This document shows positions 1 through 64,000 of a DNA stretch of 64,000 nt, one piece after another (within the stretch, counting starts at the first letter, position 1; the number at the start of each line of letters is the position of its first letter). The DNA comes from Oscillospiraceae bacterium (GTDB taxonomy: Bacteria; Bacillota; Clostridia; Oscillospirales; CAG-382): the NCBI GenBank assembly GCA_015064895.1, contig SVRI01000002.1, positions 84,113 through 148,112 on the forward strand, read 5' to 3'. The translations under genes were made by a program, and so were the position numbers. The notes under the pieces are model-generated. The model saw nothing but the letters and a program-made list of their open reading frames with translations, was not told the origin of the DNA and made no database searches.

Positions 1-244
1 AATTGACAACAAATTCATCCGACTGCGAACCTGAATTATCAAAAGAACCTTTGATAACAAATTTTCCGTCTTTGAACAAAATTTCAACACTTTCATTTTC
101 GAAGAAATCATATTCGGCTTCAGTCTGAATATTTGCTGTCGAAGCAGAATTCTCCGGTGTTTTTTCGCTTTTACACGATACAAATGCCGTAATTACGAGC
201 AAAGTCACGGCGGCAAAAAGAAAAATACGAATTGCCTTTTTCAT
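1..244 (-). CDS. putative lipoprotein, N-terminal part only (gene runs off the left edge of the window)
   Basis: Not in the ORF track because no stop lies in the window. ATG at 244-242 on the minus strand sits 6 nt after GGAGGA (reverse complement of 251-256). Translation MKKAIRIFLFAAVTLLVITAFVSCKSEK has a basic n-region, a hydrophobic core and a lipobox Cys. Confidence 0.5.
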   Translation of the reverse strand, partial: MKKAIRIFLFAAVTLLVITAFVSCKSEKTPENSASTANIQTEAEYDFFENESVEILFKDGKFVIKGSFDNSGSQSDEFVVN

Positions 245-304
245 GATATATCCTCCAACAACAATCTATTTTCATTTATTTTAACGTGTTAAACGCTTTA
301 TGTC

Positions 305-338
305 AACAAAAAAGTCCGGCATTTTCATGTCGGACTTT
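305..338 (-). terminator. Rho-independent terminator after secF
   Basis: Stem aaagtccg (311-318) pairs with cggacttt (331-338). On the minus strand it is followed by a T-run (the A-run at 305-313 on plus). It lies 18 nt after the secF stop. Confidence 0.7.
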
Positions 339-355
339 AAAACAATACATTTTAA

Positions 356-1480
356 TTAGTTCTTCTTACCAATCTTCTTGAGTGAAAACCAAAGGTTACC
401 GGAAAGGCAAACAGAGGAATAAACACCGGAGATGATACCTACGATAAGAGGAAGTGCAAAATTCTTGATGGAAGTTACACCCATAAAGTAGATAAGACCG
501 ATTGTGAGAAGTGTTGTGATTGTTGTATTGAGTGAACGTAAGAGTGTTGACTTAATACCTGCATCAACCTTTTCTTCAAAGGATACCTGAGAAGACATGT
601 TCTTGTTGTTTTCTCTGATTCTGTCGAAGATAACGATTGTGGCATTAATGGAATAACCGAGAATTGTAAGGATTGCCGCGATGATTGTGGAGCTTACGGG
701 AATCTGGAAGATGGAGTAAGCAAGAACCATTGCAATTACGTCATGAGCAAGACAGATGATAGCAGCAATGGATGCTCTGCCTTCAAATCTGAATGCGATA
801 TACACAAGCATGAGAACTACAGCGATTACCGTAGCAAGGATGGCAGTCTTCTTAAGACCTGCACTTACATCGGAGCTTACTGTGCTCATGTTTGTAAGAC
901 GTGTTGTTTCATTGGATGTTTCAGCGAGAGGATAAAGTTCGTTTACCTTATCTTCAACAGCTTTTCTCTTGTTATTAACTTCACTTGCAGGTGTATACTT
1001 TACAACGTACTCATTTTCCTTTTCGCCATTTTCAACAGAAGAAGCAAAAAGATGTTCGTTTGTAGACAATGCAGTTTCAAGGTCGCTTGTCTTATCTGCA
1101 ATTGTATAAGTGAGAGCACCGTTCTTCTTTGCAGTCTGCTTAGCTTCGGGATAAAGTTCCTTAACCTGCTTATCGATGCTTGCATTGATCATATCGTAAT
1201 CATATTCTTCGTCAACGAGTGTTGTTCTGAGAATAATCTGATTACCTTCAGCAGTTCTTACGGAAGGCTTTTCGCCGATAATCTTTTCAACTTCGGCAAC
1301 GAGCTTATTTGTTTCTTCCTTGCTGAGTGCTTTATCAAGAGTAAATGTAAGTTCTGTACCGCCCACAAATTCAATGTCGAGCTTAAGACCTACTGTAAGC
1401 AAGCAAACAATTGTTGCAACTACCATAACAAGGGAAATCGCAAAGAATATTTTTCTATTTTTAACAAAACTGAATTTCAT
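356..1480 (-). CDS. secF: protein-export membrane protein SecF
   Basis: ORF 356..1543 trimmed to ATG 1480 (AGGGGG 9 nt upstream; MKFSFVKNRKIFFAISLVMVV is TM1). The C-terminal half has multiple TM segments with GYSINATIVIFDRIREN. It lies directly downstream of secD. The extracytoplasmic loop looks longer than in typical SecF. Confidence 0.9.
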   Translation of the reverse strand: MKFSFVKNRKIFFAISLVMVVATIVCLLTVGLKLDIEFVGGTELTFTLDKALSKEETNKLVAEVEKIIGEKPSVRTAEGNQIILRTTLVDEEYDYDMINASIDKQVKELYPEAKQTAKKNGALTYTIADKTSDLETALSTNEHLFASSVENGEKENEYVVKYTPASEVNNKRKAVEDKVNELYPLAETSNETTRLTNMSTVSSDVSAGLKKTAILATVIAVVLMLVYIAFRFEGRASIAAIICLAHDVIAMVLAYSIFQIPVSSTIIAAILTILGYSINATIVIFDRIRENNKNMSSQVSFEEKVDAGIKSTLLRSLNTTITTLLTIGLIYFMGVTSIKNFALPLIVGIISGVYSSVCLSGNLWFSLKKIGKKN

Positions 1481-1496
1481 TTCTCTGCACCCCCTA

Positions 1497-2786
1497 TTAC
1501 TGCTTATCGGCTCTCTTGCCGCCCATGATCCAAGAACCTGCACCCATGTTGGCTACAGAGTACATGAATACTCTTGAAACTACAAGAGATGTGAATAATG
1601 AAACGAGAGTACCGATGAGAAGTGTGATACCAAAGCCCTTAACTGCACCTGTACCCATTGCTACAAGCACAACTGCTGCAATAAGAGTTGTTACGTTAGC
1701 GTCGACAATCGCAGATGTTGCGCCTTTGAAGCCTGACTTAACGGCACTTCTTACTGTCTTACCGTTTCTCAGTTCTTCCTTGACTCTTTCGTAAATGATT
1801 ACGTTTGCGTCAACTGCCATACCGATTGTAAGGATGATACCTGCAATACCGGGAAGTGAAAGGTTAACTCTCAATGCTACGAGAAGGATTGCTACGATTG
1901 CAACATATCCTACAAGTGCAAGAGATGAAAGGAAGCCGGGAAGTCTGTATACAATAATCATGAAGAGCATTACAAGAGCAATACCGATTGCACCTGCCAT
2001 AAGGCTTGAAGAAAGTGCATTGGAACCAAGTGTAGCACCTACGTGACGTACTTCTTCCTGCTTGAGTTCAACGGGAAGGTTACCGGAGTCAATCTTTGCT
2101 GCAAGTTCGGTTGCTGCTTCCTGAGTAAAGTTACCGGAAATTGTACAGGAATCGCTGTTGATTGTTTCCTTAACGGATGCATGAGAAATGTTAATACCGT
2201 CAAGTTCAATATCAATGAAGTTTGTACCTGCTTTTACGTTGGCAGCACTTGAAGCCTGTTTTGTAGCTTCTGCAAAAAGCTTACGACCTTCGGATGTGAA
2301 TTCGATGGATACGTAGTGTTCATCCTTCATACCCTGAGCTAAAGGTCCGTAGTTTGCAGTAGCACCCTTTACTGCGTCACCTTCGAAGATTACTTCGCCG
2401 TCTGCATTCTTGAACTGGAGCTTTGCAACAGAACCGAGTGTTTCGGCAGCTTCGTTGGGGTCGTCAATACCGGGGATTTCAATTCTTATCTTATCATCGT
2501 CTACTCTTGCGATTGTTGCTTCATTATAACTGAGAGCATCAAGTCTTTCTCTGAGGACTGTTTCAACCTTATCAAGAGCTACGGTTGTGTCAAAGTTTTT
2601 ATCGTTTTCGTCGGGTACGACACTGAATGTAATGGACGAACCGCCAACTAAGTCAAGACCCTTGTTGATGGCATCCTCTTCAGTTACGCTTTTGAGGCCC
2701 ATTGAGTTTATACCGAAGAATGCAACCGTTACGCAAAGAACGATGCACAAAAGCATAAACACAAAGGAACATACGCTGTTTTTCAT
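1497..2786 (-). CDS. secD: protein-export membrane protein SecD
   Basis: ORF 1497..2852 trimmed to ATG 2786 (MKNSVCSFVFMLLCIVL is the signal-anchor). LDLVGGSSITF and GIAGIILTIGMAVDANVIIYERVKEE are typical SecD motifs. The secD-secF order is canonical. Confidence 0.92.
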   Translation of the reverse strand: MKNSVCSFVFMLLCIVLCVTVAFFGINSMGLKSVTEEDAINKGLDLVGGSSITFSVVPDENDKNFDTTVALDKVETVLRERLDALSYNEATIARVDDDKIRIEIPGIDDPNEAAETLGSVAKLQFKNADGEVIFEGDAVKGATANYGPLAQGMKDEHYVSIEFTSEGRKLFAEATKQASSAANVKAGTNFIDIELDGINISHASVKETINSDSCTISGNFTQEAATELAAKIDSGNLPVELKQEEVRHVGATLGSNALSSSLMAGAIGIALVMLFMIIVYRLPGFLSSLALVGYVAIVAILLVALRVNLSLPGIAGIILTIGMAVDANVIIYERVKEELRNGKTVRSAVKSGFKGATSAIVDANVTTLIAAVVLVAMGTGAVKGFGITLLIGTLVSLFTSLVVSRVFMYSVANMGAGSWIMGGKRADKQ

Positions 2787-2923
2787 GTGTTTCTTCCTTT
2801 CTTTTTTCACAAAAAGTCGCTTATAGCATACATTATACAATTTCCAATTCAATAAGTCAACACTTTTTTTGGAAAATATTGTTTTTTTACAATTATCATC
2901 TATTTACATCAATTTTGAACACA

Positions 2924-5086
2924 TTATTTGAAGTCAAAGGACGATGTTATAAAATTACCGCCATAGGAAGCATTCTTTGTACTGCCCGTGAAATCGAAGA
3001 CTGCTTTCCCCTCGACAAGTTTAAGAATACCGTCGAATTTTTTACCGAGCTTTGAAACAAAGCCCTGTATTTTTGCCGTCTGTCCCGTTTCAAGAAGAAG
3101 TTTTATATTTGAGACGGATATATTTCGGTTACATATGTTTATACTTACGCCGAATTCACAGCCGTCCTTATATCCTCGGCAGCCGTATTTATATCTGCCC
3201 CTTACAACCTCTTTGCCGCACAGCGGGCAGTTGCCGACAACATCTCCGAAATTACCCGTATAGTCGTCCGTTTCGGGAGGCATTTCATTTCTTTGGAACA
3301 CCTTACTTATTTCGTTTTCCGCAAGAAGAACGCTGTCGGAAATCTCAATTTCGCCTCTGTACACCTTTTTAAGTGCCTGACCCAGCTCGCTTGTCTTATA
3401 CTTATCCATACTGATGTTCATTCTTGACAGCGATTCAATCAGGAACACCCCGTCGGGAAGAATGGTATAAACATCTTTTTTCAAAAGAATATATTTACTC
3501 TTGCAGGCATTTTCGATAATACCCGTTCTTGTGGCTTCGGTACCCAGCTCAAGTCCTTCGAAGATTGCTTTATAGTCCTCGGCATCGTCTTTATTTTCTT
3601 CGTCGTTTGCCGCCGCCTTTTCTTCCTTGAAGGGGTTTTTCAGATAATTATTGAGGGTTTCAATGGTATAGTGTTTGGGCGGTGTTGTTTCCTTTTCTAC
3701 CGGTTCAAAGTTTACGTTTAATATTTCACCTTTTTCGAGCTTCGGGAGTATTTTATCCTTTGCCGAGTATGTATCATACTGTGTCCAGCCCTTTTGAATG
3801 ATAACAGCGCCCTTGAGATTAAATTCCTCAAGTCCGCCGAGGTCAATTTTGATTTCGGTCTTTTCTGCAAGGCAGGGTTCAGCGCAGAAAACGGCACAGA
3901 ATCTGTGCACTACCGTGGAATACACCTGCATTTGCTTTTCGGTAAGAGAGTCCTTGGGCGGAACCTTATATGTGGGAGTCAGCGCCGAATGGGACTCGAT
4001 TTTACTGTCGTCAAACACCGTCTTATCATCGCGGAACTTGAGGTTATATCCCATTTTTGTAAAGTTTGCGACAATCTTGGAAATCTTATCCTTTTCTGCC
4101 GTTGCAAGATATTCGGAGTTTGTTCTGGGGTATGTAAGATACCCCATTTCGTACAGCTTCTGAACAATTTCAAGGCTCTCGGTCATATTCATCTTATACT
4201 TTTTACTCAGTACATTCTGAAGCTTTGAAAGTGAATAAAGTTTACCGGGAGCTATTGTGTCCTTTTTGCGTTTTACGCTTGTGACAACTGCCTTTTGTGC
4301 GTTATACTTTTCGCACATTGCCTTTGCTTTTGAGAGCTCATCCTTTGAAAATTTCAGCTTTGAATTAAGCTCTATTTCCTCGCCTTTCGTTTCGGCAACG
4401 CTTTTAAGGCCGTAATATATTTCGGGAACAAAGTTTTCTATCTGCTTGTCCCTGTCGTAGATTGCCTTGACAATGGGAACGATTACTCGTCCCACTCTCA
4501 GAAGAAGTCCCGTTCTGATTGTGGCGTATCTTGTGAGATTCACACCGTAAAGCCAATCAATATATGTTCTTGCAAAGCCTTCGTTAGCAAGGTTATTATA
4601 TTCTGTTTCGTCCTTCATATCGACGAGCCCCTGACGTATTGTTTCTGCCGTCTGGTCGGGAAGCCACAGACGTTTGAGGCTTTTTTCAGATTTGAGTGCA
4701 TTGTCGATACAGAGGCGGACAATGATTTCACCCTCTCTGTCGGCGTCGCCTGCGTTGACGATTGTATCGACATCGGGGCGGTTGCAGAGTGCTTCGATAA
4801 GTTCAAACTGGCGTCTTACACCGTCATCCGGTTCCTTGTTATCACCCTTACGCAGTGCAAAATCAAACTTTTTCGGGAAGCACGGAAGATTGTTCAGAGA
4901 CCAGCGGTTTGTCCCGTCGGGATTCGGGTTGTAATGCTCTATGTCCTCAAGGGAAAAGAGGTGTCCGAATGCCCATGTGACAATATACTCGTCATTTTCA
5001 AGATACCCTTGACGTTTATTCATTTGTCCTATAGCCTCGGCAATGTTTCGTCCGAGACTCGGTTTTTCTGCTATGATTAACTTCAT
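2924..5086 (-). CDS. topB: DNA topoisomerase III (type IA)
   Basis: 720 aa. Toprim N-terminus MKLIIAEKPSLGRNIA..YIVTWAFGHLFSL. Active-site Tyr region GYLTYPRTNSEYL. C-terminal Cys-rich zinc ribbon CPLCGKEVV..YGCRGYKDGC. Confidence 0.9.
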   Translation of the reverse strand: MKLIIAEKPSLGRNIAEAIGQMNKRQGYLENDEYIVTWAFGHLFSLEDIEHYNPNPDGTNRWSLNNLPCFPKKFDFALRKGDNKEPDDGVRRQFELIEALCNRPDVDTIVNAGDADREGEIIVRLCIDNALKSEKSLKRLWLPDQTAETIRQGLVDMKDETEYNNLANEGFARTYIDWLYGVNLTRYATIRTGLLLRVGRVIVPIVKAIYDRDKQIENFVPEIYYGLKSVAETKGEEIELNSKLKFSKDELSKAKAMCEKYNAQKAVVTSVKRKKDTIAPGKLYSLSKLQNVLSKKYKMNMTESLEIVQKLYEMGYLTYPRTNSEYLATAEKDKISKIVANFTKMGYNLKFRDDKTVFDDSKIESHSALTPTYKVPPKDSLTEKQMQVYSTVVHRFCAVFCAEPCLAEKTEIKIDLGGLEEFNLKGAVIIQKGWTQYDTYSAKDKILPKLEKGEILNVNFEPVEKETTPPKHYTIETLNNYLKNPFKEEKAAANDEENKDDAEDYKAIFEGLELGTEATRTGIIENACKSKYILLKKDVYTILPDGVFLIESLSRMNISMDKYKTSELGQALKKVYRGEIEISDSVLLAENEISKVFQRNEMPPETDDYTGNFGDVVGNCPLCGKEVVRGRYKYGCRGYKDGCEFGVSINICNRNISVSNIKLLLETGQTAKIQGFVSKLGKKFDGILKLVEGKAVFDFTGSTKNASYGGNFITSSFDFK

Positions 5087-5176
5087 TTAGTACCTCTGTA
5101 AAAATTCATTACTATATATTGTATCACAGATGCATTTCTTTGTAAAGGGTTTTTTCACTCAAATACTTTTTAGGTC

Positions 5177-5205
5177 AAAAAAACAGCCGCCCGGTCGGGC
5201 GGCTG
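5177..5205 (-). terminator. Rho-independent terminator after the acidic lipoprotein gene
   Basis: Hairpin cagccgccc-ggtc-gggcggctg (5184-5205). The A-run at 5177-5183 on plus gives a U-tail on minus. Confidence 0.7.
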
Positions 5206-5240
5206 CAAAAACTATTATGCAAAACTATGCCATGAAACGA

Positions 5241-6119
5241 TTAGGACATTGTATCCGTATCGACAAGCCATTCGCCATCAACATTGACAACTGTGATTTC
5301 AGCAGTCTCGGTCAGCAATTCGACATCATATGCCGCACTCTCTATAACCTTAACCATATATTCGGTCATATAGGGAATCAATGCATCAATCATTTCGTCT
5401 TCTGTCATGTCTTCGGTGATAACTCCTTCTTCAAGTGCCTGCATTGCCAATGCCGCACCATCATCTTCACCCATCATAGTCATTATGTCAATGTTGTCAA
5501 AATCGGGTGTGTAAAGTTCAACCTCGAACACAGCTTCCTCTTCGTCTGCACTGAGACATTCAATGATTTCATAATCCATATCTTCTATCAAATCAATGTA
5601 AAGGGCTCTGGTTGCATCAACAACTGTAACAGCATTTGCTTCACCAAGTGTTTCAGCAAACCAAGTTTCCATATCAAGACCTTCTATGATTGAATCGGCA
5701 AGATCATCTGCACATGTGATTCCGCTGTTTTCATATTCGCCGGGATCGGTTGTATATTCCACCATACCTTCAAAATCGCAGGCGACCAAGCAGTCAAGAC
5801 AGTTAACCAAAGCTTCTTCTGCTGCTTCTTCGGGAGATTTTTCTTCTACAACCGGCTTGTCTTCATTCTTGTCCTTCTTGACATCATTCTTCTTGCCCTC
5901 GTCGTTTTTAACGTCTTCAGCATCAGACTTTTTGTCTTCATCTTCTTCATCATCTTCGTTTTCTTCGTCGCTATCTTTCTTATCCTTTTCGTCTTCATCT
6001 TCTTCGTCGTCTTCATCCTCGACTCTTGAAGCAGAAGTATCTTCAGAGCAGGAAACGGCTGTGAAGATTACCGCCATACCGAGCATAAGTGCAATCAAAA
6101 TTTTCAATAAGCTTTTCAT
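5241..6119 (-). CDS. lipoprotein with long D/E/K-rich linker, function unknown
   Basis: 292 aa. Signal peptide with lipobox MKSLLKILIALMLGMAVIFTAVSC, then about 90 aa of low-complexity acidic sequence and a globular C-terminal part. I recognise no family. Confidence 0.7.
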   Translation of the reverse strand: MKSLLKILIALMLGMAVIFTAVSCSEDTSASRVEDEDDEEDEDEKDKKDSDEENEDDEEDEDKKSDAEDVKNDEGKKNDVKKDKNEDKPVVEEKSPEEAAEEALVNCLDCLVACDFEGMVEYTTDPGEYENSGITCADDLADSIIEGLDMETWFAETLGEANAVTVVDATRALYIDLIEDMDYEIIECLSADEEEAVFEVELYTPDFDNIDIMTMMGEDDGAALAMQALEEGVITEDMTEDEMIDALIPYMTEYMVKVIESAAYDVELLTETAEITVVNVDGEWLVDTDTMS

Positions 6120-6437
6120 TTGTCATATCCTCCAAATAGTATTATGATTATCGAATCACGTGCTGACACAAATTCAATGAGATAATTTTAAATCAAACTA
6201 TTAACCAAAAATAAATGTTTTGTTGTACGTTTTGTGAACTCAATGTAGAAAAAATAACGATTTTGTGACTGTTGTTCAATTCATTTTACATACTTTTGGT
6301 AAAATCGACGTTTTCAAATTCAAAACAGCCTTTTACCATAAACCATCTCTTTCCATTTCATCCAGCATTTGATTGATGACAAACCGCATTAAAAGCAGTA
6401 CAATATACATAGATATTTTTTGAAACGGAGACACGTC

Positions 6438-6965
6438 ATGCACATTATAAAAATAAGTCCCGTCAGCTTCAAAATCGTTCTTACAAAGGAGGATTTACAA
6501 AGATGCGGGGTAAGTAACATATTGGAGCATTCAGAACTGTCGGGAGATTTCTTTGCCGAAATAATAGATGAAACAAACAGACTGTATGGCAATCCCTTTA
6601 CCGGCGGCTTATTGGATGCGGATTTTTTTGAGTCAAAGAACGGCGGCGGTGAGCTGTTCATCAGTAAAAGAGTTAAGTCCGAAAACAGCATTTACATATT
6701 TACAACAGAGATTATCGAAAATCTCATCATGCTTTGCAAAAGACTTTACACACTTAATATCAAAGACGACAAAGGGCTGTATTTCTGCAACGGAAAATAC
6801 AGCCTTTTGATATATTCGGAAAAAGAAGGAGCAATACTGTTTCCGATATTGTCCGAATACGGGGATGTATCGATGGCAACAAAGCTCGACATCTGGCATA
6901 TACAGGAGCATGCAGATGCAGTCATCAAAGAAAATGCTGTCAGCACATTTGCAAACACCTTTTGA
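6438..6965 (+). CDS. MecA-like adaptor protein (short form)
   Basis: ORF 6420..6965 trimmed to ATG 6438 (GGAG 7 nt upstream). The N-terminus MHIIKISPVSFKIVLTKEDLQRCGV follows the pattern I remember for MecA N-domains (M-I-x-I-..-h-x-h-x-L-T-x-E-D-L). Assignment is by pattern only. Confidence 0.5.
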   Translation: MHIIKISPVSFKIVLTKEDLQRCGVSNILEHSELSGDFFAEIIDETNRLYGNPFTGGLLDADFFESKNGGGELFISKRVKSENSIYIFTTEIIENLIMLCKRLYTLNIKDDKGLYFCNGKYSLLIYSEKEGAILFPILSEYGDVSMATKLDIWHIQEHADAVIKENAVSTFANTF

Positions 6966-6966
6966 T

Positions 6967-7842
6967 TCAGCAAAGAAAATCAAGTGATACGCCGTTATAG
7001 TAATATTTGAGAATATCAATATAACTCATGCCGTCACATGCAAAAATATTGGCACCGTACTGACTCATGCCGACTCTGTGTCCCATTCCCGATGACGAAA
7101 CCTCGATTTCCCCTTCGGGTGATTTTACCGAACGCAGATACTCTACCCTGCCGCCCCACACATCTTCGCTGTCGAGTGTTCCCTCACCGCTTGAAGCGTG
7201 GTATACAGCTTCTATGGGTTCTCCATCATATACAATAATTATTCCCCTTGTAGCATTTACGGCACTTTTGAGCTTATCAAGGTTTTGTGCCGTAACACCT
7301 GCACTTTCCGGCAGTACAAAATTCTGACAACAGGCGGGATTTGTGCACACATCCGCATTTTTATGCTTTGATTTGCCCAGTGCCTGTCTTACAGCGAAAG
7401 TACGTGCTGCAACGCTTTGCGCCATAATTGCCTGTGCCTCAAAGTAAAGCGGCATTTCTCCAAGCACGCATGCAGTTACATATTCTTCAAGCGGCATTTC
7501 TGTTACGGTATTATTGTCCTGCAAAACTCTGACTTTATCGCATTTTATGCCTTTTGGGGAAGTATTTGTGTTAGAATAAACGTTTTTTGCATTATTTCGT
7601 AATGGATTATTCATTTCTGTAATCGCGTTCATACTCTTGTTTTGGGTATTAAAGCAGTAAACATCACTTGTTTCGGCAAAGGATGTTTGGGGTGATTTGG
7701 AAGCGAAACGGCTTGGTGTTGAAAAGCCGTTATCACGTAAAAACGTCACAATTGAGACTATTGCCGCCGAAAATGCAAGTATCGCTGCAATGACTCGTGC
7801 CACAGGAATTTTCTTTTTCGGCTTTTGTAAATAATTTTGCAT
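6967..7842 (-). CDS. spoIID: stage II sporulation protein D (SpoIID/LytB domain)
   Basis: 291 aa with an N-terminal membrane anchor. Matches include AQAIMAQSVAARTFAV, VCTNPACCQNF, YHASSGEGTLDSEDVWG and GHRVGMSQYGA. Confidence 0.85.
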   Translation of the reverse strand: MQNYLQKPKKKIPVARVIAAILAFSAAIVSIVTFLRDNGFSTPSRFASKSPQTSFAETSDVYCFNTQNKSMNAITEMNNPLRNNAKNVYSNTNTSPKGIKCDKVRVLQDNNTVTEMPLEEYVTACVLGEMPLYFEAQAIMAQSVAARTFAVRQALGKSKHKNADVCTNPACCQNFVLPESAGVTAQNLDKLKSAVNATRGIIIVYDGEPIEAVYHASSGEGTLDSEDVWGGRVEYLRSVKSPEGEIEVSSSGMGHRVGMSQYGANIFACDGMSYIDILKYYYNGVSLDFLC

Positions 7843-7935
7843 AATTACACTTTTCCTCTTGCATTTTTGTTTTTTATGTGGTATAGTGTTATAAATTCGT
7901 TATTATACCCTTAAATTCTGAAAGGACAATGCACC

Positions 7936-9300
7936 ATGTTTACAGACCACTATCCCGAATCCCTTAACATGCTCACGGAAATGTGTAAGGAAAGCTATTC
8001 CATTCCCAAAAATGCTTTCCAGAACGCAAACGTAAAGCGCGGACTTCGTAATTTTGACGGTTCGGGTATTGTTGCAGGCGTTACAAATATATCAATGGTA
8101 CACGGCTATGTACTCTATGAAGGTGAAAAGATGCCCGACGACGGCAGACTCCTTTACAGAGGCTACGACGTACCTTCTCTCATAGACGGTTATACCAAGG
8201 ACAACAGATACGGCTACGAAGAATGTGCCTTTCTGCTTCTCTTCGGTTTTCTTCCCTCGCAGGATCAGCTCAATGCCTTTAAGAGCCTTGTCAGCGAATG
8301 TTCGTTCCTGCCTCAGAACTTTACCGAAGACATCATTATGCGTGCTCCCAGCATGAATATAATGAACAAGATGCAGTCTAGTGTTCTTTCATTATATACA
8401 TATGACAAGAATCCCGAAGATATGTCTATTGAAAATCAGCTGAGACAGAGCATTCAGCTCATTGCACGTCTTCCCATAATTGCTGCAAACGCATATTCCG
8501 TAAAGAAGCACATTTTTGAAAACGACAGCCTCCTTATTCACAGACCGAAAGAGGGTCTTGCAACGGCACAGAACTTCATGAGAATCCTCGGTCAGGACGT
8601 AACCTTTGACGAAGAAGAAGCAAGACTTCTCGACGTATGTCTCGTACTTCACGCAGAACACGGCGGCGGTAACAACTCTACCTTTACCTGCCGTGCAGAA
8701 ACAAGCTCGGGTACAGACATCTATTCCGCAACAAGTGCTGCCATCGGTGCCCTCAAAGGTCCCAAGCACGGCGGTGCAAACATCAAGGTTGAAGAAATGT
8801 TCTCAGAAATAAAGGCAAATGTCAAGGACTGGAAGGACGACGAGGAAGTAAACGCATATCTTGAAAAGATACTGAAGAAAGAAGCCGGCGATGGCAGCGG
8901 TCTTATCTACGGTATGGGACATGCCATTTACACCAAGAGCGACCCAAGAGCAATAGTGCTCAAGAAACATGCTGAATCCCTCGCACAAAAGAAGGGATTT
9001 GGTGCAGAATTTGACTTACTCAAGAAGGTAGAAGAGCTTTCTCCTGCGGCATTCCTCAAAATTACAGGCCACGACAAGGCCATGTGTGCAAATGTTGACA
9101 TGTACTCAGGACTTATCTACAGAATGCTCGGCATTCCCGCAGAGCTTTACACACCCCTCTTTGCTTCAGCACGTATCGCAGGCTGGTGTGCTCACAGAAT
9201 TGAGGAAATGTTAACGGGCGGCAAGATTATGCGTCCTGCCTACAAGACAATTTACAAGGTTAAGGAATATACACCTATCAATGAAAGAAGCGATATATAA
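7936..9300 (+). CDS. citrate synthase
   Basis: 454 aa. HAEHGGGNNSTF, GPKHGGAN and the signature GMGHAIYTKSDPRA. Confidence 0.9.
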   Translation: MFTDHYPESLNMLTEMCKESYSIPKNAFQNANVKRGLRNFDGSGIVAGVTNISMVHGYVLYEGEKMPDDGRLLYRGYDVPSLIDGYTKDNRYGYEECAFLLLFGFLPSQDQLNAFKSLVSECSFLPQNFTEDIIMRAPSMNIMNKMQSSVLSLYTYDKNPEDMSIENQLRQSIQLIARLPIIAANAYSVKKHIFENDSLLIHRPKEGLATAQNFMRILGQDVTFDEEEARLLDVCLVLHAEHGGGNNSTFTCRAETSSGTDIYSATSAAIGALKGPKHGGANIKVEEMFSEIKANVKDWKDDEEVNAYLEKILKKEAGDGSGLIYGMGHAIYTKSDPRAIVLKKHAESLAQKKGFGAEFDLLKKVEELSPAAFLKITGHDKAMCANVDMYSGLIYRMLGIPAELYTPLFASARIAGWCAHRIEEMLTGGKIMRPAYKTIYKVKEYTPINERSDI

Positions 9301-9349
9301 CAATCCCTCAGTCACCTGACGGCGACAGCTCCCTTTACACAAGGGAGCC
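9301..9349 (+). repeat. family C double-hairpin repeat unit; its second hairpin doubles as the citrate synthase terminator
   Basis: caatccctcagtcacctgacggcgacagctccctttacacaagggagc. It is related to 19243-19297 (same orientation) and 19166-19215 (inverted). Stem gctccctt/aagggagc (9328-9348) is followed by ctttattta. Confidence 0.6.
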
Positions 9350-9381
9350 TTTATTTATCAAAACGTTGAAAGGACAACGAT

Positions 9382-10263
9382 ATGAAAATTTCAACACAAA
9401 CAGGCTCATTTATGAAGCATTTTTCCGACAGGGAAATAGTTGACATTCTTAAAGACGCAGGCTTTGACGCCATAGACTACTCATTTTTTGACGTACAGAG
9501 ATGCAATCCCGACATATCGGACAGTGAATACAAACAAAGGTTTACCGAACTCAGAAAATACGCCGAGGACAAGGGGTTATACTTCAACCAGTCCCATGCT
9601 CCCCACCCGTCTTCACTTATCGATGAAGATTTTACAAAGAGAAGATTCAGTGAGCTTATTACAGCCCTGAAAAATTCCTCTTATCTCGGTGTCCGCAACA
9701 TTATTATTCATCCGTTTCAGCATCTCAGATACTACACAAATGAAAACGTCGAGGTACTTTACCAAATGAACCTTGAGTTTTACGCAAGGCTTATCCCCTA
9801 CTGCGAGGAATACGGCATTACGGTATGCACCGAAAATATGTTTCAAGCCTACGGAGATTCCTACAAGCTTTGGGATTCAACATGTTCAAAAGCAGAGGAA
9901 TTTGTAAGATATATTGACGGCATAGGCAGTCCCTATGTAAAGGCTTGCGTTGACATAGGTCATACGGTGCTTGTTGGGGAAAATCCCGTAAAGATGATAA
10001 AATCGCTTGGTCACAGGGTTGCGGCACTTCACGTTCACGACAACGACGGTATACACGACGAGCACACAGTTCCTTTCCACGGCATTATCAAGTGGAACGA
10101 GGTTGCAAAGGCGCTCAAAGACATTGGATACAGCGGTGAAATCACCCTTGAAACCGAAGGCTTTATGAATCAGTACAAGATTCCGAAAGAGCTTGTTCCT
10201 GCCTCTGCCAAGTACATGGCAGAAACGGCAAGATTATTTTCTGATATGGTCATCAATGCCTGA
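9382..10263 (+). CDS. sugar phosphate isomerase/epimerase (xylose isomerase-like TIM barrel)
   Basis: 293 aa. Pattern typical of AP-endonuclease-2/xylose-isomerase-like TIM barrels (NIIIHP, CTEN, DIGH, HVHDN, TLE). Substrate unknown. Confidence 0.65.
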   Translation: MKISTQTGSFMKHFSDREIVDILKDAGFDAIDYSFFDVQRCNPDISDSEYKQRFTELRKYAEDKGLYFNQSHAPHPSSLIDEDFTKRRFSELITALKNSSYLGVRNIIIHPFQHLRYYTNENVEVLYQMNLEFYARLIPYCEEYGITVCTENMFQAYGDSYKLWDSTCSKAEEFVRYIDGIGSPYVKACVDIGHTVLVGENPVKMIKSLGHRVAALHVHDNDGIHDEHTVPFHGIIKWNEVAKALKDIGYSGEITLETEGFMNQYKIPKELVPASAKYMAETARLFSDMVINA

Positions 10264-10311
10264 TACAAACAAAAATCTGCTCTAAAGGGTCTTCATACAG
10301 GAAATAAATTA

Positions 10312-10810
10312 AAGTCAGCGAGTTTTTTGCTTGCTGGCTTTTTTATATTATTCTTTCTGTACTTTTGCCCCGATGCAAAAGTACCAAAAAATCTCCACTC
10401 AAAAAGAGGGGATGGCTCATTCGGGAGGAATAAAGTACAAAAAGGCAAATTTTGACTAGGACAAATGAAACCAAACACTTCTACGAAGCCGTCAAAATTT
10501 GAACATCTACAAACTTCAATGATACTGCCGCCCTCATTCCGCTGACTTCCCCTCTTTCGCCGTGGTGGCTTAACTTCCCTCTCTTGGTGTTGGTGCAAAT
10601 CTGAAGTAAATTCGGTTGGTTGGATTGAATGTGTTCAGCCGATGTATCCCAAGCGATGCCGGGTGCGTTTTCGCGGAAATAAGGTTTGAAACTCTGTAAA
10701 CACTTACCCGCGTTGTGAGAGGTAAGCCGCCGCAGGTCGGGAAAGCCCGACCACCGCAGTGACGAAATACTCCTCTATGTACAAAGAAAGGCGTACCGAA
10801 GTACGCCTTA
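10312..10810 (+). repeat. family A large modular structured repeat, copy 1 (candidate ncRNA or MITE-like element)
   Basis: Collinear with the minus strand of 49111-48692 and partly with 16487-16716. Parts: H0 terminator-like hairpin 10312-10340; H1 gtacttttgc/gcaaaagtac 10359-10384; helix aaagagggga (10403-12) with tcccctcttt (10548-57); inner helix caaattttgac (10445-55) with gtcaaaatttg (10491-501); helix 10564-10583 with 10717-10733; hairpin gtcgggaaagcccgac 10736-51; terminal hairpin 10787-10810. Confidence 0.75.
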
Positions 10811-10829
10811 AAATTCATTCAGCCCTAAG

Positions 10830-10862
10830 AAAACGCCCCTTATTGGCGTTTTTTGTTTTTTT
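10830..10862 (+). terminator. terminator-like hairpin plus T-run downstream of family A copy 1
   Basis: aacgcc (10832-37) pairs with ggcgtt (10845-50), followed by ttttgttttttt. No plus-strand CDS ends nearby, so it could terminate a transcript of the repeat itself. Confidence 0.45.
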
Positions 10863-10972
10863 CACGGAACTTTTTTTATTTTTATACGTCTTACAAGTGT
10901 AAAATGCTTAAAATCTCCTTTTAAACAGCTTTTTACAATTATCGCTTCCTCCTATTTTTTGCGATAATTGAG

Positions 10973-11003
10973 CAGCCGTGCCCATCGGGGCACGGCTGTT
11001 TTC
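10973..11003. terminator. GC-rich hairpin at the dnaE 3' end (T-run on the plus side)
   Basis: cagccgtgccc (10973-83) pairs with gggcacggctg (10988-98), followed by ttttctttt on plus. It lies 3 nt from the dnaE stop codon (11006-11008) and is possibly bidirectional. Confidence 0.5.
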
Positions 11004-11005
11004 TT

Positions 11006-14000
11006 TTATTTTTTGTCCTTTAGTTTGACATTCTCTTTGCCGAGAATTCTATAAAGGGTTTCGAGCATGGTATCCGTTACAAACGAATGGGTGTCAAGGG
11101 CACGGACAAGCTTCTTTGTGTCATCGAAGTAGATATACACATCCTGTTTTCCGTAATTGTAGATTTCAAGTACGCTCTGCGTCATGTGCATTTCATTTGA
11201 ATTTTCACTCGGAATTTTCAGGTACAGATCCTGCATTTTTCTTTCGGGTTCAGGAGTGTATACCTCCCTCTCGGGCGGTGTTTGTCTGACATTCCCTCCC
11301 ATGATTGCCGAAAGATTGACCTTCACTTTCTTTGCGTCATCATTTGCAGGCGGTGTATACTGTTTTTTCTCAATTACAGGTATTTCGCCTTCTTTTACGT
11401 CAAAGATACTGCGAACAAGGATTTTTGGTTCTTCCTTTTGTTCTTCACCGTCATCATTTCTTGATTCCTTGACGGATATTTCGCCCGTAACACCGAGAAT
11501 CTTACCCGGCTGAAGCTTTGAAACATTGGCTTCATACACATTCGGGAAAACAATAAGCTCAATTTCACCCGATTCGTCTTCAAGCTGTACAAACGCCATT
11601 CTTGTATCGCTCTTTGTCAGCTTTTCCTTCTTTGAAGAAACAAGACCGAGAAGCGTCACCGTCTTTCCGTCACGGTACTTTGATTTATCCCCGTCTGCAA
11701 CGGCATTATTGATATCCGACAGCTTATCGCACCTTAGCTTCTTTGATGTTTCTGCATATCTTTCAAGGGGATGTCCCGAAAGATAGAGTCCTGTCATCTC
11801 CTTTTCCATGGCAAGCTTTTCATAATGCGAAAACTCGGGTATATCGGGGTAGGAAATATTGAGAGAACCAACATCATCTTCACTTGTATCAACGGCTGAG
11901 AACATATCGAACTGCCCCTCAACATTTCTGTGGTTTCTTCTCTGAAGTGCATCAATTGCATCCTCAAATACCGAGAGAAGCTGACTTCGTTTTTTTCCGC
12001 CGAGACCGTCAAGTGCACCTGCTTTAATGAGGCTTTCAACCATACGTTTATTGATTTCGCCGTCGCTCATTCGTGTGAGGAAATCTTCAAGGCTTACAAA
12101 TTTTCCGCCGCTTCGTTTTTTGATTATCTCCTTAACAAAGCCTTCGCCGACATTCTTTATTGCCATAAGACCGAAAACAATACCGTCTTGTCCTGCCGAG
12201 AAGGTAAGCGAGCTTGTATTGACATCCGGTCGTGTCACGGCAACACCCATCTTTTTACTCGAGCCGATATATTCCATTACCTTATCGGTACTGTTTATGA
12301 CACTCGACAGAAGCGAAGCCATATATTCTTTGGGATAATGGCATTTGAGATATGCCGTATAATAGGCAAGATAGGCATAGCACGCCGCATGGGATTTATT
12401 GAAAGCATACTGGGCAAAGGTTGCCATATCGTCATATATTTCCTTTGCAGCCTCCTCGGACACACCGTTATTTATACAGCCGGGAACTTCCACGTTTCCG
12501 TTTTCATCCTTTTTACCGTAGATGAAGTATTCCCTTTCACGTTCCATGACGTCCCTTTTCTTTTTGGACATGGCACGTCTTACAATATCGGCTCTGCCAA
12601 AGGAATAGCCTGCAAGTTTACGGAAGACCTGCATAACCTGCTCCTGATATACTATACAGCCGTTGGTAACATTCAGGATTTCTTCTAAGTTCGGATCTGC
12701 ATATTTTACACCCTTCGGGTTCTTTCTGTTTTCAAGGAACTTCGGAATTGAGTCCATGGGGCCGGGTCTGTAAAGAGAAATGGCGATTGTGATATCTTCG
12801 ATATTCTTTGGAACCATTCTCACAAGCAGGCTTCTCATTCCGCCCGACTCAAGCTGGAATATGCCGTCGGTATCACCTTTTGCAAGAAGGCCATAGGTCT
12901 TTTCATCGTCAAGGGGAATATCCGACACGGATAGTCCCGCACTTTTTGCCGCTTCATAGATGACCGTAAGGTATCTAAGTCCGAGAAAGTCGATTTTAAG
13001 AAGTCCCAAATCCGCGATTTCATTCATTGTATACTGGGTTACAATGCAGTCGCCGTTCATGGAAAGGGGTACATATTCCGAGACGGGTTTATCGGTGATT
13101 ACCACACCTGCCGCATGAGTAGATGTATTTCTCGGCATACCCTCGATTTTCTTTGCGATATTTATAAGGGAATTTACCTTGAAATCTTCTCGGCAAAGCT
13201 CTCGAAGCTCGCTGCTTTCTTCAAGTGCCTGACTGAGTGTTATATTGAAAGGACGGGGTATAAGCTTTGCAACCCTATCGACATCGGCATAAGGCATTCC
13301 GAGAACACGTCCGACATCCCTTATTGCCGCCTTTGCCGCAAGTGTACCGAAGGTTACAATCTGTGCAACATGGTCTTTACCGTATTTATTCGCAACGTAG
13401 TCTATGACCTCCTGCCGTCTGAAGTAGCAGAAGTCTACGTCAAAGTCGGGCATACTTACCCTTTCGGGGTTAAGGAAGCGTTCAAAAAGAAGGTCATGGG
13501 GAATGGGGTCAACGTCGGTAATGCCGAGGCAATATGCCGCAAGGCTGCCTGCACCCGAGCCTCTGCCGGGACCTACGGGAATACCCTCACTCTTTGCGTG
13601 GGCAATAAAGTCACGCACTATAAGATAGTATTCGTCATAGCCCATGGTATTGACCACGGATAACTCGTATTCGAGACGTTTTTCGTATGCATCTCTGTCA
13701 GGTTTTTCATACTTTGAAAGACGTCTTTCAAGTCCTTCGTGACAGAGTTTATCAAGGTACTGTTTTGATGTAAGTCCGTCGGGCGGATAAAATGCAGGAA
13801 GGAACAATTTATCAAATTCAAAGTCAAAGTTACACTTTTGTGCAATCTTCAATGTATTCTCAAGTGCCTCGGGAACATCGCCGAAAAGTATTTTCATTTC
13901 ATCGGGTGTTTTGAGGTAAAATTCATCCTGTTCAAAGCCCTTATGTCTGCCGTCGGCAAGGGTGGTCTGGGTCTGGATGCACATAAGAACTGCCTGTGTC

Positions 14001-14641
14001 TGGGCATCGTCTTTATCTATATAATGGGCATCGTTTGTTGCGACAAGGGGGATGTTCAGCTTTTTGGAAAGCTCTACAAGCTTTTCATTTACGATTTCCT
14101 GTTCGTCAATACCGTGTCTCTGAAGTTCAAAGTAGTAGTCCTCACCGAAAAGGGATTTCATTTTGAGTGCGTGATTTACGGCATCATCTATATTTCCGTC
14201 GAGAATCTTCTGAGGAACAAATCCGGCAAGGCATGCCGAAAGGCACACAAGTCCTTCATGGTACTCTTCGAGAAGCGACATATCAATTCTCGGTTTTGAG
14301 TAAAAGCCTTCGGTAAAGCCGAGGGACACCATTTTAATGAGGTTCTTATAGCCCGTCTCATTTTTACAGAGCAGTACAAGGTGATTATATTTTGCGTCAA
14401 GATTTCTGTCCCTGCCGTGTCGGGAATTCGGTGCAACATACACCTCACATCCGATAATGGGTTTTATTCCGTTATCTTTACAGGCTTTATAAAATTCAAC
14501 AGCACCGTACATAACGCCGTGGTCGGTTACAGCAAGAGCAGGCATACCGCAATCTTTTGCCTTTTTAGCCGCCTCTCTTATTCTACAGGCACCGTCAAGA
14601 AGGCTATATTCTGTATGGACGTGTAAATGGACAAAGGACAT
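11006..14641 (-). CDS. dnaE: DNA polymerase III subunit alpha (DnaE type)
   Basis: ORF 11006..14650 trimmed to ATG 14641 (AGGTG 6 nt upstream). PHP N-terminus MSFVHLHVHTEYSLLDG, polymerase core, and an OB fold near the C-terminus. There is no PolC-type exonuclease insert. Confidence 0.93.
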   Translation of the reverse strand: MSFVHLHVHTEYSLLDGACRIREAAKKAKDCGMPALAVTDHGVMYGAVEFYKACKDNGIKPIIGCEVYVAPNSRHGRDRNLDAKYNHLVLLCKNETGYKNLIKMVSLGFTEGFYSKPRIDMSLLEEYHEGLVCLSACLAGFVPQKILDGNIDDAVNHALKMKSLFGEDYYFELQRHGIDEQEIVNEKLVELSKKLNIPLVATNDAHYIDKDDAQTQAVLMCIQTQTTLADGRHKGFEQDEFYLKTPDEMKILFGDVPEALENTLKIAQKCNFDFEFDKLFLPAFYPPDGLTSKQYLDKLCHEGLERRLSKYEKPDRDAYEKRLEYELSVVNTMGYDEYYLIVRDFIAHAKSEGIPVGPGRGSGAGSLAAYCLGITDVDPIPHDLLFERFLNPERVSMPDFDVDFCYFRRQEVIDYVANKYGKDHVAQIVTFGTLAAKAAIRDVGRVLGMPYADVDRVAKLIPRPFNITLSQALEESSELRELCREDFKVNSLINIAKKIEGMPRNTSTHAAGVVITDKPVSEYVPLSMNGDCIVTQYTMNEIADLGLLKIDFLGLRYLTVIYEAAKSAGLSVSDIPLDDEKTYGLLAKGDTDGIFQLESGGMRSLLVRMVPKNIEDITIAISLYRPGPMDSIPKFLENRKNPKGVKYADPNLEEILNVTNGCIVYQEQVMQVFRKLAGYSFGRADIVRRAMSKKKRDVMEREREYFIYGKKDENGNVEVPGCINNGVSEEAAKEIYDDMATFAQYAFNKSHAACYAYLAYYTAYLKCHYPKEYMASLLSSVINSTDKVMEYIGSSKKMGVAVTRPDVNTSSLTFSAGQDGIVFGLMAIKNVGEGFVKEIIKKRSGGKFVSLEDFLTRMSDGEINKRMVESLIKAGALDGLGGKKRSQLLSVFEDAIDALQRRNHRNVEGQFDMFSAVDTSEDDVGSLNISYPDIPEFSHYEKLAMEKEMTGLYLSGHPLERYAETSKKLRCDKLSDINNAVADGDKSKYRDGKTVTLLGLVSSKKEKLTKSDTRMAFVQLEDESGEIELIVFPNVYEANVSKLQPGKILGVTGEISVKESRNDDGEEQKEEPKILVRSIFDVKEGEIPVIEKKQYTPPANDDAKKVKVNLSAIMGGNVRQTPPEREVYTPEPERKMQDLYLKIPSENSNEMHMTQSVLEIYNYGKQDVYIYFDDTKKLVRALDTHSFVTDTMLETLYRILGKENVKLKDKK

Positions 14642-14649
14642 ATATTTCA

Positions 14650-14785
14650 CCTACTTTCTCTTTCGCAGAGAAAGTAGGCAAAGAGAACTCGCATTTTGCA
14701 CCTTTCTGCAAAGATTTAATATTCTGTTTATCACTCGATTGGTTTACCGTTCGACCGCCATATATCCAAGCGGTCGAACTCATTA
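14650..14785 (-). repeat. family B bipartite hairpin element, copy B1 (the entire whiA-dnaE intercistronic region)
   Basis: Minus-strand reading: TAATGAG, then hairpin 1 (gttcgaccg / loop cttggatatatgg / cggtcgaac, 14779-14749), about 70 nt, then hairpin 2 (cctactttctct / gcgaa / agagaaagtagg, 14678-14650). It aligns end to end with 21084-20947. Confidence 0.8.
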
Positions 14786-15493
14786 TTCTCCAAATGCAAT
14801 CTTAATAAGTTTCTCAAGTCTATGATTCACGCACGACTTTGTAATGGGCGGCTCATGGATTGCAGCCAAGTCCGTAAGAGACAAATCGGGGTTATCACGG
14901 CGGAGTATTGCGGTATAGAGCAGTTTTTCAGGCAGGGTATCAAACTTTTCATCTTTTATCAGTTCATTTATTGCGTCAAGCTGTCTTACTGTAGCATTTG
15001 CACTCTTTTGCATATTCGCCATTTCGCAGTTATTTACCCTGTTTACATTATTGCGTATGTTCTTTTCTATCTGTGTGTTCACCAAATCAAAGGCACATTT
15101 CTGTGCACCCATAAGCGAAAGTACTGCAAATATGGTATCGCCGTCTTTGAAATAGACAATGTACTTTTCACGTCTCTTTGACACCTTTGCCTCAAGTCCC
15201 ATTTCACGAAGCAGAATACACAGCTCGTCTGCATTCATTTCGCTTTTCACCTTCATTTCAAGGTGGCCTCTCTTATCGGGTGAATTGACAGAGCCGCATT
15301 TTAAAAACACGCCTCTTAAAAATGCATTTTTACATTCGGGACAGGTAAAATTTTCCCTTTCAATCAATGCATTCTCATTCAAAAACCTATCGGCATTTTC
15401 TATTGCTTTTTTACAGCATCTTTTCTCCTTGATGGACAAAAGTGCCTGCTTAACCTGTCCCGTAAAGGTGAGTTTTTCGTCTTGTTTTATCAT
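14783..15493 (-). CDS. whiA: DNA-binding protein WhiA, compact form
   Basis: 236 aa. ECKNAFLRGVFLKCGSVNSPDKRGHLEM, RNNVNRVNNCEMANMQKS and the C-terminal HTH ITKSCVNHRLEKL match WhiA regions I remember from B. subtilis YvcL. About 80 aa of the N-terminal half appear to be missing. Confidence 0.8.
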   Translation of the reverse strand: MIKQDEKLTFTGQVKQALLSIKEKRCCKKAIENADRFLNENALIERENFTCPECKNAFLRGVFLKCGSVNSPDKRGHLEMKVKSEMNADELCILLREMGLEAKVSKRREKYIVYFKDGDTIFAVLSLMGAQKCAFDLVNTQIEKNIRNNVNRVNNCEMANMQKSANATVRQLDAINELIKDEKFDTLPEKLLYTAILRRDNPDLSLTDLAAIHEPPITKSCVNHRLEKLIKIAFGE

Positions 15494-16395
15494 AATGAGA
15501 AAAATTCTCCGTCTTTATTAAGAAGTTTTATTTCGGCTTGCATTATAACGCCGTTCTTTTGTTTTATGGTTTCTCTTATGTGCCTCATAAGCGACAGCAC
15601 ATCTGAAGTTGTTGCATTATCTCTGTTTATAACAAAGCCTGCGTGCTTTTCGGAAACCTGTGCACCGCCCATACTGAAGCCTTTGAGACCTGCTTCTTCA
15701 ATAAGTGCACCGGCAAAATATCCTTCGGGACGTTTGAATGTACTGCCGCAGGAAGGGTATTCGAGGGGCTGTTTATCGACACGTCTTTGCATTATTTCTT
15801 TGGCATTTTTTACGCACTCATCGGCATCGGCTTTTGTAAGAGAAAACTCTGCACCGAGTATTACAAAACCATTCTTCTGGAATATGCTTGTTCTGTAGCC
15901 AAACTCACAATCCTCATTGGAAAATTCGACTATATTTCCGTCATTATCAAGTGCCGTAACCTTTGTTATTACGTCCTTTGCTTCACCGCCGTAAGCACCT
16001 GCGTTCATATAGACAGCACCGCCCACACTTCCGGGGATTCCGTAGGCAAATTCAAGTCCCGAAAGTCCTTTTCGGCACATATCGATGGAAATCTTTGTAA
16101 AGGAAACACCTGCCGAGGCATAGACGGTGTTTTCATCCTTCATCTCCACGTTTTTCATGTCGGTGGTAACAACAAGCGGCACTTCTATATCCCCATCCGG
16201 AAGAAGTACATTTGACATATTACCGAGGACTATGTATTTTTTATTTTCGGCTTTGAGCATCTTTATTATTTCACAAAGTTCCCTCTCATTTTCGGGGAAA
16301 TAGGCACATTTTGCCTTTCCGCCCGTTTTCATGGAGGCAAGGTTTTTCATTTCTTTGTTAAGGATTGGTGTGAGCATACTTTTCTCCTTATACAT
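15490..16395 (-). CDS. murB: UDP-N-acetylenolpyruvoylglucosamine reductase
   Basis: 301 aa. FAD-binding N-domain (VLGNMSNVL, GIPGSVGGAVYMNAGAYG). C-terminal GSTFKRP, AGALIEEAGLKG and GGAQVSEKHAGFVIN. Confidence 0.92.
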   Translation of the reverse strand: MYKEKSMLTPILNKEMKNLASMKTGGKAKCAYFPENERELCEIIKMLKAENKKYIVLGNMSNVLLPDGDIEVPLVVTTDMKNVEMKDENTVYASAGVSFTKISIDMCRKGLSGLEFAYGIPGSVGGAVYMNAGAYGGEAKDVITKVTALDNDGNIVEFSNEDCEFGYRTSIFQKNGFVILGAEFSLTKADADECVKNAKEIMQRRVDKQPLEYPSCGSTFKRPEGYFAGALIEEAGLKGFSMGGAQVSEKHAGFVINRDNATTSDVLSLMRHIRETIKQKNGVIMQAEIKLLNKDGEFFSL

Positions 16396-16486
16396 TTATT
16401 CATTATAAGTATAGCATGGAAATAGAGCTTTGTGAAGTGTTTTTTTACTTTTAATAGCAAAATTTTATAAAACCGTATCATTTTTC

Positions 16487-16810
16487 ATTTCTGTTCTTTT
16501 GTCCCGAAACAAAAGAACCAAAAATTCTCCACTCAAAAAGAGGGGATGGCTCATTCGGGAAAAGCAAAATGCAAAAAGGCAAATTTTGACTAGGACAAAT
16601 GAAACCAAATACTTCTACGAAGCCGTCAAAATTTGGGTATCGTCAAACTTCATTTATACTGCCGCCCGCCTTGCGCTGACTTCCCCTCTTTCGCCGTGGC
16701 GGCTTAACTCCTCTCACTGTTTGTGCGACACCAATGATTGGCGAACAAATAAAATTTCCCGTGAATTTGCTGTCGGGCTTTCCCGACCCGTGGCGGCTTA
16801 ACTCCTCTCA
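16487..16810 (+). repeat. family A modular structured repeat, copy 2
   Basis: H1 gttcttttgt/acaaaagaac at 16493-16518. Helix aaagagggga (16537-46) with tcccctcttt (16682-91). The 23-nt motif ccgtggcggcttaactcctctca occurs twice as a perfect direct repeat (16694-16716, 16788-16810). Hairpin gtcgggctttcccgac at 16772-87 is the inverse complement of 10736-51. Confidence 0.75.
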
Positions 16811-16837
16811 TTCAGTGTAGTGCAAGATATAATGATG

Positions 16838-16866
16838 TTGACAATTATTTTTAATTGTAGTAAAAT
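16838..16866 (+). promoter_or_regulatory. sigma-70/SigA-type promoter upstream of the LRR protein gene
   Basis: TTGACA (16838-43), exactly 17 nt, then TAAAAT (16861-66). This implies a 5' leader of about 185 nt. Confidence 0.55.
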
Positions 16867-17058
16867 CAACTTGCTACATGCTACACAAAATTAAATTATT
16901 TTCACTGCTAATAGTGTGTATTTTTTTAGGTAAAAATGCACGCTCTATCCGTCATACTGTTAGTAGTGGATTGATTTTGTGTAGCAACAAGCGGAGCTGC
17001 GTTTTTCGTGTGTGGCTCTGTTTGGGCTACACACTTTTTTATTTTAGGAGGTATTTCC

Positions 17059-19080
17059 ATGAAAAAACGAGTTATTATTCTGTTATCACTCTTAATGTGT
17101 CTGTTTTTTGCTTTTTCCACATCTGCAACTGTAGTAGATTCCGGAACTTGCGGTGATAATTTAACATGGACTTTTGATGATATAGGAACGCTTACTATCA
17201 GTGGTACGGGGGATATGTATAATTGGCGGTTCGAAGATGCTGAGCCAGAGTACGATGCACCGTGGTATCGTTACAGAGAAACGATAGATAATGTTATTGT
17301 AGAAGCAGGTGTAACAAGCATAGGTAATCAGGCGTTTAGTTGCTTCCGACTTGTATTATATTATGAAAGCATAGGCGGTCCTCTTACAAGCATAAGCATT
17401 CCCGATACCGTGGTAAAAATCGGTGAACGGGCATTCGAACATTGTTCAAGCCTTGAATCAATAGTAATTCCAAACAGTGTAACCAGTATTGGAAATAGAG
17501 CGTTCAATTGTTGTACAAGCCTTAAAGAGATATTCATTCCTGCAAGTGTAACAAGCCTTGGACGTCAAGTGATCGGGGGACTAGTAAGCCAAGACGAGGT
17601 GATTTACGATTACGCTGAAGGAGACTTTGGCGGCACTGTACTCGGAGGTTGCACAAGTCTTGAAAGCATTACAGTTGATTCAAACAATAAAATGTATTCT
17701 AATGATGAAAGAGGTGTTTTATTTAATAAGGACAAAACAATACTTATTAAATACCCTATCGGAAATAAAGCAACTTCTTATAAAATCCCCGACGGCGTAA
17801 CAATCATTGGCAGAGGTGCATTCGAAGGTTGTTCAAATCTTAAGGAAATAATTATTCCTGAAGGTGTAACATGTATAAGCAGTTATGCATTCGAAGGTTG
17901 TTCAAATCTTAAGGAAATAATTATTCCTGAAAGCGTAATAAGCGTTGACTACGGGGCGTTCGAAGATTGCACAAACCTCGAAAGCGTTGATGTTGGAAAT
18001 AGCATAACAATCATTGATGAAAGTGCGTTTGACGGTTGCACAAGCCTTAAAAACATAACTGTTGCTGAAAATAACGAGTTATATTCAAAAGATGAAAGAG
18101 GTGTTTTGTTTAATAAGGACAAAACAATACTTATAAAATATCCAGTTAAAATTGAAGGAACTTCTTATGAAATTCCCGACGGTGTAACAAAAATTAACGA
18201 TTACGCATTCAAAGGATGCACAAGTCTTGAAGAAGTATTAATTCCTGACGGTGTAACAAGTATTGGATATTCTGCTTTCGAGGATTGCACAAGACTTAAA
18301 GCAATAGTCATTCCCGACAGTGTAACGGGTATTGGTGAACGTGCGTTTTATGGTTGTACAAATCTTAAAAGTGTAAAAATTGGTAGTAGAGTAACAAATA
18401 TAGGTGGTATGTACGCATTTGCATTTTGCACAAGTCTTGAATCGATAGAAATTCCCGAAAGCGTCACATACGTAGGGCAATTTTCATTTATGTATTGTAG
18501 GAATCTAAAAAAAGCAACTGTTTTGAGCAGAAATGCAGAATTCAGTTTTAGTATAGATGACGTGTTTGGACGTTCAAATCCCGTCATCTACGGCTACAAA
18601 GGTTCAACGGCGGAAACGGAAGCAAAAGAATACAACCGCCCGTTTGTTGCCCTTTCCGCCACCCCCACAAACGCAAAAGTACTCATCAACGGCAAAGAAG
18701 TTGCATTTACAGCCTACAACATCGGCGGCAACAACTACTTCAAACTCCGTGATGTTGCAATGGCACTAAACGGCAGTGAAAAGAATTTCAACGTAGGTTG
18801 GGACAGCACCAACAATGCAATTTCTCTTACTTCAAACCAAAGCTACACATCGGTCGGCGGCGAACTCATTGTTGATGCAAATGCTACCTCAACAGAACCT
18901 ATCGTTACAAATTCAAGAGTTTACAAGGATAGCGAGCCCGTTTCATTCATTGCGTTCAACATCGGTGGAAACAACTACTTCAAGCTTCGTGATATTGGCA
19001 AAGCTTTTGATTTCGGTATCGGTTGGGACAATGAGACTAAAACCATTACCATTGACACAAGCATAGGTTATACCGAATAA
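17059..19080 (+). CDS. secreted BspA-type leucine-rich-repeat surface protein with two C-terminal stalk-like repeats
   Basis: ORF 17008..19080 trimmed to ATG 17059 (AGGAGG 7 nt upstream; signal peptide MKKRVIILLSLLMCLFFAFSTSA). About 15 units of the ~23-aa repeat IP..V..IG..AF..C..L. The C-terminus has two copies of a module ..NGK/S..V.F.A(Y/F)NIGGNNYFKLRD.. resembling copper-amine-oxidase-N-like stalk domains. Confidence 0.8.
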   Translation: MKKRVIILLSLLMCLFFAFSTSATVVDSGTCGDNLTWTFDDIGTLTISGTGDMYNWRFEDAEPEYDAPWYRYRETIDNVIVEAGVTSIGNQAFSCFRLVLYYESIGGPLTSISIPDTVVKIGERAFEHCSSLESIVIPNSVTSIGNRAFNCCTSLKEIFIPASVTSLGRQVIGGLVSQDEVIYDYAEGDFGGTVLGGCTSLESITVDSNNKMYSNDERGVLFNKDKTILIKYPIGNKATSYKIPDGVTIIGRGAFEGCSNLKEIIIPEGVTCISSYAFEGCSNLKEIIIPESVISVDYGAFEDCTNLESVDVGNSITIIDESAFDGCTSLKNITVAENNELYSKDERGVLFNKDKTILIKYPVKIEGTSYEIPDGVTKINDYAFKGCTSLEEVLIPDGVTSIGYSAFEDCTRLKAIVIPDSVTGIGERAFYGCTNLKSVKIGSRVTNIGGMYAFAFCTSLESIEIPESVTYVGQFSFMYCRNLKKATVLSRNAEFSFSIDDVFGRSNPVIYGYKGSTAETEAKEYNRPFVALSATPTNAKVLINGKEVAFTAYNIGGNNYFKLRDVAMALNGSEKNFNVGWDSTNNAISLTSNQSYTSVGGELIVDANATSTEPIVTNSRVYKDSEPVSFIAFNIGGNNYFKLRDIGKAFDFGIGWDNETKTITIDTSIGYTE

Positions 19081-19165
19081 ACAGTAAAAGAGAGGCACAC
19101 AGCCACTCAGCTTAATGACAAACCCCTACTCTAAGAGCGGATATTGGCATATCGTACAAACAGCG

Positions 19166-19215
19166 GCTCCCCTGTGTAAGGGGAGCTGTTTTGCGTATGC
19201 AAAACTGAGGGGTTG
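19166..19215 (-). repeat. family C double-hairpin repeat unit (inverted copy)
   Basis: The reverse complement reads caacccctcagttttgcatacgcaaaacagctccccttacacaggggagc. The order of modules is the same as in 9301-9349. Confidence 0.6.
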
Positions 19216-19242
19216 TTTTTAGGCTGTTTACGTACATTACCA

Positions 19243-19297
19243 CAATCCCTCCGTCATTTTCCAAAGAAAATGACACCTCCCTTTACACAAGGGAGGC
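19243..19297 (+). repeat. family C double-hairpin repeat unit
   Basis: caatccctccgtcattttccaaagaaaatgacacctccctttacacaagggagg. The first hairpin differs from 9301-9349 but is again self-complementary. Confidence 0.6.
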
Positions 19298-19364
19298 TCT
19301 TGAATTGATACATTTATACACATTGTTAACAAAGTTTTAGAGAATACACTTTATCGGCAATCTT

Positions 19365-19390
19365 AGAGAGGCACACAGCCTCTCTTTTTT
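19365..19390 (+). terminator. Rho-independent terminator (probably the displaced terminator of the LRR gene; also abuts the mgtE stop)
   Basis: agagaggc (19365-72) pairs with gcctctct (19378-85), loop acaca, followed by ttttt. The 5' arm plus loop is duplicated at 19089-19104. Confidence 0.7.
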
Positions 19391-19396
19391 ACTCTT

Positions 19397-20767
19397 TTAC
19401 ATCCTATGACCAAGCAGCACCATTGCAAGCTTAAAGTAGAACATCAGCGACACAACGTCAACTATAGTCGTAATCATGGGAGATGCCACAACGGCAGGGT
19501 CGAGTTTTATTCTCTTTGCAAGAAGCGGCAGAAATGCACCGAGGGTTTTTGCCATAAGTATTGTGAAAATCATGGCAAGACCGAGAACAAGTCCCATCAT
19601 TACCCTGTCAGGGTCGTTTGTGAAGAAATAAATTCTTGCAAAATTGAGTGCTCCGAAAATCACACCGATTGTAAGCGCCACTCTTATTTCCTTCCACATG
19701 ACACGGAAAGAGTCGCGAAGGCTGATTTCATCAAGGGTCATGGCACGGATAACCGTTGCCGTTGTCTGAGATCCTGAATTGCCGCCGGTACCTGTCAGCA
19801 TCGGCATAAATGTAACAAGCAGCGGAAGCGCCGAGATTGCAATTTCGTATTTTCCTAAGATAAGTCCGTTCAGCATACCTGCAAGCATGAGTACGAAAAG
19901 CCACGGAATTCTTGCTTTCACATGAGAAAATACGCTTGTTTTAAGGTAGGGCGTTTCGGTAGGAACGATAGCCGCCATCTGTTCGATATCTCGTGTTGCC
20001 TCTTCTTCGATAACGTCAACAATGTCGTCGACCGTAACAATGCCGACGATTCTTTCTTCGCTGTCAACAACAGGAAGTGCAAAAAGGTCATATTTCTGAG
20101 TAAGCCTTACCGCCTCTTCCCTGTCGTCATGGGTTTCAACCTTAATGACATTTGTTTCCATAAGGTTTTCGATAAGTTCTTCATCATCACGGCAGCCGAG
20201 AATGTCCGACAGTTCAAGAACGCCTATAAGCTTTCTACGTTCTCCGAGAACATAACAGGTATATACCGTTTCTTTATGATATGAAACCTTTCTGATGTAT
20301 TCGATAGCCTCACCGACCGTCATGCCCGATTTGAGGCTGGTGTATTCGCTGGTCATAATACTGCCCACGCTGTCTTCATTATAATTCAGAAATTTATTGA
20401 TTTCGGCACGGGTATTTGCGTTTGCATTACGAAGTACCTTCTGCACAAGATTTGCAGGCATTTCTTCCAGCATGTCAACGGCATCGTCTGTTGCAAGTTC
20501 TTCAATGAGCTTTTTGATTTCTTCATCCGTTGCAATTCCGACGATTTCTTCCTGAAAATCGGGTTCAATATAACTGAAAACGTCTGCCGCAAGGTCTTTG
20601 GGCATGAGTTTCATGACAATTAGCGCGGTTTTGGGTTCGAGAGTCTGAAGATATTCAGCGGTATCCGCTTCGGGTGTATCTTCTACCAGCTCACGCATCT
20701 TTTTATAGCTTTTATTTTCAAAAAGCTCATTCATTTCACTTTCAAAAATATCATAATTTTCTTTCAC
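19397..20767 (-). CDS. mgtE: magnesium transporter MgtE
   Basis: MgtE N-domain, two CBS domains (ALPVVDSEERIVGIVTVDDIVDVIEEE) and a C-terminal 5-TM channel with GTGGNSGSQT. The start is uncertain: the ORF track gives ATG 20824, but that N-terminus overlaps a strong hairpin. GTG 20767 or ATG 20734 give lengths of 446-457 aa, closer to typical MgtE. Confidence 0.88.
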   Translation of the reverse strand: MKENYDIFESEMNELFENKSYKKMRELVEDTPEADTAEYLQTLEPKTALIVMKLMPKDLAADVFSYIEPDFQEEIVGIATDEEIKKLIEELATDDAVDMLEEMPANLVQKVLRNANANTRAEINKFLNYNEDSVGSIMTSEYTSLKSGMTVGEAIEYIRKVSYHKETVYTCYVLGERRKLIGVLELSDILGCRDDEELIENLMETNVIKVETHDDREEAVRLTQKYDLFALPVVDSEERIVGIVTVDDIVDVIEEEATRDIEQMAAIVPTETPYLKTSVFSHVKARIPWLFVLMLAGMLNGLILGKYEIAISALPLLVTFMPMLTGTGGNSGSQTTATVIRAMTLDEISLRDSFRVMWKEIRVALTIGVIFGALNFARIYFFTNDPDRVMMGLVLGLAMIFTILMAKTLGAFLPLLAKRIKLDPAVVASPMITTIVDVVSLMFYFKLAMVLLGHRM

Positions 20768-20946
20768 GGTAAATACAGTCCTTTCTTTCGGATATGACAA
20801 TACCGCCATCACGCAAAAAAGCATGACGGCGGCAGAAAGTACGTATTTACTCTTTTAAAAGGCGACAGTGAGCCGAAGTGAATACGTCTTTCTGCGATTT
20901 ATGTAATTGTAAAGGCAACTTCGCCCGTCCGTACTCATTCTACTCA

Positions 20947-21084
20947 CCTACTTTTTCTTTCGGAGAAAAAGTAGGCAAAAAGAACTCACACTTAGCTCGT
21001 TCCTGCCATTATCTTTCTCCGATTTTTTGTTTCTCAAATTGTTTTACGTCTGTGTGCCATAAATCCAAGCACACAGGCTCATTA
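20947..21084 (-). repeat. family B bipartite hairpin element, copy B2 (in the mgtE leader, just after mutS)
   Basis: Minus-strand reading: TAATGAG, then hairpin 1 (gcctgtgtg / cttggatttatgg / cacacagac, 21078-21048), then hairpin 2 (cctactttttct / ccgaa / agaaaaagtagg, 20975-20947), followed by TGA. Confidence 0.8.
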
Positions 21085-21109
21085 GAAATTATAAATTCTT
21101 AATTCAAAT

Positions 21110-23716
21110 TTACTTCAGCATATTTTTCAGTTCATACAGCTTTGTAAGAGCTTCGATGGGTGTAAGTGTATTTACATCAATCTTTTTGATTTCGTCTATC
21201 ACCCTGTCCTGTTCAAGAGAATCAAGGCTGAGTGTTCCCGAAAAGTCATCTGTTATCTTTATTTTAGGCATCTGGCTCTTTACGGGAGAAACATTATGCT
21301 TTTCTTCAATTTCCTTCAAAATCTCATTTGCCCTGTCAACCACCGACTTCGGCACGCCTGCAAGCTTTGCAACTTCAATACCGTAGCTTTTGTCTGTTGC
21401 ACCTTCGACAATCTTTCTGAGGAAGATTAGGTCGTCGCCCCTCTTTTTTGCAACAATATGGAAATTGGCAACACCTTTACAAACTTCGGAAAGCTCCGTA
21501 AGTTCATGGTAGTGGGTTGCAAACATGGTCTTTGAATTCAGTTTTTTGCTGACGGTATATTCAACAATGGCTCTTGCAATACTCATGCCGTCATAGGTGG
21601 ATGTGCCTCTGCCGATTTCGTCATAGACTACAAGGCTTTTACTTGTGGCATTCTTTAAAATATAGGCACATTCCGACATTTCAAGCATAAAGGTACTCTG
21701 TCCCTGTGCAAGGTCATCCGATGCTCCTATTCGTGTAAACACCTTATCAATTATGCCTATTCTTGCACTTCTTGCGGGAACAAAAGAGCCTATCTGTGCC
21801 ATAATCACAATAAGTGCTGTCTGGCGCATATATGTACTCTTACCTGCCATGTTGGGACCTGTAATGAGAAGAAGCCGTCTGTTTTCATCAAAATGCACAT
21901 CATTGGGAACGAACATTTCGTTCTTCATAAACTTTTCAACTACGGGATGACGGCTGTCTACAAGGTCAATTACATCACTTGTATCAACCTCAGGGCAGGT
22001 GTAGTTATTCTTCTTTGCTACATCTGCCAGCGACACATACACATCAAGCTTCGAGAGGGCAACAGCAGTTTTCTGAACCCTTGCAAGGTTGGAGGCAACA
22101 TATTCACGAAGCCTCTGGAAAAGCTCATATTCCAGGGTGACAAGTCTTTCCTTTGCACCGAGAACTTTAGTTTCCATCTCTTTAAGTTCCTGAGTTATGT
22201 ATCTTTCGGCACCCGTAAGCGTCTGTTTTCTCACATAGCTGTCGGGAACAAGGTCTTTGAATGAATTTGTAACCTCAATATAGTAGCCGAACACTCTGTT
22301 ATAGCCGACTTTAAGGTTTTTGATACCCGTCAGTTCCTTTTCCTGCTGTTCGATTCTTGCCATCCAGGAGTGACCGTCATTCATCATATCGCGAAGCTCA
22401 TCTGCTTCCTTTGAAAAGCCTTCCTTTATAAAGCCGCCTTCCCTGATTGAAAAGGGCGGGTCGTCTTTTATTGCATTGGCAATGTATTCGGCAATATCAT
22501 CAAGTGTATCAAGGCTATTGCAAAGAGACGACAGTTCCTCACTGTTAAACTTTGACACATACTCTTTTATTGGTTTTATAACATTTATCGACTGCTCAAT
22601 TGCCTTCATATCCTTACCGTTGGTGGTGTTATACACAACACGCGTCATAAGGCGTTCGAGGTCGCCGATTTCAGATAACAGGTGCTGAAGCTCTTCTTTT
22701 GTGATAAAGTCGGAGTAAAGCTCCTTTACCGCGTTCTGTCTTTTTATTATTTCGTTACAGTTGACAAGGGGCATTTCAATCCATTTGCGAAGAAGTCTTG
22801 CACCCATAGCCGTCTTTGTTTTATCGAGAACCCAAAGGAGTGTGCCCTTCTTTTCGCGTGTTCTCATGGTTTCGCAAAGCTCAAGGTTACGTCTTGTATT
22901 TACATCTATTCCGAGATATGCGTTATTATCGTATCCGGTGATTTTATTAAGATACGAAAGGTCAACCTTCTGGGTATCTGCAATATAAAGAAGAAGTGCC
23001 GCAATTGAATCCACGGCGGGCGATGATTCATCAAGAAAAGCATTGTCAAGCTCATCCTTGCCGAAGTGCTCAAGTACTGCTGTATATGCACCGTTCTTAT
23101 AAAGCCCTGCCGCCCTGTCATTGAAAACACAGCCGAGGCGTTCCGAAACAAAGGAATATATTTCGGGAACACCGCTTCTGTCGGCGTTTGTAATAATTTC
23201 GCTGGGACAGTAGGTCGCAAGCTCATTGATGATGCGTTTGTTCATATCCGCATCGCTTATACTTGTTACAAATATCTTTGCCGTTGAAACGTCGCAGAAG
23301 CATAGACCGCAGGAAGTTCCTCTGATGTACATTGAGCAGAGGTAATTATTTTTACCCTCTTGCAGCATTGTACTCTCGGTTACGGTACCCGGTGTGATTA
23401 TTCTTGACACCTCACGTCTAACAAGTCCTTTAGCCGTTGCAGGGTCTTCTGCCTGCTCGCAGACAACTACCGTATAGCCCTTTTTGACAAGTCTTGCAAT
23501 ATACGTTTCGGCACTGTGATAGGGTACTCCGCACATGGGTGCTCTTTCTTCCATGCCGCAGCTCTTACCTGTAAGTGTCAGTTCAAGCTCACGGGATACA
23601 ACTTTGGCATCGTCAAAGAACATCTCGTAAAAGTCACCGAGACGGTAGAAGAGTATTTCGTTTTTATACTTTTCCTTGACTTCAAGGTACTGAAGCATCA
23701 TGGGAGTATATGGCAT
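21110..23716 (-). CDS. mutS: DNA mismatch repair protein MutS
   Basis: ORF 21110..23794 trimmed to ATG 23716 (MPYTPMMLQYLEVK is the canonical MutS N-terminus). Walker A GPNMAGKSTYMRQ, plus STFMLEMSE and DEIGRGTSTYDG. Confidence 0.93.
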   Translation of the reverse strand: MPYTPMMLQYLEVKEKYKNEILFYRLGDFYEMFFDDAKVVSRELELTLTGKSCGMEERAPMCGVPYHSAETYIARLVKKGYTVVVCEQAEDPATAKGLVRREVSRIITPGTVTESTMLQEGKNNYLCSMYIRGTSCGLCFCDVSTAKIFVTSISDADMNKRIINELATYCPSEIITNADRSGVPEIYSFVSERLGCVFNDRAAGLYKNGAYTAVLEHFGKDELDNAFLDESSPAVDSIAALLLYIADTQKVDLSYLNKITGYDNNAYLGIDVNTRRNLELCETMRTREKKGTLLWVLDKTKTAMGARLLRKWIEMPLVNCNEIIKRQNAVKELYSDFITKEELQHLLSEIGDLERLMTRVVYNTTNGKDMKAIEQSINVIKPIKEYVSKFNSEELSSLCNSLDTLDDIAEYIANAIKDDPPFSIREGGFIKEGFSKEADELRDMMNDGHSWMARIEQQEKELTGIKNLKVGYNRVFGYYIEVTNSFKDLVPDSYVRKQTLTGAERYITQELKEMETKVLGAKERLVTLEYELFQRLREYVASNLARVQKTAVALSKLDVYVSLADVAKKNNYTCPEVDTSDVIDLVDSRHPVVEKFMKNEMFVPNDVHFDENRRLLLITGPNMAGKSTYMRQTALIVIMAQIGSFVPARSARIGIIDKVFTRIGASDDLAQGQSTFMLEMSECAYILKNATSKSLVVYDEIGRGTSTYDGMSIARAIVEYTVSKKLNSKTMFATHYHELTELSEVCKGVANFHIVAKKRGDDLIFLRKIVEGATDKSYGIEVAKLAGVPKSVVDRANEILKEIEEKHNVSPVKSQMPKIKITDDFSGTLSLDSLEQDRVIDEIKKIDVNTLTPIEALTKLYELKNMLK

Positions 23717-23802
23717 TTTTTTACCCGACCTTTTTTTCTGAAATATAATTTTGGCATCTCCAAAAATGCCAAATGATGAATTAGGAATAAGCAAAGAGTT
23801 TG

Positions 23803-23940
23803 GTCGGTCGGATTTATGCCGACCAAACGGGGTTATTTATGCGACACCGATGGCATGTTTTCGACAAAACATGCCCCGTGAATTCTTTTCTTTTTTGCTG
23901 ACTTTTTTCTTTTCAGCAAAGAAAAAAGTCAGTGGCAGCC
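23803..23940 (+). repeat. family B bipartite hairpin element, copy B3 (opposite orientation to B1 and B2)
   Basis: Plus-strand reading: GAG, then hairpin 1 (tttggtcgg / tcggatttatg / ccgaccaaa, 23807-35), ACGGGG, a middle hairpin at 23860-83 closed by acgggg/ccccgt, then hairpin 2 (ctgacttttttcttt / tcagc / aaagaaaaaagtcag, 23906-40). Confidence 0.7.
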
Positions 23941-24369
23941 TTTGCAAGTTGCGCAGTTATGGGTACATTCCGCACCGCCCTCAACACCGTCCTCATAATC
24001 GTCGTACTGCTTTTCACTTGTAAGATTTTCGGGGCTGATATAGGATGTGATTGTCATATTGATGGCATTAAGAAGAATATTGAGGTTTTCTTCTGCCGTG
24101 TTGTATGCCATCATTTCGGGGTGGTTTGTAATTTCCGAATAGAGTGCTTCCATGCGTGCCGAAACCGCATCAAGAAGCTGCATATCGTTTTCGTCGCCTT
24201 TTGAGCTTTCTATATCGTAAATCTTCTTCTGTACGTTAAATTCGTCAAGCTTTGCCTTGAGTGCCGCGTTTGCTTTGCATGCATCTCTTGTTTCACAAAA
24301 TGTTTTATACTGTGTGCTTTCAGCGAGTTTTTCGCCGAGAGCTCTGGCAAGATTCATCATTTCTATCAT
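23929..24369 (-). CDS. YlbF/YmcA (Ric) family regulator-like protein with a Cys-rich C-terminal tail
   Basis: 146 aa. The helical pattern ARALGEKLAESTQYKTF..AKLDEFNVQKKIY..YSEITNHPEMMAYNTAEENLNILLNAIN fits the YlbF family as I remember it. The tail ECTHNCATCKGCH has four Cys. Family assignment is by pattern only. Confidence 0.6.
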   Translation of the reverse strand: MIEMMNLARALGEKLAESTQYKTFCETRDACKANAALKAKLDEFNVQKKIYDIESSKGDENDMQLLDAVSARMEALYSEITNHPEMMAYNTAEENLNILLNAINMTITSYISPENLTSEKQYDDYEDGVEGGAECTHNCATCKGCH

Positions 24370-24387
24370 TGTAATTACTTCCTTTCG

Positions 24388-25797
24388 TTACTGTGCGTTG
24401 CCTTTGAGTAATGACTCTCCGAAGGCATCTATTTTTACATTCACGTATTTTCCGTATATATCCTTATTATCACTTGTGAATTTCACAAGTTTAAAGCCCG
24501 ATGTTCTTCCGCCGAACATGCCGTTTTCATCCTCGGTCTGTTCGCACAGCACTCGAACCGTTTTTCCGACATATGAGGCATTTATTGCAGTGATATTCTC
24601 CCTGTGAAGGGTGAGTAGGCGTGACATTCTCTCGGTCTTTTCCTCGTCGGATGTACCGTCTTGCATCTCACTTGCGGGAGTACCGGGGCGTCTTGAATAG
24701 ATAAATGAGAACACCGAATCATACTTTACCTCTTTTATGAGGCTGAGGGTTTCCTCAAAGTCCTCAGCTGTCTCACCGGGAAAACCGACGATGATATCGG
24801 TTGTGAGAACTATATCGGGTACAGCTTCTCTCAGCTTTCTAACCGTTTCAAGATAGCCTTCACGGGTGTATTTTCTGTTCATTTCCGAAAGTGTTCTTGT
24901 GGAACCCGACTGCACAGGCAGGTGGAAATGACGTTCAACCTTAGGATTGTTCTTTATAACCTCAATGAGTCTGTCCGAAACATCCTTCGGGTGACTTGTC
25001 ATAAAGCGAAGTGTAAAGTCTCCGTCGATTTTGCAAATTTCTTCAACAAGCGTTGCAAAATCACACGGTTCGTCTAAGCTTTTTCCATAGGAGTTTACGT
25101 TCTGACCGAGAAGTGTGATTTCCTTATAGCCGTCACGAACAAGTCCTTTTACTTCATTCAGTATGTCTTCTTTTTTTCGGCTTCTTTCCCTTCCTCTTAC
25201 ATACGGAACTATACAGTATGTACAGAAGTTATTACAGCCGTACATAATGGAAACATATGCCTTGATATCATTATTTCTTTCTACGGGGACGCCCTCAACG
25301 ATGGAATAATCGAGCTCATCCACATAGTATCTTCGTCTGTCCGATTCCATTACATCACATAGAATTTCGGGAAGTCGGTGAAGCATATTCGTACCTGCAA
25401 CAAAGTCAACATAGGGGTACTTATGCTTTATATCCTCTACCCTTTTTTCCTGACTTACCATACATCCCCAAAGACCGATAAGAAGGTTTTTATTCTTATC
25501 TTTAAGATGCTTTAACTGTCCCGTTTTGGATAAAGCTCTCAGCTCTGCGTGTTCACGTACCGCGCAGGTATTGAAGATGATAAGGTCGGCATCATCCATG
25601 CTCTCTGCCTTTTCATAGCCAAGATTTTTTGCAGTACCCGAGAGTCTTTCACTGTCGGCTTCATTCTGCTGACAGCCGAAGGTTGTGATATAATACTTTG
25701 GCGTTCTTCCCTTACTCTTTAGTATTTCACGGACACGCAAAGTATATTTTTCCTGATTTTTGATATCGGCTGTATTTTCGTCAAAAGTTTTAGCCAT
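24388..25797 (-). CDS. miaB: tRNA-2-methylthio-N6-dimethylallyladenosine synthase MiaB
   Basis: 469 aa. UPF0004 N-domain (TFGCQQNEADSE), radical-SAM motif GCNNFCTYCIVPYVRG and a C-terminal TRAM domain. Confidence 0.9.
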   Translation of the reverse strand: MAKTFDENTADIKNQEKYTLRVREILKSKGRTPKYYITTFGCQQNEADSERLSGTAKNLGYEKAESMDDADLIIFNTCAVREHAELRALSKTGQLKHLKDKNKNLLIGLWGCMVSQEKRVEDIKHKYPYVDFVAGTNMLHRLPEILCDVMESDRRRYYVDELDYSIVEGVPVERNNDIKAYVSIMYGCNNFCTYCIVPYVRGRERSRKKEDILNEVKGLVRDGYKEITLLGQNVNSYGKSLDEPCDFATLVEEICKIDGDFTLRFMTSHPKDVSDRLIEVIKNNPKVERHFHLPVQSGSTRTLSEMNRKYTREGYLETVRKLREAVPDIVLTTDIIVGFPGETAEDFEETLSLIKEVKYDSVFSFIYSRRPGTPASEMQDGTSDEEKTERMSRLLTLHRENITAINASYVGKTVRVLCEQTEDENGMFGGRTSGFKLVKFTSDNKDIYGKYVNVKIDAFGESLLKGNAQ

Positions 25798-25801
25798 AGG
25801 T

Positions 25802-26677
25802 TTAGCCTTTCATGAGCTTTCTTAAATCATCGGGTGTGAATGTATAGATTTTATCGCAGAACTGACAGGACACATCAATATCCTTGCCTTCATTTATCAT
25901 GTCCGCAATCTCGTCCTTGCCGACAGAAAGAATTGCTCTTTCTACCTTTTCTTTATTACATTCGCAGAAATATGAAACATCTGCTTCGTCAAAGATATCA
26001 AATTCGATATCGCCGAGGATTTCTTTAAGGTATTCCTCGTTTGTTTTTCCGCTTGAGAACATATGAGACACGGGCGGGATAAGAGGAAGTCTTGCTTCGA
26101 GCCTGTCAATAAACTTATCATCGGTACCGGGAAGAAGCTGTATCATAAAGCCGCCTGCTGCCTTACATTTATAGTCATTTCCCATAAGCACACCGAGGGC
26201 ACAGACGGTGGGTGTTTGCTCGCTTGTGGCATAGTAGTTTGTAAAGTCTTCGGCGATTTCGCCCGAAACTATGGGTACAAGTCCCACAAAGGGTTCGCCC
26301 TGTCCCATATCCTTGACGATACTCATAGTACCTTTACCTACAGCGCCTGCAACGTCAAGCTTACCTCTGGAGTTTAAGGGCAGGTCTGCCTGAGGATTCT
26401 GAACAAAGCCCTTTACATTACCGTAGTAATCGGCAACGGCTAAAACTTTGCCGCATACACCGTCACCGTTAAAGGATACGGTTACGGTATCGTCACGGTC
26501 TTTGAGCATGATACCTGCCATACTGGTAGCTGTCAGAGTTCTTCCGAGAGCTGCAGCGGCAGTCGGCGAAAGGTTATGGATTTTTATCGCGTCATTTACC
26601 ATAGCCTTGGAGTTTATAATAATGATTCGTGCCGAGCCGCAAGTGGTCATGGCACGGGTTATTGTGTTATCAAGCAT
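25802..26677 (-). CDS. hslO: redox-regulated chaperone Hsp33
   Basis: 291 aa. The C-terminal zinc centre YFCECNKEKV...SCQFCDKIYTF has the CxC...CxxC arrangement typical of Hsp33. Confidence 0.88.
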   Translation of the reverse strand: MLDNTITRAMTTCGSARIIIINSKAMVNDAIKIHNLSPTAAAALGRTLTATSMAGIMLKDRDDTVTVSFNGDGVCGKVLAVADYYGNVKGFVQNPQADLPLNSRGKLDVAGAVGKGTMSIVKDMGQGEPFVGLVPIVSGEIAEDFTNYYATSEQTPTVCALGVLMGNDYKCKAAGGFMIQLLPGTDDKFIDRLEARLPLIPPVSHMFSSGKTNEEYLKEILGDIEFDIFDEADVSYFCECNKEKVERAILSVGKDEIADMINEGKDIDVSCQFCDKIYTFTPDDLRKLMKG

Positions 26678-26704
26678 AGGGTTAAGTTCCTTTTTATATT
26701 TTGT

Positions 26705-26745
26705 CTTGAGTTTGCATCGTAGCGTTTATGCGATGCAAACGGGGT
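26705..26745 (+). repeat. family B hairpin-1 module only, copy B4
   Basis: tGAGtttgcatcg / tagcgtttatg / cgatgcaaaCGGGGTTA (stem 26709-17 with 26729-37). The flanks and loop match 23803-23845, but the stem sequence is different and still complementary. Confidence 0.65.
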
Positions 26746-26762
26746 TAGTTACGCGATTAATA

Positions 26763-27569
26763 TTATTTGTTCTTATCAGAAGCTTTGCCCGCGAAATTGC
26801 CTGCGGCGGCTCGCCGTGCAATAAAATGCAATCTTTCATTTACATTTTCGTCTGCCCCTGAAAAGTCCATGCCGCCGAAAGAGTATACCTTTTCAAAGCC
26901 TGCTTCCTTAAGGTATGCACGTATATTCTTTTCGGTATACATCCTTTCCTTATTATCTTCATCGTGGCGTGAGTATGTACCGTCTTCGTTTTCGATAAAG
27001 AATGAAAGATAAAAATCGCAGATTTTCTTTTCTTCATCATAGAAGTTCTGCCATGCACAGAGTACCCCATCATCTTCAAGGACATAAGCATTGTCGGCAT
27101 AGATATTTTCAAACTTATACTTTGAGTTTACGTCAAAGACAAACACACCGCCGTCGACAAGTATATCGTATGCACTCTTAAAGCATTCCTTGACGCTTTT
27201 GGGAGTCAGCAGGCAGTTTACGCTGTCAAGAAGGCAGATTACGGCACCCGCTTTATTTGAAGCTGTAAACGAGCACATATCCTGTTTTGCGAAAATTACA
27301 TTTCTGCATCCCTTTTCAAATGCCTTGTTGTCGGCAATTGACAGCATATCCTCCGAAAGGTCGCTGGCGGTAACTTTATAACCGCGTTTTTCAAGTTCAA
27401 TGGCAACGCTACCCGTACCGCATGCAATTTCGCAAACGTGTTTTACCTCACACTCTGCATACTTTTCAAAGCATTCTTCACAAAAGTCTGCCCAATCTTT
27501 CGGGTCAACATCGGCGTTGAGTCTGTCGTAAACTTCAGACAGATACTGTCCGTAGCCTTTATTCTTCAT
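26763..27569 (-). CDS. class I SAM-dependent methyltransferase
   Basis: 268 aa. Motif I VCEIACGTGSVAIELEKRGYKVTASDLSEDML. Substrate unknown. Confidence 0.75.
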   Translation of the reverse strand: MKNKGYGQYLSEVYDRLNADVDPKDWADFCEECFEKYAECEVKHVCEIACGTGSVAIELEKRGYKVTASDLSEDMLSIADNKAFEKGCRNVIFAKQDMCSFTASNKAGAVICLLDSVNCLLTPKSVKECFKSAYDILVDGGVFVFDVNSKYKFENIYADNAYVLEDDGVLCAWQNFYDEEKKICDFYLSFFIENEDGTYSRHDEDNKERMYTEKNIRAYLKEAGFEKVYSFGGMDFSGADENVNERLHFIARRAAAGNFAGKASDKNK

Positions 27570-27852
27570 ATTCTATTTTTGAGAGGGCTCTGGTATAGCC
27601 GTCGCTTCCGTATTTAAGGCAGCGGTTCACTCTGGAGATTGTCGCTGTCGAAAGTCCTGTTTCGTCGGCAATTTCGGTATACTTCTTGCCTTCCGAAAGC
27701 ATATGGGCGGCTGCCACTCTCTTTGCCATTTCATTTATTTCGGAGGCGGTGCAAAGATCCTCGAAAAGGTCATAGCACTCCTCAATTGTTTCAAGAGAAA
27801 GTATTGCACGGAAAAGATTGTTTACTCGCGCACTTTTAAGTTTTTCGTTCAT
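27559..27852 (-). CDS. YerC/YecD (TrpR-like) family DNA-binding protein
   Basis: 97 aa. LFRAILSLETIEECYDLFEDLCT..EINEMAKRV..YTEIADETGLSTATISRVNRCLKYG matches the YerC/YecD pattern. Confidence 0.75.
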   Translation of the reverse strand: MNEKLKSARVNNLFRAILSLETIEECYDLFEDLCTASEINEMAKRVAAAHMLSEGKKYTEIADETGLSTATISRVNRCLKYGSDGYTRALSKIEYEE

Positions 27853-27971
27853 TTTTCAGACAGTTCCTTTCTACATTTTTGCGTATAATAGGTGATTTTA
27901 ATATTATAACAACTTAAAGTGTAAAAGTAAAGAGTTTTTTTGAAAAAAACGATATTTTTCCATAACAAACA

Positions 27972-27999
27972 AAAAAGCCGCCCCCGATAAAGGGCGGCA
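27972..27999 (-). terminator. Rho-independent terminator after the HPr-like gene
   Basis: On the minus strand gccgccc pairs with gggcggc and is followed by ttttttg (the A-run at 27971-76 on plus). Confidence 0.7.
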
Positions 28000-28015
28000 G
28001 GCTTCATTGTCTGTA

Positions 28016-28246
28016 TTACTTTACAATGTAGTCGGAAAGCTTTTCTACGATTGCATCGCAGTCATCACAGTGAATTGTCATTTCAACGGGATTTAAAAGG
28101 TCAAGGCTGAAAATACCCATGATGGATTTTGCATCTACGGTATATCTTCCCGACTTGAGGTCAATTTCACCTTCAAATGCCGTAACAACGTTTACAAACT
28201 TTCTTACATCTTCGAGTGTGTTGAGTTTAATCATAAATGTTTTCAT
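28016..28246 (-). CDS. HPr-family protein lacking the His15 phosphorylation site (Crh-like)
   Basis: ORF 28016..28282 trimmed to ATG 28246 (AGGAGG 10 nt upstream). VDAKSIMGIFSL matches the HPr Ser46 region (K-S-I-M-G). At the His15 position the sequence is LEDVRKF, where HPr has GIHARPA. Confidence 0.65.
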   Translation of the reverse strand: MKTFMIKLNTLEDVRKFVNVVTAFEGEIDLKSGRYTVDAKSIMGIFSLDLLNPVEMTIHCDDCDAIVEKLSDYIVK

Positions 28247-28466
28247 ATATATGTGTCCTCCTTTGAAAAGTATTACAGTCAAATTATATTAAATGATTGT
28301 CGTTTTGTCAATACATGGTTACAAAATGACATGAAAATTCAAAATTGTAACACTTATTTTGCAATGTGTTTACAGATTGCGGGGAAAATATATTATAATT
28401 ATGATGTTGTGTTATGTATTTAACAAACACAAATGCCTATCATCACAGAATCCAGAGGTAATTAAA

Positions 28467-29534
28467 ATGGCAAAAGAATTTAAGAGAATAGGTGTTCTTA
28501 CATCAGGCGGCGATGCGCCCGGTATGAACGCAGCAATCAGAAGTGTAGTAAGAAGTGCAATTTCCCGCGGCATTGAAGTCATGGGTATTTATTGCGGCTA
28601 CAAGGGACTTATAGAAAATGACATGAAGCTTCTCTCAGAAAGAGATGTTTCAAATATACTCAATCACGGCGGTACAATGCTCTATTCCGACAGATGCGAC
28701 AAGTTCAAAACCCAGGAAGGTATCAATCTTGCCGTTGAAAACTGTAAGAAGAACGGCATTGACGGTATCGTCACCCTCGGCGGAGACGGTACTTTCAGAG
28801 GTGCTACAGACCTTTCAAGAAACGGTATTCCTTGTATTGGTATTCCCTGTACTATCGACAACGATATTTCCGCAACCGACTACACCATCGGTTACGATAC
28901 GGCAAAGAACACCGTTATTGAAATGGTTGACAGACTAAGAGACACATGCGAATCCCATGCAAGATGTAATGTTGTTGAAGTAATGGGCAGACACGCGGGC
29001 TACATTCCCGTAGAATGCGGTATTGCAATCGGTGCAACAGGCATTGCCATTCCTGAAATTGATTTTGACAAAGAAGGTCTTATCCGAAATCTTAAAACCC
29101 TTTCAACGCACGGCAAGAGAAACTTCATTGTAATGGTTTCCGAGGGTATGGGCAAGGGCTTCTCTGCTGAGCTTACAAAGGAAATAGAAGAAAAGACAGG
29201 CATCGAAACAAGACTTGCAGTGCTTGCTCACGTACAGAGAGGCGGTTCGCCCAGCTGTACCGACAGAGTTATCGCTACAAGAATGGGCTACCGTGCCGTT
29301 GAACAGCTTCTTGCAGGCAGATACAACGAGGTTGTTTGCTACACAAGAGGAAACATTCATATTTCCGAAATGGAATATGCCTTCACTTTCGACAGAATCG
29401 TAAAAGGCAAGGCTACCGAAGAAGAAATCAACGCCCTTGAACCCACGCTGAGAGCAGAAATGTTGGAACGTGCGGCATCTAAGAAGGATTATCTTGTTCG
29501 TCTTTACAACCTTGCACAAAGAATTTCTTTCTAA
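28467..29534 (+). CDS. pfkA: ATP-dependent 6-phosphofructokinase
   Basis: ORF 28359..29534 trimmed to ATG 28467 (MAKEFKRIGVLTSGGDAPGMNAAIR). Also GGDGT, PCTIDND and MGRHAG. Confidence 0.92.
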   Translation: MAKEFKRIGVLTSGGDAPGMNAAIRSVVRSAISRGIEVMGIYCGYKGLIENDMKLLSERDVSNILNHGGTMLYSDRCDKFKTQEGINLAVENCKKNGIDGIVTLGGDGTFRGATDLSRNGIPCIGIPCTIDNDISATDYTIGYDTAKNTVIEMVDRLRDTCESHARCNVVEVMGRHAGYIPVECGIAIGATGIAIPEIDFDKEGLIRNLKTLSTHGKRNFIVMVSEGMGKGFSAELTKEIEEKTGIETRLAVLAHVQRGGSPSCTDRVIATRMGYRAVEQLLAGRYNEVVCYTRGNIHISEMEYAFTFDRIVKGKATEEEINALEPTLRAEMLERAASKKDYLVRLYNLAQRISF

Positions 29535-29556
29535 AACTTGTCTTTTTCAAGGATTA

Positions 29557-29581
29557 AAAGCACCATTTTTTGGTGCTTTTG
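29557..29581 (+). terminator. Rho-independent terminator after pfkA
   Basis: aaagcacca (29557-65) pairs with tggtgcttt (29571-79), followed by T residues. Confidence 0.7.
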
Positions 29582-29603
29582 TCATATTTTCACATTTTAT
29601 TCA

Positions 29604-29632
29604 TTGAAAAATCGGAATTGACGTGTTATAAT
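29604..29632 (+). promoter_or_regulatory. promoter of SBP paralog 1 (extended -10)
   Basis: TTGAAA (29604-09), 17 nt, then TATAAT (29627-32) preceded by TGt (29624-26). Confidence 0.55.
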
Positions 29633-29676
29633 AGCAATTGTAATGCTTTTTATTTAATTCAAAGGAGTTGTTTGTT

Positions 29677-31089
29677 TTGAAATTGAAACGAATATTATTT
29701 GTTTTACTTGCATTTATTTCACTTCTTGCCATTTGCTCCTGCAAAAAAGATGAAGACAAAAAATCTACATACGTTCCTGTAGCAGGTGACGAATACTGGC
29801 TCGGTCACAATCCTCAGGAAGACATGAAAGGTTATCAATTCAGAATTCTTTCCAGAAAAGGCATGAAAAGCGATCAGTATGCTGAAGAACAGACCGGTGA
29901 CATTATCAACGATGCCATTTACAAGAGGAACGAAACTGTAAAGGGTTATTTCAACTGTGATGTCGTTTCAATTGAAAGCTCATCAGGCAGTGCCGATGAT
30001 GCCATCAACTCCATTCTTGCGGGTGATGACCAGTATGACATCATTTTCCCTCACTCAAGATCAGCATTCCAGTATGCTGTTCAGGATGCTCTTGTAAATT
30101 TCAATGACATAAAAACCATCCACCTTGACAAGTCCTGGTGGTCGCAGGATATTATTGATTCATGTAATGTAAACGGACATCTTTACGTTCTTGACGGCGA
30201 TATCTCCACACACAGACTTCAGTATGCATTCTGTATGTTCTTCAACAAGAGAATCTTTGACGAACTCGGTATTGAATATCCTTACCGGATGGCTCTTGAC
30301 GGCACATGGACATTTGATGAGTTTTCAAAGCTTGTAAAGAAGGGTTCAAAGGACCTCAACGGTGACGGTATTCTTAAGCCCGAAGACGACCAGTTCGGTT
30401 ATTACACAAGTAACTGGTACGGACCTATCAACGTACTTTATACGGGCGGTCAGAGAATTTATTCCAAAAATGCGGCAGGAGTACCTTATATATCTCTCAA
30501 TTCCAACAAGACTGTGGAAATTTTCTCAGAATTCTTTAAGCTTACCGATTCCGACGATGTCTATATTTACAATCAGATAAGCAATGAAAGCGACCCTGCA
30601 GGAAATCCCTTCAATGAAGGCCGTTCAATGTTTGCAGACAAGGGCCTTGGTAATGCGAAGGCTATGAGAAGCATGAACGACGAATTCGGTATTCTCCCTT
30701 GGCCCAAGTTCACCGAGGAAGACGTATATGCAACTGTAGTAAACGGTCATGCAAGCCTTATGGTTATGCCTATAACCGTTGCTGACAAACAGAAATCCGG
30801 TAAAATTATCGAAGCACTCTGTGCTATCGGTAACAAGGAAGTTATTCCTGCATTCTACGATGTATCACTTAAAACAAAATTCTCTAGAGACGCCGAATCC
30901 GAAGCAATGATTGATATCATAAAAGATTCCATCATCTACGACCTCGGTTACGTTTCCGGCGGTGTATTGAATTCTGTAGGTTCGTCACTTTCCAAGAGCA
31001 GCAACCATGACTTCGCTCAATTCTATGCTCAGAACGAATCCAAGGCTCAGTCAGACCTTCAGAGCTTCCTTGAAGCTTACGGTTCATAA
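29677..31089 (+). CDS. ABC-type extracellular solute-binding lipoprotein (family-1 SBP-like), paralog 1
   Basis: ORF 29668..31089. TTG 29677 is the best start (AAAGGAG 9 nt upstream) and gives MKLKRILFVLLAFISLLAICSC with a lipobox. SBP-like features: NKRIFDELGIEYP..DGTWTFDEFSKLVKKGSKDLNGDG. Confidence 0.8.
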   Translation: MKLKRILFVLLAFISLLAICSCKKDEDKKSTYVPVAGDEYWLGHNPQEDMKGYQFRILSRKGMKSDQYAEEQTGDIINDAIYKRNETVKGYFNCDVVSIESSSGSADDAINSILAGDDQYDIIFPHSRSAFQYAVQDALVNFNDIKTIHLDKSWWSQDIIDSCNVNGHLYVLDGDISTHRLQYAFCMFFNKRIFDELGIEYPYRMALDGTWTFDEFSKLVKKGSKDLNGDGILKPEDDQFGYYTSNWYGPINVLYTGGQRIYSKNAAGVPYISLNSNKTVEIFSEFFKLTDSDDVYIYNQISNESDPAGNPFNEGRSMFADKGLGNAKAMRSMNDEFGILPWPKFTEEDVYATVVNGHASLMVMPITVADKQKSGKIIEALCAIGNKEVIPAFYDVSLKTKFSRDAESEAMIDIIKDSIIYDLGYVSGGVLNSVGSSLSKSSNHDFAQFYAQNESKAQSDLQSFLEAYGS

Positions 31090-31101
31090 TATTAAGATTT
31101 G

Positions 31102-31134
31102 AAAGCCCGTTTTCCAACGGGCTTTTCTTTTTTT
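31102..31134 (+). terminator. Rho-independent terminator after SBP paralog 1
   Basis: aaagcccgt (31102-10) pairs with acgggcttt (31117-25), followed by tcttttttt. Confidence 0.8.
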
Positions 31135-31225
31135 CGATTTATTATTTTTTTACAATTTGTTATCCGCATTCTAACAAAGTGGTGTTAATGTATAGTGAGA
31201 GTTAGGCTTTTTAGGGGGTAATATT

Positions 31226-32632
31226 TTGAATATTAAGAGTATTTTTTTAATCCTTCTTGCGGTATTATCTATTTTTGCTGTCAGCTCATGCAAGAAGAAA
31301 GACTCCGGAATTTCTACATACGTTCCTGTTGCCGGTGATGAGTACTGGCTGGGTCACAATCCGCAGGAAGATATGGACGGATATCAATTCAGAATCCTTT
31401 CGAGAAAAGGCATGAAAAGTGACCAGTATGCAGAAGAAGAAACCGGCGATATTATCAATGATGCAGTTTTCAAAAGAAATGAAACGGTAAAGGGTTATTT
31501 CAACTGCGACATCATTACAATAGAAAGCTCTACAAACAAGGCCGACGATGCCATCAACTCAATCCTTGCAGGCGATGACCAGTATGACATTCTTCTTCCC
31601 CACTCAAGATCGGCTTTCCAGTATGCAATCCAGGATGCACTTGTTAACTTCAACGATGTAAAGACAATCGATACATCCAAGGATTGGTGGTCGAAGGATA
31701 TTATTGACTCCTGTAACATAAACGGTTATCTCTACGTTCTTGACGGTGACATCTCTACCCACAGACTTGAATACGGCTTTGCCATGTACTTCAACAAGAG
31801 GATTTTTGACGAGCTTGGTCTTGAATATCCTTATCAGATGGCTATTGACGGTACATGGACATTTGACGAATTTTCAAAGCTCGTAAAGAAGGGTTCAAAG
31901 GACCTCAACGGCGACGGTCTCATCAAGCCCGAGGACGACCAGTACGGTTACTATTCATGGCATGCCTTCGGACCCATTCAGGTGCTTTATACGGGCGGTC
32001 AGAGAATCTATTCCAAGAGTGCTACGGGTGTTCCCTATCTTTCTTTAAACTCAACAAAAACTTTAAATCTTTATTCCGATTTCTTCAGACTTTGCGATTC
32101 CGATGACGTATTACTCTGTGCTGCACAGAATGCTCCGTCAGAAAATTTATTCACTGCAGGACGTGCAATGTTCGCAGACAACGGTCTCGGTCAGGCAAAA
32201 ACATTTAGAAACATGAGCGATGAATTCGGTATTCTCCCCTGGCCCAAGTACACAGCAGAAGATGAATACAAGACAGTTATCAACGGTCATGCAAGCCTTC
32301 TCGTTATGCCCATCACTGTTCCGGACAAGCAAAAATCGGGCAAGATTATCGAAGCACTCTGTGCTCTTGGCAACAAAGAAGTAGTTCCTGCTTTCTATGA
32401 TGTATCTCTTAAAACAAAGTTTTCGAGAGACGCCGAATCCGAAGCAATGATTGATATTATCAGAGACTCTCTCATATATGACCTCGGCTATGTTTCGGGC
32501 GGTACATTCCAGAATGTCGGTGAAAGACTTGCATCAATGGGTAACCGTGACTTTGCCTCCTATTATGCACAGAACGAATCCAAGGCTCAGACAGATCTTC
32601 AGAACTTCCTCGCATCCTACGGCAAATTATAA
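31226..32632 (+). CDS. ABC-type extracellular solute-binding lipoprotein, paralog 2
   Basis: 468 aa. TTG start with AGGGGG 7 nt upstream. Signal and lipobox MNIKSIFLILLAVLSIFAVSSC. Full-length alignment with paralog 1. Confidence 0.8.
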   Translation: MNIKSIFLILLAVLSIFAVSSCKKKDSGISTYVPVAGDEYWLGHNPQEDMDGYQFRILSRKGMKSDQYAEEETGDIINDAVFKRNETVKGYFNCDIITIESSTNKADDAINSILAGDDQYDILLPHSRSAFQYAIQDALVNFNDVKTIDTSKDWWSKDIIDSCNINGYLYVLDGDISTHRLEYGFAMYFNKRIFDELGLEYPYQMAIDGTWTFDEFSKLVKKGSKDLNGDGLIKPEDDQYGYYSWHAFGPIQVLYTGGQRIYSKSATGVPYLSLNSTKTLNLYSDFFRLCDSDDVLLCAAQNAPSENLFTAGRAMFADNGLGQAKTFRNMSDEFGILPWPKYTAEDEYKTVINGHASLLVMPITVPDKQKSGKIIEALCALGNKEVVPAFYDVSLKTKFSRDAESEAMIDIIRDSLIYDLGYVSGGTFQNVGERLASMGNRDFASYYAQNESKAQTDLQNFLASYGKL

Positions 32633-32644
32633 AATGCAACAGCA

Positions 32645-32677
32645 AAAGGCTTGTCTTACGGCAAGCCTTTATTTTTG
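32645..32677 (+). terminator. Rho-independent terminator after SBP paralog 2
   Basis: aaaggcttg (32645-53) pairs with caagccttt (32662-70), followed by atttttg. Confidence 0.8.
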
Positions 32678-32706
32678 TACATTTTTTATTCTTTACAAAT
32701 TAGATG

Positions 32707-32735
32707 TTGACTACAGTGAAAAAACTGTGTAAAAT
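32707..32735 (+). promoter_or_regulatory. promoter of SBP paralog 3
   Basis: TTGACT (32707-12), 17 nt, then TAAAAT (32730-35). Confidence 0.6.
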
Positions 32736-32769
32736 ACAATATGAAGTTCATATTTAGGAGGTATATCCT

Positions 32770-34179
32770 TTGAGAATCAAAAGATTATCATGTATTCTTC
32801 TTGCCGTAGCATCTTTATTTATAATCAGTGCGTGCAAGAAAGATGACAAAGACAGAACCACATACGTTCCTGTAGCCGGTGACGAATATTGGTTAGGTCA
32901 CATTGAACAGGAAGACATGCAGGGATATCAGTTCAGAATACTTTCAAGAAAAGGCATGGTAGATGACCAGTATGTTGAAAAAGAAACAGGCGATATCATC
33001 AACGATGCCGTCTACAAGAGAAATGAAACGGTAAAGGGATATCTTAATATCGACATAGTTTCAATCGAAAGTTCCACTGACACCGCGTCCGACGCAATCA
33101 ACTCAATTCTTGCGGGCGATGACCAGTATGACGTAATGTTCCCCCACTCAAGAGCGGCTTTCCAGTATGCTGTTCAGGATGCACTTGTAAACTTCAATGA
33201 CATTAAAACAATTGACACCTCTAAACCCTGGTGGTCACAGGATATCATAGATTCATGTAATGTAAACGGACATCTTTATGTTCTTGACGGCGACATTCAG
33301 ACTGACAGACTTTTCTATGCGTTCTGTATGTTCTTCAACAAGAGAATCTTTGACGAGCTGGGTGTTGAATATCCTTACCAGATGGCACTTGACGGCACAT
33401 GGACATTTGATGAGTTTTCAAAGCTTGTAAAGAAGGGCTCAAAAGACCTCAACGGTGACGGTTTGCTCAAGCAAGAAGAAGACCAGCTCGGCTACTACAC
33501 AAGAGAATGGTACGGTCCTATCCAGGCACTTTATTCGGGTGGACAAAGAATCTATTCCAAGGATGCAAGAGGCATACCCGTTCTCTCACTCAACTCCAAT
33601 AAAACAGTTGATATTTTCTCCGATTTCTTCAAGCTCGCCGACTCAGATGACGTTTTCCTTCAGTTGACTCCCGGAAGACTTGCAAAGGAAGACTTATTCC
33701 CTGTAGGACGTGCAATGTTTGCAGACAGAGGTCTCGGCTCTGCCCAGGCACTCAGAAGTATGGATGACGAATTCGGTATTCTCCCCTGGCCAAAGTTTTC
33801 TGCCGATGATGAATACAAGACGGTGGTTAACGGTCATGCATGTTTACTTACAATGCCCATCACTGTTCCCGATAAGCAGAAGTCAGGTAAGATTATTGAA
33901 GCCCTCTGTGCCCTCGGCAACAAGGAAGTACTTCCTGCATTCTATGAAGTATCACTAAAGACCAAGTTCTCTAGAGATGCCGAATCCGAAAAGATGATTG
34001 ACATTATCAAGGACTCCATTATCTACGACCTCGGTTACGTTTCCGGCGGTACAATGAACTCGGTCGGTGCTACTCTTGCTCAGAGTAACAACCATGATTT
34101 CTCTCAGTTCTATGCACAGAATGAATCAAAGGCTCAGACAGACCTTCAGAGTTTCCTTAAATCCTACGGTAAAATGTAA
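32770..34179 (+). CDS. ABC-type extracellular solute-binding lipoprotein, paralog 3
   Basis: 469 aa. TTG start with AGGAGG 8 nt upstream. MRIKRLSCILLAVASLFIISAC. Confidence 0.8.
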   Translation: MRIKRLSCILLAVASLFIISACKKDDKDRTTYVPVAGDEYWLGHIEQEDMQGYQFRILSRKGMVDDQYVEKETGDIINDAVYKRNETVKGYLNIDIVSIESSTDTASDAINSILAGDDQYDVMFPHSRAAFQYAVQDALVNFNDIKTIDTSKPWWSQDIIDSCNVNGHLYVLDGDIQTDRLFYAFCMFFNKRIFDELGVEYPYQMALDGTWTFDEFSKLVKKGSKDLNGDGLLKQEEDQLGYYTREWYGPIQALYSGGQRIYSKDARGIPVLSLNSNKTVDIFSDFFKLADSDDVFLQLTPGRLAKEDLFPVGRAMFADRGLGSAQALRSMDDEFGILPWPKFSADDEYKTVVNGHACLLTMPITVPDKQKSGKIIEALCALGNKEVLPAFYEVSLKTKFSRDAESEKMIDIIKDSIIYDLGYVSGGTMNSVGATLAQSNNHDFSQFYAQNESKAQTDLQSFLKSYGKM

Positions 34180-34184
34180 TTTTC

Positions 34185-34211
34185 AAACTCCCCTTTTTGG
34201 GGAGTTTTTTT
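34185..34211 (+). terminator. Rho-independent terminator after SBP paralog 3
   Basis: aaactcccc/ggggagttt followed by a T-run. Nearly identical to the terminator at 36104-36132. Confidence 0.85.
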
Positions 34212-34212
34212 A

Positions 34213-34241
34213 TTGACTCATTCATGAAACAGTGATATAAT
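34213..34241 (+). promoter_or_regulatory. promoter of SBP paralog 4
   Basis: TTGACT (34213-18), 17 nt, then TATAAT (34236-41). Confidence 0.65.
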
Positions 34242-34265
34242 CTATTACAATAAGGAGGTTTGATT

Positions 34266-36098
34266 ATGAAAAACATTCGCAAACTGACACTTACATTACT
34301 TTTAATCTCACTTATAGTTTCAATTATCGCATGTACTTCTGCAGATACAAAGGAAACAGATCCGGAGGATGCTGTATGGGAAGGCTATGATGATGTTGAG
34401 TTTGTTAAGTTTCTGGGAAACAGCAGTGCAGATGAGGTAGAAGTCACGGTAAAGGAAGGTTGGGGCAAGTCGGATGAGCTTAACGAAGAAGATGACTTAT
34501 CCGAGGATGCAAAGGCTTATACATACACCTATGAGCGTGTTTCGGGCAAAGATATTGTAGAAAAAATCCACTTTTTTATGATTCTTGAAGACAATGAGCT
34601 TACGCCTGCGGGTTGTTACAACGAAACCACCCATGAGGAGCTGGACAAAGGCGACACCGAGGATATACTCGAAGGGCTGATTGACGAATTTGAACTGTAC
34701 AACGAAAAGAAAAGCTCAAGCAACAATAGTAATTATCCCGACAATAACAATGCAGAATCTTTACGTCCCAACAATACAACATATCTTCCTAATTCAGGCT
34801 ATGAAAACTGGCTTGGTCACATTGAACAGGAAAACATGGACGGTTATACGTTCAGAATCCTTTCAAGAAAAGGCATGGTAGATGACCAGTATGTTGAAGA
34901 AGAAACAGGTGACATTGTCAACGATGCTGTCTACAAAAGAAACGAAATTGTAAAGGGTTACTTCAATATTGACATTGTTTCAATCGAAAGCTCCACTGAC
35001 ACAGCTTCCGACGCAATCAACTCAATTCTTGCGGGCGATGACCAGTACGATATCATGTTCCCTCACTCAAGAACAGCATTCCAGTATGCTGTTCAGGATG
35101 CTCTTGTCAATTTCAATGATGTATACACAATCGATACATCAAAAGAATGGTGGTCACAGGATATTGTTGACTCATGTAACGTAAACGGTAACCTTTACGT
35201 ACTTGACGGTGATATCTCAACTCACAGACTTTATTACTGCTTTGCAATGTACTTCAACAAGAGAATATTTGATGAACTCTGTCTTGAATATCCCTATCAG
35301 ATGGCTCTTGACGGCACATGGACATTTGACGAATTCTCAAAGCTTGTAAAGAAGGGTTCAAAGGACCTCAACGGTGACGGTCTTCTCAAGCAGGAAGATG
35401 ACCAGCTCGGCTATTATACAAGAGAATGGTTCGGTGCAATTCAGGTTCTTTATTCAGGTAACCAGAGAATCTACTCAAAGGATGCAAGAGGAATTCCGAG
35501 ACTTTCGCTTAATACACCTAAAACAGTTCAGTTGTTTTCCGACTTCTTTAAACTGACCGATTCCGATGATGTATTCATGCAGATTTCACCCGGAAATCTC
35601 GCAAAGGAAGACTTGTTCCCTGCAGGTCGTGCAATGTTTGCAGACAAGGGTCTCGGCTCTGCTCAATCACTCAGAAGCATGGACGATGAATTCGGTATCC
35701 TTCCCTGGCCTAAGTTCTCTGAAGAAGATGAGTATGAAACGATTGTAAACGGTCATGCAAGCCTTATGGTTATGCCCATCACTGTTCCGGACAAACAAAA
35801 ATCCGGTAAGATTGTAGAAGCACTCTGTGCCATCGGTAACAAGGAAGTTATTCCTGCATTCTACGAAGTATCACTTAAAACAAAATTCTCTAGAGACGCC
35901 GAATCCGAAGCAATGTTTGATATCATAAAAGATTCCATCATCTACGACCTCGGTTACGTTTCGGGAGGTACAATGAACTCTGTTGGTGCTACTCTTGCTC
36001 AGAGAGACAACCACGATTTCTCTCAGTTCTATGCACAGAATGAATCAAAGGCTCAGTCAGACCTTCAGAACTTCTTAAGCTCTTACGGTAAAATGTAA
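34266..36098 (+). CDS. ABC-type extracellular solute-binding lipoprotein, paralog 4, with an extra ~150-aa N-terminal region
   Basis: ATG 34266 (GGAGG 7 nt upstream). MKNIRKLTLTLLLISLIVSIIAC. About 150 aa of acidic, unique sequence and an S/N-rich linker precede the SBP body shared with the other paralogs (from ..YLPNSGYENWLGH). Confidence 0.8.
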   Translation: MKNIRKLTLTLLLISLIVSIIACTSADTKETDPEDAVWEGYDDVEFVKFLGNSSADEVEVTVKEGWGKSDELNEEDDLSEDAKAYTYTYERVSGKDIVEKIHFFMILEDNELTPAGCYNETTHEELDKGDTEDILEGLIDEFELYNEKKSSSNNSNYPDNNNAESLRPNNTTYLPNSGYENWLGHIEQENMDGYTFRILSRKGMVDDQYVEEETGDIVNDAVYKRNEIVKGYFNIDIVSIESSTDTASDAINSILAGDDQYDIMFPHSRTAFQYAVQDALVNFNDVYTIDTSKEWWSQDIVDSCNVNGNLYVLDGDISTHRLYYCFAMYFNKRIFDELCLEYPYQMALDGTWTFDEFSKLVKKGSKDLNGDGLLKQEDDQLGYYTREWFGAIQVLYSGNQRIYSKDARGIPRLSLNTPKTVQLFSDFFKLTDSDDVFMQISPGNLAKEDLFPAGRAMFADKGLGSAQSLRSMDDEFGILPWPKFSEEDEYETIVNGHASLMVMPITVPDKQKSGKIVEALCAIGNKEVIPAFYEVSLKTKFSRDAESEAMFDIIKDSIIYDLGYVSGGTMNSVGATLAQRDNHDFSQFYAQNESKAQSDLQNFLSSYGKM

Positions 36099-36103
36099 TT
36101 TTC

Positions 36104-36132
36104 AAACTCCCCTTTTTTGGGGAGTTTTTCTT
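36104..36132 (+). terminator. Rho-independent terminator after SBP paralog 4
   Basis: aaactcccc-tttttt-ggggagttt followed by ttc tt. Confidence 0.8.
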
Positions 36133-36182
36133 ATTTCAGCAATACCAAACAACTTTCTTAATATTGATGAAACAAAAAATCG

Positions 36183-36211
36183 TTGATATGTTAACAGAAT
36201 TTTGGTATAGT
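36183..36211 (+). promoter_or_regulatory. promoter of SBP paralog 5
   Basis: TTGATA (36183-88), 17 nt, then TATAGT (36206-11). Confidence 0.6.
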
Positions 36212-36250
36212 TATGGTGTATTGCAAGAATTTATTAAGGAGGTACATACC

Positions 36251-37660
36251 TTGAAAATCAAAAGATTGCTTTGTTTTGCTGCCCTGATTCTCTCAGTTGT
36301 TGCTTTCAGTGCATGTAAAAACGAGGATGAAGAAATATCCAAGTACATTCCTAATGCCGGCGATGAATATTGGCTCGGTCACATCCCACAGGAAAACATG
36401 GACGGTTACGAATTCAGAATCCTTTCAAGAAAAGGCATGGTAGATGACCAGTATGTTGAAGAAGAAACAGGTGATATCATCAACGATGCCGTTTTTAAAA
36501 GAAATGAAACAGTAAAGGGTTACTTTAACATTGACATTGTTTCAATTGAAAGCTCCTCCAATACTGCGGATGATGCTATCAGTTCCATCCTTGCAGGTGA
36601 TGACCAGTATGACATCATGCTGCCCCACTCAAGAACAGCATTCCAGTATGCTATTCAGGATGCACTCGTAAACTTCAACGATATCAAAACAATCGATACA
36701 TCAAAAGAATGGTGGTCTCCCGATATTATCGACTCTTGTAACGTAAACGGACATCTTTACGTTCTCGACGGCGATATTTCTACTCACAGACTTTACTACT
36801 GCTTTGCGATGTACTTCAACAAGAGAATCTTTGATGAACTCGGTCTTGAATATCCTTATCAGATGGTTTTGGATAATAACTGGACATTTGACGAATTTTC
36901 AAAGCTCGTAAAGAAGGGTTCAAAGGACCTCAACGGTGACGGTCTTCTCAAGCAGGAGGACGACCAGCTCGGCTATTATACAAGAGAATGGTTCGGTGCA
37001 ATTCAGGTTCTTTATGCAGGTAACCAGAGAATTTACGCAAAGGATGCCGCAGGCATTCCCAGACTTACACTTAACTCTCCTAAGACAGTTCAGGTATTCT
37101 CTGACTTCTTCAAGCTCGCCGACTCCGACGATGTATTCCTTCAGATTTCACCCGGTAAGGTTGCTAAGGAAGACTTGTTCCCTGCAGGTCGTGCAATGTT
37201 CGCCGATAATGACCTTGGTCAGGCTCAGCAGCTCAGAGCCATGGATGACGAATTCGGTATTCTCCCCTGGCCTAAGTTCTCTGCCGATGATAAGTATGAA
37301 ACAGTTGTAAACGGTCATGCAAGCCTTCTTACAATGCCTATCACGGTTCCCGATAAGCAGAAGTCAGGCAAGATTATTGAAGCGCTTTGTGCTCTCGGTA
37401 ATAAGGAAGTTATTCCCGCGTTCTACGAAGTATCTCTTAAGACAAAGTTCTCAAGAGATACAGAATCCGAAAAGATGATTGACATTATCAAGGACTCTAT
37501 CATCTACGACCTCGGTTACGTTTCCGGCGGTACAATGAACTCTGTTGGTGCTACTCTTGCAAATCAAAGCAATCATGACTTTGCTCAGTTCTATGCTCAG
37601 AACGAATCAAAGGCTCAGGTTGACCTTCAGAACTTCTTAAGCTCTTACGGTAAAATGTAA
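36251..37660 (+). CDS. ABC-type extracellular solute-binding lipoprotein, paralog 5
   Basis: ORF 36164..37660 trimmed to TTG 36251 (AAGGAGG 8 nt upstream), which gives MKIKRLLCFAALILSVVAFSAC, matching the N-termini of the other paralogs. The upstream part of the ORF overlaps the promoter. Confidence 0.8.
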   Translation: MKIKRLLCFAALILSVVAFSACKNEDEEISKYIPNAGDEYWLGHIPQENMDGYEFRILSRKGMVDDQYVEEETGDIINDAVFKRNETVKGYFNIDIVSIESSSNTADDAISSILAGDDQYDIMLPHSRTAFQYAIQDALVNFNDIKTIDTSKEWWSPDIIDSCNVNGHLYVLDGDISTHRLYYCFAMYFNKRIFDELGLEYPYQMVLDNNWTFDEFSKLVKKGSKDLNGDGLLKQEDDQLGYYTREWFGAIQVLYAGNQRIYAKDAAGIPRLTLNSPKTVQVFSDFFKLADSDDVFLQISPGKVAKEDLFPAGRAMFADNDLGQAQQLRAMDDEFGILPWPKFSADDKYETVVNGHASLLTMPITVPDKQKSGKIIEALCALGNKEVIPAFYEVSLKTKFSRDTESEKMIDIIKDSIIYDLGYVSGGTMNSVGATLANQSNHDFAQFYAQNESKAQVDLQNFLSSYGKM

Positions 37661-37671
37661 AACATAATATT

Positions 37672-37706
37672 AAAACCTCATGCTTTAATCAGCATGAGGT
37701 TTTTTC
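37672..37706 (+). terminator. Rho-independent terminator after SBP paralog 5
   Basis: acctcatgct (37675-84) pairs with agcatgaggt (37691-700), followed by ttttt. Confidence 0.85.
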
Positions 37707-37716
37707 TGTATAAATT

Positions 37717-38160
37717 AAAACCGAAACTAACGTGTAGTCTCGGTTTTGCCGCGGGGCTTCCCCTTACAAAACACATAGTCTTTTGCCTGAGTTTGTCCGC
37801 TTTCGTTTATGGCGGACAAACGGTACTTCACTCGGGCAATAAAAAAACAAAACCGAAACTAGAGTATAGTCTCGGTTTTGCCGCGGGGCTTCTCCTTACA
37901 AAACACATAGTCTTTTGCCTAAGTTTGTCCGCTTTCGTTTATGGCGGACAAACGGTGATTCACTCGGGCAATAAAAAAATAAACCGAAACTAGAGTATAG
38001 TCTCGGTTTTGCCGTGGGGCTTCCCCTTACAAAACACATAGTCATTTGCCTGAGTTTGTCCGCTTTCGTTTATGGCGGACAAACGGTGCTTCACTCGGGC
38101 AATAAAAAAATAAACCGAAACCAACGTGTAGTCTCGGTTTTGCCGTGGGGCTTCCCCCAC
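37717..38160. repeat. tandem array, 3 full units plus 1 partial unit of 131-132 bp, directly abutting the 3' end of tRNA-Val
   Basis: Unit starts (aaaccgaaac..) at 37718, 37850, 37981 and 38112. Units are near-identical. Each holds an 11-bp hairpin aaaccgaaact/agtctcggttt (on the minus strand this is followed by atttttttatt, which is terminator-like) and a family B hairpin-1 module (tttgtccgc / tttcgtttatg / gcggacaaa at 37792-37820, 37924-52 and 38055-83). Confidence 0.9.
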
Positions 38161-38236
38161 TGGTGGACGATAAGGAACTCGAATCCCTGACCACTCGCAC
38201 GTCAAGCGAGTGCTCTACCAACTGAGCTAATCGTCC
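38161..38236 (-). tRNA. tRNA-Val (anticodon GAC), CCA encoded
   Basis: Manual cloverleaf: acceptor GGACGAT/ATCGTCC; D-arm GCTC-AGTTGGTA-GAGC; anticodon arm CTCGC-TTGACGT-GCGAG (GAC at 34-36); variable loop TGGTC; T-arm AGGGA-TTCGAGT-TCCTT; then A-CCA. Total 76 nt. Confidence 0.9.
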
Positions 38237-38251
38237 GTGTGTTGTAGCGGT

Positions 38252-38280
38252 ATTTTAACATAAAGAGGATGGATTGTCAA
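38252..38280 (-). promoter_or_regulatory. promoter of tRNA-Val
   Basis: On the minus strand: TTGACA (38280-75), 17 nt, then TAAAAT (38257-52), 15 nt upstream of the tRNA 5' end. Confidence 0.7.
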
Positions 38281-38310
38281 GAAGTTTTTTTGCTTGTTTT
38301 CATTTTATTA

Positions 38311-38339
38311 TTGAAATGAAAAAGAAGATATGATAGAAT
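38311..38339 (+). promoter_or_regulatory. candidate promoter of the parvulin/SLH-like gene
   Basis: TTGAAA (38311-16), 17 nt, then TAGAAT (38334-39). A second TATAAT lies at 38354-59. Confidence 0.4.
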
Positions 38340-38376
38340 TAGATAAACTATACTATAATCAATGGGAGTAATATTG

Positions 38377-39906
38377 ATGAAAAAACTTAGATTTTCCGTA
38401 TTTGTCTCAGTATTTTTACTTGTACTTGCTGTTTCGGCAGGTGCTTCGGGCTTTGAAAAGAGCCGTACATATTCCTCTAATTTCAATGATATACAGGAAG
38501 GCAAATGGTTTACCCAAAGTGTAAAGGATGTGTATGAGCTTGCTCTTATGGAAGGTGTTACATCCGACACCTTTGATGCCGACTCTCAGATGAGCGTTGC
38601 TCAGAGTATTACTATTGCCGCACGTCTTCACAGCATTTATAATAACACCGAGATTCCCGAATTTTCGGGCAATACATGGTATATGAAGTATGTGAACTAC
38701 TGTAAAGAAAACGGCATTATAGATGAAAACCAGTTTAATTCATACGGCCGTCCCGTTATGGCCTTTGAAATGGTGCAGCTTTTTGCTTCTGCTCTTCCCG
38801 AAGAATATTTCCCAAAAATCAATGACATCACATATATTCAGGATGTGCGTGAAGATATGAGCTTTGCAGACGATGTTTTTATGTTCTACAGAGCAGGTGT
38901 TCTTAACGGTAATGACAGCTATGGCACATTTCTTCCGATGAGTGAAATTACAAGAAAAAGAGCTGCCGTTCTTTTAGCAAGAACAGTTCTTCCCGAACAA
39001 AGACTCAAATACTCCCTTGAAACAAAACGTGAAACATATACTCTCGATGAAGTTTTTGCAATTGTTGATAAAGAAACCGTAAGGGACACGCTTGATGACG
39101 TTGAGCTTATCAGTGCGGATTCCTACAGCGTATCTGCCGCAGAATACAGATATTATTCCGGTATTTCAAACGGCGATGCCGCAAAAATCGAAGGCTTGGT
39201 AAAATCTTCGGCTGCCAAGATGAATATAATCAGGCAGGTTGTACCTCAGGTGTCGTTTGATGTTCTTTGCGACATTTTAAGCACTTACTACGATGCCAGA
39301 ACCGATAACTACGGCACTTCCTCTTACTTTGACGCATTGGATGCACAGCGTCTCAGCGACAGTTTTTATGCAAAGCTTGTGGCAATAAATGAATTATATT
39401 ACCTTGCCGTAAAGGCAAGTGCAGAATCTGTATCTCAGGATGATGTTTACGACTATGCGTTGGAAAATGATTTTGTTTGCGAAAGGGAAATTTTTATTGC
39501 AAAGTCAACTCCCGATGCATATAAGATTATTCTTCAGGCATACCTCGACCTTGCAAACGGTGCCGATTTTGAAGAGTTGCTTGTCGAAATCGGTCAGGAT
39601 CCAAGCATGAAAACACGTCAGAGCGGTTACTATTTCACCAAAGGCTGGAAAGCAAAGGAAATCGAGAACGCCGTTTACGGTCTAAAGGAAGGCGAAATAA
39701 GCGAAATAGTTACTACACCTTTGGGATATCACATCATCAAAAGACTTCCCATAAAGAAGAATGAACTCTTAGCAAGTCCCGATTATACTCTGATTGCGGC
39801 AAATACTGCAACCGAGCAGTTTAACGAAAAGCTGATTGAGGCACAGAACAGTGTTAATCTCACTTATGTTGAAAACTTTGAAGGACTTTCTGCCATACTG
39901 AGATAA
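38377..39906 (+). CDS. secreted PpiC/parvulin-type peptidyl-prolyl isomerase (PrsA/SurA-like) with N-terminal SLH-like repeats
   Basis: ORF 38362..39906 trimmed to ATG 38377 (GGGAG 8 nt upstream; signal peptide MKKLRFSVFVSVFLLVLAVSAGA with no lipobox). Two SLH-like segments (FNDIQEGKWFTQSV..GVTSDTFDADSQMSVAQSITIAARL; FADDVFMFYRAGVLNGNDSYGTFLPMSEITRKRAAVLLAR). C-terminal parvulin motif GYYFTKGW..YGLKEGEISEIVTTPLGYHIIK. Confidence 0.65.
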   Translation: MKKLRFSVFVSVFLLVLAVSAGASGFEKSRTYSSNFNDIQEGKWFTQSVKDVYELALMEGVTSDTFDADSQMSVAQSITIAARLHSIYNNTEIPEFSGNTWYMKYVNYCKENGIIDENQFNSYGRPVMAFEMVQLFASALPEEYFPKINDITYIQDVREDMSFADDVFMFYRAGVLNGNDSYGTFLPMSEITRKRAAVLLARTVLPEQRLKYSLETKRETYTLDEVFAIVDKETVRDTLDDVELISADSYSVSAAEYRYYSGISNGDAAKIEGLVKSSAAKMNIIRQVVPQVSFDVLCDILSTYYDARTDNYGTSSYFDALDAQRLSDSFYAKLVAINELYYLAVKASAESVSQDDVYDYALENDFVCEREIFIAKSTPDAYKIILQAYLDLANGADFEELLVEIGQDPSMKTRQSGYYFTKGWKAKEIENAVYGLKEGEISEIVTTPLGYHIIKRLPIKKNELLASPDYTLIAANTATEQFNEKLIEAQNSVNLTYVENFEGLSAILR

Positions 39907-39912
39907 AACAAC

Positions 39913-39943
39913 ACGGGGAGAAACTTTTTCTTCCCGTTTTTTT
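39913..39943 (+). terminator. Rho-independent terminator
   Basis: cggggagaa (39914-22) pairs with ttcttcccg (39928-36) including one G-U pair, followed by ttttttt. Confidence 0.75.
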
Positions 39944-40013
39944 GTAAAACGCGGAACTTTTTTGAAAAAACAGCGTCTAACACTATACAAAGACATTCAA
40001 GGAGGTCAAATAT

Positions 40014-42314
40014 ATGAAAAAAATTATCAGTGCTGTACTTGCAGGTTACCTTGTTGTTTCCGCATCGGCAGTAACACAGATGAATGTTGAATCTTATTCA
40101 TATGAAGCCCCCGTTTCTTTGGCACAAGCCGGAGAAGCAACTCCCGAAGCCATGGAGCAAATGATAAAGAAGGTACGCCCTCTTATTGACGTTCCCGAGG
40201 ATTATACCATCTTTGAATGGAATTTCAATGCTGCATCTGTTTACAGTGAAGCTTCCTGGAATTTTTCATGGGCAAACCATGAAAAAGGCGAAATCTATGT
40301 AAGCTGCGATAATCAGGGCAGAATTACAGGGTACCGCACTTATGATTATAATAAAAGCCGTACTCCCATGCTCCCCGAGGCTTCTCCCGAGGACTATAAG
40401 GAAACAGTAAAGGCGTTTGTTGCAAAAACTGCTCCTTATACAAAAGGCTTGGATTTAAGACTCAGCGAAGTCAGTTGCGGCAGTATCTACTCGCCTTGTT
40501 ATACATACTATTTCACAAGATATGAAAACGATATTATCGTTCCCGATGAATATATAACCGTAACATTTGACTATTCCTCTTGTGAGGTCACACGCTTCAG
40601 CTCATATATTTCGGACAGCGTTGTATTCAAACAACCCGAAAACATTATTACAGAGGAAAAAGCCAAGGAAATTTTGAGTGAAAATCAGAAGATGAACCTT
40701 TCTTACAGGCTCAAGACAGAATATGACGATGACGGAAATATTGTTTCGAGAAAAGCGTATCTTGTTTACACACCCGACATCGGTTATATCTCGGTTGATG
40801 CCGAAAGCGGCGAGGTTTACACCGAAAGAAATACCTGGAATACAGTCAAAAGAGCACCGACACTCAACGGCGCACTGATGGACAGCGATTCTGTTTCAAA
40901 AGAAGAAAGTGCCGATGGTGAAGCCGGCGGCGGATATCAGCTTTCAGAAGAAGAGCTGGCACAGCTTGCAGTGCTTGAATCGCTCATAAAAAAGGATGAG
41001 GCAATCAAGATTGTAACCTCCAACGAAAAGCTCTACATTGACCCTGTTGCAAATGTAGTAACTGCCAATCTTGCAAAGAACCGTTACGGTGTGAGACCTT
41101 TGAACGGTGAAGAATCATCCGAAGAATATGTATGGAATATTTATTTTTCCGCACCCGAAACACTCGGCATAGATTACCCTTATTACTATCATTCAATGAG
41201 CGCTGTCGTAGATGCTTCTACAGGTGAAATTTTAAGCTTCCATGCAGAAATACCCGACTATTATTACTATGTAGAAACAGAAAAAGAAGTTCCTTCTCTT
41301 AAATACACCGATACAGAGGCTCAAGGCATTGCATCGGAATTTATCAAGGAAATGCTTCCCGACAAGTACGAAAAGGTACGTTATTCCACAAATTATTATA
41401 ACACCCCCATTCTTTATACAGAAGATGCCGAGGGTAAAAGAATCCCCACATACGGTGTTTCAAGAATGACCTTTGTAAGACAGAACGAAGGCGTTGACTT
41501 TACATATAATAACGTTCAGGTTGGTGTTGAGCTTCTTACAGGTAAAGTTACAAACTATAACTATTCATGGTATGACGATGTTGTATTTGAATCCCCCAAG
41601 GATGCGATAGGTGAAAAGGAAGCTCTTATGTCCCTTTATTCATATGACGGCTTCGGAATAAACTATGAAGTAAATGCACATTATACATACAACGAGTATC
41701 TCACCAAAGAATTTGAAGGCGAATATATCGACTATGACAAGCTCTTTGACACAGCCTTCTACAGCCGTGCAGTATATTCGGCATATAATTTGGGTACAAC
41801 TACAATTAGAGCACTTGACGGTAAAATGATTGACTACAGCGGCGAAGAATATGTCGAAAACGGCAATTTCTATTCCTATGATGACATAAGTTCCCACTGG
41901 GCACAGGAAACAATCATGCGTTTTTCATGGATTGGCATGGGATTTGACGGCGGAAAATTTGAACCGTCTAAGGAAATTTCTTTTGACGATTTTGTAAATC
42001 TCTGCTCCTCCATAGGTCTTTATTCATACGAATTTGAATCCGAAACCACAGATTCCATCACCAGAATGGATGCAGTAAAATATATCATTGACTGCCTCGG
42101 ATACTCAAAAATCGCAGGACTCGAAAATGTATTTATAACAGATTTTGTTGACAATTCGGATTTTCTTGCGGGTGACGTCGGATATGCCGCAATAGCAAGG
42201 GGCTTTGGTCTTATTCAGGGTGACGGCGAAAACTTCAGACCGTATGATATTCTTACAAGAGCAGAGGCTTATACAATTGCCGCAAATGTTGTTGACCTTG
42301 GTATGACAGCATAA
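40014..42314 (+). CDS. large secreted protein with C-terminal SLH-like repeats, function unknown
   Basis: 766 aa. Signal peptide MKKIISAVLAGYLVVSASA. The C-terminus has SHWAQETIMRFSWIGMGFDGGKFEPSKEISFDDFVNL and a second SLH-like segment (GYAAIARGFGLIQGDGENFRPYDILTRAEAYTIAANV). I do not recognise the central region. Confidence 0.55.
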   Translation: MKKIISAVLAGYLVVSASAVTQMNVESYSYEAPVSLAQAGEATPEAMEQMIKKVRPLIDVPEDYTIFEWNFNAASVYSEASWNFSWANHEKGEIYVSCDNQGRITGYRTYDYNKSRTPMLPEASPEDYKETVKAFVAKTAPYTKGLDLRLSEVSCGSIYSPCYTYYFTRYENDIIVPDEYITVTFDYSSCEVTRFSSYISDSVVFKQPENIITEEKAKEILSENQKMNLSYRLKTEYDDDGNIVSRKAYLVYTPDIGYISVDAESGEVYTERNTWNTVKRAPTLNGALMDSDSVSKEESADGEAGGGYQLSEEELAQLAVLESLIKKDEAIKIVTSNEKLYIDPVANVVTANLAKNRYGVRPLNGEESSEEYVWNIYFSAPETLGIDYPYYYHSMSAVVDASTGEILSFHAEIPDYYYYVETEKEVPSLKYTDTEAQGIASEFIKEMLPDKYEKVRYSTNYYNTPILYTEDAEGKRIPTYGVSRMTFVRQNEGVDFTYNNVQVGVELLTGKVTNYNYSWYDDVVFESPKDAIGEKEALMSLYSYDGFGINYEVNAHYTYNEYLTKEFEGEYIDYDKLFDTAFYSRAVYSAYNLGTTTIRALDGKMIDYSGEEYVENGNFYSYDDISSHWAQETIMRFSWIGMGFDGGKFEPSKEISFDDFVNLCSSIGLYSYEFESETTDSITRMDAVKYIIDCLGYSKIAGLENVFITDFVDNSDFLAGDVGYAAIARGFGLIQGDGENFRPYDILTRAEAYTIAANVVDLGMTA

Positions 42315-42334
42315 CAAAAGCCGATAAAGACAGT

Positions 42335-42368
42335 GCCGTATCCGTCATTAGGATACGGCTTTGTTTTA
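42335..42368 (+). terminator. Rho-independent terminator
   Basis: gccgtatcc (42335-43) pairs with ggatacggc (42351-59), followed by tttgtttt. Confidence 0.8.
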
Positions 42369-42468
42369 TATTTTTCACGTAATTATCACATAAAATTCAA
42401 AAAACCATAACGAAATGCGTTTAGAATAGCAACAGAATAAATGATTATTCCCGAAAGGAAGATTAACT

Positions 42469-44265
42469 ATGTCAGAAGAAACAAGAAAAAATGAAAATGA
42501 ACAGATTGAAGAAAATGCAAAAAACAATGCTGTAGAAGCTGATGTTTCGGAAAGCACAACCGACACATCTGCTGATTCGCCGGAAGAGACAGCTTCTTTA
42601 ATATATGTTCCGAATGAGGAGATTTCCAATGGCGAAACTCCTGCCGAAGTCAATGTTTTTTACGTTCCGGATGAAAATGTTCTATTGTCATCGGATGGAT
42701 TCGATTCACCATCGACAGACAGTGACAATGCAGGCGAAACTTTAACCGAAGCATCAAATGAAACAAATGAAGAAGAAAGTTCTGCTTCGGCAATTTATGT
42801 CCCGAATGAGGTTGTTGAGGCAAAAAAGGACGCGGCAGGCAGCGACGAAGCTCCTCTCATATATGTTCCGGATTCTGAAGTCGGCATTTCAACAGATCCC
42901 CCCGCTCCGACCGAATTCAAAGACGGTGTTGCTTATACAAAAAACGCCGACGGAAATATAACAAACGGTTATGAGTGGAACGGTGCAGAGTCCAAATCCG
43001 ATGAGAAAGTAAAAAAAGAAAAGAAGGAATCGTCACGCACAGGTCTCAAAGTACTTCTCACAATCATGATTTCGATTTTTTCTGTTGCAACAATTGTAGG
43101 TCTTGCTTATTTTATTCCCGAATTAATACAAGACAGAAGCAAAAATAAAGAACAGGCTCCCGGTAATGTTGTTTCCGGTGATATACAGAATTCTGACAAT
43201 TATGATTACAGCCAAACAACGCTTAATAATGAAAACTATGTTTCTTACGAGTTTGATGAACACGCTCCCGATGAGTCACTTTCTATCCCCGAAATTGCTG
43301 CAAAGTGCACTCCTTCCTCTGTTGGTATCATTGCTGAGTCTGAATACACAACCGGCAATTTCTTCTTTGGTTATTCAACAGGCATCCAACAAGCTTCGGG
43401 CTCCGGCTTTGTGTACAGTGCCGAAGGCTACATTATAACAAACCATCACGTAGTTGAAGGTGCTGACAAAATTACGGTTGTCATGCATGACGGTTCTGAA
43501 TACGAGGCTGAGTTTTGGGCATCGGATTCACTTTCTGACATTGCAGTTCTCAAGATTGAACCCAAAGACGGCGAAGCATTCCTTCCCATAGAGCTCGGTG
43601 ATTCAAACGAGCTTGTTGTAGGTGAGTCTGTTGTTGCCATCGGATGTCCCGCAGGTATTGAGTTTATAAATACTGTAACTGACGGTATTATTTCATCCAT
43701 AAACAGAAATGTTAAGCTTACAGATGAATCAGGAAATACGCAAAAAACGATGGCTCTCATTCAGACAAATGCCACAATCAACCACGGCAATTCCGGCGGT
43801 CCCCTTATCAACAGCCGCGGACAGGTTATCGGCATCAACACCTTAAAGCTTGCCTCAGACTACGAGGGTATTGGTTTTGCAATTCCCATTAACGGTGCGG
43901 TATCCATTATTAATCAGCTTATCGATTATAAGGAAGTCAAAGAGAGAACTGATGAAGATTTTGTATACGGCAAGAGCATAATCGGCATTGAAGGCTCTGA
44001 TATTACCGAGGTCGAATCTAATTATTATGATATTCCCCAGGGTGTCCTCGTCGTGCAAATTGATAAGAATTCTTCTGCTGCCAAGGCCGGTCTCAAGCGC
44101 GGAGACATTATCACGCACTTTAACGGAAAAGAAGTAAAGAGTATTAATGAACTCAACAATGCCAAGATCAATATGAGACCGGGTACTGAAGTCACGGTTA
44201 CTGTATACAGAGATGATGAAGGCGAAAAACTTACAATCAAATTCAAGCTTGAAGCTTCAGAATAA
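42469..44265 (+). CDS. htrA: HtrA/DegP-family (S1C) serine protease with PDZ domain and a long acidic N-terminal region
   Basis: 598 aa. One TM segment (LKVLLTIMISIFSVATIVGLAYFI). Catalytic residues in ITNHHVV, DIAVLKI and GNSGGPL. C-terminal PDZ (GVLVVQIDKNSSAAKAGLKRGDIITHFNGKEV). Confidence 0.88.
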   Translation: MSEETRKNENEQIEENAKNNAVEADVSESTTDTSADSPEETASLIYVPNEEISNGETPAEVNVFYVPDENVLLSSDGFDSPSTDSDNAGETLTEASNETNEEESSASAIYVPNEVVEAKKDAAGSDEAPLIYVPDSEVGISTDPPAPTEFKDGVAYTKNADGNITNGYEWNGAESKSDEKVKKEKKESSRTGLKVLLTIMISIFSVATIVGLAYFIPELIQDRSKNKEQAPGNVVSGDIQNSDNYDYSQTTLNNENYVSYEFDEHAPDESLSIPEIAAKCTPSSVGIIAESEYTTGNFFFGYSTGIQQASGSGFVYSAEGYIITNHHVVEGADKITVVMHDGSEYEAEFWASDSLSDIAVLKIEPKDGEAFLPIELGDSNELVVGESVVAIGCPAGIEFINTVTDGIISSINRNVKLTDESGNTQKTMALIQTNATINHGNSGGPLINSRGQVIGINTLKLASDYEGIGFAIPINGAVSIINQLIDYKEVKERTDEDFVYGKSIIGIEGSDITEVESNYYDIPQGVLVVQIDKNSSAAKAGLKRGDIITHFNGKEVKSINELNNAKINMRPGTEVTVTVYRDDEGEKLTIKFKLEASE

Positions 44266-44275
44266 AATTTAATTT

Positions 44276-44304
44276 AAGGTGCGGTGCAAATGCCGCACCT
44301 TTTT
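44276..44304 (+). terminator. Rho-independent terminator after htrA
   Basis: aaggtgcgg (44276-84) pairs with ccgcacctt (44293-301), followed by ttttg. Confidence 0.8.
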
Positions 44305-44391
44305 GTATCATTTCAAGTAGGCACTTTTATTGACAAACACACCGCATGAGAGTATAATATATTTTAGCAAAGAATCGAAAAGAGGTAAAAC

Positions 44392-45216
44392 ATGTATTTC
44401 GATACTCACACCCATACAATGCATTCATGTGATTCTTCCAAAATCCCCGAAGACGGTGTTCTTACAGCAATCAAAAACGGGCTTTCGGGCATTGCAATTA
44501 CCGACCACAGTGATCTTAGGCTTTTTGAACCATACAACATCCCCACCGAAATTCCTGCCTCATGCCGCGAAGCTGACAGGTTGGCAGAAAAGTACAAGGG
44601 CAAAATACAGGTTTTTTCGGGAATTGAAATAAGCGATGCCGCAATTCCCAGATATCATGACAGATTGGATGCCGCCCTTAATTTCTATGACTATGATACT
44701 GTTCTTGCAAGTGTGCACATTGTAGACCTCTATGACAAGCCATGTGAGTTTTCAAGTACGGATTTTTCTAATTTTGATACTGAAACACTTACAAAACTCA
44801 TGGACACCTACTTTGAATACATGCTCAAAACGGTTTATGAAAACAGCTACTCTGCACTTTGTCATGTGACATATCCTCTAAGATATATCAACGGTATTTA
44901 CAAGCATGGCTTTACTCTTGATTCTTACACAAAGCGAATTGAAGATATTTTCAAGGTCATAATTGACAAAAAAATCGCCCTTGAAATTAATACTGCCAAG
45001 TGCACAAAAGACAATCCCTGTGCCTTCTGTCCCGAAGAGGATTTACTAGAATTATATCTGTCGGTTGGCGGGAAAATGTTCAGTCTTGCCTCCGACAGCC
45101 ACATTGCCGGCAGTGAAGGAAGATGCTTTGAAAATGCGGCTGCATTTCTCAAGGAACACGGGATTTTCGGCTGTTACTACTTCAAAAAAAGAGAACCTAT
45201 CTATTACGAAATATAA
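44392..45216 (+). CDS. PHP-domain phosphoesterase (HisJ-family histidinol-phosphatase-like)
   Basis: 274 aa. N-terminus MYFDTHTHTMHSCDS plus later His/Asp motifs (ITDHSD, SVHIV, ASDSH) typical of PHP hydrolases. Confidence 0.6.
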   Translation: MYFDTHTHTMHSCDSSKIPEDGVLTAIKNGLSGIAITDHSDLRLFEPYNIPTEIPASCREADRLAEKYKGKIQVFSGIEISDAAIPRYHDRLDAALNFYDYDTVLASVHIVDLYDKPCEFSSTDFSNFDTETLTKLMDTYFEYMLKTVYENSYSALCHVTYPLRYINGIYKHGFTLDSYTKRIEDIFKVIIDKKIALEINTAKCTKDNPCAFCPEEDLLELYLSVGGKMFSLASDSHIAGSEGRCFENAAAFLKEHGIFGCYYFKKREPIYYEI

Positions 45217-45229
45217 AGAAGGTGAGTAA

Positions 45230-46726
45230 ATGTACACATTAAGTCCCAAAACAATTAAAGATGCCGATGCCCTTGCCGTATCAAAGTACGGCATTTCCGA
45301 GCTTACTTTAATGAAAAATGCCGCTAAAAGCTGTCACAAGTACATTTACACTCTTATCACAAAAAATGACAGGGTTACAATACTCTGCGGAAAAGGAAAC
45401 AACGGCGGTGACGGATACGAAATCGCCTCCCTGCTGAAAAATGACGGTTTTGACATTACTGTAATAAATGTATTTGACACAATTCCGGGCACAGATACGG
45501 CAAAGCATGTATTTGACGACTGCTTGAAAAACGGAGTCAATGTTTTAGCCTTTGCGGAGTATGAAAAAGTTCTTTCCAAGTCAACCGTCATAATTGATGC
45601 TGTTTTCGGTGTCGGTTTTTACGGAAGTATTGACAAGTCTTCCGATTTAGGAAAACTATTCTCATTATGTAACGGTCTCGACGTTCTCAGAATTGCGATT
45701 GATACACCGTCAGGAATAAATTCCGCCGACGGCACATGCAGAGGCATCGCTTTTGCTGCCGACCATACAATCACCATGGCATACATCAAAACGGGAATGG
45801 TATCATACCCTGCAAAGAAATACTGCGGTAATATTATGACTGCTGACATAGAGTATCCGAAAGAGCTTTGCGATGAGATTTTAAAAGATGCTCTGATCCC
45901 CGATGATGATTATATCAAAACAGTCATTCCAAAAAGGAGTGTCGATTCACACAAGGGCACTTACGGACGTCTTCTGATGTTTTGCGGATGTCAGAACATG
46001 ACGGGCGCCGCTATTCTCAGTGCCAAGGCTGCACTTCGTTCGGGTGCGGGTCTTGTAAACATTGCCCGTGACAAAGGGACAATACGGATTCTTCAATCCC
46101 ATCTTACCGAACCCATTTTCTCTCCCATTTCGGAAAATGCCGAAAACGATTTATTATCATTGTCCGAAAAGGCAACGGCAGTACTCACAGGATGCGGTCT
46201 CGGTACTTCCGAATATGACAAAAACGCACTTTATTCACTGATAAAAAATGCAAATTGCAACTTAATTATTGATGCAGACGGTATAAATCTTATTTGTGAG
46301 AATACAATTATATTAAAGGAAGCAAAAAAGCCTCCCATTCTCACACCCCATCCCCTTGAGTTTTCAAGACTTTTGGGTAAAACCGTATCAGAAATTCAGC
46401 AAGACAGAATCAACTGTGCAAAAAGCTTTGCTAAGGAGTACAGATGTGTTTTGGTGCTCAAAGGTGCAGCAACGGTTATTGCATCACCCGACGGAAGACT
46501 TGCCGTTAACACAACCGGAAATCCGGGGCTCGCAAAGGGCGGAAGCGGTGATGTTCTTGCAGGTGTTATCTCATCCTTATGTGCTCAAGGATTGCCGCCT
46601 TTTGAAAGTGCAGTATGCGGTGTTTATCTACACGGCAAAGCCGCAGATATTCTCAAAGAAACAATAGGTGAGTATGGAATGTTGCCCTCGGATCTGCCGT
46701 TGGAAATTGCAAAGCTGCTTCCTTAA
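45230..46726 (+). CDS. nnr: bifunctional NAD(P)H-hydrate repair enzyme Nnr (epimerase plus ADP-dependent dehydratase)
   Basis: 498 aa. YjeF-N motif CGKGNNGGDG. C-terminal kinase-like domain with HKGTYGRLL and AKGGSGDVLAG. Confidence 0.88.
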   Translation: MYTLSPKTIKDADALAVSKYGISELTLMKNAAKSCHKYIYTLITKNDRVTILCGKGNNGGDGYEIASLLKNDGFDITVINVFDTIPGTDTAKHVFDDCLKNGVNVLAFAEYEKVLSKSTVIIDAVFGVGFYGSIDKSSDLGKLFSLCNGLDVLRIAIDTPSGINSADGTCRGIAFAADHTITMAYIKTGMVSYPAKKYCGNIMTADIEYPKELCDEILKDALIPDDDYIKTVIPKRSVDSHKGTYGRLLMFCGCQNMTGAAILSAKAALRSGAGLVNIARDKGTIRILQSHLTEPIFSPISENAENDLLSLSEKATAVLTGCGLGTSEYDKNALYSLIKNANCNLIIDADGINLICENTIILKEAKKPPILTPHPLEFSRLLGKTVSEIQQDRINCAKSFAKEYRCVLVLKGAATVIASPDGRLAVNTTGNPGLAKGGSGDVLAGVISSLCAQGLPPFESAVCGVYLHGKAADILKETIGEYGMLPSDLPLEIAKLLP

Positions 46727-46749
46727 TATCTGCTAAGGAATGGTGCTGT

Positions 46750-47346
46750 ATCAAACCGACAAAGCTTTCATTTTTCACCGTATTAATTACACTGTTGTTA
46801 TTTTGTCTATGCTCATGTGCACAAGACAGGTTTGAAAAAGAGCGTCTATGTTCAACTCTTTATTCCCACTACAGCACAAAGGCTGACTTTATCATTTCAG
46901 ACGGCGAAAACAACACAAGCGGAAAGGCTGACATTTCAAAGCGCGACACGACGACCGTCACCTTTTCTGAGCCGTCGGTATACGGCGGAATCTCAATCAA
47001 AAGCGATAATACGGGAAATGCCGACACTTTTATCTTTGAATTATCGGGAATACCTGCAAAGGTCCCCAAAAGTCTCTCGGGTGATTTATCCTTGATTTTC
47101 TCTTTATTTTCGGATAACATACCCACCAAAATCAAATCACTTGACTCTACAGCTTTTCGTGAATCATCCCGCAAAGACAAAAACGGGAAAGCACTGACCG
47201 AAGTATCCTTTATTGAAAACGGTTACAACTATACCGTAACGTATGACAAAGATACAGGCATTCCACAATCTATTGATGCAGGAAACGACAAACTTTCCGT
47301 CAGTATTGAACTTTCGGATTTCAAAACAATAAACAATCAGCAATAA
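46750..47346 (+). CDS. putative lipoprotein (YdcC-like by position upstream of alr); start codon unresolved
   Basis: The ORF track starts at TTG 46795 (MLFCLCSCAQD). The in-frame upstream sequence encodes the rest of a lipoprotein signal (.KPTKLSFFTVLITLLLFCLCSC) but has no ATG, GTG or TTG. ATC 46750 has TAAGGAA 9 nt upstream. Only 46795-47346 is secure. Confidence 0.5.
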   Translation: MKPTKLSFFTVLITLLLFCLCSCAQDRFEKERLCSTLYSHYSTKADFIISDGENNTSGKADISKRDTTTVTFSEPSVYGGISIKSDNTGNADTFIFELSGIPAKVPKSLSGDLSLIFSLFSDNIPTKIKSLDSTAFRESSRKDKNGKALTEVSFIENGYNYTVTYDKDTGIPQSIDAGNDKLSVSIELSDFKTINNQQ

Positions 47347-47359
47347 CATACAGAAAAGA

Positions 47360-48463
47360 ATGGAAAAAATGACAAAAGAACTGAAAACATGGTGCAACAT
47401 CAATCTTGATGCCATCGCACACAACTACAAATACACCTGTTCAAGAACAGATTCCGCGGTAATATGTGTTATCAAGGCAAATGCATACGGACACGGTGCT
47501 GTCCCTATTGCAAGGCGTCTTTACGACGAGGGGTGCAGGAGCTTTGCGGTTTCCTCCATTGAAGAGGCTCTTGAACTTCGTTTAGGCGGAATAACAGACT
47601 GCTGTATTCTTGTTCTCGGGTATGTCCTTCCCTGCCGTATAAAAGAGGCAGTTGAAAACGACATTTCGTTCGCCCTGGCTTCATACGATTTCGCAAAACA
47701 ACTTTGTGAAACTGACACAGAAAAAGCACCAAAGGTACATATAAAGCTAAACACCGGCATGAACCGTACAGGATTTACTGTGTGTCATAATTCAGGATAT
47801 CAGGAGTTAGCCGAGGCAATTGAGCTTATACGAGAGAATAACATAGAGGTTGAGGGTGTTTTTTCTCACTTTGCAAAGGCTGAAGATGACACTGCTTTCT
47901 CTCAAAAGCAATGGGGATATTTTGAAAACGCCGTCGATTTTATAAAATCAAAGGGTGTTTCTCCAAAAGTGATTCACATTTGCAACAGCATGGGCACTTA
48001 CAATTATCCTTCCATGCATCTTGATGCCGTAAGGCTTGGCATTCACCTTTACGGATGCAGTTCGGATGACAAAAACTATCTTCCTGCCATGGATTTCTAT
48101 ACAAGAATAGTCGACATACACACATTGAAAGAGGGCGACGGTGTCAGCTACGGTCTTGACTTTATTGCTGACAAAGAAATGAAAATTGCCGTTATCGGTG
48201 CAGGCTATGCCGACGGCATTTTCAGATGCCTTTCAGACGGCAAGGGGTATGTTCTTGTCAGAGGTAAAAAATGCCCTATCCTCGGAAGAGTCTGCATGGA
48301 CATGACAATGATTGACATAAGTCATGTTCCGGATGCGAAAGTTTGTGACGTTGTTACAATCTGGGGCGAAGGTCTTTCTGCCGACGAGCAAGCAAAAAAT
48401 GCAGGAACCATCAGTTACGAGCTTTTATGTTCGGTAGCTCCAAGAGTTACGAGGGTATATTAA
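47360..48463 (+). CDS. alr: alanine racemase
   Basis: 367 aa. PLP-lysine motif VIKANAYGHG, plus later RLGIHLYG and VSYG motifs. Confidence 0.92.
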   Translation: MEKMTKELKTWCNINLDAIAHNYKYTCSRTDSAVICVIKANAYGHGAVPIARRLYDEGCRSFAVSSIEEALELRLGGITDCCILVLGYVLPCRIKEAVENDISFALASYDFAKQLCETDTEKAPKVHIKLNTGMNRTGFTVCHNSGYQELAEAIELIRENNIEVEGVFSHFAKAEDDTAFSQKQWGYFENAVDFIKSKGVSPKVIHICNSMGTYNYPSMHLDAVRLGIHLYGCSSDDKNYLPAMDFYTRIVDIHTLKEGDGVSYGLDFIADKEMKIAVIGAGYADGIFRCLSDGKGYVLVRGKKCPILGRVCMDMTMIDISHVPDAKVCDVVTIWGEGLSADEQAKNAGTISYELLCSVAPRVTRVY

Positions 48464-48487
48464 TAAAAAATGTTTCCTTAGGGATAG

Positions 48488-48512
48488 AAGGCGTACTGCG
48501 GTACGCCTTTTG
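48488..48512 (+). terminator. Rho-independent terminator after alr (also the terminal hairpin module of the family A repeat)
   Basis: aaggcgtac (48488-96) pairs with gtacgcctt (48501-09), followed by ttgtcg. A homologous hairpin sits at 10787-10810. Confidence 0.65.
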
Positions 48513-49113
48513 TCGTTCTTTTGTCCCGAAACAAAAGAACCAAAAATTCTCCGCTCAAAAGGAGAGAGGGCTCGGTTGAGGTTATGGCAAAGACGGAAAA
48601 GGTTCGTCTTGACCACGGGATGGGTCAAGACTCAGGTTCGCAATAAGTAAGCTTTCGCAATCTCAACCTACGCTGACTTCTCTCCTTTGCCGCGGCGGCT
48701 TACCTCTCACAACGCGGGTAAGTGTTTACAGGATTTAAGCCTTAATTATCGCGAAAATGCCAAAGACATAACTTGGTATACTCTGTTTAACCACATTTAA
48801 TCCAACCAACCGAATTAACTTTGAATTTGCACCAACACCAAGAGAGAGGAGTTAAGCCGCCACGGCGAAAGAGGGGAAGTTAGCGGAATGAGGGCGGCAG
48901 TATCATTTAAGTTTGAAGAAATTCAAATTTTGACGGCTTGGTAGAAGTAGCTTGTTTCATTTGTCCTAGTCAAAATTTGCCTTTTGTACTTTGCTTTTCC
49001 CGAATGAGCCATCCCCTCTTGTTGAGTGGGCGTTTTTGGTACTTTTGTCGATACAAAAGTACAGAAAAAGAATAAACACAAAAAAGCCAGCAAGCACAAA
49101 CTTACTGGCTTTT
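48513..49113. repeat. family A modular structured repeat, copy 3: two diverged units in inverted orientation around a shared 135-nt core
   Basis: Unit b is on the plus strand at 48515-48708. The core is 48709-48843. Unit a is on the minus strand at 49062-48844, with the H0 hairpin at 49084-49111. See the findings for helices and covariation. Confidence 0.8.
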
Positions 49114-49149
49114 ATTTGTTCCCTATATGAATACACCTTATGCTGTCTT

Positions 49150-49515
49150 TTATATATGCTTTATAAAAACCGTAACATTTTTCTTTTTTGCATATTCTAT
49201 AAGACTCTTTGTTCCTCTTGAATTGCTGTCCCAAAAGGCAACAACCACATCACTTTTTTCAACCATTTCCCTGTTTCTTTTAGGTCCTGCAGATCTGCCG
49301 TATTTTTTCCAATCTGCAGGATAAATTTCAATTTCATATCCCTTTTCGGATGCATACTTTTCTGCCATCAGATCGGTGCCTTTGCAATGTCCCGACAAAA
49401 TTATAATTCTGTCATGATGATTTATGCTTTCGATACATTCTCCTACGAATTTACTGAAAATTTTGTAATTATCAAAAGTTCTGCATCCGCCTATTGTTAG
49501 TCTTATCGTTTTCAT
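49150..49515 (-). CDS. DUF2493 / SLOG-family protein
   Basis: 121 aa. The pattern IILSGHCKGTDLMAEKYA..G..I..YPADWKKYGRSAGPKRNREMVE.SDVVVAFWDSNSRGTKSLIEYA matches what I remember of DUF2493 (a Rossmann-like SLOG fold). Confidence 0.65.
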   Translation of the reverse strand: MKTIRLTIGGCRTFDNYKIFSKFVGECIESINHHDRIIILSGHCKGTDLMAEKYASEKGYEIEIYPADWKKYGRSAGPKRNREMVEKSDVVVAFWDSNSRGTKSLIEYAKKKNVTVFIKHI

Positions 49516-49529
49516 TTTAGCACCCTTAT

Positions 49530-49574
49530 AATTCTGTTTTGGAATTATTTACATTATAATTCTTTTACGGAATT
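49530..49574. promoter_or_regulatory. two operator-like palindromes in the DUF2493/XRE divergent region
   Basis: TATAATTC-N7-GAATT occurs twice: AATTCtgttttgGAATT at 49530-46 and AATTCttttacgGAATT at 49558-74, 28 bp apart. Each overlaps a TATAAT hexamer. Confidence 0.45.
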
Positions 49575-49629
49575 TTGTCAATCGTATCATCTTTTATAAT
49601 TTGGTAAAGATTATTAAAGGGTGATTGTT

Positions 49630-49875
49630 TTGAAGATTCGTAAAAAAGACTACGGAAACGCAAATATGGTTGGTAAACAAATTGAATCCATTAGGAAATC
49701 GCATGGCATCAAGCAAAAGGATTTTGTATCAAAAATGCAAGTTTTAGGTGTTGACATCAACCCTACAAGTTATTCAAAGCTAGAAGGTCAGTTACGTATC
49801 GTTACCGACAAAGAATTATATGCCATTTCAAAAATACTCGGTATAACCATTGATGAATTGTTTAATAAGGAATAA
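49630..49875 (+). CDS. XRE-family helix-turn-helix transcriptional regulator
   Basis: GKQIESIRKSHGIKQKDFVSKMQVLGVDINPTSYSKLE is a Cro/C1-type HTH. The start is ambiguous: GTG 49621, TTG 49630 (AGGGTG 6 nt upstream) or ATG 49666. Confidence 0.75.
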   Translation: MKIRKKDYGNANMVGKQIESIRKSHGIKQKDFVSKMQVLGVDINPTSYSKLEGQLRIVTDKELYAISKILGITIDELFNKE

Positions 49876-49887
49876 TCAAGGCAACAT

Positions 49888-49916
49888 AAAAAGCCGCGGC
49901 ACTGCCGCGGCTTTAC
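49888..49916. terminator. bidirectional terminator between the XRE gene and ftsH
   Basis: aaagccgcggc (49890-900) pairs with gccgcggcttt (49904-14). It is flanked by an A-run on the left and a T-rich stretch on the right. Confidence 0.7.
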
Positions 49917-49920
49917 TTAT

Positions 49921-51984
49921 TTATTCGGTTTTATTTTCGTCATCGGAAGGCTTTTGTGAGTCTTCTTCTTCCTTTTTCTTAACCGTGTATCTCTGAAACT
50001 CGGGATCGGTCATACGAGCTGCCTGCTGCCATCTCTGGTTTTCCTGCTGCTGTTTTTCTTTTTCCTGCTGTTCCTTCTGTGCATTCAATTCCTTCTGTTC
50101 AAGGTTTTCGGCATCGCTCTTCTTTGTCTTACTTTCTGCGATTGCTTCCACACCCTCAACAGTAGGCTCTGAGGTTTCCATGATATACTTAAACTGATCT
50201 TCGTCCATGATTTCATGGTCGATAAGGTACTCTGCAGTAAAGTTAAGCTTGTCACGGTTCTTTGTGAGAATATCTGTAGCATGCTTATAAGCCTTATCAA
50301 CAATGCTTCTGACTTCTGCGTCAATATCTGCCGCAACCTTTTCGGAGAAGTCACGCGTTGAACCAAAGTCACGTCCCAGGAACACTTCTTCATGTCCCGT
50401 ACCGTAAACGATAGGACCTAAAAGGTCGCTCATACCGTACTTTGTAACCATGCCGCGTGCCATCTTAGTCGCTCTTTCGATATCATTTGAAGCACCCGTT
50501 GAAATGTCACCAAACACAATAGCTTCTGCAACACGTCCGCCGAGAAGTGATACGATTTCTTCTTCCATTTCTCTCTTTGTCATATACATTTTATCTTCTG
50601 TGGGAAGTGAAAGTGTATAACCGCCTGCACGTCCTGCAGGAATGATGGAAATCTGATGAACTGTATCCTGGGTTTCAAGAAGCTGGGTGATAACTGCATG
50701 ACCGGCTTCATGGTATGCGGTAATCTTCTTTTCACGTTCGGAAATAACCTTTGACTTCTTCTTAGGACCTACAATTGTCTTGATTGTAGCTTCTTCGAGT
50801 TCTGTCATACCGATAAGGTGCTTACCCTTACGTGCGGCAAGGAGTGCCGCTTCATTGAGAAGGTTTGCAAGGTCTGCACCCGTAAAGCCTGCAGTTGTCT
50901 TTGCAAGCGTCTTAAGGTCAACGTCCTTTTCAAAGGGTTTATTTCTTGAATGAACCTTGAGTATTTCTTCTCTGCCCTTGATATCAGGGTAATTGACGGT
51001 AATCTGTCTGTCAAAACGTCCGGGTCGGAGTAGTGCAGGGTCAAGAATGTCAGGTCTGTTTGTTGCCGCAATAACAATTATGCCGTCATTGTTGCCGAAA
51101 CCGTCCATTTCAACCAGCAACTGGTTAAGTGTCTGTTCTCTTTCATCATGTCCGCCGCCAAGACCAGCGCCTCTATGGCGTCCTACCGCATCAATTTCGT
51201 CGATGAAGATAATTGCGTTCTGGCTCTTCTTTGCTGTATCAAAAAGGTCACGCACACGGGATGCACCGACACCGACATACATTTCAACAAAGTCAGAACC
51301 TGAGATTGAGAAGAATGGTACATTTGCTTCACCTGCAACAGCTTTTGCAAGAAGGGTTTTACCCGTACCGGGAGGGCCTACAAGGAGTACGCCTCTGGGG
51401 ATTTTTGCACCGAGCTTTGTAAACTTCTGGGGATTCTTTAAAAATTCAACAACCTCCTGAAGTTCTTCCTTTTCCTCATCCGCACCCGCAACGTCGGTGA
51501 AAAGAACTTTATTCTTTTCATTTGCACCAAGCTTTGCCTTACTTCTTCCGAAGGAGTTCATCTTGCCGCCCTTACCGCCTGCCGAATTCATGATAACAAT
51601 CCAGATTACTATGAATATCACGGCAATAATGATATACGGCACAAAGCTTACCCACCAAGGCATCTCTGTTGGTTCCTCATAATGGAACTCGGTAATTATA
51701 CCCTCTTTCTTCTGTTCGAGAATAAGTTCCTTGAGGTCATTTTCAAATATTGCGAGGTCACGTATTTTAAATGTCAGCTTTTCGTCTTTTTGTGTTGTAA
51801 TGTCTATTGTATTGTCTTCATGGACGACATAGGACTTTACCTGTTCATTCTGGAACAGTTCAACCACTTCGCTGTACTGAATTTCTTTGTTGTTGGTTTT
51901 AGTACCCATCAGGGTTGAGGTCGCTATAAGTATGCCGACAATCAGCACAATGTAGAAAATTATAACCTTTACGTTTTTCTTCAT
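49921..51984 (-). CDS. ftsH: ATP-dependent zinc metalloprotease FtsH
   Basis: ORF 49921..52029 trimmed to ATG 51984 ([17 protein letters not shown]; AGGAGAG upstream). Walker A GPPGTGKT, Walker B IIFIDEID and zinc motif HEAGH. It has a long Q/E/K-rich C-terminal tail. Confidence 0.93.
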
Positions 51985-52003
51985 CGAAGGCATCTCTCCT
52001 AAT

Positions 52004-53410
52004 CTATACTTTGCGGTAAAGTGACACACTCACTATTTTATCTGTATGCTCACTTTTTTTACATTTATCATTTTTTACGCAGCCGGGAACAAGCAGAATT
52101 TCTTCATTATCGCATATAAACGGCACAAGGTATCTGTCTTTAACGCCAAAGGCGGAGTCCGTCATTATGCGTTTGATACTCTTATTCATACCCGAATTCT
52201 GAATTTTATCGCCGTCGCGTCTGTTACGTGCAAAAATCACATGGGGTATTGTATCAAAATACAAATAATCTGTAGTGTATTTTTTGTAAACAATTTTACC
52301 ATTTTCAAGAGTTTGCGGAATATCCTTATTTTGGTCAAAGCTTATATACAAAGCATACGGATTTTCTTCAAAAAATGTACTGCCCGTATACAGCGTTTTT
52401 TCAAAATCAGAAACATTCTGAGTTACTCTTGTGTCCTTTTCAAAGGTGATTTTTCCTTTTTCAAGTCTTGCTGTCATACTGTCAGGCAATGAGATACTTG
52501 TTTTCTTTCCGTCAAAGGATTTTATCTTTTCACAAACACCCTTTACATGGTATTCTGACAAGGTTTCATCACTTACTGCTGCAAAAAGCTCAATAACAAC
52601 CCTTGAAAGTATACTTTCGTCAAGTTGTGACAATGTTTTTATATCACTTGTTATATTATTTTTTGCCACAGAAGATAGATACTCTTCGTCCTGTCTCAAA
52701 AGCTTTGAACTTCTTACAAAGCTTTCTTCAAAAGACATGTTTACCTTTTCAAAAAGAGGAAGAATTTCATGTCTAATATAATTCCTTGTATAATCGGAGC
52801 ACTCATTGGTAGAATCGGTAACAAAGGTCTGTCGGTTAAATGACAAAAACTCCTCGATTTCCTTTCTGCCGATATAAATCAGCGGTCGGATTACCGAAAT
52901 GCCTTCGCAAAGTATTCTTTTTGGAGGAATACCGCAAACGCCTTTGAGTCCTGTTCCTCTTGCAAGGTTGAAAAGCACCGTTTCGGCGTTATCGTTGGCA
53001 TTATGTGCCGTTGCAACAAGATTCATATTCTGCTCGTTACAGATTTTTTCAAAGGCAGAATACCTTACGTTTCTTGCACAAAGCTCCACCGATTCGCCAC
53101 TCTTTTCGGCAAGTGCGGGCACATCAGCCTTTTCACAAAAGAATTGTATGCCGAGTTTTTCACATAAAGACCTGGAAAACGCTTCATCTCTATCGGCTTC
53201 TTGTCCTCTTATCATGTGATTTACATGAAGAGCACACAGGGTGAAACCGTATTTTTCTGACAGCTTCTTTAACGACAGCACAAGACTTACCGAGTCTGCG
53301 CCGCCCGAAAGTCCTGCAAGAATCCTTGAGTCTTTATCAAACAGTGAAAAATCTCTGTTGGCTTTTTCTATTTTTTCCAAAAAGGAAAAAGTTATGTTAG
53401 TGCTGTTCAT
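52004..53410 (-). CDS. tilS: tRNA(Ile)-lysidine synthase TilS
   Basis: 468 aa. PP-loop [10 protein letters not shown]. The position upstream of ftsH is the usual synteny, although no hpt gene lies between them here. Confidence 0.88.
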
Positions 53411-54737
53411 GTGTATTGTCTAGGCTTGTAAACTTGGTATACTGTGCAAACCATCCAAGGTCTACCTTACCCATTGAGCCGTGTCTGTTCTTTGCAATGT
53501 TACATGTTGCAACATTCTGCATGTCGGGGTCATTCTGATAGTAGTCACGGGACAAGAACATAACGATATCCGCATCCTGCTCAATGGCACCCGAGTCACG
53601 AAGGTCTGAAAGCATTGGAGGCTTATCCGTCTTTTCAGGTCCACGGGAAAGCTGCGAGCACACGATTACGGGAACCTCAAGTTCCTTTGCCATAAGCTTT
53701 AAGTTTCTCGAAATATCCGAAACTTCGTTTACACGGTTATCTGTTTTTCTGTCGGATTTCATAAGACCGAGATAGTCGACAACCACAAGTCCAAGGTTTT
53801 CTACTCTTCTGAGCTTTGACTTCATTTCCGAAACAGAGATGTTTGCAGTATCGTCAAGAAGGATGTCTGTCTGCGAAAGCACACTCGATGCCCTTGCAAG
53901 CTTTACCCATTCATCCTCCGTGAAATTGCCCATTCTGAACTTTGAAGCATCAATAAGCGCCTCTGATGAAAGCATTCTCTGTGCAAGCTGTTCACAAGAC
54001 ATTTCCAGTGAAAATACAACAACCTTCTTTTTTGTCTTTATCGCAACCTGCGTTGCAATGTTAAGGCAAAAGCTTGTCTTACCTACACCCGGACGTGCAG
54101 CAACAATAATGAGGTCCGATTTGCCCATTCCGATAAGGTATTTATCAATATCGGAAAAATACGTAGGAGTACCCAGAGCATCAACACCGTTCTTTTGAAG
54201 CTCATCAAGATGTTTATAGTTTGAAAGGATAACATCCCTGATATGCAAAAAGCCTTTTGTTTCCTTCTTTTCGGCAATGTCAAAAATAAGCTGCTCGGAT
54301 CTGTCGAGAATATCTGCAGTATCCCCTTCCGCAGCATATGCAAGACGGGAAATTTCGCCCGATGCCTCGATAAGTCTGCGAAGAAGTGCCTTATCCTTAA
54401 TGATTCTGAGGTAGTCGGGAAGATTGGCAATTGAAGGCACCGACTGGGCAAGAAGAGCCACATAGTTCTTACCGCCCGCATCGTCATATGTGCCGCTTTT
54501 TACAAGCTCATCAATAAGTGTTACTACGTCAATTGTATTATTCGAAAGAAAAAGCTCACGCATTGCTTCATAAATTGCTCTATGCTGTTCAAGATAGAAG
54601 TCCTCTGCGTGAATAACATTCGCCACATCCCTGATTTTTTCGGGATCAAGGATTATTGCACCGAGTACAGACTGCTCTGCCTCAAGCGAAAAAGGCATTC
54701 TGTTCAAATTTTCTTCAGTAAGAAAAACGTCAGCCAT
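53397..54737 (-). CDS. dnaB: replicative DNA helicase DnaB
   Basis: 446 aa. N-terminal PFSLEAEQSVLGAIL, Walker A ARPGVGKTSF and the rplI-dnaB synteny. It overlaps the tilS start by 14 nt. Confidence 0.93.
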   Translation of the reverse strand: MADVFLTEENLNRMPFSLEAEQSVLGAIILDPEKIRDVANVIHAEDFYLEQHRAIYEAMRELFLSNNTIDVVTLIDELVKSGTYDDAGGKNYVALLAQSVPSIANLPDYLRIIKDKALLRRLIEASGEISRLAYAAEGDTADILDRSEQLIFDIAEKKETKGFLHIRDVILSNYKHLDELQKNGVDALGTPTYFSDIDKYLIGMGKSDLIIVAARPGVGKTSFCLNIATQVAIKTKKKVVVFSLEMSCEQLAQRMLSSEALIDASKFRMGNFTEDEWVKLARASSVLSQTDILLDDTANISVSEMKSKLRRVENLGLVVVDYLGLMKSDRKTDNRVNEVSDISRNLKLMAKELEVPVIVCSQLSRGPEKTDKPPMLSDLRDSGAIEQDADIVMFLSRDYYQNDPDMQNVATCNIAKNRHGSMGKVDLGWFAQYTKFTSLDNTHEQH

Positions 54738-54743
54738 TATTTA

Positions 54744-55193
54744 TCATTCCTTATTTGTGATAAGAACGTTGAGCTTACCTGTAATTTCAGGGTGAAGCTT
54801 TACGTCAACCGTATGAGTGCCGAATGTTTTGATTGCTTCGGCAAGTACAATCTTTCTCTTGTCAACTTCGATGGAAAACTGCTTCTGGAGTTCTTCTGCG
54901 ATTTCCTTATTTGTTACAGAGCCGAAGAACTTATTGTCTGCACCTGCAGTAGCAAAGATTTTAACAACAATGCTTTCAAACTTCTTTGCCGTATCGACAG
55001 CCGCCTGTCTTTCAAGCGCCTCTCTTCTCTTTTTTGCTTCTTCCTTATTCTTGAGATCGTTAAGAACTGCCGCATCCACTTCACATGCAAGCTTCTTGGG
55101 AAAAAGGAAATTTCTTGCATATCCGTCGGATACGTTGATAACGTCGCCCTTTTTACCCTGACCCTTTACGTCATTCAAAAGTAATACTTTCAT
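54744..55193 (-). CDS. rplI: 50S ribosomal protein L9
   Basis: 149 aa. [36 protein letters not shown] is the canonical L9 N-terminus. Confidence 0.95.
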
Positions 55194-55310
55194 TTATGTG
55201 TACCTCCGTATAAAGTATTATAGTCCTATTCTAATATACATTACCACAAAACACACCTAAAGTCAACAACATCAATTAATAAATAATGTAAACAAAAATA
55301 AGTTTAACTA

Positions 55311-55339
55311 TTGATAATTATAATTTTTTCTGCTATAAT
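55311..55339 (+). promoter_or_regulatory. promoter of uppP
   Basis: TTGATA (55311-16), 17 nt, then TATAAT (55334-39). Confidence 0.6.
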
Positions 55340-55386
55340 GTAATATGATATATTAGTGTAATTATGCAAAGGGGTATATTAGAACC

Positions 55387-56232
55387 ATGATTGAATACAT
55401 TAAATCAATTGTTTACGGAATAATACAGGGGCTTACTGAGTTTTTGCCCGTTTCAAGTTCGGGGCATCTTGCGGTTTTTCAGAATATTTTCGGTTCGGTA
55501 GGCGTTCCTGAAGTCACCTTCACACTGCTTTTACATGTAGGTACCCTAGCTGCGGTACTCCTGGTATACTACAAGGATGTATGGGAGCTTATTAAGAGCT
55601 TCTTCTCGGTAGTGGGAAAGATATTTACGGGCAAATTCAAATTCAAAAACCTGAATGACGGCGAAAAATTCTTCTGTTTACTGTTCATTGCCCTTATCCC
55701 TCTTGTTATAGGTGCACTTCTTGAAAATGCAGTTGAATTCCTTTCGGGTTACACATTTGCCGTAGGTATTCTCTGGCTTATTAACGGTGTTGTATTTATA
55801 TTATCCGAAAATGCTGCGGTAAAGCAAAAGCAGCTTGATGAAATAAAGCCTTCAGACGCTTTCAAGGTTGGCTTTTTCCAGCTCTTTGCGATTCTTCCCG
55901 GCATTTCACGTTCGGGTATGACCATCACAGGCGGTGTCCTTCACGGATTCAAGAGAGAATTTGCAGTTAAATTCTCATTTATTCTCTCAATTCCCGCAAT
56001 TCTTGGTTCAACACTCATTACCCTTTTAAAGGATTGGGAAGCAATCAATTTCGGTGACTCGACCGGTATAATTCTCGCCGGTGTTGCTGCTTCTTTCATT
56101 TCAGGTCTTGCGGCAATCAAGCTTTTGCAGTACATAACAAACAAGCACAACTTCAAGGTATTTGCATACTACTGCTTTGCAGCCGGTGTAATTGCCATCG
56201 GTTATGATGTTGTGACAAGATTTATCATTTAA
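55387..56232 (+). CDS. uppP: undecaprenyl-diphosphate phosphatase (BacA/UppP)
   Basis: 281 aa polytopic membrane protein. GLTEFLPVSSSGHL and PGISRSGMTI motifs. Confidence 0.92.
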   Translation: MIEYIKSIVYGIIQGLTEFLPVSSSGHLAVFQNIFGSVGVPEVTFTLLLHVGTLAAVLLVYYKDVWELIKSFFSVVGKIFTGKFKFKNLNDGEKFFCLLFIALIPLVIGALLENAVEFLSGYTFAVGILWLINGVVFILSENAAVKQKQLDEIKPSDAFKVGFFQLFAILPGISRSGMTITGGVLHGFKREFAVKFSFILSIPAILGSTLITLLKDWEAINFGDSTGIILAGVAASFISGLAAIKLLQYITNKHNFKVFAYYCFAAGVIAIGYDVVTRFII

Positions 56233-56266
56233 CGGACTCATGCGTTAAAAACGGAGGAATACGATT

Positions 56267-58921
56267 TTGGCTGAAAATAATAAAAAAACAAGTAAATCGG
56301 CAGTTAAAAAGAATACCGACAGCAAAAAGGAAAAACAGCTTGAACTGAGCGAAAGTGCAAAAGTCAAGCAGAATATAAAAGAATTAAAAAAACAGCAGGA
56401 AAGGGGCAACCGTCCCATTTACAGCATCATGCCCATAATACTTCTTTTTGGTGCGCTTTTCCTTACTGTTTGCTTTATAATACCCGGCAAAATGGGTTTT
56501 CTTTCATATCTTGTCGAATTTCTCACATGGCTTTTCGGCAGTGCAAAATGGATTATTCCCGCAATACTTGCCGTTAATTCTTTTTTCTGGAAGCAGGACT
56601 ATGTCAATTATCACGTTGCAAGAAAGAGTATTATTTCGGGTCTGCTTCTCATTTTCTTCTCGATTTTGATGAATCTGCTGCCATCAAGCGGCGGTAAAGT
56701 CGGCGGTCTGCTTGAAAAAGCACTTAGCAGTATCACAGGTGTCGGTGCATGGATTTTTACCATTTTCTTACTCTTGGTATTGGGCTTTGCACTTTTCAAC
56801 ATATCGCCCTACGATATCATTGAATTTATAAAAAATAAAATCAAAGAAGCAATATACAATGCCAACATGAAGAAGCAAGCTCGTCTTGAAGAAGCCATAA
56901 GACTTCAGAATGAGTCAAAAAAGAAGGTTGTTTCGGAGGCAAAGGAAAAAAGTGCCAAGGAAGAAGCTGAAGATGCAACACTCATCAGAAAAAGGCGTGC
57001 ATTTCTTACAGATATCAACGACGATGCGGGTGTTGACGAGGGTGATGTTCTTCCTCCAGAGGAAATCAAACCCAGTCTTTCTGACTTTGACGAGCCCATT
57101 GCTTACGGCGAAAACAATGACGGAATGATTGACATCAATGCCTTCGACGAAATAAAAGAAAGCACCGAGGAAAGAATGGCTGAAAAGGCATCCTCCATGG
57201 AACCTCCTGCCAACGTACAGGGTGCCACATTTACAGATTTATCCGAAATATTCACCAACGATGCCTCCATCGCTATTGCAGGTGAAGAATCCTCAGCTGC
57301 CGTAATGGACGGTGCGGAAGCATCCACCGTAAAAAGAGTTTCTGAATCGACAGAGGAAATATCCGCCGAGACAGAGCCCGTTGAAGTAAAACCCGAGCCT
57401 GTAATTGAAGAAGTATATCATTTTCCGCCCATAAACTTTTTACAGAAAGACCCCAACCCACTTACATTTACCGTTACCGATGAGCTTAAGCAGACAAGCA
57501 TTAAGCTTGTTGAAACGCTCAAAAACTTCGGTGTCAAGACAAAGATTATGAATATTTGCTGCGGTCCCACCGTAACAAGATATGAGCTTCAGCCCGAAGT
57601 CGGTGTAAGAGTACGTTCAATCGCAAACCTTGCAGACGACATTGCACTTCATCTTGCCGCAAACGGTGTAAGAATTGAAGCACCAATCCCGGGCAAGGAT
57701 GCTGTTGGTATCGAAGTACCTAACAAAACGGTTTCAACGGTATACATAAGAAATCTTATTGAAAGCAATGCCTTTGAAACTCAGAAGGGCAAGCTTACGG
57801 TAGCCCTCGGCATGGACGTTGCAGGAAGCCCCGTTTACATGAATGTTGCAAAAATGCCCCATCTTCTCATTGCCGGTGCTACGGGTATGGGTAAGTCGGT
57901 ATGTATCAACACATTCATTGTCAGCATGCTTTACAAGGCAAAACCCGACGAAGTAAAATTTATCCTTATTGACCCGAAAAAGGTCGAGCTTTCCATATAC
58001 AACGGTCTTCCCCACCTTCTTGTACCCGTTGTCAGCGACCCCAAGAAGGCGGCAGGCTCTCTTGCATGGGCTGTAAACGAAATGGAACGCAGATTCCTGC
58101 TTATTGAAGAAGTAGGAGTCCGTGACATTGATACATACAACGAAGTAACAAAGAACGATCCCGAAAAGGAATACATGCCAAAAATCGTTATTATTATTGA
58201 CGAGCTTGCGGACCTTATGATGACGGCCAGAGATGAAGTAGAAACCTCCATATGCCGTCTTGCACAGAAGGCAAGAGCTGCGGGCATGCATCTCGTTATC
58301 GGTACCCAGCGTCCCTCTGTTGACGTTATCACAGGTCTTATCAAGGCAAACGTGCCTTCACGTATTGCTTGTACAGTTGCGTCGCAGGTCGACTCAAGAA
58401 CAATCATTGACGTATCGGGAGCCGAAAAGCTTCTCGGTCGCGGTGACATGCTTTATGCCCCTGTCGGATGCATGAAGCCGACAAGAGTTCAGGGTTCATT
58501 TGTCAGCGAAAAAGAAATCGAAAACATTGTCGAATTTCTCAAGAACGGCAAGACCCACGAATATGACAACGATATCATCGAAAGCATCGAAAGAGAAGCG
58601 GCAAGGTGCGGCGAAAAGAAGAAGGGCAAGGCTTCTGCCGATACCGATGATTTTGAGGGCGGCGAAGACAGAGCTTCCATCATTGCAAGCGACGATGCAG
58701 TTCTTCCTGCAATTGAAATTGCTGTAGATTCGGGTTCTGTATCAACTTCACTTCTTCAGAGAAAGCTTTCTCTCGGCTATGCAAGAGCCGCAAGAATTGT
58801 AGACAAGCTTGAAAAGATTGGCGTTGTAGGTCCTTTTGAAGGTTCCAAACCAAGAAAAGTACTCATAACACGTGAAGAATATCTAGAAATGAGAATGAAC
58901 TACGAAGGTACAGACGAATAA
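56267..58921 (+). CDS. ftsK: DNA translocase FtsK/SpoIIIE
   Basis: 884 aa. TTG start (GGAGG 9 nt upstream). N-terminal TM segments, an acidic linker, Walker A GATGMGKS and a C-terminal gamma winged helix LLQRKLSLGYARAARIVDKLE. Confidence 0.92.
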   Translation: MAENNKKTSKSAVKKNTDSKKEKQLELSESAKVKQNIKELKKQQERGNRPIYSIMPIILLFGALFLTVCFIIPGKMGFLSYLVEFLTWLFGSAKWIIPAILAVNSFFWKQDYVNYHVARKSIISGLLLIFFSILMNLLPSSGGKVGGLLEKALSSITGVGAWIFTIFLLLVLGFALFNISPYDIIEFIKNKIKEAIYNANMKKQARLEEAIRLQNESKKKVVSEAKEKSAKEEAEDATLIRKRRAFLTDINDDAGVDEGDVLPPEEIKPSLSDFDEPIAYGENNDGMIDINAFDEIKESTEERMAEKASSMEPPANVQGATFTDLSEIFTNDASIAIAGEESSAAVMDGAEASTVKRVSESTEEISAETEPVEVKPEPVIEEVYHFPPINFLQKDPNPLTFTVTDELKQTSIKLVETLKNFGVKTKIMNICCGPTVTRYELQPEVGVRVRSIANLADDIALHLAANGVRIEAPIPGKDAVGIEVPNKTVSTVYIRNLIESNAFETQKGKLTVALGMDVAGSPVYMNVAKMPHLLIAGATGMGKSVCINTFIVSMLYKAKPDEVKFILIDPKKVELSIYNGLPHLLVPVVSDPKKAAGSLAWAVNEMERRFLLIEEVGVRDIDTYNEVTKNDPEKEYMPKIVIIIDELADLMMTARDEVETSICRLAQKARAAGMHLVIGTQRPSVDVITGLIKANVPSRIACTVASQVDSRTIIDVSGAEKLLGRGDMLYAPVGCMKPTRVQGSFVSEKEIENIVEFLKNGKTHEYDNDIIESIEREAARCGEKKKGKASADTDDFEGGEDRASIIASDDAVLPAIEIAVDSGSVSTSLLQRKLSLGYARAARIVDKLEKIGVVGPFEGSKPRKVLITREEYLEMRMNYEGTDE

Positions 58922-58922
58922 T

Positions 58923-59813
58923 ATGTTTAACTCACTTTCAAAAAGAGAAAAAAAGAAATTGATAACTGCAATATTATGTATTGCAGTTATCCTGTTTTGT
59001 GTAGTATTTGAATTATACGAAAACAATAAACGCAGAAGCCTCATCGGTGACGAATATGCAGCCGTACATTTTATCGATGCAGGTCAAGGCGATTGTACGC
59101 TTATTGAGACAAGCGACGGCAAATTTGCAATAATTGATGCGTCAACACAGGATGCATCTGACAAGATAACCGATTACCTAAAAGACAGAAACGTCAAAGA
59201 GATTGAATTTATTCTTTTTACTCATCCCCATGAAGACCACATTGGTTGCGGCGATGAAATCATTAATGAATTTAAGGTTAAAACCGTTTATATGAATAAG
59301 GTGACACAAAACACCTCTGCCTATGAGAATGTTATAAATGCAATAAAAAAGAGTAAAGGCAAATACGGTACAAAGCTTTTAAATCCCCGTGAGGGCGACA
59401 CCATTTCATTATCGGATCTTGAATTTACCATACTTTCCGACGGCAGCGGATACGGCGATAACATAAACAATTCAAGCATTTGTGTAAAGCTTGAATATGG
59501 TAAAAGCTCGTTTTTATTTACGGGCGACGCCGAAAAAGAAGTTGAAGAAGATTTATTAGAGAGTGATTTTAATGTTGAAGCAGATGTATATCACTGCGGC
59601 CACCACGGTTCATCCACTTCAAACTCGGAGGATTTTCTTGACGAGGTTTCTCCCGATATAAGCGTAATAAGCTGCGGAACAGACAACAGCTACGGCCATC
59701 CTCACACCGAGGTTATCAAAGCCTTGAACAAAATGGATGTTGACATTTATCAGACAAACAAAGACGGAGATATTGTTATTGTATTTGACAAAAAATCAAT
59801 CTCTGTCAAGTAA
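58923..59813 (+). CDS. MBL-fold metallo-hydrolase (ComEC/Rec2-related beta-lactamase domain only)
   Basis: 296 aa. N-terminal TM segment, VHFIDAGQGDCTLIE, FTHPHEDHIGC and HCGHHGS. The start is 1 nt after the ftsK stop. Confidence 0.65.
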   Translation: MFNSLSKREKKKLITAILCIAVILFCVVFELYENNKRRSLIGDEYAAVHFIDAGQGDCTLIETSDGKFAIIDASTQDASDKITDYLKDRNVKEIEFILFTHPHEDHIGCGDEIINEFKVKTVYMNKVTQNTSAYENVINAIKKSKGKYGTKLLNPREGDTISLSDLEFTILSDGSGYGDNINNSSICVKLEYGKSSFLFTGDAEKEVEEDLLESDFNVEADVYHCGHHGSSTSNSEDFLDEVSPDISVISCGTDNSYGHPHTEVIKALNKMDVDIYQTNKDGDIVIVFDKKSISVK

Positions 59814-60890
59814 TTCTACTCCGAAATGTCCTATGGGGACACCGTCGGCATAGTATTCGGCACGGCCGATGCCACTCACAAGGTCTATTGTTACCTTATA
59901 CGCTATCGTCGGCTCATCACCTTTGGGAAACGTCAGGTATATGTCATCATACGCAATGTAATCATCAAAGCCTACTCTGAACACACTGTCTTTATCCGAG
60001 ACAATCTGTGTGACATCATAGTTATCCATTGCGTACGTAAGCATTGCTTTATGGTCATTCCAGTCATTGCGGTCACAGAGGGTTACGGCAATATATTCCT
60101 TTTCACCATCAACGGCGGACGATACAAGACACCTTCCCGACTTTGATGTATATCCTGTTTTCACACCCGTTACATAGTCGGTTGTGACAAGAAGACGGTT
60201 ATGATTTGAAAAAAATCTTTGGTTTTCGCCGTTTGTTGTATATGTTTTTGACGATACAATTTGCCTGAAGATGCCGTTTTTCATTGCTTCTTTGGCAATA
60301 AGAGCAAGCTCATATGCCGTTGTATAGTGGTTTTCGCTGTCAAGACCGTGGACATTTTCAAAATTTGTACTGACAAGTCCCATTTCATGCGCTCTCTTAT
60401 TCATATATTCTGTGCATGCCTTTTCCGAACCGAAAACACCTACTGCAAGAGCGTGTGCTGCATCATTTCCCGATTCCAGCAAAAGACCGTAGAGAAGGTC
60501 ATTGACGGTTATCTTCTCACCGGCTTTAAGGTATATTGACGAGCCTTCAATACCCGCAGATTCTTTTGTGACACTTATCACATCGTCGGGGTCTGACTGT
60601 TCAAGGACACAAAGAGCCGTCATTATTTTAGTTGTACTTGCCATTGGAAGACGGACATTCGAATTTTTTTCATACAGTACGGCACCGCTTTTGGCATCAA
60701 TAAGTACCGCAGCCTTTGCTGACGGGCAAAATACAGTATCGGTATATGTCGAAACGGCAATCGGTGTTGTGATAGATACCTGTCGGACATTCTCGACATC
60801 TTTACTGTCCAAAACAGACGCAATCACTGCCACAATTGCAATTATCATACAGTTAAATAAAAGCAAATATTTTTTAGTACTCTGTTTCAT
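59796..60890 (-). CDS. D-alanyl-D-alanine carboxypeptidase (PBP5/DacB-like, S11 family)
   Basis: 364 aa. Signal anchor, SxxK (ASTTKIMT), SxN (ESGNDAA) and KTG (VKTGYT). Confidence 0.88.
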   Translation of the reverse strand: MKQSTKKYLLLFNCMIIAIVAVIASVLDSKDVENVRQVSITTPIAVSTYTDTVFCPSAKAAVLIDAKSGAVLYEKNSNVRLPMASTTKIMTALCVLEQSDPDDVISVTKESAGIEGSSIYLKAGEKITVNDLLYGLLLESGNDAAHALAVGVFGSEKACTEYMNKRAHEMGLVSTNFENVHGLDSENHYTTAYELALIAKEAMKNGIFRQIVSSKTYTTNGENQRFFSNHNRLLVTTDYVTGVKTGYTSKSGRCLVSSAVDGEKEYIAVTLCDRNDWNDHKAMLTYAMDNYDVTQIVSDKDSVFRVGFDDYIAYDDIYLTFPKGDEPTIAYKVTIDLVSGIGRAEYYADGVPIGHFGVELLDRD

Positions 60891-60969
60891 ATTGTCACCT
60901 GCTTATAGATTTATACTTAATTATATGAGTGGCTTTTTAAAGTATGAAACAGCCCGAAAGGTATTATTT

Positions 60970-61776
60970 ATGGAATACACATTCAACACAAGAAGAATCC
61001 TGAGTTACACCCGCCGTGCGGTAGATGACTACGGCATGATTGAAGACGGAGACAAAATTGCTGTCGGTCTTTCGGGCGGAAAAGACTCTCTTGCCCTTGT
61101 ATGTGCCTTGGCAAATCTGAAAAAGTTCTATCCTAAAAGGTTTGATCTTGAGGTTATTACCATGGACCCGGGCTTTTACAAGGCAGGCTTCGGAGATGAG
61201 TCGGAAACAAAAAAAGGCTACACGGCACTTTCGGATTTATGCCGCCAGCTAGAAGTTAATTTCACCCTTTTTGAAACAGACATTGCAAAAATAATCTTTG
61301 ATATACGAAAAGAAAAGAATCCTTGTTCACTTTGTGCAAGAATGAGAAGAGGTGCTCTTCACACACATGCAAAGGAATTAGGATGCAATAAGATAGCTCT
61401 GGGTCATCACTTTGACGATGCAGTTGAAACATTTATGATGAATCTTTTCAACGAAGGAAGAATCGGTTGTTTTTCACCCGTTACTTACCTTGACAGAATG
61501 GACATAACACTACTACGCCCCCTTGTATACACTCCTGAAAAGGATATCAGATACTTTATAAACCATTCAGACCTTCCCGTACTTAAAAGTCCATGTCCTG
61601 CAGACAAAACAAGCGACAGAGAAAACATCAAGCAGCTTCTCCATTCGCTTGACAAAGAAAACAAGGGCATAAAGTACCGCATATTCGGAGCAATGCAAAG
61701 AGCAGGCATTGACGGGTACAAAGAAGGCGGAGAGTTTAAACTTCTTAAAGAGGAAACAGATACAAATGACAATTAA
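60970..61776 (+). CDS. ttcA: TtcA-family tRNA thiolation PP-loop ATPase
   Basis: ORF 60502..61776 trimmed to ATG 60970, because the upstream part is antisense to the carboxypeptidase gene. PP-loop VGLSGGKDSLAL, CSLCARMRRG and a later C..PCP motif. Confidence 0.75.
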   Translation: MEYTFNTRRILSYTRRAVDDYGMIEDGDKIAVGLSGGKDSLALVCALANLKKFYPKRFDLEVITMDPGFYKAGFGDESETKKGYTALSDLCRQLEVNFTLFETDIAKIIFDIRKEKNPCSLCARMRRGALHTHAKELGCNKIALGHHFDDAVETFMMNLFNEGRIGCFSPVTYLDRMDITLLRPLVYTPEKDIRYFINHSDLPVLKSPCPADKTSDRENIKQLLHSLDKENKGIKYRIFGAMQRAGIDGYKEGGEFKLLKEETDTNDN

Positions 61777-62530
61777 TGTGATGACTTTCAACATAAGATG
61801 TGATAATTCAATCGACGGAAAAAATTCATTTTCGGGCAGAAGAAGGCTTGTCAAAAAAATGCTTTTAAGAGAAAACCCCGATATAATCGGATTTCAGGAA
61901 GTATTGCCTCACGTCAAAAAGTGGCTGACAAAAAAGCTCCGTGATTATGAATTTATCGGAATCGGCAGGAATGCTGATTTTTCGGGTGAAGCAGTACCGA
62001 TTGCCTACAAAAAGGAAAAGTTTGAGTTATTATCGTACCGTCAGTTTTGGTTATCGGACACACCGTCCGTTCCCGGATCACGTTTTGAAAACTCAGACCA
62101 AAGCAAATATCCGAGAATATGTGTAATTGCTACGTTTTTCCACAAGCCCGACGGTAAAGTGTTCACTTTCGCCAACACACATCTTGACCACAAGGGCAAC
62201 CAGGCAAAGGCTGATGCTTCAACGCTTATTGTTTCCGAGCTTGCAAAGGATGGTCTGCCGTTTATTCTTACAGGCGATTTCAATGCACGTCCCAATGACG
62301 AACCAATAAAGCTTATCCTTGAAAACCCTTCAATTGTGGACATAACAAAGTCTTTGGGTAAAGATTACGCAACATTTCATAACTATGGAAAAGTCATAAA
62401 AGACTATAAAATTGATTACATTTTCTCGAATTTTGGCAGTACCGCTTCAAACCTCAAGGTACACACCGACGAAAAACGCGGCATCTATCTTTCTGACCAC
62501 TATCCTATTTCTGTAAGTATAAATTTATAG
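61766..62530 (+). CDS. endonuclease/exonuclease/phosphatase (EEP) family protein
   Basis: ORF 61709..62530 trimmed to ATG 61766 (MTINVMTFNIRCDN). Also IIGFQEV, NTHLDH, GDFN and SDHYPI motifs. Confidence 0.75.
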   Translation: MTINVMTFNIRCDNSIDGKNSFSGRRRLVKKMLLRENPDIIGFQEVLPHVKKWLTKKLRDYEFIGIGRNADFSGEAVPIAYKKEKFELLSYRQFWLSDTPSVPGSRFENSDQSKYPRICVIATFFHKPDGKVFTFANTHLDHKGNQAKADASTLIVSELAKDGLPFILTGDFNARPNDEPIKLILENPSIVDITKSLGKDYATFHNYGKVIKDYKIDYIFSNFGSTASNLKVHTDEKRGIYLSDHYPISVSINL

Positions 62531-62598
62531 CAAACAATCATATTTTTTCTCCGATTTGCATATAATGTCTTTAGCACTATAATCGGGAGGAATATGTT

Positions 62599-62793
62599 TT
62601 GTCAGACAAGAAAGAGTATTACAAGGAAACTGTTGAACGTTATTGTCACGTTATCGGCAAAAATACAACATTCAGCCGTTACACAAAGGATAATCAGAGT
62701 TGTTTTGAATGCGAAAACCGTCATGAATGCGAAAAAAACGGCGGTTGCAGGCATCATCTCTTTCATACACACAACAAAAAAGAAGAAGGCTGA
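62599..62793 (+). CDS. hypothetical small Cys/His-rich protein (64 aa)
   Basis: TTG start 8 nt after GGGAGG (62585-90). C..CFEC..H.C....GGC.HH pattern. No family recognised. The 3' end is embedded in the purF terminator hairpin, so it could be spurious. Confidence 0.3.
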   Translation: MSDKKEYYKETVERYCHVIGKNTTFSRYTKDNQSCFECENRHECEKNGGCRHHLFHTHNKKEEG

Positions 62794-62808
62794 TACCTTC
62801 TTCTTTTA
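62776..62808. terminator. bidirectional Rho-independent terminator (purF on minus, small ORF on plus)
   Basis: aagaagaagg (62780-89) pairs with ccttcttctt (62796-805). There is an A-run on the left and a T-run on the right. Confidence 0.75.
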
Positions 62809-62810
62809 AT

Positions 62811-64000
62811 TTATTTTGTTCCTTTTTTACCGCTCCAGCAATATGTACAAAGCTGATCCTCGGGAAGACCTGTTGCTTCAATCATATCATCGAGTCTATG
62901 ATAGCGAAGTGATGTGAAATGAAGTTCCTTTCGGATTTCTTCCACCATGTTATTATACTCTTGTGTTTCGGGATCAGAGTATACTCTGAGAAGCTCCTCA
63001 TCGGGTTCTCTGCCTTCAAGACGTGTAATCACCCTTCTGGTAATAAGCTCCATTTCACTTGTGGAACGTGAGAAATTAAGATACTTACAACCGTAAAGAA
63101 GAGGCGGACAACCTACTCTTATATGTACTTCCTTTGCACCGCAGTCATAGAGAAATTCGGTAGTTTCTCTCAACTGTGTTCCTCTGACAATAGAGTCGTC
63201 GATAAGAAGCAGGCTCTTGCTGTCAATAAGGTCATGAATGGCAATAAGCTTCATCTTGGCGATAAGATTTCTCTTTGTCTGTGTAGGCGGCATAAACGAA
63301 CGGGGCCAGGTAGGAGTATACTTGATAAATGGACGGGCATAAGGAATACCCGATTCTGTAGAATAACCGATTGCATGGGCAATACCCGAGTCGGGAATAC
63401 CTGTTACAAGGTCAGGCTTTACATCATCTCGTTTTGCAAGAAGTTTTCCGCAATTATATCTCACCTGTTCGACGCTTCTTCCTTCATATGACGAACAAGG
63501 ATAGCCATAATAAATCCAAAGGAAGGTACAGATTTTTCTGTTTTCGCCAACCGGTGCCACAAGCGTCTTAACTTCATCGGGAGTGAAAACAACTATTTCG
63601 CCGGGGCCGAGTTCTTTATAATCGGTATAGCCGAGATTAAGATATGCAAAGGATTCAAAGCATGCACAAAAGCCTGCACCGTCGCTTTTTTTGCCGATTA
63701 CAATAGGTGTCTTACCGTATTTATCACGGGCAGCATATATTCCGATAGGTGTAAGAATCAGCATGCTGAGTGAACCGTCGATAACATTAAGAGCATGCTT
63801 GATACCGTCGATAAAATTATCCTTCTGATTGATAATTGCCGCAACAAGCTCTGTAGGATTAATCTCACCGCTTGTCATTTCAAAAAAGTGAGTTCCTTTT
63901 TCAATTATAGATTCCGCAAGCTCGGCAGCATTATTGATTTTACCGACCGTGGTAATGGCAAAAGAGCCATGATGAGAACGGATAAAAAGAGGCTGAGGTT
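62811..64000 (-). CDS. purF: amidophosphoribosyltransferase PurF (5' end beyond the right edge of the window)
   Basis: The frame stays open upstream of the track's ATG 63878 to the window end (..PLFIRSHHGSFAITTVGKINNAAELAESIIEKGTHFFEM..). PRTase motif LLLIDDSIVRGTQ. Cys-rich C-terminal region. Confidence 0.85.
   Translation of the reverse strand, partial: PQPLFIRSHHGSFAITTVGKINNAAELAESIIEKGTHFFEMTSGEINPTELVAAIINQKDNFIDGIKHALNVIDGSLSMLILTPIGIYAARDKYGKTPIVIGKKSDGAGFCACFESFAYLNLGYTDYKELGPGEIVVFTPDEVKTLVAPVGENRKICTFLWIYYGYPCSSYEGRSVEQVRYNCGKLLAKRDDVKPDLVTGIPDSGIAHAIGYSTESGIPYARPFIKYTPTWPRSFMPPTQTKRNLIAKMKLIAIHDLIDSKSLLLIDDSIVRGTQLRETTEFLYDCGAKEVHIRVGCPPLLYGCKYLNFSRSTSEMELITRRVITRLEGREPDEELLRVYSDPETQEYNNMVEEIRKELHFTSLRYHRLDDMIEATGLPEDQLCTYCWSGKKGTK

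Follow-up and report, generated by a model that had tools for sequence, protein, structure and literature searches.

Two facing copies of a modular structured repeat in the alr–YAcAr spacer of a gut/rumen Clostridia genome

The convergent genes alr and YAcAr (the former DUF2493) are neighbors in the window analyzed here, a 64,000-nt stretch of an Oscillospiraceae genome, and the DNA between them has no credible ORF, raising the question of what this spacer is made of. The initial annotation described a gap of 690 bp, which is corrected here to 686 bp (48464-49149), and treated it as one composite element of ~600 nt, with selection acting on its structure as RNA or single-stranded DNA. The overlapping ORFs of the gap are at most 76 aa long, mostly with TTG starts, and their frame is not kept between copies; since the ORFs across copies fall on differing strands and frames, protein coding was rejected. 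As seen in Table 1, the spacer contains two diverged units, b and a, placed tail to tail, and a terminator-like hairpin belonging to the repeat precedes each of them; this anatomy had been proposed before, and its coordinates and sequences were confirmed. The outer hairpins have the makeup of intrinsic terminators, with a GC stem-loop and a T-run after a same-strand gene, at 48483-48514 (+) after alr and 49113-49082 (−) after YAcAr, and likewise at 10311-10341 (+) and 10809-10788 (−) of a sister composite. The composites of the window are boxed in by these inward-facing hairpins, and a promoter search found no promoter-like sites within them.

Table 1. Units, modules, and related copies of the repeat in the 64-kb window
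Feature	Coordinates	Strand	Content
Upstream module, unit b	48480-48514	+	AGGGA, GC hairpin GGCGTAC(UGCG)GTACGCC, T-run; terminator-like end of alr (terminator scan)
Unit b	48515-48712	+	P1 48515-48540; linker CCAAAAAT; P0 5' strand 48548-48554; P2 5' strand 48559-48567; variable b-type interior; P2 3' strand 48679-48687; P0 3' strand 48692-48698; CTTACC and pyrimidine tail up to 48712
Spacer ("core") between both tails	48713-48842		Common to 10584-10716 only
Unit a	48843-49062	−	P1 49062-49039; P0 5' strand 49032-49026; P2 5' strand 49020-49012; a-type interior with AUUUUGAC/GUCAAAAU stem; P2 3' strand 48877-48869; P0 3' strand 48863-48857; CTTAAC and tail 48856-48843
Upstream module, unit a	49082-49140	−	AGGGAA, hairpin GCCAGTAAG..CTTGCTGGC, T-run; terminator-like end of YAcAr gene (terminator scan)
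Sister composite	10283-10812	+	Upstream module/terminator 10283-10341; unit a 10359-10582; spacer 10584-10716; inverted solo 3' module 10717-10736; GGTCGGGAAAGCCCGACC hairpin; inverted UUCG hairpin/terminator 10809-10788
Third copy	16480-16811	+	Unit a 16493-16716, then second module (TTGTGCGACACC...GTCGGGCTTTCCCGAC plus 3' module) 16717-16811
Solo modules, same kit	23791-23926	+	GAGTTTG-hairpin(TTTATG)-CAAACGG, GCGACACCGA..CCCGTGAATT
Four tandem 131-nt repeats, same module kit	37709-38157	+	Abut tRNA gene (38164-38236, −)

In total, four units and at least six fragments of the repeat were found in the window, where the 3' motif GCCGYGGYGGCTTAMC occurs six times (0.06 expected by chance) and the 5' hairpin pattern three times (0.01 expected). 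By self-BLAST, 10283-10733 (+) matches 49140-48692 (−) with 84.6% identity over 456 nt (E 1e-135), bearing out the collinearity of unit a with the 10-kb copy, and 10347-10583 matches 16480-16715 with 88%; unit a itself is 85% identical to 10359-10582 and 87% to 16488-16718. Its upstream module is homologous to 10283-10341 and to copies at two loci of related genomes (L039 and L010). Unit b indeed opens with the hairpin of the 16.5-kb copy, since 48515-48573 is 91.7% identical to 16493-16552 over the first 60 nt, and its last ~40 nt (48671-48710) are 82% identical to 16674-16717. Its interior is unrelated to that of the a-type units and recurs at L002, L012, L033, and L041. Both outer hairpins are shared with the 10-kb copy, as had been claimed: 48488-48510 is 95.7% identical, inverted, to 10809-10787, and 49084-49111 falls inside the long match. 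A "second helix" had been proposed between 48692-48708 and 48844-48861; these sequences are inverted relative to each other, as described, and are simply the 3' modules of units b and a. The 135-nt "core" that they enclose is common to the 10.5-kb copy, again as described, and absent from the rest of the family, just ~20 to 40 nt beside the unit a tail recurring at other loci. The third copy sits in a divergent promoter region, and pieces resembling the solo modules at 23791-23926 were found at 26708-26806 and 14747-14784. The genes of the window are housekeeping genes only, as are those flanking related loci, and no transposase gene is encoded in either.

Single-sequence folds of all units agree on a conserved 5' hairpin, P1 (GUACUUUUG/CAAAAGUAC), followed by an A-rich linker and then a rod, which consists of P0 (CC-N-C with G-N-GG), P2, and a type-specific P3; P0 and P2 are nested long-range helices that close the variable domain. 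The helix aaagagggga/tcccctcttt pairs 10403-12 with 10548-57 and 16537-46 with 16682-91. In unit b, the same 10-bp helix reads aaaggagaga/tctctccttt (48558-67/48679-88), with three pairs changed on both sides around an unrelated interior, as initially reported. The two variants of the 5' hairpin, GTA..TAC at 10359-84 and 49039-62 and GTT..AAC at 16493-518 and 48515-40, were also reproduced. Using fixed positional rules to assign the strands of P1, P0, and P2 in 28 distinct helix sets from ~10 species, we found that the compensatory pairing first noticed in the window holds across the family. Paired cells reached 92.4% (85.1% in shuffles), and nine pairs are changed on both sides in the three helices together. 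The covariation of 0.254, versus 0.110 in shuffles, was reached by 0 of 500 shuffles, and sliding the partner strand as a control gave at most 0.108. G-U pairs are nearly absent from these helices, and pairing is almost purely Watson-Crick. P0, which occurs in three states (A-U, G-C, and C-G), varies independently of the P2 type, and a small pseudoknot covaries too: a 3-bp link between loop and linker joins GAA with UUC in 25/25 units and GAU with AUC in 6/6, the loop-to-downstream covariation holding in 31/31 alpha/beta units. Overall, the pairing in the helices of the window family is under selection. A disfavored alternative is that these are old segmental duplications in neutral decay, whose complementarity is due to chance or hairpin-templated repair only. 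The 10 to 15% divergence of the copies and the Watson-Crick-only pairing are in line with it, and quasi-palindrome correction, an established mechanism, could keep short stems complementary. However, P2 has four distinct, fully compensated states, the arms of the helices lie 100 to 180 nt apart, ends and loops are conserved across ~10 species and P1 across phyla, and each unit of the facing pair in the window pairs perfectly with itself and not with its partner, which makes neutral decay extremely improbable.

A scan of species-representative genomes with the 5' module returned 47 loci, three of which are chance matches; the others come from ~10 related ruminant/gut Clostridia MAGs, one with ~19 exact-pattern copies. 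Many matches sit at contig ends, and assemblies of relatives break 65 to 300 nt after alr or the AP-endonuclease gene. From these loci, 40 distinct full units of 139 to 225 nt with common ends were obtained. Their order is P1 GTACTTTTG(loop)CAAAAGTAC, CCAAAAA, TCTCC-N-C, CTCAA, a purine strand, TGGCTCG, the variable interior, CCGCTGAC, a pyrimidine strand, and GCCG-Y-GG-N-GGCTTA(A/C)C with a pyrimidine tail. At least five unrelated interior types combine with this one set of 5' and 3' modules. The conserved unpaired stretches GGCUCG ... CGCUGAC flank the variable domain, and the conserved 3' module GCCGYGGNGGCUUAAC with its pyrimidine tail closes the unit. Units usually come after a GC hairpin of their own, whose loop is UGCG or UUCG and which in many cases leads into a T-run; at many copies this hairpin keeps its loop and flanks, and its stems differ yet stay complementary. 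Recurrent downstream companions are TTGGTGTRGTGCAAAT and GAGTTTG-hairpin-CAAACGG. Several palindromic modules in varying order and orientation, in many copies, form an intergenic mosaic in the BIME/NIME sense. Recombinant units also exist; in that of L018, for example, P0 and P2 are broken.

Most copies are single units, although facing pairs recur (48.5 kb of the window, L006, and L007), and their orientation relative to neighboring genes is mixed (15 same, 21 opposite). At L054, whose Alr is 75% identical, alr and YAcAr are separated by a 32-nt bidirectional terminator without the element. Moreover, L008 differs from L007, and L011 from L006, by whole composites of 500 to 800 nt, each made of two facing units with their outer hairpins. 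The insertion polymorphism that a plain MITE would display is therefore present, whereas the accompanying target-site duplications and terminal inverted repeats are not: neither the window copies nor the filled/empty pairs L008/L007 and L011/L006 showed a target-site duplication. Two orthologous sites are occupied on both sides. At the 16.5-kb site of the window and L037, which has a short-type unit, the end modules are the same and the interiors differ, and L002 and L024 likewise have the same ends and different interiors, which points to cassette exchange by recombination between copies. Copies within a genome diverge by 10 to 15%, and no strain polymorphism within the species of the window was found at the two loci compared; hence, there is no sign of recent transposition. 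Plasmid and phage collections gave no BLAST match to either window composite, and viral contigs gave no match to the 5'-module pattern, whereas a P1-only pattern matched 10 of them. Taken together, the mixed orientations, the inward terminators, the lack of a promoter-like site, and the presence or absence of whole composites contradict a single composite RNA of ~600 nt; the region corresponds to two copies of a multicopy, modular, interspersed repeat.

The hairpin is not confined to this family. We defined a wider superfamily by GUACUUUUG-loop-CAAAAGUAC plus CCAAAA(A), a loop complementary to the next bases, and then a long rod. All four window units carry P1, CCAAAAA, and the rod and belong to this superfamily, of which the window element is best read as the rumen/gut-Clostridia branch. 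A metagenome scan for P1 plus CCAAAA returned at least 120 contigs from ocean, sediment, groundwater, soil, and human gut, in which the P1 loop is complementary to 4 to 7 nt after the A-run (for example, TCTTGAT/ATCAAGA, CATGAC/GTCAT, GCGG/CCGC, and ATTG/CAAT). The mean best loop-downstream stem was 3.89, versus 3.07 ± 0.09 with shuffled partners. In many lineages this complementarity covaries, as an H-type pseudoknot or as an alternative hairpin. A long rod follows P1 in all branches, and its motifs (CUUAAC; GGCUCG/CGCUGAC) are suggested to be homologous between the window family and other branches. Unannotated copies are also carried by Bacteroidota plasmids, in one case between cas7d and cas5d of a type I-D operon; in Bacteroidota copies P1 itself covaries, and the rod has one-sided conserved UUAAC bulges and an apical AAACUCGC...GCUCAAACAG motif. 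Another copy (L120) occupies the rpsJ-rplC interval of a tuf-rpsJ-rplC cluster, directly after rpsJ, and further copies follow rRNA or tRNA genes.

Long, imperfect direct repeats of the adjacent DNA frame a few superfamily copies: 29 to 36 nt at L120 (the rpsJ 3' end), 69 nt at L119, 56 nt at L100, and 43 nt at L124. Such brackets are what a SINE-like or template-switch-mobilized element would produce if an RNA or replicative intermediate left long duplications of variable length. Nevertheless, they occur in only ~5 of 149 copies once tandem arrays are excluded and in none of the window family, and no reverse transcriptase lies nearby. Moreover, these direct repeats may be unrelated to the element, because some of them contain other repeat hairpins, and we consider this mechanism very unlikely.

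Next to the structure itself, known families and partner genes were searched. An Rfam scan of the whole window (4,227 models, gathering thresholds) returned only a tRNA, and in E-value mode both window composites gave only noise, with the terminator hairpins as the best matches; 29 superfamily metagenome loci yielded only rRNA, tRNA, or noise. The models for ROOL, GOLLD, raiA, OLE, HEARO/omega RNA, IS605-orfB, the group II intron, and pistol all stayed below threshold, in agreement with the initial annotation, which had matched the element to no RNA family. A prior description was not found in the literature either, by description or by sequence string. ORFs surrounding ~50 Clostridia and ~130 metagenome copies were grouped into clusters, and those that recurred or adjoined a copy were compared with Pfam. 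The neighbors were oxidoreductases, hydrolases, SmpB, a ClpB-type ATPase, EF-Tu, S10, L3, and similar proteins; no transposase, reverse transcriptase, HUH, or TnpB gene was among them, and no protein partner recurred in either set. A RAYT (Y1 transposase) gene was likewise absent from the window and from ~330 kb of related loci. YAcAr homologues lie near the L012 and L039 copies, but their distance and orientation vary, and YAcAr was rejected as a partner. Resemblances to triple helices, SD/anti-SD mimicry, Tn3-IR, and Cas9 repeat/anti-repeat pairs, weighed on the sequence alone, were dropped as unsupported. The lack of a mobilizing enzyme in the window and at related loci, together with the lack of terminal inverted repeats, counts against reading the repeat as a mobile element.

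These searches also bear on whether the repeat is an IS200/IS605-type PATE, or the remnant of a TnpB/IscB guide-RNA scaffold, moved as single-stranded DNA by an HUH/Y1 transposase that recognizes the outer P1 hairpins. The hairpin sequence is conserved while the remainder diverges, almost purely Watson-Crick pairing would suit a DNA hairpin, and, as in the IS200/IS605 family, inverted terminal repeats and target duplications are missing. Facing pairs put a P1 hairpin near each outer end, and if the other strand is read, P1 and the pseudoknot would lie 3', beside flanking DNA, in a scaffold-like manner. We nevertheless regard this origin as unlikely: most copies are single units with one P1, no conserved 4- to 5-nt target adjoins either end, tnpA, tnpB, and iscB are absent beside all ~170 copies examined, and the HEARO and IS605-orfB models of Rfam did not match.

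The main rival to an interspersed element is a new class of functional structured RNA, in which the units would be transcribed, by read-through or within operons, and act through their fold, for example, as a self-cleaving or processing RNA, an exonuclease-blocking or insulator RNA, or a protein-binding RNA; multicopy status would then be secondary. Several features are consistent with this possibility, which we consider real but doubtful. Covarying helices adjoin conserved unpaired nucleotides, and the hairpin-loop pseudoknot with its A-rich linker covaries in many independent lineages. The accompanying hairpins have UNCG-type (UGCG/UUCG) loops, the Bacteroidota copies have their one-sided bulges and apical motif, and copies occur in essential or cotranscribed operons (rpsJ-rplC and cas7d-cas5d) and after rRNA/tRNA genes. 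On the P1-first strand, moreover, the fold of the A10 region is more stable than those of shuffles (z −4.2 versus −1.5). However, there is no conserved promoter, the window copies lie between inward-facing terminators, the copies face either way with respect to genes, recombinants survive with their helices broken (L018), and dozens, perhaps hundreds, of copies per small genome would be unusual for an RNA gene. The conserved unpaired loops, the one-sided bulges, and the covarying pseudoknot are in themselves more typical of functional RNA than of selfish DNA and count against a mobile element.

The strand and the molecule were addressed by comparing G-U with A-C counts, loop types, and the folding energies of sense and antisense strands, with conflicting results. 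In family alignments, G-U is roughly as rare as A-C in the two largest clusters, which does not favor RNA, whereas the others have a clear excess of G-U. The strand evidence conflicts because units taken singly have a slight folding advantage on the opposite strand (32/40 in Clostridia and 84/114 in metagenomes, P = 1e-8), for which C>G skew could be responsible. The whole composite forms a giant foldback that is equally stable on either strand. A strand-specific, single-stranded fold is favored by the pseudoknot and the conserved bulges on one side only, and DNA by the Watson-Crick-only helices and the missing promoters.

We give an even chance to the reading that the spacer holds copies of a nonautonomous interspersed element with a structured fold, which resembles REP/BIME/REPIN/NIME in kind and is part of a hairpin-pseudoknot-rod superfamily absent from catalogues; functionally, REP/BIME/REPIN, NIME, and BOX-type elements are its closest counterparts in our best reading. 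Such elements would spread and persist at the DNA level, and a trans-acting factor may recognize their single-stranded fold, as single-stranded DNA or as a transcript, which would explain a near-invariant P1 and conserved loops beside freely covarying stems. Copies might swap interior cassettes by recombination across their conserved ends and accumulate where they are harmless or helpful. In convergent spacers such as that of alr and YAcAr, the upstream hairpin and T-run probably supply the terminator of the adjacent gene, and within operons the copies would sit in the nonterminating orientation.

More broadly, and tentatively, the units could represent a cross-phylum, uncatalogued class of mobile structured elements, with a near-invariant 9-bp hairpin embedded in a covarying pseudoknot and a rod with conserved bulges. 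They might act as single-stranded RNA or DNA, for example, self-processing or enzyme recruiting, and copy themselves into terminator-proximal and intraoperon spacers. Branches of the class may include Clostridia, Bacteroidota, and, from groundwater, marine, and soil habitats, several uncultured lineages. If the structured-element reading holds, these rumen/gut Clostridia owe a sizable share of their intergenic DNA to one kit of structured modules, which break assemblies, supply terminators, and are reshuffled through cassette exchange. Rumen Clostridia share the conserved 5' hairpin-pseudoknot with marine and soil bacteria, and neither Rfam nor RefSeq annotation contains it; this conservation, together with sites such as rpsJ-rplC and cas7d-cas5d, makes it a testable candidate for a new mobile-element mechanism or RNA class. 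For annotators, it offers a pattern that explains many "empty" spacers.

Among known systems, DDE-type MITEs differ from the units described here, which have no terminal inverted repeats, begin with GTACTTTTG... and end with ...CTCCTCTCA, and keep P0 and P2 internal; a scan of 149 to 170 copies gave no fixed-length target duplication and only rare, long, variable direct repeats. IS200/IS605 PATEs differ in that the flanks here are unconserved at both ends and two P1 hairpins occur in facing pairs only. Pistol-type and H-type pseudoknot RNAs resemble the element in that the loop of a hairpin reaches over an A-rich linker to pair with sequence farther downstream; this is a resemblance only, there being no Rfam match, and the linker here is 5 to 7 nt, the stem is 9 to 10 bp of conserved sequence, and a long rod follows. 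The pneumococcal BOX and Bacillus cereus bcr repeats are intergenic, modular elements of the A-B-C type with conserved ends, a variable middle, and stable predicted folds. The units share all of these traits with them, whereas sequences and hosts differ, BOX and bcr being genus restricted; to our knowledge, no pseudoknot has been described for either. In the NIME of Neisseria, where RS units are flanked by dRS3, and in Correia elements, a short conserved joint flanks diverse modules of 50 to 200 nt that recombine into mosaics. The ~22-nt 3' module GCCGYGGNGGCTTAAC is a comparable short conserved joint in either orientation, although it has no sequence relationship to them, belongs to a covarying long-range helix, and gives no evidence of being targeted by phages or IS. 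REP/BIME/REPIN sequences of Enterobacteria and Pseudomonas are abundant, ORF-free intergenic palindromes, often arranged as inverted pairs at gene 3' ends and in convergent spacers; they are mosaic, mobilized in trans by RAYT transposases, and persist long at orthologous sites. REPs are palindromes of 20 to 40 nt, whereas the units are multihelix rods of 139 to 225 nt with a hairpin and a pseudoknot; they also lack the conserved 5' GTAG-type foot of the REP/REPIN-RAYT system. In that system the RAYT gene is single copy and flanked by the repeats; no RAYT gene was seen in the window or ~330 kb of related loci. The replicative unit of REPINs is an inverted doublet; here facing pairs recur, and most copies are single units. 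Their hairpin sequence is conserved across phyla, whereas REP-like elements are normally lineage specific, which counts against a REP-like reading. With REP/BIME/REPIN sequences the units share their abundance, noncoding, intergenic character, mosaics, and persistence at orthologous sites.

The 16.5-kb repeat copy lies at the edge of an indel between the window and its orthologous site in a related MAG (RGIG8792; locus L037). In the window, this copy adjoins a gene for a BspA-type LRR protein (17008-19080) that is absent from the syntenic L037, where a small membrane-like ORF (approximately 100 aa; L037 5180-5510) is found in its place. Further along the window, five paralogous genes encoding products of about 470 to 610 aa are arranged in tandem between 29668 and 37660, with a period of about 1.55 kb and a DNA identity of 61 to 87%; a weak match to SBP_bac_1 was obtained in one scanned copy.

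The non-coding repeat modules also occur alone in other window spacers and as a tandem array at a tRNA gene (see table). As seen in this array, which starts 6 nt from the tRNA 3' end, the repeats carry the module kit GAGTTTG-hairpin-CAAACGG and GCCGYGGGGCTTCCCC, and each of them contains a terminator-like hairpin on the same strand as the tRNA.

Positions of solo modules, tandem repeats and superfamily copies
Feature	Locus	Position	Context
Solo module	window	14747-14784	WhiA upstream region
Solo module	window	23791-23926	mutS/ylbF spacer
Solo module	window	26708-26806	hsp33/methyltransferase spacer
131-nt tandem repeats (n = 4)	window	37709-38157	adjoining tRNA 38164-38236 (−)
Superfamily copies	L145	3337, 3753, 4268	directly 3' of tRNA or 23S-5S rRNA genes
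Superfamily copy	L114	1719	as for L145
Superfamily copy	L070	1584	as for L145
Superfamily element	L120	4991-5307	10 nt past rpsJ stop
Superfamily copy, unannotated in RefSeq	L195	1486-1728	Aureibacter tunicatorum plasmid pAT6
Superfamily copy, unannotated in RefSeq	L194	1396-1742	Chondrinema litorale plasmid

Among the metagenome contigs, the three copies of L145 are in tandem with a period of 420 to 515 nt. In L120, rpsJ is followed by the superfamily element, a second copy of the rpsJ end, a 219-aa ORF without a Pfam match and rplC. This second copy reproduces the last 29 to 36 nt of rpsJ with 93% identity; a long duplication of the target or a scar left by integration could account for the arrangement. 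In one of the two Bacteroidota plasmids, the spacer between cas7d and cas5d in a type I-D CRISPR operon is filled by the copy, whose orientation places the end of the P1 hairpin 15 nt upstream of the cas5d start codon.

In the Clostridia loci (L001-L047; about 330 kb), 91 UGCG-loop hairpins with stems of at least 7 bp were counted, whose stem sequences vary among copies with complementarity kept; neither the loop nor the flanking TTTCG varies. ARAGORN found no tmRNA in locus L001, in which a repeat unit lies immediately 3' of smpB (region 3020-4059); the region just downstream of smpB is a frequent tmRNA site.
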